Positions 1-37,647 of a stretch of 37,647 nucleotides of DNA are shown piece by piece. A program made the translations under genes and the position numbers. The notes under the pieces were generated by a model. That model worked only from the letters and a program-made list of their open reading frames with translations. It made no database searches and was not told where the DNA came from. The stretch is from an uncultured Muribaculaceae bacterium. GTDB lineage: Bacteria > Bacillota_I > Bacilli_A > RF39 > UBA660. How positions within the stretch are numbered: the first letter of the stretch is position 1; the number at the start of each line of letters is the position of its first letter. The stretch spans positions 1 to 37,647 of the forward strand of contig CAZQAO010000003.1 in assembly GCA_964591225.1 (NCBI GenBank), in the 5' to 3' direction.

Positions 1-1088
1 TTAAAATATTTATATTTCTGTTGATGATTTGAACAATCTCCCTTTAAGCAAGAAATTTTACCATCATTATAATTTGATTTTTGTATTATTTCATTTTCCT
101 TTCTTAAATAATAAACAAAATTATGTTTTTTAGAATCTAAAAACCATAAATATTCTTCTATCGTATCATTTTTTTTTTCTGATACTAAAAATAAATTTGA
201 AATAATATTATAACTAATAAGAATTTGTTTATCATTTTCTTGATATTCTAAAATATATTCCCCTTTATTATCATCATTTAAAATAAAATTATCTTTAATT
301 TTTTGAGGAACATCAATTTGAGGAGAATCATTAGATGGTTCATTATTACTAATTTTAACAGTATTTTTAAAAAATAACTTATTATTAGTATACATTCTTG
401 AAGCATTAAGTTTAATAGTATCTACTTGATCTATCCCGTAAGTAATATCGGCATACATATTATCAAGCATTAATTCTATATCATCAAAAGAAAAATACTC
501 GTCATAACCTCTGTCTTGAATTATTAAAACATCGCCTTTGTCAGAAGCATAAATTTTTTTCTTCGTACCATTTTTTAAATAATAAAATTCAATTTCATCT
601 GGTTCATTTTGAGAAAAAGTGACACCTTTAAAGTTTAAATAAGCAACTTCATGAGAGAAAACTGCTAGAGTATCCATGATTTGAAATTGATCATTGCTCC
701 CACTAATTTTATAAATTTTGAATTGATTATAAGTCATAATGAAATAATAAATTAAAAAGGCTATAATCATCAATGAAATAATAGCGGAGAAAATAATAAT
801 TATTTTTTTAGTTTTTTTAGAATTCTTTTTTAAAACATCAATAGTAATATTATTTATATATTTTTCATTCTTTTTTGATATTCTAACTCCTGCTATAACT
901 TCATTAGGAGTTACCTTAAAAATATTACAAATTTTTAGCAATAATTCATAATCTGGTAAGCCAACTCCTCGTTCCCATCTACTAACTGCTTGTCTAGTAA
1001 CATATAATTTACTAGCTAATTCTTCTTGACTCCACCCTTTTTCTTCTCTTAATTCTTTAATAAATTTTCCTATTACTTTGGGATTCAT
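1..1088 (-). CDS. XRE-family HTH regulator fused to one transmembrane helix and a ~240+ aa extracytoplasmic domain (3' end runs off the window)
   Basis: Absent from the ORF track because it is open to the window edge. Hand translation from ATG 1088 gives MNPKVIGKFIKELREEKGWSQEELASKLYVTRQAVSRWERGVGLPDYELLLKICNIFKVTPNEV (Cro/C1-type HTH). This is followed by KKIIIIFSAIISLMIIAFLIYYFIM (TM helix) and a non-repetitive domain. I checked every in-frame triplet down to nt 3 and found no stop. Confidence 0.75.
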   Translation of the reverse strand, partial: MNPKVIGKFIKELREEKGWSQEELASKLYVTRQAVSRWERGVGLPDYELLLKICNIFKVTPNEVIAGVRISKKNEKYINNITIDVLKKNSKKTKKIIIIFSAIISLMIIAFLIYYFIMTYNQFKIYKISGSNDQFQIMDTLAVFSHEVAYLNFKGVTFSQNEPDEIEFYYLKNGTKKKIYASDKGDVLIIQDRGYDEYFSFDDIELMLDNMYADITYGIDQVDTIKLNASRMYTNNKLFFKNTVKISNNEPSNDSPQIDVPQKIKDNFILNDDNKGEYILEYQENDKQILISYNIISNLFLVSEKKNDTIEEYLWFLDSKKHNFVYYLRKENEIIQKSNYNDGKISCLKGDCSNHQQKYKYF

Positions 1089-1158
1089 ACAACACTCCTT
1101 TTGTAGTTATCATATAATATAAAACTTAAAAAAACAATTAAGTTAATATTAATTGCTT

Positions 1159-1920
1159 TTAAAATCCATATATAAGAGTACCTAGATTAGCAAACTTTTC
1201 ATAAAAGAAAAAAACTAATACTAAACTACTGACTAAGAATGGTCCAAAAGGAACTTCGGTATCTTTTTTTAAAGCGATGGTGGCAAGAGCATAAGGAAGA
1301 GCTAAAAAAGTAGATAAGATAAAGGCTAAAAAGGCATATTTAAAGTTTAAAACCATTCCCATGATAAAAGAAAATTTAACATCTCCGCCCCCTAAAGATT
1401 CTCTTTTAAAAAGTAAGTTACCTAAATAGCGAATAACTAATATGATGACAAAAGAAATACAACCATGACCTAAACTTAATAAAGCTTCATGCCAGCCATA
1501 GTATACGCCTTTTAGCACAAATATCGCCACTAAAGAGATGATAAGTGGTGAATCTAAAATAATACAGTATTTAAAATCGGTAATAAAAATAATCACTAGT
1601 AATGAAGATAATATTAACATAATCCATAATTGATAGGAAAAACCAAATTTAGCATAACTTACTGCAAATAATAGTCCCGTTAATAATTCATATAATAAAT
1701 ATTCGATACTTATTTTATGATGACAATACCGACATTTACCACCTAAAAATAGATAAGAAAAAATGGGGATTAAATCTAAAGGATGTAACTTATGATGACA
1801 AAATGTACAATGACTTCCAGGATAAAGTATGGATTTTCCTTCTGCTAAACGAGTTCCTACGACGTAATAGAAAGAACCAAAGATAGTACCAATTACAAAA
1901 AATAGTAATATATACCACAT
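1159..1920 (-). CDS. pilD: Prepilin peptidase (A24 family, PilD/ComC type)
   Basis: N-terminal CTFC...CRYC cysteine pairs, polytopic membrane protein, GGGDVKF active-site Asp motif. RBS aagggggt lies upstream of the ATG. Confidence 0.85.
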   Translation of the reverse strand: MWYILLFFVIGTIFGSFYYVVGTRLAEGKSILYPGSHCTFCHHKLHPLDLIPIFSYLFLGGKCRYCHHKISIEYLLYELLTGLLFAVSYAKFGFSYQLWIMLILSSLLVIIFITDFKYCIILDSPLIISLVAIFVLKGVYYGWHEALLSLGHGCISFVIILVIRYLGNLLFKRESLGGGDVKFSFIMGMVLNFKYAFLAFILSTFLALPYALATIALKKDTEVPFGPFLVSSLVLVFFFYEKFANLGTLIYGF

Positions 1921-1936
1921 AAATATACCCCCTTTC

Positions 1937-3463
1937 CTACTCTATTTCATTTAGTAAATTGAACATTGGAACGATAACTGCCAAGATAATTATTCCGACG
2001 ACAATAGCTAGTAAAGAAATTAATACTGGTTCAATAAATGATTTTAAATTGGTAACTATACTACGATGCATTTCTGCATAATAATTACTAACTCTTTTCA
2101 TCATTTCGGCTAATTGACCAGTGGATTCTCCGGTTACTATCATATAATAAGCGACATCTGGAATAGCCCAATGATTTTTAAAGGAAGTGGATATTTTATC
2201 TCCTTTGACGATATTTTTAACGGTATCTTCCATAATTTCTTTATATATTTCATTATTAGTAACCCGACTTAAAATATCCATACTATCAGTTATAAAAACG
2301 TTATTAAATAGTAAAGATGAGAAAGTCTTAGTAAAAATAGTTAGTTCTTTATAAATAATAACCTTACTGACAATAGGTAAATGCATAAGAACATATTGGA
2401 CATTTCTTCGAAAAGTCTTAATATATTTATAGCAAAAATAGAAGACAATAACTACAATTAAAATAATTCCTAAAATCGTGAAAATATTATTTCGTAAGAA
2501 GTTACTTGCATTGACAATAAAAAGTGTTAAACCACTAATTTGGGAATCATTTTCTTCATACACTTTAATAAATTCTGGAATAATAAACATTAAAATAAAA
2601 GTAATAACGGCAACTGCAAAAACGGTAATAATAGCAGGATATGTAATAGCACTAATCATTTGTTTTCGCGTTTTTTCGACTTCTTCATAATAGTTAGACA
2701 TATCTTTTAAGGTTGCTTCTAACTCCCCGGTAGCTTCAGCTGCTCTAATCATATTAATTAGTAAGGGGGGAAACATAGATCCTTGTTTTTCTAAAGCTCG
2801 TGAAAAAGGTTGCCCCATTGTTAATTCATAGACAATGGATTGAAAAGCTTTTTTATAACGAGGCTTATTTTTCATTTGATTATTTAAAATCTTAACTGAA
2901 TCAGTTAAAGGAATTCCACTTTCTAGGTAAGTAGATAATTGAGCTAACCAGAATAGTAAATCTTTATTAGACATCCGATTAGCTAAAACACTGGATTCAC
3001 CATATAAAAAATCAATATATTTATTAGATTTAATTTCATAAACGGTATACGATTCTTGTAATAAGAACGTATTTACATCCAATTTCGAATAACCATTAAT
3101 AGTACCAGTTTCCATCTTACCATCTTTATTAAGAGCTCGATACCAAAAAACTTGCGGAGTTTTACTTCTAATACTACCCTCATTTTGTAATTCGATAGCT
3201 AGTTCTGATCGTTTCTTTTCTAATTTCTCTAGTTGTTTTTTACTCATATGTATTTTTTTAACATGATTTTCTTCGCCGTTATCTAGAGCAGTTTTATTTA
3301 GTTCTTTTCTCTTGGTTCGCAGTCCAAATAAATCAATCGTACAAAAGGAAAGGCCTTTTAAGGCATAACGAAAAATATCTAATATTAATTTAAAGATATT
3401 GGCAATTCCTAAAAAAGGAAGCATTAAGATATTATTTTGCTTTTTGGTTTCTTCTTTGGCCAT
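1937..3463 (-). CDS. pilC: Type IV pilus / type II secretion platform protein (GspF/PilC family) with ~100-aa N-terminal extension
   Basis: Two GspF repeats, each ending in an E-x-(T/S)-G-x-L motif (AAEATGELEATL, TGESTGQLAEMM). Canonical PilC N-terminus FWYRALNKDGKMETGTINGYSKLDV starts only near residue 105. Three or more TM helices. Confidence 0.8.
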   Translation of the reverse strand: MAKEETKKQNNILMLPFLGIANIFKLILDIFRYALKGLSFCTIDLFGLRTKRKELNKTALDNGEENHVKKIHMSKKQLEKLEKKRSELAIELQNEGSIRSKTPQVFWYRALNKDGKMETGTINGYSKLDVNTFLLQESYTVYEIKSNKYIDFLYGESSVLANRMSNKDLLFWLAQLSTYLESGIPLTDSVKILNNQMKNKPRYKKAFQSIVYELTMGQPFSRALEKQGSMFPPLLINMIRAAEATGELEATLKDMSNYYEEVEKTRKQMISAITYPAIITVFAVAVITFILMFIIPEFIKVYEENDSQISGLTLFIVNASNFLRNNIFTILGIILIVVIVFYFCYKYIKTFRRNVQYVLMHLPIVSKVIIYKELTIFTKTFSSLLFNNVFITDSMDILSRVTNNEIYKEIMEDTVKNIVKGDKISTSFKNHWAIPDVAYYMIVTGESTGQLAEMMKRVSNYYAEMHRSIVTNLKSFIEPVLISLLAIVVGIIILAVIVPMFNLLNEIE

Positions 3464-3573
3464 CGGATTTCCCTTTCTATCTTCATAATAAAATTATATC
3501 ATATTTTTTCTTTTTGCGAAGAGAAATGTCAACTATTTTGAAAATTCGCATAAAATATAGTAGGTGAATTATT

Positions 3574-3846
3574 ATGTATAATGGATTGGGAATCACAAGA
3601 GGATTCAGTTTAGGAAAAATAGTAAATGGTTTATCTAAGACTTTACGGGTAGCTAACCAAATTATTCCGATATATCAAAAAGCCATGCCCGTTATCCAAA
3701 ATGCCCGCAATATGTTTGGCATGTTAAAAGAATTTAAACCAAGTAGTCCGAAATCAAATCAAGTACTAAGTGCTACTCCACTACCAGAACCGATAAAAAC
3801 TATCGAAAAAGAAAAAACGTCCTCGACGCCTACTTTCTTCTTATAA
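3574..3846 (+). CDS. Small hypothetical protein (possibly YqfQ/VrrA-like N-terminal motif, unverified)
   Basis: 90-aa ORF with RBS aggtga 7 nt upstream of the ATG. It lies beside trmK/sigA/dnaG, the neighbourhood where Bacillus carries yqf genes. The C-terminal half is low complexity. Its last 17 nt overlap the convergent trmK 3' end. Confidence 0.45.
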   Translation: MYNGLGITRGFSLGKIVNGLSKTLRVANQIIPIYQKAMPVIQNARNMFGMLKEFKPSSPKSNQVLSATPLPEPIKTIEKEKTSSTPTFFL

Positions 3847-4483
3847 AAATTTTTAAACCTAATTTTCGGACTTTAATTTTTAATTTTTTAAACCCATTAT
3901 CTTGGTAAGATAATTTTTTATCAATATGATCCCAAGTATTATATAAAGATAAATAATAAGCATGATTATTAGGATCAAAAAGACCAAATTGTTGTTCTAA
4001 TAAAGTTAAATGGTTATATGTTTTTGTATATACCCCTATTACATAATAATGTTTATTTTCATAAATTACTTTTTCTTTTTGTAAATAAAACTTTTTTTTA
4101 GCCATCTTTTTACGCAAATAAGCTAAATTATTATTAGATTGAATAATAATTTTTTTAATGTTAAATTTATCGATATCTTCTAAAATAGTTAAAATAGTAT
4201 GACAACCCATGCCAGCTAAAACAATAGTATCGATGCTATCTTGAGGAATTTGTTTCAAACCATCAGATAAATAGATGGTAATTTTTTTAGTTAAATGATA
4301 TTTTTTAACATTTTCTTGGGCCATTAAATAAGCATTTTGATTACAATCACTGGCTAATGCATGAGTTAAAAGTTTATTTTTTACTAAATAAATAGGTAAA
4401 TAAGCATGATCACAGCCAATATCAATTACTTGATCATGGGGTTCAATAAAGGAAGCAATAGTTTTAATTCGTAAACTAAACAT
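3830..4483 (-). CDS. trmK: tRNA (adenine22-N1)-methyltransferase TrmK (YqfN family)
   Basis: Motif VIDIGCDHAYLPIYL. Size is 217 aa. Positioned directly downstream of sigA, as in Bacillus. Confidence 0.8.
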   Translation of the reverse strand: MFSLRIKTIASFIEPHDQVIDIGCDHAYLPIYLVKNKLLTHALASDCNQNAYLMAQENVKKYHLTKKITIYLSDGLKQIPQDSIDTIVLAGMGCHTILTILEDIDKFNIKKIIIQSNNNLAYLRKKMAKKKFYLQKEKVIYENKHYYVIGVYTKTYNHLTLLEQQFGLFDPNNHAYYLSLYNTWDHIDKKLSYQDNGFKKLKIKVRKLGLKIFIRRK

Positions 4484-5581
4484 TTAATCAGATAAAAAGT
4501 CCTTTAATTTTTTAGCCCGCGATGGATGTCTTAATTTTCGTAAAGCTTTGGCTTCTATTTGTCTTATTCTTTCTCGCGTAACATTAAACTTCTTCCCTAC
4601 TTCTTCTAAAGTATGACTAGTGCCATCGACAAGACCAAACCGAAGTTCTAATACTTCTTGTTCTCTTTCTTGTAAAGTTTCCAAAACTGATTTTATTTCT
4701 TCTTTTAAAATCTCATTAGTAGCGTATTCTTCAGGACTCATCGTATTAATATCTTGAACAAAATCTCCTAAATGCGAATCATCTTCTTCACCAATTGGTG
4801 TTTCCAAAGAAACGGGATCTTGACTAATTTTAATTACTTCTCTTACTTTTTCGACAGTAATTCCCATTTTCTTAGCAATTTCTTCTTCAGTTGGTTCCCG
4901 GTTTAACTCTAATGTTAGTTGTCTTTGAATCCGGGCCATTTTATTAATCGTTTCGACCATATGAACGGGGACTCTAATGGTTCTGGCTTGATCTGCTAAA
5001 GCTCTAGTAATAGCTTGTCGAATCCACCAAGTAGCATATGTCGAAAACTTAAATCCTTTGTCATAATCAAATTTATCGACTGCTTTCATAAGCCCAATAT
5101 TACCCTCTTGAATTAAATCTAAGAACAATAATCCTCTTCCGACATATCTTTTGGCAATGGATACTACTAACCGTAAGTTAGATTCAGCTAAGATATTTTT
5201 GGCCATCTCATCACCAGAAGCAGCTCTTTTCGATAGTTCTAACTCTTCTTCAGGAGACAGTAAACTAATTTTTCCAATTTCTTTTAAATACATTCTGACG
5301 GGATCGTTAATATTAACATCTTTGGTAATTTCTTCATCTTCTAATATTAAAGGTTCATCTTTTTTCAGATCTTTATCATCATTATTTTCATTTTCTTCAT
5401 CACCATCAATAATTTCAATATTATTGTCGACAAAGAAATTGTATAATTCATCTAACGAATCACTATCGATATCTAAACCCTTTAAAGAATCTGCTAATTG
5501 TTCAAAGGTAATAGTTCCATTTTCTTTACCTAATTTTAATAATTCCGTTTTTCTTTCTTCTAATGTTTTAATTGTTTTCAT
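4484..5581 (-). CDS. sigA: Primary RNA polymerase sigma factor (sigma-70/SigA)
   Basis: Acidic region 1.1. Region 2 motifs [38 protein letters not shown]. Region 4.2 motif [30 protein letters not shown]. Confidence 0.97.
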
Positions 5582-7313
5582 CTTTGGACACTTCCTTTTT
5601 TATTTCCGCAATTTTTTCCGTTAAAGCAATTTTTTTATTGACATCATATTCTGTTTTTAATTCTGCTTTTAAATTCTGTATTTCTTGTTCTTTTATTTTC
5701 TTTTTTAATTTAAGAATGAGTTCATTCATTAATTCTTCATTGACTTCTTTAATCTGGACAGTATTTATTATATCCATAATTTGATTTTTTAAATTACTTG
5801 TTTCCGCATAAGTAATAAAATCCGCCAAATTTATATTTTGATTAGATTCATAATAATATAAAATCTCTCCTGCTATATCGCGTTGTTCTTTTAAGGGAAA
5901 CATACCTAGTTGGGTTTTATATTGGCGAATGTATCTTGGTTCTTGCATCATACAGTATAAAATTTCGTTACCTAATTTTTGTTCAGTACTTAGTTTCGGC
6001 CTTGTTTTTTTAAGAGGAGGGGTTTTAACTACAGGGGTTTCTTCATTCCCTAACTGTTCTTTAAGTAAGTCATAGGAGATATTATAATCATTACTTAACT
6101 TTTGTAAAGTTACTTCTTTCAAAATCGGATCATTATTTTTTTGTAAGTTAGCAATTACTGATTTTAAATAATCAGCGAGATCGACCGAAGAATCTAAATT
6201 TTTATTTTTTTTCAGATAATTTAATTTAAAATCCATGAAGGAAGTAGCGTTATGGATATTTTGAAGCATGGCATCTGCTCCATATTTTAATATGTATTCA
6301 TCGGGGTCTTTGGCACCACTTAAACGAACTACTTGAATAGTTAAGCCAGCTTCTTCTAAAATATTACCAACCGCATAAGTAGAGGTTTCCCCGGCTTCAT
6401 CATTATCTAACATCAAAATAATTTTAACTCTTAGCTTTTTTAAAGCATTAGTTTGCTCTTGAGTTAGATTAGTACCCATTAAAGCTACGACGTTTTTAAT
6501 ATTATTTAAGGATAAACGGATGGCATCCATATTTCCTTCGACAATAACGACTTCTTTTTGCAGGCGAATCTGATCTTTTGCTCGATGATAATTATAGAGA
6601 ATATTACCTTTTTTAAAAATATAAGTTTCTTTCGTATTTAAGTATTTTGGAGTTACATTTTCTAAATAACATCGTGCGGTAAAACCAACAGGATGGCCTT
6701 CAAAATCATGAATGGGAAACATAATCCGGTTTTGAAAAACATCGTAAGAATTCTCACTAGTAGTATGAATTAAACCTAAGAGGGCGATTGTTTTTTCCGG
6801 ATAACCTTTTTTGGTTAGAATATTATATAAGCCATCTTTATCTAAGGCTAAACCGATATCAAATTCTTTTGTGGCTTCACTATTTATACCCCGCTCTGTT
6901 AAATATTCTTGGGCTTTTTTACCAGCGAAACTATTTAAATTATTTTGATAAAATTTAACGGCAAAATCCATTATTTCGTATTCGGTTGCAAACTTTTCTT
7001 TCTTTTGGGTATAAATATCTCCCTTTAGAGTAATTCCTACCTTATTAGCAACTATTGAGACGGCTTCACTAAAAGATACATTTAAAAAATTCTCAATAAA
7101 CGTAAAAACATTGCCGGTCGCTCCACAAGAAAAACATTTATAAATTTGTTTTTCACTCGAAACACTCATACTAGGTGAATGATCTTCATGAAAAGGACAG
7201 ACGCCAAAATAATTTTTACCTCGTTGCGTTAAAGGAATATAAGATGCGATAATATCGACAATCGAAGCCGCATTTCGCACTTCATTAATTTCTTGTTGGG
7301 AGATAAAAGCCAT
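5568..7313 (-). CDS. dnaG: DNA primase DnaG
   Basis: Zinc ribbon [36 protein letters not shown] motifs VEGNMDAI and LDNDEAG. Overlaps the sigA start by 14 nt. Confidence 0.95.
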
Positions 7314-7384
7314 AAAAAACAGCCTCCTACTTATATATATTACATCTTATAGACAAATTTCCTTTTTTTCTTGACAAAAAATTA

Positions 7385-8278
7385 TTATATTTGACTAAAA
7401 GTTGATGATTTCTTCTCATGTAAATAATGAATTAAAGAAACGATAATGCTAGCCAAAACAATAGCAAAATAGATGCCATCATACTGAGATATTACTAAAG
7501 AAAATGGTAAGATACTTACTCCCAGTAATAAACCATAAATTACTCTTTCTTTAGGTAAATAAGGACTAGTAAGGGAGAATGAAGATAGAAATATTAACCC
7601 AAATAAAACAGGACTAGAAAACATATTAGTTAGTAAAAAACTCATATTACCTTGCGTTAAAGAATAGATAAATAAAGTTAAAAGATAGGTGGCATAACCA
7701 TATATAGGAATATCTTTTTTATAATAATAATCACTGGCTAATACCAAGTAAGAAATAAATAATAACAGTGGACTACTACAATATAATCCCCCAACTTGGT
7801 GACCAATTAAAGTATCCCAAAAAGAATAATGATACAGACCACTTTGTTCCAAACCATTTTCATAACCATACCCGAACATGAAACAAGCAAGCACCAAAAA
7901 TATTCTTCCTAAAGCTAGGGTATTGAAACTCCCAAAAGGCTTTTTAATTCTTAGCAAGCGATATAAAAATAAGCTAAGGGTTAAAATAATGGTATATACT
8001 AAAATATTAACTTGAAAAGGAATCATTAAACAAAAACCCAGACTAATTAAACGATACGAAAAAGCATCATTACTTTTAAAATAAAAATCAAAGAAAGCCC
8101 CTATACCATAACTAATAATTGGAAATAAAAAGACCATTATAGTTTGCCATAACGTTTGGTAACCTAAAACTAATGGTAGTAGGCCATTTTTATAAATACC
8201 AAAAGCAATTAATAGAAAAAATAACAAAAAATATTTTTGCGATAGAGAAACTTTGGACTCTTTATGTAATCTACTCAT
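7385..8278 (-). CDS. RnfD/NqrB-like polytopic membrane protein (degenerate)
   Basis: About 8-9 TM helices. The segment FWDTLIGHQVGGLYCSSPLLLFISYLVL resembles the RnfD G-x-x-G-E-T-S region, but the residues are not conserved. I prefer ATG 8278 (RBS agaggtg 6 nt upstream, ATGAGTAG overlap with the upstream stop) over the track's GTG at 8287. Confidence 0.55.
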   Translation of the reverse strand: MSRLHKESKVSLSQKYFLLFFLLIAFGIYKNGLLPLVLGYQTLWQTIMVFLFPIISYGIGAFFDFYFKSNDAFSYRLISLGFCLMIPFQVNILVYTIILTLSLFLYRLLRIKKPFGSFNTLALGRIFLVLACFMFGYGYENGLEQSGLYHYSFWDTLIGHQVGGLYCSSPLLLFISYLVLASDYYYKKDIPIYGYATYLLTLFIYSLTQGNMSFLLTNMFSSPVLFGLIFLSSFSLTSPYLPKERVIYGLLLGVSILPFSLVISQYDGIYFAIVLASIIVSLIHYLHEKKSSTFSQI

Positions 8279-9404
8279 TATTATCACCTCTAAGATACTT
8301 AGCTAAATTGATATGAGCGGGACATATATAAGTACATAAACCACACTCTATACACTTAACTGTGTCTTTTTTTTGTAAAGCTAATAAAGGGTTAGAATTA
8401 ATTGGACATACTTCTAAACATTTACCACATAATAAACATTGTTGTTCTTTACTATTCTTTTTGGTCATAATAACAATTCCTTGTAAATCTTTCGTCACAA
8501 TTAATTTTTCAATATCAATCTTTTTACCATGCATGAGTCCATTAGCATAAATATCGCAAGTATTAAAATTGGTCGCATAAAAATGAAAGAGTAAATCACT
8601 TACTTTAGTACCTAATTTAACATTAAAAACTTGAGGATTAGGAACTGCATCTCCCGATACCGTAAGATAAGTTTCTAATAAAGCTTTACGTTTCTTCATA
8701 TTTTGATAAAAAGTATAAACTTCATGAGCTTTTAAATAGATATAATTACCCTTAATATTTAATTTAGTTGGTAAAAATTGTTCTTCGCCAATTAAATAGT
8801 AATCGTCTACTAAACATAAATTAATATTTTGATAAGTTCCTAGAAAATCTTGATAAGCCGCAATATTCTCGCCATCCATATTTTTAATAGCGATATAAGC
8901 TGTACTGCCCGGAAAAAGTTGTAATAATGCATCTAAAGTTTCTAAAATAATTTTCGTATTTTCTTTTTGATAAAAAATTTCGGTCGCAATATATGGTTCT
9001 TCATCAATCCCCGACATAATAATAGATGTGACATTTTCTTTATTTAAAAACCGGTCGGGATCTAAATCTTTTAAATCAGTTCGTAAATCATCCATAGTAA
9101 TTTGACTAATTTTTTTGCGAGTAGCTTGTCTTTTTCCCGTCTTTTCTTGAAAATTATTAGCAATTACTAAACATTTTCCTTGTTCTTTGTTATAAAATTC
9201 ACATTCTTTAATACCTAAAATATTACCGGAGACCGAAGCATAAGTATGGGGAAATAACTCTTGTTCTTTAGTTACTTCTTCATTTTTTTTGAAAGGCAAA
9301 GCCCGATTTAAAATCGGTACATAAACAAAATCAGGATCTAAATAATCCGTAATCTTACTTTTCAGTTTAATTGTGTAATCTTTTTCTAGCTTTACTGCTT
9401 TCAT
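8271..9404 (-). CDS. RnfC-like iron-sulfur protein (SLBB-like domain plus 2x[4Fe-4S] ferredoxin motifs)
   Basis: C-terminal CLLCGKCLEVCP and CIECGLCTYICP. SLBB-like TVSGDAVPNPQVFNVKLGTKVSDLL. GIDEEPYIA replaces the RnfC NGAECEPY motif. No GGAGFP-type glycine loop seen. ATG 9404 is preferred over the track's TTG at 9416. Confidence 0.6.
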   Translation of the reverse strand: MKAVKLEKDYTIKLKSKITDYLDPDFVYVPILNRALPFKKNEEVTKEQELFPHTYASVSGNILGIKECEFYNKEQGKCLVIANNFQEKTGKRQATRKKISQITMDDLRTDLKDLDPDRFLNKENVTSIIMSGIDEEPYIATEIFYQKENTKIILETLDALLQLFPGSTAYIAIKNMDGENIAAYQDFLGTYQNINLCLVDDYYLIGEEQFLPTKLNIKGNYIYLKAHEVYTFYQNMKKRKALLETYLTVSGDAVPNPQVFNVKLGTKVSDLLFHFYATNFNTCDIYANGLMHGKKIDIEKLIVTKDLQGIVIMTKKNSKEQQCLLCGKCLEVCPINSNPLLALQKKDTVKCIECGLCTYICPAHINLAKYLRGDNNE

Positions 9405-9439
9405 GTCTTTCACCAACTTTATTATACTATAGAAATTGC

Positions 9440-11212
9440 CTATTTAAAATCTTTTAAAAAATTATATAAATTATTAGCTACTTCTTGGGGGAGTAATTCT
9501 GCTAATTCTGAGACACTGGCTTGTTTCATTTTCGCTACACTACCATAAGTTTTAATGAGTTCTTTTTTCCGTTTGGCACCAATACCGGGGACAAAATCCA
9601 AAACACTACTAATACTACCTTTACTTCTAATGGAACGATGGTAATTAATCGTAAACCGGTGGACTTCATCTTGCATTCGGGTCAAATAGTGAAATAAATT
9701 ACTACTGCGATCAATTTCTCGTACTTCTAAGTTAGCTAAAACTAAATCATTCGTGCGATGATGATCATTTTTCTTAAGTCCACAGACCATAATCTCTAAA
9801 CCTAATTCTTGTAGAGCCGCTTGGGCCGCCTTAACTTGTTTCTCACCCCCATCGACGATAATTAAATCAGGTTCTTCGCTACCCTCCTCTTGCATTTTGG
9901 CATATCTTCTTGCTATCACTTCATACATAGTATGATAATCGTCATTTTTATCGACACTAACTTTAAATTTTCGATAATCATTCTTACTAGGACGACCATT
10001 TTTAAAAACAACCATTCCACTCACCGAAAAACTACCAAAAAGATTAGAATTATCAAATAAATCAATCCGATATAACTGTTTTAAACCCAGAATTTCTCTT
10101 AATTCTTCGTTAGCAATTTCCGTTTTATATTCATCTTTTTTAATTAATTCAATTTCTCGTTCTAAATTTAACTTACTATTTAAATTAGCCATATCTAGAA
10201 GTTTTTTCTTAGGTCCGCGACTGGGAACTACAAAATGCGTGGGAATACAACCAGCTAAGATAGTTTGATTTAAATTAGCCGGAATCAGTATTTCTTTGGG
10301 AACTTCATGGCGGGTATAAAATTGGACCAGATAATATTCTAAATCATCTTCTAATTCACTAATAATTGGAAAAATATCGGTTTTTCCCCCAACTAGTTTA
10401 CCATTACGGATAAAAAAGATTTGAATACTTATATAACCTTTATCAAAATAATAACCAAAGACATCCCGATTAACAAAATCATGTAATTCGACTTTTTGTT
10501 TATTCATGACAATTTTAATATATTCTAATTCTTTTTTCATTTCTAAAGCCATTTCAAAATTTAAATTATCACTATATTCTTGCATCTTTTGTTCTAACCG
10601 TTCCGTCAAAATCTTATCATTGCCATTTAAAAAACTTAATATCTCTTTTTCCATGGCAGCTAGTTTATCTTGATCTAAAACTTTACTACAGTAACCTAAA
10701 CATTCATTGATATGATAATATAAGCATAATTCTTTAGGATTACCATCACATTTTTTTAAAGGATAAATCCGATTTAAAAGATTAACAATTCTTCTGGCAG
10801 CATAAGCATTAGGATACGGACCAAATATTTTTTTATTATCTTTTTTCTTAATATGTAAATAACGCGATACTTTTACTTTGGGATAGGGTTTCGAAATATA
10901 TTCGATGTAAGGATAACTTTTATCATCTTTTAATAAGATATTATATTTAGGATTAAATTCTTTGATTAAATTAATTTCGATGATGAATGCTTCTAATTCA
11001 CTATTGGCGACGATATAAGTAAAATCAGCTATTTCTTGAACCATCTTCGCCGTTTTACCAGTTTGAGTGCGATTAAAATACGAAGAAACCCGTTTATGCA
11101 GATCTTTAGCCTTACCCACATAAATAATATTACCTTGGTCATTACGCATTTGATAACTTCCTGGTAAATGTGGGACGAGGGATAATTTCTTTTTAATTTG
11201 GTTAGAATTCAT
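9440..11212 (-). CDS. uvrC: Excinuclease ABC subunit C
   Basis: GIY-YIG N-terminus (PGSYQMRNDQGNIIYVGKAKDLHKRVSSYF), central UvrC domain, C-terminal helix-hairpin-helix (VPGIGAKRKKELIKTYGS). ATG 11212 is preferred over GTG 11224. Confidence 0.95.
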   Translation of the reverse strand: MNSNQIKKKLSLVPHLPGSYQMRNDQGNIIYVGKAKDLHKRVSSYFNRTQTGKTAKMVQEIADFTYIVANSELEAFIIEINLIKEFNPKYNILLKDDKSYPYIEYISKPYPKVKVSRYLHIKKKDNKKIFGPYPNAYAARRIVNLLNRIYPLKKCDGNPKELCLYYHINECLGYCSKVLDQDKLAAMEKEILSFLNGNDKILTERLEQKMQEYSDNLNFEMALEMKKELEYIKIVMNKQKVELHDFVNRDVFGYYFDKGYISIQIFFIRNGKLVGGKTDIFPIISELEDDLEYYLVQFYTRHEVPKEILIPANLNQTILAGCIPTHFVVPSRGPKKKLLDMANLNSKLNLEREIELIKKDEYKTEIANEELREILGLKQLYRIDLFDNSNLFGSFSVSGMVVFKNGRPSKNDYRKFKVSVDKNDDYHTMYEVIARRYAKMQEEGSEEPDLIIVDGGEKQVKAAQAALQELGLEIMVCGLKKNDHHRTNDLVLANLEVREIDRSSNLFHYLTRMQDEVHRFTINYHRSIRSKGSISSVLDFVPGIGAKRKKELIKTYGSVAKMKQASVSELAELLPQEVANNLYNFLKDFK

Positions 11213-11322
11213 TTCATCACCCACTTCCTTATTTATTATAACATAGCTTAATTATATTATTTTGATAAAATACTATTTTTTATTCTGGCAAAACAAGATA
11301 TAATTAAAAGAAGGTGGAACTC

Positions 11323-11673
11323 ATGAAACTAATTAGAACCTATTCTTATGTAGTTAAAAAGTCGGAATTTATAGCTTATTATTATGAAATAGCTAGCTTA
11401 GAAGAAGCAAGACAAGTGTTAGAAAACTTAAAAAAAGAGCATAAAAAAGCCCGGCATATTCCTTATGCTTATAAAATAGATAATATAATTAAAAAAAGTG
11501 ATGATAAAGAGCCTTCTGGTACTGCTGGTAATCCAATTTATCAATATATACTAAGAGAGAATTTAAATCATGTCTTAATTGCGGTCGTTCGCTATTTTGG
11601 AGGTTTAAAACTAGGTAGTGGTCCCCTTTTACGGGCTTATAGTAATGCTGTAAAAAATGTCTTAAAAAAATAG
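11323..11673 (+). CDS. YigZ/IMPACT-family (UPF0029) protein, N-terminal domain only
   Basis: Motifs DDKEPSGTAGNPI and VVRYFGGLKLGSGPLLRAY. ATG 11323 with RBS aaggtgg is preferred over GTG 11314. Confidence 0.75.
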   Translation: MKLIRTYSYVVKKSEFIAYYYEIASLEEARQVLENLKKEHKKARHIPYAYKIDNIIKKSDDKEPSGTAGNPIYQYILRENLNHVLIAVVRYFGGLKLGSGPLLRAYSNAVKNVLKK

Positions 11674-11683
11674 AGCTAAAACT

Positions 11684-11980
11684 CTATGATATCTCTTGTA
11701 AAATACTTCTAATTTCGGCTTCAGTTTTCAAACCGATTTCTTTTCTTTGTTCTATTCCATCTTTAAAAAAGATTAAGGTTGGAATACTCATAATACCATA
11801 TTTTTGAGCTAAATCTTCATGTTCATCAGTATTAATTTTAACAATCGAAACATCATCCATTTTTTCTAAAATTGAGCCCATCATTTTACAAGGTCCACAC
11901 CAATCAGCATAAAAATCTACCACATAAACACCCTTTTTAATAACATCTTCTAAGTTTTCTTTTTCTAAATATTTAATCAT
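11684..11980 (-). CDS. trxA: Thioredoxin
   Basis: WCGPC active site. 98 aa with a typical thioredoxin-fold sequence. Confidence 0.95.
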   Translation of the reverse strand: MIKYLEKENLEDVIKKGVYVVDFYADWCGPCKMMGSILEKMDDVSIVKINTDEHEDLAQKYGIMSIPTLIFFKDGIEQRKEIGLKTEAEIRSILQEIS

Positions 11981-11992
11981 TTTTTATCTCCT

Positions 11993-12643
11993 TTATTTTA
12001 TCTTATTTTGAGCTTTTAAATTAGCTAAATTATCTTCACTAATAAGTTCGTACTTTAAAAGAATTTGAATAGCTTCATTATTTTTTTCTTCATCAGATAC
12101 CTCTTTCTTACTTAAATCAGTAAATTCTTTAATAGCTTGATAAGAATCTTCCATTACATTCGAAATCACCGGCGAACTACTTAAAATACGATCTACTAAT
12201 TTACTTTCGTTTAATAACTCGCTATTAACATTAAAACAAGCTAAGACAAATAAAATAATATATAAAAATAAATAAGATTCGATAAAACCAAAAATCGCTC
12301 CTAAAATTTTACTAGGTATCGCTAAGACTACTGTCATTTTTAATACATCTTCTAGAAGACCGGAAATTTTAATAACAATATTTAACACAATCTTTAAGAC
12401 AGCAAATATTAAAACGAAAGCAATAACTTCATAGATAATAATATTAATAGCTTCGATAGAAAAGTTAAAAAATGGCAGATGACTATATAAAAATACTGCT
12501 AAAGGATCTTTAAGCCAGAAAGATAATAAAAGAATTAAAATCGTTCCGACAAACGAAACAACACTTTTAATAACGCCCTTTTTAAAACCAATAACGGCAC
12601 CTAATAACAAAAATAAAATAATAACTGCATCAATAATACCCAT
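11993..12643 (-). CDS. cvpA: CvpA-family (colicin V production) membrane protein
   Basis: N-terminus IDAVIILFLLLGAVIGFKKGVIKSV and 4 TM helices. Divergent from rnhC, as in the Bacillus yshB-rnhC arrangement. Confidence 0.7.
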   Translation of the reverse strand: MGIIDAVIILFLLLGAVIGFKKGVIKSVVSFVGTILILLLSFWLKDPLAVFLYSHLPFFNFSIEAINIIIYEVIAFVLIFAVLKIVLNIVIKISGLLEDVLKMTVVLAIPSKILGAIFGFIESYLFLYIILFVLACFNVNSELLNESKLVDRILSSSPVISNVMEDSYQAIKEFTDLSKKEVSDEEKNNEAIQILLKYELISEDNLANLKAQNKIK

Positions 12644-12719
12644 ATCTCATCTACCTTCACTACTATTATATTATATTATTAGTGAAAAAGAAAGATTTTT
12701 GTGTTAAAATCAATTCGAG

Positions 12720-13673
12720 GTGATTGCTTTGACAATTGTATTCAAAGTAAGTGAAAATGTTCAACAAAAAATGATTGAGTATTATAAAGATTGTCGGCGG
12801 GAAAAAACTCCCCCCTATGCTATTTTTCAAGCTTTAGAAGCCGATACTATTATTACTTTATACGAAAGTGGCAAAGCTATGTTTCAAGGGACTAGTGCGG
12901 ATGTCGATGCTAATATCTGGGCAGATATGGAAAAGAAACTCAATAATCGAACTATCGATGTTACTGAAACCAAACGCAAAAGTGAAAAATACAAAGAAGA
13001 ATTAAGTTATTATTATAGTTTTTCGACAATTGGTTCTGATGAAGTTGGAACTGGCGATTACTTTGGCCCCATTATTGTAACAGCATCATACGTCGATACT
13101 AATAAAATCGATTTCATTAATGAATTAGGAGTAAAAGATTCGAAAAAATTAACTGATGAAAAAATTAAACAAATAGCTCCCGTATTAATGAAAGAAATAC
13201 CTTTTGTATCCTATACTTTAAATAATCCTGATTATAATAAATTTCAAGCTAAAGGTTATAATATGAATAAAATAAAAGCTATTCTTCATAATAAAGTCTT
13301 ATATAGTATTACTCATAAAGAAGAACAATACCCTTACGAAAAAATTATTATTGATCAATTTGTCTATCCTCGCAAATACTTTGAACATATTTTAGAAGCT
13401 AAAGAAAAAGTAACCAATGTTACGTTTATCACTAAAGCAGAAAGTAAATGTGCTAGTGTCGCGGTAGCTAGTGTTATCAGTCGCTATTTATTTTTAAAAA
13501 AGATGGATGAGTTATCAGATGAACTCGGAATGGAAATTCCGAAGGGTGCTAATAACATCGTCGATGAAGTAGGAACCGAGATTGTTAAAAAATATGGTTT
13601 TGCCAAATTAAATGAAGTAGCCAAATTAAATTTTAAAAATACAGAAAAAATAAAAGAAGCTTTACATTTATAA
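12720..13673 (+). CDS. rnhC: Ribonuclease HIII
   Basis: N-terminal TBP-like domain (ITLYESGKAMFQG). Catalytic motifs GSDEVGTGDYFGP and DSKKL. Start is ambiguous: the track's GTG 12720 overlaps the RBS gaggtg, so TTG 12729 (6-nt spacing) may be the real start. Confidence 0.9.
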   Translation: MIALTIVFKVSENVQQKMIEYYKDCRREKTPPYAIFQALEADTIITLYESGKAMFQGTSADVDANIWADMEKKLNNRTIDVTETKRKSEKYKEELSYYYSFSTIGSDEVGTGDYFGPIIVTASYVDTNKIDFINELGVKDSKKLTDEKIKQIAPVLMKEIPFVSYTLNNPDYNKFQAKGYNMNKIKAILHNKVLYSITHKEEQYPYEKIIIDQFVYPRKYFEHILEAKEKVTNVTFITKAESKCASVAVASVISRYLFLKKMDELSDELGMEIPKGANNIVDEVGTEIVKKYGFAKLNEVAKLNFKNTEKIKEALHL

Positions 13674-13690
13674 GATGAAAGCTTTTTTTA
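13657..13690 (+). terminator. Possible rho-independent terminator of rnhC
   Basis: aagcttt (13657-13663) pairs with aaagctt (13678-13684) across a 14-nt loop, followed by a T-run. The stem is weak and overlaps the stop codon. Confidence 0.35.
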
Positions 13691-13783
13691 TGCCTCCTAA
13701 CTATTTTTATAAATACAACAAATGTATTCACATATCGACACACCGTTAATTTTGAATAGTATAAAAATTATAGGAGGTTGAGC

Positions 13784-14026
13784 ATGTATTACACAGATCG
13801 ATTACAATGGGTTCGCGATTGTAAAAATATGACTCAAAAAGAAGTAGCTTCCAAGCTTGGTCTTAAGCAACAACAATATGCTAGATACGAAAAAGGAGTC
13901 AATATTATGCCAGTAACCCATCTTGCTAACGTATGTAAAATCTTTGATGTATCAGCGGATTATATATTAGGCTTAACAGATAGAATGGAGCCTTTAACTA
14001 ATAAGGAAAAAGTTAATAATTCTTAA
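13784..14026 (+). CDS. Small XRE-family HTH transcriptional regulator
   Basis: MTQKEVASKLGLKQQQYARYEKGVNIMPVTHLANVCKIFDVSADYILGL. ATG 13784 with RBS aggagg 6 nt upstream (the track starts at TTG 13778). The 3' end overlaps convergent mtaB by 14 nt. Confidence 0.8.
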   Translation: MYYTDRLQWVRDCKNMTQKEVASKLGLKQQQYARYEKGVNIMPVTHLANVCKIFDVSADYILGLTDRMEPLTNKEKVNNS

Positions 14027-15299
14027 CTTTTTCTTTTATATTACCAGTTATATAAGGATAATCTATACTATTTAAAGTAACCCAAACTAAAGTATTTTTA
14101 GCTAATTTTTCTTTAATTTGAACTTTTAAATAATTAGTAGTATGGCCATAAGAATATTGTTCGTCGCCTTCTTCAATTAAAACTTCCATAGTTTGACCTA
14201 GAAATTGACTGGCATACTTTATTTCTAAATCTTTACTAACAGCATTTAAAAGCCGACTCCGTCTTTTCTTTTCAGCCTCTTCTACTTGCATTGGCATTGT
14301 ACTTGCCACCGTTTTATCTCTTTTAGAATAAGGAAAGACATGAATTTTAGCAAAACCTAAATCTTGACAAGTTTGAACTGTTTCTAAGAATTCTTTTTCC
14401 GTTTCATAAGGATGCCCCACAATTACATCAGTAGTAATGCTGACGTCTTTTTTAATGCTTCGTAAATAAGCAATCTTTTCTCGGTATTCTTCACAAGTAT
14501 ATTTACGATTCATTTTCTTTAAAATAGTATTACTCCCTGATTGTAAAGGAATATGAAAATGATTGACTACTTTGTCATTAACAGCTATTTCCTTTAATAA
14601 TTTAGGATTTAATTCAGTTACTTCGACCGAAGAAAGTCTGATTCTTTTTAAATTATCGATCTTACTCATTTCTCTAATTAAATCAGCTAAATCGTAACCT
14701 TCTGCACTATGATAAGAACCAGTATGGATTCCGGTTAAAACTATTTCTTGATGCCCATTATGAACTAAAGTTTCAATCTCTTGCAAAGCTTTAGCAAATG
14801 ATTTATTACGAGTATTTTTGCGAATATAAGGGATAATACAATAACTGCAAAAATTATTACAACCATCTTGAATTTTAACAAAAGCTCGCGTATGACAATT
14901 AAATTTATCTACTGCCATATCTTCAAAATCGTAGTTATCATCATCATAAAAACGCGTTAGAGGTTGTTTAGCTTGTAAATAAGTATCTAGTATTTCGACA
15001 ATCCGACTTTTATCTTTATTACCTAGTAAAATATCGATACCCATTGTTTCATACAATTGACGATTATTTTCACTACTACAACCACATACAACTAAAGTTT
15101 TCCCTAGTCTTTTGGCATGACGAACTTGTTTAATCGACTTTTTATCCGCCATATTGGTAACCGAACAGGTATTAATAATAATTAAATCCGCCTCTTCTAA
15201 GGAGGTATTTTCATAACCATTTTGTAGTAATTTTTCTTTCATAATTTCACTTTCGTAAAGATTTACTTTGCACCCTAAAGTAACAATATGAAATTTCAT
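14013..15299 (-). CDS. mtaB: tRNA methylthiotransferase MtaB (YqeV family, radical SAM)
   Basis: MTTase N-domain TLGCKVN, radical-SAM CNNFCSYCIIP, C-terminal TRAM-like region. Same position as yqeV at the end of the Bacillus dnaK operon. Confidence 0.85.
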   Translation of the reverse strand: MKFHIVTLGCKVNLYESEIMKEKLLQNGYENTSLEEADLIIINTCSVTNMADKKSIKQVRHAKRLGKTLVVCGCSSENNRQLYETMGIDILLGNKDKSRIVEILDTYLQAKQPLTRFYDDDNYDFEDMAVDKFNCHTRAFVKIQDGCNNFCSYCIIPYIRKNTRNKSFAKALQEIETLVHNGHQEIVLTGIHTGSYHSAEGYDLADLIREMSKIDNLKRIRLSSVEVTELNPKLLKEIAVNDKVVNHFHIPLQSGSNTILKKMNRKYTCEEYREKIAYLRSIKKDVSITTDVIVGHPYETEKEFLETVQTCQDLGFAKIHVFPYSKRDKTVASTMPMQVEEAEKKRRSRLLNAVSKDLEIKYASQFLGQTMEVLIEEGDEQYSYGHTTNYLKVQIKEKLAKNTLVWVTLNSIDYPYITGNIKEKVKNY

Positions 15300-15324
15300 G
15301 CCCTCACCTCTTTTTAGCGTTCCT

Positions 15325-15334
15325 ATTATATCAT
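15325..15334 (-). promoter_or_regulatory. Extended -10 promoter element (TGaTATAAT) upstream of mtaB
   Basis: The minus strand reads tgatataat about 25 nt upstream of ATG 15299. I see no good -35. Confidence 0.4.
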
Positions 15335-15361
15335 ATTTTAGCCTTAAAAAAAGAAGATTCT

Positions 15362-15865
15362 CTATTTATTTAGCTCTTGATTTAACTCTTTTAAAGCGGT
15401 AAGAAAATCTTCTTCATCTGTATATTTAAGTAAATGGTGAGGTTTTAGTTGTATCTCATCATTATTAGTATCTATTACGTGATCTAAATCAATTTTTTTA
15501 ATTGATACTTCATCATTAGTAATTTCTTCTTCGTTGTAGTTTAAATTTTCATTTTTATTGCGAGCCAGTAATTCGTCATAACTAATAATGGCCTTTTCTT
15601 CTTGATCTTTTTCATAGCTCGTCATTTCAATGTTGGGGGGATCGTTATTAGAAATACTTTTAACGACCGCATTTAAATCAAGATCTTGATTATTTTCTAT
15701 TTCGTTTTTATAAGCCTCTGCTGCTTCCTCTTCTTCATTAGCTTTGACAATATAAACTAAAGATACAATCAAAATAATAAGAGCTAAAACGGCAAAGTAT
15801 AATAAAATATCGATCCGATCTAAATTTTTCATAAAATTGATAATATCACGAATTAATTCTGGCAT
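15362..15865 (-). CDS. Hypothetical N-terminally anchored acidic protein
   Basis: One TM helix (ILLYFAVLALIILIVSLVYIV), then a Glu/Asp/Asn-rich soluble region. No recognisable motif. Confidence 0.6.
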   Translation of the reverse strand: MPELIRDIINFMKNLDRIDILLYFAVLALIILIVSLVYIVKANEEEEAAEAYKNEIENNQDLDLNAVVKSISNNDPPNIEMTSYEKDQEEKAIISYDELLARNKNENLNYNEEEITNDEVSIKKIDLDHVIDTNNDEIQLKPHHLLKYTDEEDFLTALKELNQELNK

Positions 15866-15921
15866 AAATTTCTACTCCTTTTATTTATTTATTTTAACAT
15901 AATATTTAAATTAAAAGCAAA

Positions 15922-17196
15922 TTACTTATCGGTTTCTATTACATAAGGATCTTCTTCGGTCCCTGAACCAGTTACATAAGTTCTTTTCATAATATTAATT
16001 ACCGGTTTTAAACCCCGGTAGTAACTACCGACACTTTCGGTTTTTAAACTACCATTTTCCCCAATTTCAAAAAAGTGAATCTCGTTACCATCATTACTAG
16101 CAGGAGTTAAGGTCCAAAACGAAGTATTTTTACCGGGAGTATATAAATAATAAGCGGTATTAGCACTATTCTTACTAGCACCCGCATAAACTGCTTCATC
16201 AGCAGTCAATAAACCAATTTTGGCATTAAAACGATCCCCTAAACAATTAGCTACCGGATTATAATCAGTAAGTAACCGGGAATATCCTAAGTAATAAGTT
16301 GTATTATTAATCATTTCCGCTACGGAATCATCGATACAGTACTTAGAATTGACGATATAACGTTCATAAGAATTTAAATATATATCGTACCAATTTTTTA
16401 AAGTTTCTAACATATTACCTTGCGTATAGTTTAATTTCTCTTCAATTGAGGCGGTACTATCCGTATTATAATAATTAGAAGTTTCTTCGATATAATCATC
16501 TAAAACTAGTTTGACAGTTTTATCGCCATTAATTTTTACAATCCGCCAGGTAAGGCTGGCAAAAGAAACATAATTATTAGGAACTTGACCCCGAAAATAG
16601 TAAGCAGAACCAAAATCATCCGTAGTTTCAATTAAACCTTCATTTTCGGTAGCAACATTTTCTCCTAATTTCGTTTTAGCATTATTTTGTACTTGATTAT
16701 CATTTAAGATAGTAGCTGCAAAGTAATCTTGCTCTTCTTGCTCTCTAGATACTTCTAACTCTGCTTTTAAACTAGCATGAGAATTATCATATAAAATTAA
16801 AGTATAAGTATGAGTTTCGTGAGGTTCGATATCAATATAACTAAATAAATAAGCTTCTAAAGAGGGAAAAGGAACATGATCAAAATTTACTTTATTCGTC
16901 TTTTCTACTAAGGAATATAATAAATTTTCTTGATTACTAGCAATATCTTTTACTTGCAACGAATAAGATATTTTTTCTTCCGTATTATTGGTAACGGAAA
17001 TAACATAACTTGTTTCTTGGCCACTATAACGAATAGTATTACCATTTAAATAATTAATTGATAATCCATCTTGAACAACGACCACAGCACTTTCTAAATA
17101 ATTATTTTTATAATATAAATAAGAAATCGCTAGAAAAATGGAAAATATTAATAAAAGACCAATAATTCTTAATTTAACTTTATATTTTTTCTTCAT
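15922..17196 (-). CDS. Membrane-anchored surface protein with C-terminal lectin-like 'W-T-L-T-P ... G-L-K-P-V-I-N' module
   Basis: N-terminal TM anchor. Contains AYYFRGQVPNNYVSFASLTWRIVKINGDKTVKLV. C-terminus reads FWTLTPASNDGNEIHFFEIGENGSLKTESVGSYYRGLKPVINIMKRTYVTGSGTEEDPYVI. This is the same module type as the C-terminus of 36402..37647. Confidence 0.7.
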   Translation of the reverse strand: MKKKYKVKLRIIGLLLIFSIFLAISYLYYKNNYLESAVVVVQDGLSINYLNGNTIRYSGQETSYVISVTNNTEEKISYSLQVKDIASNQENLLYSLVEKTNKVNFDHVPFPSLEAYLFSYIDIEPHETHTYTLILYDNSHASLKAELEVSREQEEQDYFAATILNDNQVQNNAKTKLGENVATENEGLIETTDDFGSAYYFRGQVPNNYVSFASLTWRIVKINGDKTVKLVLDDYIEETSNYYNTDSTASIEEKLNYTQGNMLETLKNWYDIYLNSYERYIVNSKYCIDDSVAEMINNTTYYLGYSRLLTDYNPVANCLGDRFNAKIGLLTADEAVYAGASKNSANTAYYLYTPGKNTSFWTLTPASNDGNEIHFFEIGENGSLKTESVGSYYRGLKPVINIMKRTYVTGSGTEEDPYVIETDK

Positions 17197-17224
17197 GTTC
17201 TCTCAAACCCTTTATTATATTATA

Positions 17225-17253
17225 AGTATAACAATGCTGTATTTTCTTGTCAA
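17225..17253 (-). promoter_or_regulatory. SigA-type promoter for the 424-aa surface-protein gene (TTGACA-17-TATACT)
   Basis: Minus strand has ttgaca (17253-17248), a 17-nt spacer, then tatact (17230-17225). This lies about 30 nt upstream of ATG 17196 and just downstream of the dnaJ terminator. Confidence 0.6.
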
Positions 17254-17271
17254 ATAAACCCGAATTAGGAA

Positions 17272-17298
17272 ATGTAAAAAAATGCCCGCAAGCATTTT
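17272..17298 (-). terminator. Rho-independent terminator of dnaJ
   Basis: Minus strand reads aaaatgc-ttgcgg-gcatttt followed by tttacatt (7-T run in total). It overlaps the dnaJ stop codon. Confidence 0.6.
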
Positions 17299-18406
17299 AT
17301 TTTAAATATTTTTTAAAGTTTTTAAAGGCAATATCATCTTCTAAGTCTGTATCTGCTAAATCTTCTAATAATTTGCGTTGTTTCCGATTTAATTTTTGTG
17401 GAGTGATGACATTTAAAATGACATACATATCTCCTCTTCGAATAGAGTTAGGAACCTTGATACCTTTACCTTTTAATTTTAATTTATCCTTTGATTGTGC
17501 TCCCGCTTTAATATCTAAGACCACATTACTTTCTAAAGTCGGAATTTCTTTTTTACATCCTAAAGCGGCTTCGGATATAGTAAGTGGAACTTCTAGGTAA
17601 ATATCTTCTTCATCCCGTTCAAAGAATTCATGTTTCTTAACATTAAATTCGATATAGATGTCGCCATTAGGTCCCCCATTAATTCCAGCTTCTCCTTTAC
17701 CCGAAATGCGTAATTGATAACCATTATCTACTCCCTCTGGAACCGTTACAATAATTTCTTTATTGGTTTTAACAAGACCAGTTCCTCGACAATCAGGACA
17801 TTTCTTTTCAAAAACATGACCAGTTCCATCACATTCATTACAAGTAGTTTGAGTTTGAAATAAACCAAACATTGATTTTTGTTCGACGATAATCGTTCCT
17901 CGGCCTTTACATTTGGGACAAGTTTTTTCATTGAATCCACCCGCTCCATGACAAGAATGACATACTTCATTTAAATCTAAATGAATACTTTTTTTACAGC
18001 CAAAGACGGCTTCTTCAAAAGTTAAATTCATACTTATAACCCGGTCGCGACCCTTAACTGGACCATTTTTTCCTCTTCTAGAACTACCAAAATTAAAGCC
18101 AAAAGAAGAACCAAATAAATCATCGAAGATGCTACTTAAATCAATATCATCGGCACTAAATCCTGAGAAACCACTAGATCCACTTTCAAAAGCTGCATGA
18201 CCAAATTGATCATATTGGCGTCTTTTTTCTGGATCAGAAAGAATAGCATAAGCTTCTCCGATCTCTTTAAATTTTTCTTCCGCTCCGGGTTCTTTATTAA
18301 CATCAGGATGATATTGTTTAGCTAACTTTCGAAAAGCTCTTTTAATATCTTCGTCAGAGGCATCTTTGGCAACCCCTAGGACTTCATAATAATCTTTTTT
18401 ATTCAT
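17297..18406 (-). CDS. dnaJ: Molecular chaperone DnaJ
   Basis: J domain ([15 protein letters not shown]), a G/F-rich linker, and four CxxCxGxG zinc motifs ([32 protein letters not shown]). ATG 18406 ([12 protein letters not shown]) is preferred over GTG 18415 and forms an ATGAATAA overlap with the pepF stop. Confidence 0.95.
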
Positions 18407-20204
18407 TCTCTGCACCGCCTTTTATTTTTTTATATTCTTCGATTTGACTATCAAAAAATTGGACTGCTCCTTCAAAGACCTCGGGATTTTGTAAATCTAT
18501 ACCGAGAGTTTGATAAATTTCTTCGGGATACATATTTGATCCACAACTAAGAAATTGTTTATATTTTTCTAAGAAACCAGGTTCGTTATTTAAAATCTTA
18601 CGAGCCACAATTGCCGCCACACTAACACATAAAGCATAACTATATAAATAAAAATGCATATAGTAATGACTACGCGTTACCCACGATAATGATTCATAAC
18701 GATCATGTTTAATACAATTACCTAAATATTCTTTTTTAGTTTCTTTAACTAAATTATTTAAATAGGGAGCAGTAATTGTATTACCACTTTCGACATACGC
18801 ATACATCATTTGCTCCATTTCCGCTTCCATAATCGCATCAAAGAAATTATTTTGGAAAGTTTTTAGAGTATGTTCAATGCCTTGTAACCGTTCCATTTTA
18901 GTATGACCATTTTGAGCTAAATAAGAGTTAACTAAAAACTCATTAGTTAAAGAGGCTACTTCGGCCACAAAACTAGAAGTATCGCAATACCAAGAAGGAT
19001 TATTTTCTTTAACGTATTGATGATGGACATTATGACCACATTCGTGAGCAACTGTTAAAACATCATCAAAGTTACCATTAAAACTTAGAATAATCCGGGA
19101 ATCATGAGTATTAGTAGCAAAACTATAACCACCACTTACTTTGCCTTTGTATTGACAATAATCAATATAATGGCAAGCAAATATTTTGGCGAGTTTTTCT
19201 TCATAATCACTGCCAAGTATTTGTAAAGCTTCTTTAATTAAATCTTCGGCTTCTTCAATCGTATAAGTTTGATGATAATCGGTCCAATCAACTAAAGTAT
19301 CATAATTAGTTAAACTGTCGAGTCCTAAATTTTCTTTGATTAAAGCAAAATAATTTTGCCATGATTTTTTGCCTTTTTTCGCCGCTTTTTTTAAGTTTTC
19401 AAAGACTGCATCGGTAATATGAATACTTGCTAATTTAGCTTCCCATGAAGAGTTATAATGGCGAATATGAGCTAAGTTGACATTATTTTTAATATATTGA
19501 TTTAATAAATTACTTTCAGTATTTTGATATTGAGCGATCACTTTGCCAAATTTGTTATAAGCATTTTTTCTAATCTCCCGATGAGGATTTTGTTTTAAAT
19601 AGCGTAAATTATTAGCCGCAATTTGAATCCGTTTACCATCTTCTAAACGAATGACTCCATAATTATGTTCACTATTAATTAGAGAAGAAGAAATATTTTC
19701 GGGAATTTCATAAGTCTCTGTTAGATAACTAATTAATTTTTCTTCGTTTTCACTTAATATATGACCTTTTAACTCATAAATATCTGTTAATAAAACTCGA
19801 TATTGTTCTAATGAAGGATTTTCTTGAAACAAATTAGCAAATTCAGCCGGCTCTAATTTTAGTAACTTGGGTTCAAAAAAGGCTGTTTCACTTTCTAATG
19901 TTGTATTTAAAGCTAAAATCTTATTTTTCATAGTAATATACTTATCTACTTCTAATTGAACGTCATGAGATAAATAAGCATAGACATATAAATCCATTAC
20001 CGTATTACTAACTTCAATATTCCACTTTAAAAAGTCCTCAACCATCTTCCCCGAAATACTTTGTTGTTGAAACTTAACTACTTCTTTTACTTTTTCTTGG
20101 GTTTTTTGAAAAACTTGTTCCCATTCCTGATCATCTTTAAAATAATCAGTTAATTGCATCTGGTATTTTAAAGGGACATCGGCCCTTTTTTTATATTCTA
20201 ACAT
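18399..20204 (-). CDS. pepF: Oligoendopeptidase F (M3B metallopeptidase)
   Basis: HECGHNVHH zinc site, ~600 aa, PepF-like N-terminus. Confidence 0.85.
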
Positions 20205-20229
20205 AATGGTTCCTTCCTAGATTTCAGAA

Positions 20230-20251
20230 AAGTTCTAGTCTCCTAGAACTT
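20230..20251 (-). terminator. Stem-loop between dnaK and pepF (partial terminator or mRNA processing/stability element)
   Basis: Stem of 9 bp: the perfect repeat agttctag/ctagaact (20231-20238 / 20243-20250) plus the flanking a-t pair at 20230/20251, around a 4-nt loop. It is followed on the minus strand by tttct. It lies in the 51-nt dnaK-pepF gap. Confidence 0.5.
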
Positions 20252-20255
20252 ACTA

Positions 20256-22115
<1,860 letters not shown>

Positions 22116-22130
22116 TTAATCACCTTTCCT

Positions 22131-22670
22131 TTATTCGCTTACTTTAACCATGGCTGGTCTTAGTAATTTATCTTTATACATATATCCTTTTTGTAAAACT
22201 TCCAATACTTGATTTTTGGGAATTCCTTCCACGTGATCAGTTAGGACAGCTTCCATCTTCGCTGAATCAAACTCTTCTTCTTTACACACAATTTCCGTTA
22301 CTTCATGATCATTTAAAATACTAAGTAAACTAGTATAAATCATTTTAAAACCACTTAAGAATTTGGAAAGTTCATCCGTTAAATCATTATCATCTAATTG
22401 AATAGCTCGTTCAAAATTATCAATAATTGGTAATAACTGTTTATATATATCATTACCTTCATACTTCCGAATCCGAGCTATTTCTTCTTCCATTCTTCTT
22501 TGCATATTTTGGGCATTAGCACTTACCCGCAACAGTTTTTCTTGCAAAGCCGCATTTTCTTTTTTTAAATTTTCGACTTCTTTATTTTTTTTCGGTTTCT
22601 TGGTCTTTGGTTCTACCTTAGTATTTTTTTCAACCTTGGTTTCTTTTTTTTCTTTTTCTTCCATAGGCAT
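22131..22670 (-). CDS. grpE: Nucleotide exchange factor GrpE
   Basis: Charged coiled-coil N-terminus, GrpE core (LLPIIDNFERA, GYMYKDKLLRPAMVKV), and its position between hrcA and dnaK. Confidence 0.92.
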   Translation of the reverse strand: MPMEEKEKKETKVEKNTKVEPKTKKPKKNKEVENLKKENAALQEKLLRVSANAQNMQRRMEEEIARIRKYEGNDIYKQLLPIIDNFERAIQLDDNDLTDELSKFLSGFKMIYTSLLSILNDHEVTEIVCKEEEFDSAKMEAVLTDHVEGIPKNQVLEVLQKGYMYKDKLLRPAMVKVSE

Positions 22671-22681
22671 ATATCCCTTCC

Positions 22682-23689
22682 TTATTTTTTATCATTTAAC
22701 TCATTTTGAAGATATTCCAGCATTCCTACAACACGATCATATTCCATTCTCTTGGGCCCGACAATGGCAATGGTACCTTCTTCACCATTCAACTTATATT
22801 TACTTTTTATAATGGTGACATTAGGATCAAAGTCATTTTCTTTACCAATACAAATTTTAATTTTGCTCTCATCATCGTCGTCATCGTCTTCAATTCGTTT
22901 GATAAAATTTTCATCTTCAAATTTACTAGCCAATCGTTTAATCTCTAACGCATCATTATATTCCGGCTCATCAAAGATTTTAGTTTTTCCCCCAAAATGA
23001 ATATTTTGACCTTTATTCAAAAAATCTTTAAAAGCATCGGCAAAAATATTATATACCATCTCATACTGCTTAATTTGTCTACTTATGATTGGCTTGATTT
23101 CAAATTCCAAACGTTTTGCTACTTCTTGAATGGGGGTACCGACTAACATTTTATTAATAATCTCACTAGTTTTAACAATCTCTTGAATTTCATCTTTGTT
23201 TTCTAATTGAAATTGTTTACTTTCGACGATACCTTTATCCGTACACACAAGAGCAATAATTTTATTATCTTGAAGAGGAATAATACTTACTTGCTGCAAA
23301 TGATTTTCTAAAGAACTTTTTCCTAAGACAATACTTGTATAATTGGTAATTTCACTGATGATTTCGACACATTTATTGATCGGATCACTAAGTTCTAGTT
23401 CATTATTCTTAAAGATAGTTTGTAACTTTAACATATCTTCACCAGTTAGTTCTTTAGGCTTCATTAAATTAGTAACATAATACTTGTAACCAGCTTCACT
23501 AGGAATCCGTCCCGAAGAAATATGGTTCTTTTCAATATAACCTAAACTTTCTAACACAGCCATTTCATTACGAATGGTGGCACTAGAACAATTAAACTTT
23601 TTACATAAAGACTTACTGCCAATCGGTTTAACGGTCTTTATATAAGATTCGACAATCTCTTTTAGGATCTTTTTTTGTCTTTCATCCAT
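22682..23689 (-). CDS. hrcA: Heat-inducible transcription repressor HrcA
   Basis: Winged-helix N-terminus (IGSKSLCKKFNCSSATIRNEMAVLESLGYIEKNHISSGRIPSEAGYKYYV) with CIRCE operators upstream. ATG 23689 is preferred over GTG 23698. Contains an unusual DDDDDDE insert. Confidence 0.92.
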   Translation of the reverse strand: MDERQKKILKEIVESYIKTVKPIGSKSLCKKFNCSSATIRNEMAVLESLGYIEKNHISSGRIPSEAGYKYYVTNLMKPKELTGEDMLKLQTIFKNNELELSDPINKCVEIISEITNYTSIVLGKSSLENHLQQVSIIPLQDNKIIALVCTDKGIVESKQFQLENKDEIQEIVKTSEIINKMLVGTPIQEVAKRLEFEIKPIISRQIKQYEMVYNIFADAFKDFLNKGQNIHFGGKTKIFDEPEYNDALEIKRLASKFEDENFIKRIEDDDDDDESKIKICIGKENDFDPNVTIIKSKYKLNGEEGTIAIVGPKRMEYDRVVGMLEYLQNELNDKK

Positions 23690-23704
23690 TCTCCTCACCT
23701 TGAA

Positions 23705-23731
23705 TTAGCACTCTTTCATTTGAAATGCTAA
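23705..23731 (-). promoter_or_regulatory. CIRCE operator 1 (TTAGCACTC-N9-AAATGCTAA), degenerate right arm
   Basis: ttagcactc tttcatttg aaatgctaa. Matches the CIRCE consensus TTAGCACTC-N9-GAGTGCTAA with 2 mismatches. Lies between the -10 and the hrcA RBS. Confidence 0.8.
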
Positions 23732-23735
23732 ATCC

Positions 23736-23764
23736 ATTATAATCATATGATTAGCACTTGTCAA
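23736..23764 (-). promoter_or_regulatory. SigA promoter of the hrcA-grpE-dnaK operon (TTGACA-17-TATAAT)
   Basis: Minus strand has ttgaca (23764-23759), the 17-nt spacer agtgctaatcatatgat, then tataat (23741-23736). The -35 lies inside CIRCE operator 2. Confidence 0.8.
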
Positions 23765-23778
23765 GATATGAGTGCTAA
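23751..23778 (-). promoter_or_regulatory. CIRCE operator 2 (TTAGCACTT-N10-GAGTGCTAA)
   Basis: ttagcactt gtcaagatat gagtgctaa. Near-perfect arms with a 10-nt spacer instead of 9. Overlaps the -35 box. Confidence 0.8.
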
Positions 23779-23797
23779 TTTTTTTAAATTTTTTGTC

Positions 23798-23823
23798 AAA
23801 AAAAGTTTAACTACCTGTTAAAC
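23798..23823 (-). terminator. Rho-independent terminator of the 417-aa gene
   Basis: Minus strand reads gtttaac-aggta-gttaaac followed by ttttttt, 8 nt after the stop at 23831. Confidence 0.7.
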
Positions 23824-23830
23824 CTCTTTA

Positions 23831-25084
23831 TTACCTAGACTTAATTTTAGCTAAACGTTTCCCTAAATCAATATCGTAATCTAAATCTTCATTGATAATT
23901 GGTCTTATTTGCCAAAAAAGTTTATTGATCTCATCTAAGCGATAAACTTTATCCGGAGCATTTTTAATATCTTCTAAATATAAATCTAGGTACGAAATAG
24001 CATTTGCTATAACTTCATTATCACTATGAGCCATTATTTTATCAAAAAATGCATAATATTCTGCAATAGTATTAGGATAAGCAAAAATAACTACTTGATA
24101 TAAATTTTTTAAACAAGTTTTAATTTCTTTTTCTTCGATGCCGAGTCTTACTAAATCAGCACTTAAACTAATCATTTCGTCATAAGTTAAAGGATAAATT
24201 ACTCTTTGTAAATCAATATCATATATCGATTGAATTTTATGATACAACTTTTTATAATCCCGAGGAGCTAATTTTTCTAAATTTAAAGAAGCACTTTTTG
24301 GTTCCATACTCAAATATTCGGTTTCTTTTTGTTTGCGTTTTTCTAATTGATTTTGTAATAAATATTCGATCTTCTCTCGTAAGACCGCATTAATTTTCAA
24401 AGCTTGAAAAGCCTTCATAACAAATTTAATATCTTTTTCCGTATAATTATCATTGGCAAAATAATGACTTTCTAAAGATGAATAAATAATAGCTTGGGGA
24501 TGAATAGTTTTTAAATTATTTAAATATTCTGCTACTTGTTTTTGGAATTGTTGTTGCTCATAAGTTAAATTCTCAGGATTTTCTTGTAAAACTTCATTTA
24601 AATCTTTACTAAATAAAAATTTATTATATTCTTCCTTATTCATTCCCGCAATTTGAAATGGTTTTAAATCCTTAGCATTTAAAAAGACTGAATCATCGTT
24701 ATTAATAATTCTAATATTTCTTTGTAAAAAAACATAAATAATATTTAAGTCATCGCGAGTAGGTAATTTACTTTGCAATAATAACCGAGATAAAGCCGCA
24801 AAGTTATCAAAAATACCTAAATACTCTTGATTATCATCAATAATATAATCTAAATATGCTAAGACATGATAAAGATCTTGACCATATTTCATAAAATCAC
24901 TTTGCGCATAATTTTCTTGAATTTCCTTATAAATATCTTCTTTTCTAAGATTAGGACCTAATTCCCCCATTTTTTTGGTTAAGATACGGCGACAATCCTT
25001 TCCGTATTGCAGCGCCCATTTAGTAACTTCTTCTTTGAGAAAATCGGCTAACTTTTGGATACTTTTCATTTTTTCTGTTTCCAT
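23831..25084 (-). CDS. Hypothetical cytoplasmic protein, 417 aa, apparently helix-rich by composition, no recognisable motif
   Basis: Long ORF with RBS aaaggag 6 nt upstream of the ATG, its own consensus promoter and its own terminator. No TM helix, signal peptide or catalytic motif seen. Confidence 0.7.
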   Translation of the reverse strand: METEKMKSIQKLADFLKEEVTKWALQYGKDCRRILTKKMGELGPNLRKEDIYKEIQENYAQSDFMKYGQDLYHVLAYLDYIIDDNQEYLGIFDNFAALSRLLLQSKLPTRDDLNIIYVFLQRNIRIINNDDSVFLNAKDLKPFQIAGMNKEEYNKFLFSKDLNEVLQENPENLTYEQQQFQKQVAEYLNNLKTIHPQAIIYSSLESHYFANDNYTEKDIKFVMKAFQALKINAVLREKIEYLLQNQLEKRKQKETEYLSMEPKSASLNLEKLAPRDYKKLYHKIQSIYDIDLQRVIYPLTYDEMISLSADLVRLGIEEKEIKTCLKNLYQVVIFAYPNTIAEYYAFFDKIMAHSDNEVIANAISYLDLYLEDIKNAPDKVYRLDEINKLFWQIRPIINEDLDYDIDLGKRLAKIKSR

Positions 25085-25113
25085 AAAATACTCCTTTGTT
25101 AATAGCGAGAGTT

Positions 25114-25142
25114 ATTATATGAATTATAGTTTTGTTTGTCAA
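25114..25142 (-). promoter_or_regulatory. Perfect-consensus SigA promoter (TTGACA-17-TATAAT) for the 417-aa gene
   Basis: Minus strand has ttgaca (25142-25137), the 17-nt spacer aacaaaactataattca, then tataat (25119-25114). This is about 30 nt upstream of ATG 25084. Confidence 0.75.
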
Positions 25143-25145
25143 ATA

Positions 25146-26360
25146 TTAAAAATAGTATTTAATGGTAAAAGTAGTGCCATTATTATTAGAGCTTACCTGA
25201 ACACTACCATTATCTTTTTCAATAATAGTTTTCGCAAGAGCTAGTCCAATACCCGCATTTTCTTCACTACTATTTGTTCCTTGATAAAATCGTTCAAATA
25301 TGTGCGGCAAGTCAGTATCCGAAATACCCCCAGCTTCATCCTCTATTTTAATTAAAGTATAAACTTGATTTTGAGAGTAAGATATTTTAATAGATTTATG
25401 AGTAATAGAATGTTCAATACAGTTTTTTAAAATATTCGTTAAGGCTTCAATTTGCCATTTAGCATCCACTACTAATGTTACTTTTTCTTGATTCATTACT
25501 TGAATAGATATATTTTTTAAATCACATAAAGCCGAAACATTTTTTAAGGTTTCATTAATAATTTTTGTAACTAGCACTTTCTTTCTAATAAAATCAATTG
25601 TATTAGCATCAAATTTAGAAAGTTTTAATAGGGATTGAACTAAAAAATTCATCTGCATAACTTCCCGTTTAATATCGTGTAAAAAATCAATTTGCACTTC
25701 TCTAGTCATTTCTTCATCATCAATTAAATCATCTAACATAATTAAAATACTTGTTAAAGGTGTTTTTAACTGATGAGAGATATCTTCCAATGAACTTTTT
25801 AAATTTAATTTATCTTGATTAGAATTTAAGGCAGCTTCTTTTAACATAACCGTCGTCTTATAAATTTCATTTTTTAATATCGATAATTCATCTTCATCCA
25901 GGGTATTTATTTTTAATTCATAATTTTGATGATTAATTTCTTCAATATATTTAGTAATATCTTTAATATCTCGTTCTTTTTGACAATTATATTTTAAAAA
26001 TAACCAAAAGACTATTAAGATACTAACTAGTAAAAAACTAATATTAATAACTAAAAAAGAATGATATAGTTTTTGATTTTTTAAAACTATTGCTTCTTTT
26101 TCTAAATCAATACCATATTTAGAAAAAAAGGTATTATCTGGTAAATACTCGCTATTAATAATTTGTAAAATTTCGTTGTCACTAATACGGGGATAATGCT
26201 TTTTTATAGTACTAATAATACTTGCAATCGTATTATTAAAATTAATAGTGTACTTATGATATTCATATATATTTAACCCTAAGAAGATAAGACTTAATAT
26301 TAAAGTTACCAACCACGTCGTTAAGATATATTTTTTAAACTTAATCTTATTTTTCATCAA
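25146..26360 (-). CDS. Sensor histidine kinase (2 TM helices, ~70-aa extracytoplasmic loop, HisKA + HATPase)
   Basis: H-box EDISHQLKTPLTSI, N-box NILKNCIEHS, G-boxes EDEAGGI and GIGLALAK. TM helices near residues 11-32 and 101-122. Overlaps the response-regulator stop by 14 nt. Confidence 0.9.
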   Translation of the reverse strand: MMKNKIKFKKYILTTWLVTLILSLIFLGLNIYEYHKYTINFNNTIASIISTIKKHYPRISDNEILQIINSEYLPDNTFFSKYGIDLEKEAIVLKNQKLYHSFLVINISFLLVSILIVFWLFLKYNCQKERDIKDITKYIEEINHQNYELKINTLDEDELSILKNEIYKTTVMLKEAALNSNQDKLNLKSSLEDISHQLKTPLTSILIMLDDLIDDEEMTREVQIDFLHDIKREVMQMNFLVQSLLKLSKFDANTIDFIRKKVLVTKIINETLKNVSALCDLKNISIQVMNQEKVTLVVDAKWQIEALTNILKNCIEHSITHKSIKISYSQNQVYTLIKIEDEAGGISDTDLPHIFERFYQGTNSSEENAGIGLALAKTIIEKDNGSVQVSSNNNGTTFTIKYYF

Positions 26361-26997
26361 TCCGATACCCTATTCCTTTAATTGTGGTAATAATATCCGT
26401 TCCTAGCTTTGCCCTAATCCGTTTTAAATAAACTGTAATCGTATGATCATCGACATCATTGCCCGTCCATTCATAAATATAAGCTAATAGTGTATGGCGA
26501 GTAACAACTTTATTCCGATTTAAAAATAATAATTGTAATAATTTTAATTCTAAAGTAGTTAAAGAAATAACTTCATTTTGTTTATAGACTATTAATTTAT
26601 CCATATCAAAGGTAATATCTTGAATAGTAATTTGATTATTTTTATGGCGATTTAAGATTTTATTGATCCGAGCCATTAATTCTTTGGTACTAAAGGGTTT
26701 GGTTAAATAATCTTCGGCTCCTTCATTTAAGCAAGCGACAATTTTATCTTCATTATCATTAGCAGTTAGAAATATAGTCGGAATTAATAATGATTTTAAT
26801 TTTTCTTGATAAAACTTAAAGCCATCCCCATCCGGTAACGTAATATCTAATATTATTAAATCGACAGCATTACTTTTTAAAAACGTAAGAGCAGCATTTA
26901 AAGTCGTCTTATAAATAACATGATAATTATTTTTTTCTAAAGAATAAACTAATCCTTTAATAATAGTCATATTATCTTCAATTAGTAAAATAGGCAT
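26347..26997 (-). CDS. OmpR/PhoB-family response regulator
   Basis: Receiver domain (ILLIEDN, DLIILDITLPDGDG, KPF) and a winged-helix output domain (TLELKLLQLL..., IKGIGYRI). ATG 26997 with RBS gaggtg is preferred over GTG 27006. Confidence 0.92.
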   Translation of the reverse strand: MPILLIEDNMTIIKGLVYSLEKNNYHVIYKTTLNAALTFLKSNAVDLIILDITLPDGDGFKFYQEKLKSLLIPTIFLTANDNEDKIVACLNEGAEDYLTKPFSTKELMARINKILNRHKNNQITIQDITFDMDKLIVYKQNEVISLTTLELKLLQLLFLNRNKVVTRHTLLAYIYEWTGNDVDDHTITVYLKRIRAKLGTDIITTIKGIGYRIDEK

Positions 26998-27042
26998 ATT
27001 ATTCACCTCTACCTTATTATAAAAAAGGATAAAGACAAAAGT

Positions 27043-29727
27043 CTATATATTTTCATTCCGGATAGTTTCAATAGTATTTTGTTTATTAATCTTACTCATG
27101 GAATATTTCATAATGACAGAGATTAGTAAAAAGACAGCGATTATGGTAATTAAAACTGGTCCTAGTGGAAAGTGATATGGTAAACCTTCATTTCTTCCTA
27201 AGAAACTATAGATAAGTATCGATAAAACTATCCCAATTGGTATTCCAAATAATAATGATTTTAAACCCATAAATAAACTTTCTAACCGAATCATCCTGGT
27301 AAACTCTTTTTTAGTCATACCGACACTTTTAAGCATCGCAAATTCTGGTTTTCTAAGTTCCATATTAGTAGTAATAGTATTAAAGATATTCGTAATCCCA
27401 ATTAAAGTAATTACGATAATAAAACCATACAAGAAGATACCAACTAGAGTTATTAGATTTTCCCTTGCTTTTACATTTTCTTCTGTGTTATTCAAGCTAT
27501 ATTCTTCATCTTCTGTTAAATAGTTATCTATATCATCTTGAAGTTTAGTGGCATTGTTTGAATCAAATAATATTTTCAATGAATTAGTTTTTGCAATGCT
27601 ATCAAATAATTCATCACTTACAAATAACTGCTTAACATTATCACTTTTTTTTAGACCAAAAGGTTGCGTATATGCTACATCACATATTTCAAAGGTATAA
27701 TCATTACCAGAGTCAAGCTTACCACTTATTTTATCACCTTTTTTATAATCAAGTACCCTTAAAGTTTTTCTTTCATTTTTTTCAGTTTTCTCAGTTCTAT
27801 ATTGAGGTAAATTTTCAAAGTAATCATATAATATAGCTTTATCTTTTACCTCATCATAATTTAATCCTAGTGAACTTATATATTTTTTATATTGCTCTTT
27901 TCCTAAAGCATAAACCGTGAGCATATCTTTAACTGTATCATCTTCTTCAAAATGCATACCAGTCCATTCAAGATATTCTGGGTTATATTTTACATTTTCA
28001 AACATAAATGTTGTCTTCCTTAACACTACAAAATCTTCAATATTATCTAATTTTGTTGTACCTAAATATGTTTCAAAGTTTTTGTCTGAAATATCTGAGG
28101 TTGTAAGGGATAAATTATAGTCGGTTAAGTTTATCTCAGTTTCAACTGATTTCAACATAATATTCATAAAAGATGCTAGAGCTATAAACGCAGATACAGA
28201 AATTACTATAGAAATTACTATAGTTTTATATCTTTTTTTATTTCTCTTTAAGTTTTTATATGATATTTCTCCACCTATACCAAATACTTTTTTAATTATT
28301 TTTGGCGATTTTAGTTTTTTAGTATTTATTTTAATATCTGCACTATTTCTAATAGAATCAATTGGAGATACTTTAGATGCTCTTTTTGCACTTCTAAATG
28401 CTGAAAAGTACATAGTAATAATACCAAGTATTACAACGATAATTACTGAAACAAATGAAAATACAAATTTTAATTCTAACTGACCTTGTGAGATGTTTTT
28501 AAAATATACATTACAAACAAGAATAAGAATATATGTTGCTAAAAAGCCACAAAGTATTCCAAGTGGTATACCAATTAAACCTAAAATAGTTGCTTCAAAA
28601 AATATGTTTTTCCTAATTTGCTTTTTAGTTGCCCCAACACTCCTAAGCATACCATATTGCTTAGTTTTTTCTGTAATAGATATATCAAAGCTGTTCTTAA
28701 TACAAAATACGGAAGTTATTACAATTATTACAATAACTAAGCATGCTACTACTCCAAGGCCTACTAAACTGCTATTCGCAATTGGGTTAGTTTCAAGATC
28801 AATTAGGTAATCATTTATATTGATTTGGTATTTTTGTTTTTGAGTTTCAACTGTATATTTTTCAAAAGTTTCAGCACTCGTATCAGTACCTTTTTTTATC
28901 TTTTCAAATATATCTGGATCTACTCCTAAAATATTTGCTGTTAGTCTATATGCATTCTTAGTTCCATCTTTTGTATATCTTGTATATATATCATAATATT
29001 CTGCTTTTTCTTCCTCATTTAAGTAAGTAATAAAGGTATATCCGGGTGCTATATAACTTTCAATGTTTGTTGCAGGTCTTTCAATTATTCCAACTATTTT
29101 ATATGTTTTAGAAGTTGTATCTATTATTTGTTCTCCATTATCAAAAGTAACTGTCCTTATTTCTCCAGTAATAGGATCAATTATGTCACTAGATTCCCCA
29201 CTGACTTGAAAAGGATTACTTTGTTTTAGTTTAACACCATCACTTCCAATTCTTGTTCCTATATTAAGAGTAATAGTTTCTCCTATTTTTAGTTCAAGTC
29301 TTCCATTAGTTTTTAAGTGAGTAGGAATTACTATTTCTTCACTATTTTCTGGAAGTCTTCCACTTACAAGTTTTACTGATAGATTTTCTAACGAATCTTT
29401 ACTAAATGCTTTTACATATGCATAAGGCTTATATTCATTTTTTGATGCTATTTTTGCATATCCTATATTTTTAGTTATATTAACATTTTCGATTTTTTTG
29501 TTATTTTTAAATACAGAAAGGTCAGATGCTGGTACATCATAATATGCTACATGAAAATTTCCGTTTTCGGTAGTTTCAAAGTTTATTAGTGTTTGAATAC
29601 CACTAACATAAATACAAGCCACAGCAGTAATTAGTGCAACCGACAAAGTAATTCCGATAATAGTAACGATGGTTCTTTTCTTATTTAGTTTTAAATTCTT
29701 AATTGTTAACTTACTTAATAGATGCAT
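27043..29727 (-). CDS. ABC transporter permease, duplicated FtsX/MacB-type (two 1+3 TM units, each with a ~240-290 aa extracytoplasmic domain)
   Basis: 894 aa. Both halves show a TM1 - large loop - three clustered TM helices pattern. FtsX-like segments include GMLRSVGATKKQI and AMLKSVGMTKKEF. Confidence 0.85.
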   Translation of the reverse strand: MHLLSKLTIKNLKLNKKRTIVTIIGITLSVALITAVACIYVSGIQTLINFETTENGNFHVAYYDVPASDLSVFKNNKKIENVNITKNIGYAKIASKNEYKPYAYVKAFSKDSLENLSVKLVSGRLPENSEEIVIPTHLKTNGRLELKIGETITLNIGTRIGSDGVKLKQSNPFQVSGESSDIIDPITGEIRTVTFDNGEQIIDTTSKTYKIVGIIERPATNIESYIAPGYTFITYLNEEEKAEYYDIYTRYTKDGTKNAYRLTANILGVDPDIFEKIKKGTDTSAETFEKYTVETQKQKYQININDYLIDLETNPIANSSLVGLGVVACLVIVIIVITSVFCIKNSFDISITEKTKQYGMLRSVGATKKQIRKNIFFEATILGLIGIPLGILCGFLATYILILVCNVYFKNISQGQLELKFVFSFVSVIIVVILGIITMYFSAFRSAKRASKVSPIDSIRNSADIKINTKKLKSPKIIKKVFGIGGEISYKNLKRNKKRYKTIVISIVISVSAFIALASFMNIMLKSVETEINLTDYNLSLTTSDISDKNFETYLGTTKLDNIEDFVVLRKTTFMFENVKYNPEYLEWTGMHFEEDDTVKDMLTVYALGKEQYKKYISSLGLNYDEVKDKAILYDYFENLPQYRTEKTEKNERKTLRVLDYKKGDKISGKLDSGNDYTFEICDVAYTQPFGLKKSDNVKQLFVSDELFDSIAKTNSLKILFDSNNATKLQDDIDNYLTEDEEYSLNNTEENVKARENLITLVGIFLYGFIIVITLIGITNIFNTITTNMELRKPEFAMLKSVGMTKKEFTRMIRLESLFMGLKSLLFGIPIGIVLSILIYSFLGRNEGLPYHFPLGPVLITIIAVFLLISVIMKYSMSKINKQNTIETIRNENI

Positions 29728-29739
29728 AAAGTGATCCTC

Positions 29740-30402
29740 CTAAACAATTTTTCCATCTTCTAATTTAATAATGCGATCCGCTTCTTTAGCAATTTCCATG
29801 TTATGAGTAATCATAATAATAGTTTGTTTTAATTCTTTATTAGATTTTTTTAAAAGAGCCACTATTTCATCACTCGATTTAGAATCTAAGTTACCAGTTG
29901 GTTCATCAGCTAAAATGATAGTTGGATTCGTAATTAAGGCTCTTCCAATACTCGTTTTTTGTTGTTGTCCTCCCGATAATTCATTAGGTAAGTGATGGCG
30001 TCGATTAGTTAAACCTAATAGTTTTAACATCTCATCTAACTTTTCTTGAGAAACTTCCCGATTATCTAAAGCTAGGGGTAAAGTAATATTTTCTTCGACA
30101 TTTAAAATAGGAATTAAATTATAAAATTGATAAATTAATCCTACTTGGCGTCTTCTAAAGATAGCTAATTTATCATCATCAAAACTAAAGATATCGGTGC
30201 CATCAATATAAACTTTGCCACTCGTCGGCCGATCAACTCCCCCAATTAAATGTAATAATGTCGATTTACCACTGCCACTAGCTCCGACAATGGTCACAAA
30301 CTCTCCTTTGGAAACGGAAAAAGAAACATTATCCAAAGCTACTACTTTCGTCGTATTTTTACCATAAATTTTCGTTAAATTCTCGACTCTAAGTATTTCC
30401 AT
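29740..30402 (-). CDS. ABC transporter ATP-binding protein (MacB/LolD/FtsE-like)
   Basis: Walker A GASGSGKST, Q-loop, signature LSGGQQQ, Walker B ILADEPT, H-loop ITHN. Confidence 0.95.
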   Translation of the reverse strand: MEILRVENLTKIYGKNTTKVVALDNVSFSVSKGEFVTIVGASGSGKSTLLHLIGGVDRPTSGKVYIDGTDIFSFDDDKLAIFRRRQVGLIYQFYNLIPILNVEENITLPLALDNREVSQEKLDEMLKLLGLTNRRHHLPNELSGGQQQKTSIGRALITNPTIILADEPTGNLDSKSSDEIVALLKKSNKELKQTIIMITHNMEIAKEADRIIKLEDGKIV

Positions 30403-30429
30403 AAAGCGTATCTCCTCTTTTCTAACTAC

Positions 30430-30462
30430 ATTATATAATATTTAAAGTTACTAGTAGGTTAC
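30430..30462 (-). promoter_or_regulatory. Putative regulated promoter of the ABC/two-component operon, with a GTAAC-N6-GTAAC direct repeat
   Basis: Minus-strand -10 tataat (30435-30430). There is no good -35; instead two GTAAC pentamers (plus-strand gttac at 30447-30451 and 30458-30462) sit 11 bp apart over the -35 region. This is the geometry OmpR-family activators use. Confidence 0.35.
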
Positions 30463-30490
30463 AAAAAAGAAAAAAGGAAAAATTTCCTTT
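30460..30490 (-). terminator. Probable rho-independent terminator of valS
   Basis: Minus strand reads aaaggaa-attt-ttccttt followed by tttcttttttg. The stem is AT-rich and overlaps the valS stop codon. Confidence 0.5.
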
Positions 30491-33020
30491 AATCATCCAT
30501 TAAGGCTAATTTTTCCTCTTCTAATCGCAAACGTTCTTTTTCTTCCTCTACTAAATGTTGAGGTGCTTTGGTAACATAATTTTCGTTTGCTAATAAAGCT
30601 TTTCTTCTTGCAATACTGGCTACTAACCGAGCTTTTTCTTTTTTAATTAATTCTTGTTCTTCTAAAGTTACTACTTTTTCATAATAAATACTGGCTTCAT
30701 ATAACTTACTTTTTACTTTGTAGGCGGTAATATCAAGATCTTCAGTAGTTATTTTATCTGATATTTTTAATAATTTAATAATTAAATCATTATTTTCGGT
30801 AGAAGACAATTTAACTTTAAAATCTTTATCAATTTTATTTTCCGCCCGGATATGTAAAAATTCTTTAACAAATTCAAATAAATCATCTATTTCTTTTTCC
30901 GTTTCTTTATATACCTTAGTTTTATCATATAAAGGATAAGAGCTAATCATAATATTTTCTTCATGAAAAGGTACTAAACGATAGATTTCATCAGTTACAA
31001 AAGGCATAAAAGGATGAAGCATTTTTAAAATAGCTGATAAAGTATAAACAAGAGTACTTTGGGTTTTTACATCTTTAATACTAAACTTCGCCATTTCAAT
31101 ATACTTATCACAAAAATCATTCCAAATAAATTCATATAAAGTGGCTCCCACATTATTAAATTCATATTTTTCCATATATTTAGTAACTAATTTAATTGTT
31201 TGATTTAATTTAGTTAAAATCCATTGATCTTCCTTTTTTAAATTTCCAAATTGATAATCAGAATCTTTTAAATCTTGAACATTCATTAAAACAAACCGAG
31301 AAGCATTCCATAGTTTATTAATAAAATTCCAAGTAGATTTTATTTTTTCTTCATCAAACCGAATATCGGTCCCATTACTAGCGGAAGTAGCTAAGTAGTA
31401 ACGTAAGGAATCCGCTCCATATGTTTCGACCATATCCATAGGATCAATGCCATTACCTAGAGATTTCGAAAATTTCCGTCCTTGTTTATCCCGAATTAAA
31501 CCATGAATTAAACAATCTTTAAATGGTCTTTTCCCGGTAAACTCTAAAGCTTGAAAAGTCATTCGATTAACCCAAAACGGAATAATATCATAACCAGTTA
31601 CTAAACAATTATTAGGATAGTATCTTTTAAAATCTTCGGTTTCCACTGGCCAACCTAACGTCGAAAAAGGCCATAAAGCACTACTAAACCAAGTATCTAA
31701 AACATCTTCATCTTGAACCCATCCCTCTTCTTTAGGAGGATTCATTCCCACATAAACTTGATCTTCTTTATACCAAGCTGGAATTTGATGTCCCCACCAT
31801 AATTGTCTAGAGATACACCAGTCATAAGTAATTTCCATCCAATGATTCATTACTTTTTCATAACGAGCTGGGATAAAATTTACTTTAGTGTCTTTATTTT
31901 TTTGATTTTTTAAAACTTGGTCAGCTAAAGGACGCATTTTGACAAACCATTGCTTTGATAAATAAGGTTCGACAACTGCATCACTTCGCTCAGAATGACC
32001 AACATTATGAACCATTGGTTCAATTTTAATTAATAAATTAGCTTCTTGTAAATCTTTTACTAACTCTTTGCGACAGACAAAACGATCCATTCCCGCATAC
32101 TTACCACATTTATCATTCATCGTCCCATTTGGTTCCATAACTACAATTTTTTCTAAATTATGTCTTAAACCAACTTCATAATCATTAGGATCATGAGCGG
32201 GAGTAATTTTCACTACCCCAGTTCCAAATTCCATATCGGCATGTAAATCAGCTACAACGGGAATTAAGCGATTAACAATTGGTAAAACAACATTTTGACC
32301 AATATATTTTTGATAACGTTTATCATGAGGATTAACGGCTACAGCGGTATCACCAAATAAAGTTTCTGGTCGCGTCGTAGCTACTTCTAAATATTCGGTT
32401 TTACTACCCTCTAAGAAATATTTTAGATGATAAAAAGCACCCTTATCTTCTTTAAAAATAACTTCTTCATTCGATAAGGCTGTCATAGCGACGGGATCCC
32501 AATTAATAATGCGTTCGCCCCGATAGATAAGACCTTTATTATATAAATCGACAAAAACTTTTCGGACTGCTAAAGATAAGCCTTCATCTAAGGTAAATCT
32601 TTCTTTACTATAATCGAGTGATAAACCTAAAACTGCCCATTGCTCATGAATATTTTGCGCATATTCTTCTTTCCATTCCCAAGCTTTTTTTAACCACTCT
32701 TCTCTTTTCATCGACCGGGGTTCAATGCCCTCTTCTTTTAACTTTTTATCTACTTTAGCTTGAGTAGCAATACCAGCATGATCCATACCGGGTAACCATA
32801 GAGCATCATAACCTTGCATTCTTTTAAAACGAATAATAATATCTTGTAAAGTAGTATCCCAGGCATGACCTAAATGAAGTTTACCTGTTACATTAGGTGG
32901 GGGAATAACAATAGCATAGGGTTTCTTAGTTTTATCACCACTACTAAAATAGCCTTTTTCTTTCCAATAAGCATATTTACCTTGTTCAACAGCTTTATGA
33001 TCATATTTTTTATCTAACAT
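30489..33020 (-). CDS. valS: Valine--tRNA ligase
   Basis: HIGH motif ([13 protein letters not shown]), KMSKS motif (KFSKSLGN), editing domain, C-terminal coiled coil. ATG 33020 ([19 protein letters not shown]) is preferred. The track's TTG 33038 directly abuts the leader terminator T-tract and has no RBS. Confidence 0.97.
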
Positions 33021-33039
33021 TTTATCCCTTCTTTCCAAT

Positions 33040-33265
33040 AAAAAAACTCTTTCCTTCTTATAAAGGACGAGTTTTCCCGCGGTACCACCTTAATTCATAC
33101 CATGTATGCACTTATTTTCGATAACCGTCGAAAGCGGAAAAAACTTACTTACCATAAGTTTAATAGCTCCACTGCAACCTTCAATAAAAATTGTACTTAT
33201 TTGCACCATCCATAAGTTCTCTTTAAAGCAATTATTTATTTACTCCTCAGTTTCTTGGCCTTTGT
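33040..33265 (-). promoter_or_regulatory. T-box riboswitch leader of valS
   Basis: Minus strand carries the T-box core aattaaggtggtaccgcggg (33095-33076). A terminator follows: aaaactcgtcctt-tataag-aaggaaagagtttt plus a T-run, at about 33043-33075. Stem I elements aaagagaac and ggtgcaa are present. Candidate valine specifiers are GUU in gaaGGTTg (33178-33176) or GUA in aaGTAc; I could not decide between them by eye. Confidence 0.85.
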
Positions 33266-33268
33266 ATT

Positions 33269-33297
33269 ATTCTAACGTATAATTTATTCAATTGCAA
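33269..33297 (-). promoter_or_regulatory. Putative SigA promoter of the valS leader (TTGCAA-17-TAGAAT)
   Basis: Minus strand has ttgcaa (33297-33292), a 17-nt spacer, then tagaat (33274-33269). The -35 lies inside the last codons of the upstream ORF. Confidence 0.4.
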
Positions 33298-34225
33298 TAA
33301 TTTCTTCTAACGAACCTTTATAATTTACTTGAATTTCATCATAATCAGTAACTAATTCAATATCTTCTATAGAAGTAACTGGATACATTTGACTTACTTG
33401 TTCGCTCGTACTTAAATTATATAAGTAAAAATTAGAATTCAGATCAATAATTTCTAAATATTTATTATAAAAATTAATATAATTTAAATTTTCTAAATAT
33501 ACTCTTTCTTTATAATCCATTAATTTCATTTGATTTTCTAACTTAATCACAATATATTCATTATTATAAGAAAATAAATCTTCAGCTAACGTTTCCGTAT
33601 AAGTAGCGCCATCAGCTCCAATTAATTGCCAACTATTCTCTCGGTAGACAGCAAAGACACCTGAAGAAATTTTATTTTCATTTTCGTCAATGTGATTAGC
33701 CAGTCCAATATAATCATATTGAAAAGGAATATGGACATTTACGCCATTTTTAAAAGATATAACTCCCCATAAATCATCGTCATTTTGTAAGATATAATAA
33801 TCTCCAACAATTCCAATACCATAATTTTTAACTTGCTTATAAGTACCAATTACCCTTTGTAATTCAATATCATATAACGAAATTAAACCCTCTTCTTTTT
33901 GATTAGTATCGGTTAGAAAAGCATAACGATTTTTAATCACCGGCAATTCCTGATTTTCTTCGCTAACTGGTTCAGCTAAAGACGATTCACTCTTCGTTGA
34001 AGTTTTAGCTAAATTACAATTATTAACATAATTACAAGTATAAGTACCAACTAACGTATCTTGATTATAGAAATACAACTTACCATTATATTTAAAATCA
34101 TGATTAGGGTTTTCTTCTTCCACATGAGTTCCTTGAAAATGCTTAACAGTTCCATATATAGCTGTCGGAACAAAGATTATTAATAAAACAATAATAGTCC
34201 AAAAAGTTATTTTTTTATTCTTCAT
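33284..34225 (-). CDS. Membrane-anchored extracytoplasmic protein with WG-like beta-repeat motifs (shorter paralog of 34215..36371)
   Basis: N-terminal TM helix (FWTIIVLLIIFVPTAIYG). Motifs GKLYFYNQDTLVGTYTCNYVNNCNLAKTS, RYAFLTD, SLYDIELQRVIGTY and DLWGVISFKNGVNVHIPFQYDYIGL. Its start overlaps the upstream gene by 11 nt. Confidence 0.7.
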   Translation of the reverse strand: MKNKKITFWTIIVLLIIFVPTAIYGTVKHFQGTHVEEENPNHDFKYNGKLYFYNQDTLVGTYTCNYVNNCNLAKTSTKSESSLAEPVSEENQELPVIKNRYAFLTDTNQKEEGLISLYDIELQRVIGTYKQVKNYGIGIVGDYYILQNDDDLWGVISFKNGVNVHIPFQYDYIGLANHIDENENKISSGVFAVYRENSWQLIGADGATYTETLAEDLFSYNNEYIVIKLENQMKLMDYKERVYLENLNYINFYNKYLEIIDLNSNFYLYNLSTSEQVSQMYPVTSIEDIELVTDYDEIQVNYKGSLEEIIAIE

Positions 34226-36371
34226 CTCTATCTTCTCCAGTCGGTATAGTAAATGTTGCTACGGGTTCATAAGTATTATCCGATTTACCTATTTGTACTT
34301 GATAAGAATTATTACTACTCGTTATTTTATAAGCCATCGTACCTTCACCATAATAGCGTTCTAACAAAAGATTAACTTCTATATTAAGTAAGTTTTCACG
34401 AGGATTCTCATAAGCATAGACCATTAATTTATGATCTTTGACAGCTGTAAAGAATTTATCATACAATCCAATATATTGATATCCCGTTTGATTTAATTTT
34501 TCCCCCCGATGATTATAAACATAATATTGATTATTTTCTAGGACAGTTACATAATTTTCATTATAATTCATAATTGGACCGGGAACAGAGGCAAAATCAC
34601 TATCTTCTTTAGTATTACGATTAATAAGAATAGTCCCACTATCATTTTTAGCTTCATAATAATCGCCAATTTTTTCAATTGCTTGGTATTGGAAAGGTAT
34701 ATGAGCAGTAACATCGCCACCTATTTTAATAACTCCATAAGCATTACTTTTATTACGAGCCACTACTTGTAAATCCGTAGCATTTTGGAAAGATACTTCT
34801 TCTAATCCTGTATGCGAATAAGTATTTACAGCACCATATTTACTAATAGTCTTCTTGGCTTTTAAATCATATAAAACTACAGTTTGATTAGCATCATTTT
34901 TTAAAGTCGGATTATCATTTAAGAATACAAAACGTTCATTAAAAATAGGAATAAAACCACTTACTAATAAAGTTTCAATTTCATTCTTTTCAAATAAAGT
35001 ATCTTTAGCTATGGAACAATTCGTTAAACTAATAGTATCTTTAGTAACTTCATTTCTATTATTACAAGTATAAGTTCCTAATAAATTTTTCTTTTCGCTA
35101 TCACGATAGAAATAAATCTTGCCATCAAAATAATTAAGATATTTTAGATTTTTATTTAATAACGCTTCTAACTTATTTAAAGTAATAGTATTTATAATTT
35201 TACCCTCACTATCAAATATAGATATCGTAATAATGGAATCATTTTCTTCTAAAGCAAACGATTTTAAAGTTTTAATTAATTTTTTATTTTCATCATAAAT
35301 ATTAGTAGTAACAAAATCGGTATTAACTAATACCATATCTTCTTCATGTAACTTAGTTTGATCATAAAATTGTAAATATAACTTATTATCTTTGACGATA
35401 GCAGCATATTCATCATATATTTCTAAATAAGTACAATCGGAAAATAACATATTGCCATTTAAATCATAAGCAGCATATTTACCTAAACTATCTTTAGACT
35501 TCACATAATTTTTTTGAATATTAGTAATTTCTCCCGGAATAGTTTTACTAACATTTTTACCATTTTCATCAATTAATACATTCCGATTTTGTTGTTTCGA
35601 AATATAATAATGACCTTCATTTTCTGTGTATCCTAAATAATCATAATCAAAAGCAATAGAAACTGTAATCATATCATTAATCGTTAATACGCCATATTGA
35701 CTTTGATCATTTTTAACAATAAAGTTATTTTCATTTGTTCCCTTTTTAACTAATTGATAAATTTCTTCGGCCGCATTTTTATTAGCTATATCATATAAAT
35801 AAATAGTATTTTCTTTTTCTTTACCATCATTTATAAAAACATAATTATTTTGAATAATTGGAATTCGTTCTGGAATAGGTGTACCATCTTCATATTGTTT
35901 CTTTAAAGTATCAAAAGAATCTTCTGTACTATAATAAGAGATATAACATAAATTTTCATCTTTATTCTTACAATCATAACGACCAATTTCTTCTTTATTT
36001 TCATCTAAAAAAACAAGGGTACCATTTTCATAGCGATAATTTTCTAATTCTACAATAACTTCTGGTTCTTCTTCTATAGGTTCCTCAGGTTCATTTTTTA
36101 AAAAATGACGGACTGTAAAAACAATTCCTACTACAATTAATGCTAGTATTAATATTAAGGAAATAATAAGTAGAATTTTTTTAGGTTTAGAAAGTTTATT
36201 CCACCATTTTTTTAATTTTCCTAACCGATTTTTTTTATTCTTTTTTTTCTTTTTAGATGAAGTGGATACTTCTTTTTTTTCTTCTTCTAATTTATTTTGA
36301 TCAATTAAATCATCCAAAGTATCAATTGGGGTTGTTGCATCTATATCTTTATTTTCGGTACTTTTTGGCAT
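34215..36371 (-). CDS. Large membrane-anchored extracytoplasmic protein with repeated Cys-motif / WG-like modules
   Basis: Lys-rich cytoplasmic N-terminus, a TM helix (ILLIISLILILALIVVGIVFTV), then repeated modules: GRYDCKNKDENLCYISYYS, GTYTCNNRNEVTKDTISLTNCSIAKDT, QYGVLTINDMITVSIAFDYDYLGY, AYGVIKIGGDVTAHIPFQYQAIEKIGDYY. ATG 36371 (RBS aaggaag 10 nt upstream) is preferred over GTG 36380. Confidence 0.7.
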   Translation of the reverse strand: MPKSTENKDIDATTPIDTLDDLIDQNKLEEEKKEVSTSSKKKKKNKKNRLGKLKKWWNKLSKPKKILLIISLILILALIVVGIVFTVRHFLKNEPEEPIEEEPEVIVELENYRYENGTLVFLDENKEEIGRYDCKNKDENLCYISYYSTEDSFDTLKKQYEDGTPIPERIPIIQNNYVFINDGKEKENTIYLYDIANKNAAEEIYQLVKKGTNENNFIVKNDQSQYGVLTINDMITVSIAFDYDYLGYTENEGHYYISKQQNRNVLIDENGKNVSKTIPGEITNIQKNYVKSKDSLGKYAAYDLNGNMLFSDCTYLEIYDEYAAIVKDNKLYLQFYDQTKLHEEDMVLVNTDFVTTNIYDENKKLIKTLKSFALEENDSIITISIFDSEGKIINTITLNKLEALLNKNLKYLNYFDGKIYFYRDSEKKNLLGTYTCNNRNEVTKDTISLTNCSIAKDTLFEKNEIETLLVSGFIPIFNERFVFLNDNPTLKNDANQTVVLYDLKAKKTISKYGAVNTYSHTGLEEVSFQNATDLQVVARNKSNAYGVIKIGGDVTAHIPFQYQAIEKIGDYYEAKNDSGTILINRNTKEDSDFASVPGPIMNYNENYVTVLENNQYYVYNHRGEKLNQTGYQYIGLYDKFFTAVKDHKLMVYAYENPRENLLNIEVNLLLERYYGEGTMAYKITSSNNSYQVQIGKSDNTYEPVATFTIPTGEDRDEE

Positions 36372-36401
36372 GTCTATCACACTTCCTTATTCTAGTATGC
36401 A

Positions 36402-37647
36402 TTATAACATAGAAGCTAAAAATTTAAAATATATTTTCAAGAACATAATATTCCAAAGGTTTATTAAATAGTAATTATTTCTATTACGCACTTTTAAAAT
36501 TTTTTTGATTTTGCGTAATAGAATTTTTAGAGAAGACACGCCAATCAGGAAGCGGGGACGAACACCAAGCGAGTTGTGCTCCGCGAGGGCGGCGTACGAA
36601 TAGCCACGGCCATCGACATCCGCGAAACAGTTCGATGATGCTACATCTTTGAGCCAGTAATGAAATTGTTGTCCATTATATGAATTAATTAATTCAGGTT
36701 TTAATCTAAATATGGCATATTGTTGATTATCTATTCCGGTATCCCATATACTTGATGATGCTACTATTCCTCCATATACATTCATCTCACTCATTAAATC
36801 TAATTTCCTTGTATACCATGTCCATCCTGAACTGGCTCCTTTATAATTTCCATCTGTAGTTACTCCAAATCGATTGGTTAATTTTTCATCTGTTTTATTT
36901 GTTAGCAAGTTTGAGTATGTGAGGACATGTTCAACACCACTTAATGTAAAATCTTCTTTTATATAGTTTTCATATATTTCATCTAATGTTCCTTTTCCAT
37001 CTCCAGGAGATGTACAATCTGATTGATTAACAGCCTTAACCATTTCACTCCCCGCATATCCACATTTTGTAGTATCTGTTGAATTCATTTTTGCATTCTC
37101 TAATGGCTTGGCGGGGATTATCGTAACATGATGTTGGGTTAATATACCATTATTACTTCCATTAATAGATGGACAACCTTCTCCATTACATCCTGTATAT
37201 CTATAATTGTCTATATCTGCTATTAACCAAGTAACTTCTTCATGTGTCTTACTTTCTATATAATCCCCAACATAGATATCATCAAATTGACCACTACTTA
37301 TAGATTGATAGAATTCTTCATTTAATTCTAGTTTCTTCCCTCTATACGTATTTCGTCTTAGGGCTATTCCTGCATCTATATGTTCTTGATATTCTGTTGC
37401 AGTTAATTTAGCTGTAAAATCTAATTTACATTTCGTTCCTGATGTTACATTTTCTAGTTTTAGATTCCACGCATTATAATCCCATGTTCCTTGTACTGGT
37501 GTTTCACTATTACCATTTTTACTACTACAATCTACTTTTACGTCGTAATACTTACCATCTTCACCATCTTTTTTTCTTCCTGGTAGTTTTGAATCTTCTT
37601 TTCCATCTACGGTGATGGCTACTTTGACATCATAGTCATAATCTGGT
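36402..37647 (-). CDS. Surface / receptor-binding-type protein with C-terminal lectin-like module carrying a GC-rich hypervariable-looking patch (5' end outside the window)
   Basis: The track lists only 36402..37088, from an internal Met. I checked every in-frame triplet from 37089 to 37646 and found no stop, so the ORF continues to the window edge (...PDYDYDVKVAITVDGKED...EVTWLIADIDNYRYTGCNGEGCPSINGSNNGILTQHHVTIIPAKPLENAKMNSTDTTKCGYAGSEM...). The C-terminus reads HYWLKDVASSNCFADVDGRGYSYAALAEHNSLGVRPRFLIG plus a 45-aa basic/hydrophobic tail. Confidence 0.8.
   Translation of the reverse strand, partial: PDYDYDVKVAITVDGKEDSKLPGRKKDGEDGKYYDVKVDCSSKNGNSETPVQGTWDYNAWNLKLENVTSGTKCKLDFTAKLTATEYQEHIDAGIALRRNTYRGKKLELNEEFYQSISSGQFDDIYVGDYIESKTHEEVTWLIADIDNYRYTGCNGEGCPSINGSNNGILTQHHVTIIPAKPLENAKMNSTDTTKCGYAGSEMVKAVNQSDCTSPGDGKGTLDEIYENYIKEDFTLSGVEHVLTYSNLLTNKTDEKLTNRFGVTTDGNYKGASSGWTWYTRKLDLMSEMNVYGGIVASSSIWDTGIDNQQYAIFRLKPELINSYNGQQFHYWLKDVASSNCFADVDGRGYSYAALAEHNSLGVRPRFLIGVSSLKILLRKIKKILKVRNRNNYYLINLWNIMFLKIYFKFLASML
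36479..36523 (-). repeat. Perfect 12-bp inverted repeat (ttctattacgca / tgcgtaatagaa) with 21-nt spacer, immediately 3' of the GC-rich patch
   Basis: Arms at 36479-36490 and 36512-36523, spacer 36491-36511. It lies inside the AT-rich tail of the ORF, about 16 nt from the end of the GC-rich island. Confidence 0.8.
36540..36660 (-). other. Candidate DGR variable region (VR): GC-rich, adenine-poor, NNC-codon island
   Basis: Hand count for 36540-36644 on the coding strand: A15, T28, G+C 62 of 105 (59% GC), against 13/60 GC in the adjacent 36661-36720. 15 of 35 codons are NNC and 22 of 35 end in G/C. The reading frame is preserved. No matching repeat was found in the window. Confidence 0.5.

Follow-up and report, generated by a model that had tools for sequence, protein, structure and literature searches.

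A probable remote DGR target in a lectin-like surface-protein gene of an uncultured gut bacterium

Diversity-generating retroelements (DGRs) are well-known reverse-transcriptase systems that rewrite chosen codons. The prototype is the element of Bordetella phage BPP-1, with Mtd, Avd, a template repeat (TR) and the reverse transcriptase (RT) Brt. Differences between its TR and its variable region (VR) are adenine-biased, the template codons are of the AAY type, and Avd works with the RT; the 3′ end of the VR is marked by a GC-rich crossover, then by a VR-specific segment, and there is a hairpin with a 4-nt loop. DUF6273 has been described as a DGR target domain with the VR at its C-terminus (PMC11792537, PMC10743442), and phage or prophage DGRs with this domain include those with tentaclin-type targets (PMC10743442) and those with Faecalibacterium prophage targets (PMC11792537). 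Among cellular DGRs, Treponema denticola has an element with TvpA and remote targets, and non-adjacent targets occur in further cellular DGRs (Wu et al. 2018, PMC5758913). In that work at most 8 targets were assigned to one element, 7 of them non-adjacent (PMC5758913); 15 targets over nine loci have been given elsewhere (PMC10907252). By their own statement, large metagenome surveys cannot detect remote targets (PMC8144416).

We analysed a stretch of 37,647 nt of contig DNA (the window), near the end of which a minus-strand gene carries a short GC-rich patch at 36540-36644. In an earlier note the patch was read as a candidate DGR variable region in a surface protein, and every test of this reading that could be run agrees with it, namely hypervariability of the family, the cassettes of relatives and the link to DUF6273. 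It is probable, at roughly 0.8, that 36554-36644 is the VR of a DGR target gene and that an Avd/TR/RT cassette elsewhere in the genome acts on it. The window gene is most likely a remote DGR target. The features of the locus are listed in Table 1.

Table 1. Coordinates of the probable target gene, its variable region and its 3′ flank in the window
Feature	Position	Strand	Remarks
Target gene	36540..37647	-	N-terminus cut by window end; 369 codons homologous to family
Variable region proper	36554..36644	-	GTA GCA TCA TCG ... GGT GTT CGT CCC C; boundaries by analogy with TR/VR pairs of relatives
Block of 23 codons, about 15 of them variable	36567..36635	-	read from sequence
GC-rich 3′ end of TR/VR homology, GGTGTTCGTCCCC	36554..36566	-	likely cDNA crossover point, from relatives
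VR-specific segment GCTTCCTGATTGGC	36540..36553	-	IMH-like; not in TRs; encodes last residues (R)FLIG
Read-through tail, 45 codons (VSSLKILL...LASML) plus stop TAA (36402-36404)	36402..36539	-	AT-rich, 19.6% GC
Stem-loop, 12-bp stem (TTCTATTACGCA / TGCGTAATAGAA), 21-nt loop	36479..36523	-	17 nt after last family codon
Promoter-like site, TTTAAA - 16 nt - TG-TATAAT	36401..36428	-	predicted; consensus scan 10/12, extended -10

The patch differs sharply in composition from the DNA around it. Its coding-strand (minus-strand) count is A14 C33 G30 T28, or 60% GC; the jump reported earlier is therefore real, with a base count (A15, G+C 62, 59%) that was one base off, and the 13 G+C in 60 nt given for 36661-36720 agreed with our recount. 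In sections of 100 nt, GC was 0.49-0.58 at 36500-36649 and 0.18-0.34 on either side. When every 105-nt segment of the 37,647 nt is considered, both the GC maximum (0.61) and the minimum of coding-strand A (10.5%, against a mean of 37.5%) fall on the patch. It is read in frame, the translation given previously (VASSNCFADVDGRGYSYAALAEHNSLGVRPRFLIG) being correct, and a recount gave the same 22 of 35 codons ending in G or C and 15 of 35 of the form NNC. The corresponding fractions in 22 other minus-strand ORFs (10,017 codons) are 0.185 for GC3 and 0.087 for NNC, with binomial probabilities for the patch of 9e-9 and 8e-8, respectively. Codons that had only been judged by eye to be uncommon in the window proved to be so on tabulation, e.g. 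CTC (1.6 per 1000), CGC (3.2) and CCC (4.5) in its other ORFs, where CTG stands at 2.0. No second copy of the patch was found within the 37,647-nt window.

In AT-rich genomes, RNA genes and segments gained by horizontal transfer typically show a local rise in GC as well, and the patch might accordingly be a fixed foreign or recombination segment or an embedded structured RNA, with templated mutagenesis playing no part. We consider this highly improbable. The patch yielded no Rfam family at the gathering threshold and no tRNA, and it folds no better than its shuffles (z-scores of +0.71 and -0.62 on the two strands); the structured-RNA and tRNA readings were rejected on these negative results. 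A foreign or RNA origin is further opposed by the coding content, since the patch continues the reading frame and specifies the conserved scaffold of a protein family, and by the relatives, which have no identical patch but differ precisely at those codon positions where variation is expected in a VR.

Templated mutagenesis by a DGR fits the codons of the patch in detail. Within the 23-codon block the predicted variable codons are AAC TGT GAT GAT GGC CGT TAT TAC GCC GCC CTC GAG CAC AAC CTT; the fixed codons interleaved with them (TCG TTC GCG GTC GGC TCG GCG TCG) are all without A and coincide with conserved residues of the family. A pyrimidine occupies position 3 in 14 of the 15 predicted variable codons, and their positions 1-2 hold A10 G9 C6 T5 (n=30), a base spectrum resembling that of 25 hypervariable columns in the related MAG CANPZX (A207 G201 T100 C92). 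Ten of the 14 adenines of the patch are at positions 1-2 of predicted variable codons, three are at the third positions of three 5′ edge codons, and the last is in ATT, within the IMH-like segment, so that the 17 fixed codons of the patch hold a single A in 51 nt. The footprint of a VR (NNY variable codons, an A-free scaffold and no created stops) is therefore present in the window.

Such a pattern could be produced as follows. A cassette elsewhere, comprising Avd, at least one template repeat and the RT, would reverse-transcribe a template repeat with AAC or AAT at about 15 codons into cDNA. The RT would misread the template adenines, and replacement of the VR by the cDNA would then extend as far as the GC-rich GGTGTTCGTCCCC, which adjoins the VR-specific GCTTCCTGAT. 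The scaffold codons would be without A because an A there would be mutagenised, which leaves only C, G and T, and the composition jump would arise because A-free scaffold codons are combined with randomised former A positions.

The 3′ end of the patch can be compared with that of relatives, whose TR/VR homology begins right after WLK(D/A/N) and stops at GGTGT(T/C)CG(T/C)CCCC. In four related loci (L045, L062, L327 and L329) the TR equals the VR up to a motif of the GGTGTTCGTCCCC type and diverges immediately after it. A GCTTCCT(G/A)AT segment comes after the cassette-adjacent VRs of these four and of L050, which stem from rabbit, mouse and other samples, and also after many dispersed VRs of CANPZX; where the VRs carry this VR-specific segment, the TRs of relatives continue with CTGATTCGATATG. 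The window's own 3′ segment, CGTCCCCGCTTCCTGAT, is nearly base for base the same as in cassette-adjacent VRs of other genomes, and the succession of the GC-rich end and the VR-specific part is conserved with them. By analogy, the segment at 36540..36553 may act as the initiation-of-homing site.

Variation among relatives was then compared with this anatomy. On both flanks of the patch, family homologs are conserved; inside it, they are hypervariable at scattered sites. In CANPZX, 24 paralogous 3′ ends consist of invariant DNA broken by 25 hypervariable columns, and 24 of these columns lie at codon positions 1-2 of the 24 VRs, as expected from AAC/AAT template codons; third positions in these VRs are less variable than third positions in the upstream part of the gene. 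An identical GC-rich segment in relatives, which had been named as evidence for a fixed patch, was not seen: they share the same fixed scaffold and are hypervariable at codon positions 1-2.

The family-homologous stretch of the target gene runs from PDYDYDVK... to ...GVRPRFLIG. At E<=1e-3 the window protein had 363 homologs, with identities of 45-53% over 89% of the query; the closest in the database, at 53%, is too distant for an ortholog. Members of the family have 340-430 aa, come from uncultured gut Bacilli, all end in ...GVRPRFLI(G/D/K/N) and are apparently membrane-anchored. From these homologs, the N-terminus would extend beyond nt 37647 by about 50-75 residues, a hydrophobic anchor among them, and the product of the target gene is probably a cell-surface protein with an N-terminal membrane anchor. 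The gene is cellular, its neighbours in the window being housekeeping genes by Pfam. One neighbour, a protein of 313 aa, has an identical copy on a 2.4-kb Logan contig from SRR14209496, which stops short of the target gene.

The DUF6273 or C-type-lectin-like label proposed earlier holds at the level of the family: 20 of 58 aligned members match PF19789 (DUF6273) weakly, the best at 6e-6, and the predicted structure also matches DUF6273 proteins. For the window protein itself the label found no Pfam counterpart, as no match was obtained at E<=1, PF19789 included. Its AF2 model (pLDDT 88.7) was compared with BFVD by Foldseek, which gave matches to phage receptor-binding proteins at E 1e-14 to 1e-22 and to over 10 proteins labelled "DUF6273 domain-containing" at E 6e-8 to 9e-5. 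Against PDB the sole significant match was the T. ramosa IgA peptidase 9qa6 (2.4e-6), and DUF6273 is mentioned in the paper on these gut-bacterial IgA peptidases. The suggested comparison with the CLec folds of Mtd and TvpA gave no significant Foldseek match to these or to other CLec structures, neither Mtd nor TvpA being recovered from PDB with the window-protein model. Judged by family profile and model, the C-terminal domain of the target is a predicted DUF6273/C-type-lectin-like domain that ends in the VR.

Complete cassettes accompany members of the family in relatives. Six related loci show a member of the family and, after it, Avd, one to three template repeats and RT, the middle ORF of L329 having been included in this set without a score against the Avd model. 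With jackhmmer-derived HMMs, RT and Avd were both located immediately behind the family member in L045, L062 and L069; L050 and L066, whose contigs end there, gave Avd only. The RT downstream of the family target carries PF00078 in L045, L062, L069, L324, L327 and L329. The TRs of these cassettes sit between Avd and RT; RT-based look-ups provided further TRs from L324, L327 and L329, while L325/L326 and L328 start too near the RT to include one. TR/VR mismatches fall at TR adenines in 10 of 12, 15 of 19 and 2 of 2 cases, and the same adenine pattern was read by eye in the pairs of L327 and L329. In L069 the TR shares 98% identity with its VR and lacks enrichment in A. Beyond these relatives, a generic TR pattern derived from the design of the window VR gave at least 120 matches each in viral and metagenome collections, and among the matches listed most have an adjoining target gene 30-37% identical to the window protein; these are targets of DGR cassettes from phages and metagenomes. 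One phage cassette (L209) reads target, Avd, TR, RT.

In the window itself, Pfam, HMM and repeat searches agree with the earlier observation that the 37.6 kb hold no RT, Avd or template repeat (best E=2.9 for the RT HMM, with no RT by Pfam either, and best E=2.0 for the Avd HMM). Of the six TR sets obtained from relatives, none matches the window VR with mismatches confined to adenines, and a TR pattern of the type "VR base or A" had 0 matches in the genome and viral contig collections, where the window itself was also unmatched. For CANPZX, a scan of target-flank loci for its predicted TR found VRs only, and the cassette contig of this MAG ends inside Avd (L066). It had been suggested that the cassette might lie just beyond nt 37647, upstream of the gene. 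By analogy this appears less likely, since relatives have the cassette on the downstream side of its adjacent target rather than upstream, and the downstream gene in the window is unrelated.

With no cassette in the window, it might be supposed that a DGR once wrote the VR and that this copy, or the whole genome, is no longer diversifiable, either through loss of the cassette or because the target was disabled. In one version the target would have been disabled by loss of its stop codon and of the cassette-type GC hairpin, both of which are missing. Some paralogs of relatives have AT-rich 3′ ends (CGCCCAAGATTCTTAATC) that resemble decayed copies, and the TR of L069 suggests that inactive elements exist. 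However, the 22/35 GC3 and the A-free scaffold have been retained at synonymous sites despite a genome GC3 of 0.185, which would argue against long decay, and many dispersed VRs of CANPZX without the GC hairpin still fit the shared template design. A fossil VR seems unlikely to us. More probably, the window copy is a remote target on which a cassette in this genome would act in trans, and its VR may have been written recently.

The 3′ flank of the gene is unusual. The target ORF has no stop after ...RPRFLIG, where nearly all relatives examined stop; the others without a stop directly there are the tandem copy of L001, L017 (+3 aa) and L035 (+1 aa). The read-through tail looks intergenic in character and overlaps the promoter-like site of the next gene, a putative promoter for the downstream gene at 34215-36380. 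The stem-loop is strong (fold z-score -4.19; 0 of 200 shuffles as good); it does not have the form of a canonical terminator, and the search for terminator-like sites was negative. In relatives, the stop codon of a cassette-adjacent VR is immediately followed by a GC hairpin whose loop has 4 nt; next to the window VR this hairpin is absent, and the stem-loop is a different structure.

The abrupt end of family-like sequence at 36540, with no stop codon, would also be seen if the assembly had joined the 3′ end of a family gene to unrelated intergenic DNA at a repeat, such as the VR and its 3′ segment form among paralogs; the gene itself would then be genuine, and its position next to 34215-36380 and the tail would be artefacts. 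Family genes in related MAGs are very often within about 1 kb of contig ends, from which it follows that assemblers break at them, and the gene after the VR, Avd in cassette-bearing relatives, is variable elsewhere. On the other hand, nothing points directly to a join, the dispersed paralogs of relatives occupy many different housekeeping contexts, and the gene ends in the ordinary way, with the stem-loop and the promoter-like site after it. We regard such a chimera as even less likely than a fossil VR, and if it were one, the nature of the patch would be unchanged.

The relatives have more than 30 family genes per MAG. A tentative extension, to which we give somewhat less than even odds, is a lineage-specific system of small-genome uncultured gut Bacilli, in which one chromosomal cassette at a conserved site upstream of rpsB-tsf, where relatives have it, with two or three tandem TR-plus-spacer units, acts in trans on dozens of scattered lectin-like paralogs with membrane anchors and diversifies them. 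If this is true, the number of targets per element would be several-fold above the published 8 (PMC5758913) and 15 (PMC10907252), and a host-associated bacterium would possess a large programmable repertoire of surface receptors. The wider lineage, with its many dispersed targets, multi-TR cassettes and fixed chromosomal position, looks in this respect more interesting than the single locus, and confirmation on complete genomes would show cellular DGRs to be used on a larger scale than known so far. For the locus itself, a composition spike has been turned into a specific annotation, that of a probably DGR-diversified lectin-like surface protein with its cassette elsewhere. As the VR could be recognised from composition and family anatomy alone, this offers a route to remote targets that surveys miss.

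Compared with BPP-1, the relatives show the same adenine-biased TR/VR differences, AAY template codons, Avd and RT, the same GC-rich crossover and VR-specific segment at the VR 3′ end and, next to cassettes, the 4-nt-loop hairpin. Unlike BPP-1, their cassettes carry two or three TR-plus-spacer units in tandem, the window VR has neither hairpin nor stop codon, and Mtd has no detectable sequence or Foldseek similarity to the window target. Phage DUF6273 DGRs are close in several respects: they share the domain family at the levels of profile and structure, their cassette target genes are 30-37% identical to the window protein, the VR lies at the extreme C-terminus of the target as in the window, the TR design (F-A-N-V-N-N-N-G-N...) is shared, and the order target, Avd, TR, RT is that of the relatives' cassettes. 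In contrast to them, the window gene is cellular with no cassette beside it, and an N-terminal membrane anchor, by homology, would replace the tail-fibre domain. The Treponema denticola element, although TvpA was not recovered by Foldseek with the window model, resembles the relatives as a cellular DGR with dispersed paralogous surface-protein genes in trans and a C-terminal ligand-binding VR. The elements catalogued in PMC5758913 differ in scale, as relatives of the window show at least 24 VRs of one design in a single MAG. Taken together, the kind of system is already known, and the window gene adds a member to it.

The GC-rich patch near the C-terminal end of the lectin-like gene (ORF 36402..>37647, minus strand) is probably a variable region (VR) written by a diversity-generating retroelement (DGR), with a probability of about 0.8. 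This was the interpretation of an earlier note made from the sequence alone, and it is supported by the placement of adenines, by hypervariable codon positions 1-2 in relatives, and by cassettes next to the relatives' family genes. In 100-nt windows, GC content was 0.49-0.58 across 36500-36649 and 0.18-0.34 around it. When the 37,647 nt are scanned in 105-nt windows, GC is highest (0.61) and coding-strand A lowest (10.5% versus a mean of 37.5%) on this patch. The exact coding-strand count of 36540-36644 is A14 C33 G30 T28, from which the earlier hand count was one base off; the translation and codon tallies made with it were right (22 of 35 codons ending in G/C, 15 of 35 NNC). Against 10,017 codons from 22 other ORFs (GC3 0.185, NNC 0.087), the probabilities of such usage are 9e-9 (GC3) and 8e-8 (NNC). 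Direct reading of the sequence showed that the patch adenines are non-random: ten occupy position 1 or 2 in a set of fifteen codons, three are third positions of codons at the 5' edge, and one is in ATT. A pyrimidine occupies the third position in 14 of these fifteen variable codons, and the seventeen interleaved fixed codons hold a single A (that of ATT) in 51 nt.

Homologs are hypervariable at these roughly fifteen positions and conserved on both flanks. A single rabbit-gut MAG (CANPZX, Lapin-002__bin30) supplied 24 paralogous 3' ends, whose common DNA design begins GCGGTCGCC NNC TCT ACG NNC TTT GCT NNT GTC NNC NNC NNT GGC and continues NNT GCC NNC ACG NNC NNT GCA TCC NNC TCG NNT GGT GTC CGT CCC CGC TTC CT. 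Hypervariable columns fall at codon positions 1-2 in 24 of 25 cases, and third positions are less variable in the VR than further upstream in the gene (0.45 versus 0.91 bits). The bases in these columns (A207 G201 T100 C92) form nearly the same spectrum as the 30 variable positions of the window VR (A10 G9 C6 T5). The earlier note held that an identical GC-rich segment in relatives would indicate a fixed foreign patch; this explanation was rejected, since the relatives do not share the patch and differ exactly at the VR positions. A structured RNA or tRNA was also rejected (no Rfam or tRNA match; fold z-scores +0.71 and -0.62).

Using HMMs built from DGR loci, we found a reverse transcriptase (RT) and the accessory protein Avd directly downstream of family members at three loci of relatives (L045, L062 and L069); at L050 and L066 Avd alone follows, and the contig ends there. 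The template repeats (TRs) are placed between Avd and RT, and mismatches between TR and adjacent VR fell at TR adenines in 10 of 12, 15 of 19 and 2 of 2 cases. Two further cassettes (L327, L329) have the same adenine-biased pattern. The cassette RT carries PF00078, and its family counts 4955 proteins at E<=1e-40. Between Avd and RT, L045 (11660-12500) has three and L062 (4630-5185) two tandem units of about 280 nt, in each of which a different TR precedes a conserved spacer (CCCCTGATTCGATATG...ATATGGAAGGAA...) about 140-180 nt long. With a different TR in each unit, a single RT appears to draw on several alternative templates. The TR at L069:11620-11760 is not rich in A and matches its VR at 98% identity, the two differences both being at TR adenines; either a VR-like sequence seems to have overwritten the template, or the element may be inactive.

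No TR recovered from relatives differs from the window VR at adenines only; the TR of L327 has the same 30-codon architecture. A pattern allowing the VR base or A had no match in genome_contigs and viral_contigs, where it also did not match the window itself. A generic template pattern derived from the window VR design, TTYGCNAAYGTNAAYAAYAAYGGNAAYKCNAAY, for which we estimate about 0.01 chance matches, gave at least 120 matches in the viral collection and at least 120 in the metagenome collection. Among the matches listed, most loci have the TR close to a gene whose product is 30-37% identical to the window protein, and in those examined closely the target gene is about 0.7 kb upstream of the TR.

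TR/VR homology in relatives begins directly past WLK(D/A/N) and stops at GGTGT(T/C)CG(T/C)CCCC; by correspondence, the templated tract of the window would be 36554-36644. The segment GCTTCCTGATTGGC is conserved 3' of cassette-adjacent VRs (rabbit, mouse and other samples) and of many dispersed VRs, and on this pattern we take it as a candidate VR-specific recognition segment, similar to an initiation of mutagenic homing (IMH) site. The GC jump may have a two-way origin. An A in a templated scaffold codon would be mutagenised, which would limit the scaffold to C, G and T, and former template adenines would become a mixture of bases. In a coding strand of 37.5% A and GC3 0.185, an A-free scaffold with randomised A sites would push GC up and A down exactly along the templated tract, which could account for the patch coordinates.

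Features of the window and of related loci
Feature	Coordinates	Strand	Remarks
Variable codons of the window VR			AAC TGT GAT GAT GGC CGT TAT TAC GCC GCC CTC GAG CAC AAC CTT
GCTTCCTGATTGGC	36540-36553	-	14 nt 3' of TR homology; not in TRs
Stem-loop	36479-36523	-	12-bp stem, 21-nt loop, z = -4.19; in place of GC hairpin
T-box leader	33060-33265	-	124 bits (gathering score 93); upstream of aminoacyl-tRNA synthetase gene 30489-33038
ORF, 721 aa	34215-36380	-	no Pfam match at E<=1e-5
ORF, 313 aa	33284-34225	-	no Pfam match at E<=1e-5
ORF, 417 aa	23831-25084	-	no Pfam match at E<=1e-5
ORF, 424 aa	15922-17196	-	no Pfam match at E<=1e-5
Conserved cassette site	L045:9779-16161; also L325, L326, L327, L328		fts/mur cell-division genes on one side, rpsB-tsf-frr on the other
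Phage cassette	L209: target 5467-6735, Avd 6820-7377, TR near 7414, RT 7633-8754

The gene content of the window is that of an ordinary low-GC Gram-positive-type chromosome: hrcA-dnaK-dnaJ, primase, uvrC, RNase HII, a two-component system, an ABC/FtsX pair and a class I aminoacyl-tRNA synthetase, whose T-box leader is usual for such bacteria. The four Pfam-less ORFs sit among these housekeeping genes. No RT, Avd or repeat copy was found in the 37.6 kb, in agreement with the earlier note. In relatives, the gene order is fts/mur, target, Avd, TR unit(s), RT, a MutS_I-domain fragment, rpsB, tsf and frr; the fragment (an ORF of about 119 aa) overlaps the RT end and recurs directly past RT in samples of different runs. 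This fixed order indicates that the relatives' element is chromosomal, at a conserved site, and not a prophage. The relatives' cassette lies downstream of its adjacent target. Because the unrelated 721-aa ORF directly follows the target gene here, the window copy is not the target beside a cassette. In relatives, too, most members of the family are scattered among housekeeping genes. Mutagenic retrohoming in trans, with this gene as a remote target, is the most likely mechanism, and we rather expect that the window's genome still has an active cassette.

The window gene lacks the usual stop after RPRFLI(G/D/K/N), and the frame continues for 45 codons to TAA at 36402-36404. This stretch is AT-rich (19.6% GC) and includes a promoter-like site for the next gene. 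By our rough estimate, an open stretch of this length would arise by chance in such AT-rich sequence only about 2% of the time, so that it may be a real C-terminal extension, but we found nothing supporting one. A GC hairpin with a 4-nt loop follows cassette-adjacent VRs of relatives, and no terminator-like site was found after the window VR. That the window copy is a remote target needing no hairpin is one of three possible readings; the hairpin is also absent at many CANPZX VRs. The missing stop and hairpin would also suit a fossil VR, in which the copy has been disabled, but this seems unlikely because GC-rich, A-free synonymous sites have been kept despite the strong AT bias of the genome, which argues for recent writing. 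Less probable still is an assembly chimera joined at a repeated element: family genes of MAGs often lie at contig ends, and such a join would be compatible with the patch being a DGR-written VR.

Up to ...GVRPRFLIG the window protein has 369 residues, and 363 homologs were found at E<=1e-3. The best 120 of these are 290-434 aa long and 43-53% identical, and nearly all homologs end exactly in RPRFLI(G/D/K/N). Full-length homologs start with a basic stretch followed by about 20 hydrophobic residues, which we read as a putative membrane anchor; the corresponding part of the window gene is beyond nt 37647. Homolog P0015 (L001:11016-11305) carries the VR-bearing end twice, in tandem and in frame, the first copy having no stop; the copies differ at scattered positions, as two independently written VRs would. 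L067:6690-6760 is an isolated family 3' end (ARPRFLIN*) some 380 nt 3' of an intact family gene, and the terminator-like hairpin of the other copies follows it; with no gene body before it, it is a remnant of another copy.

An AlphaFold model of 36540-37646 (minus strand), made from a 58-sequence alignment, reached pLDDT 88.7 and pTM 0.87. Among viral models it matched phage receptor-binding and uncharacterised proteins (E 1e-14 to 1e-22) and more than 10 'DUF6273 domain-containing' proteins (E 6e-8 to 9e-5). In the PDB the sole significant match was an IgA peptidase of Thomasclavelia ramosa (9qa6, E 2.4e-6), and neither the Mtd nor the TvpA fold named for comparison in the earlier note was recovered. 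DUF6273 is mentioned in the paper that describes these IgA peptidases of gut bacteria. A Pfam search with the window protein gave no match; PF19789 (DUF6273) was matched weakly by 20 of 58 family members.

The lineage is more unusual than the single locus. Of 79 family loci in genome_contigs, at least 30 belong to Lapin-002__bin30, at least 15 each to Lapin-018__bin93 and Lapin-005__bin63, and at least 12 to Lapin-005__bin86, these being lower bounds from 80 of 170 matches. One MAG has at least 24 VRs of one template design, a count to be read with the facts that MAGs can merge strains and that two locus pairs have identical VRs. These pairs (L053:7948-8055 with L068:5047-5155, and L013 with L023) differ in 3' ends and flanks within one MAG, which points to a recent duplication, to gene conversion or to redundant assembly of strains. 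The TR of Lapin-002__bin30, the MAG with most copies, was not recovered. Many family genes are found no more than about 1 kb from a contig end, and so the genes break assemblies. The published surveys consulted report up to 8 targets per element, 7 of them non-adjacent (PMC5758913), and 15 targets over nine loci (PMC10907252); the largest metagenome survey could not detect remote targets by its own statement (PMC8144416). The window gene is probably a DUF6273-class DGR target, an already-known kind, and shares its protein and template design with phage DUF6273 targets. Its closest likeness is the cellular, multi-target DGR of Treponema denticola (PMC5758913).
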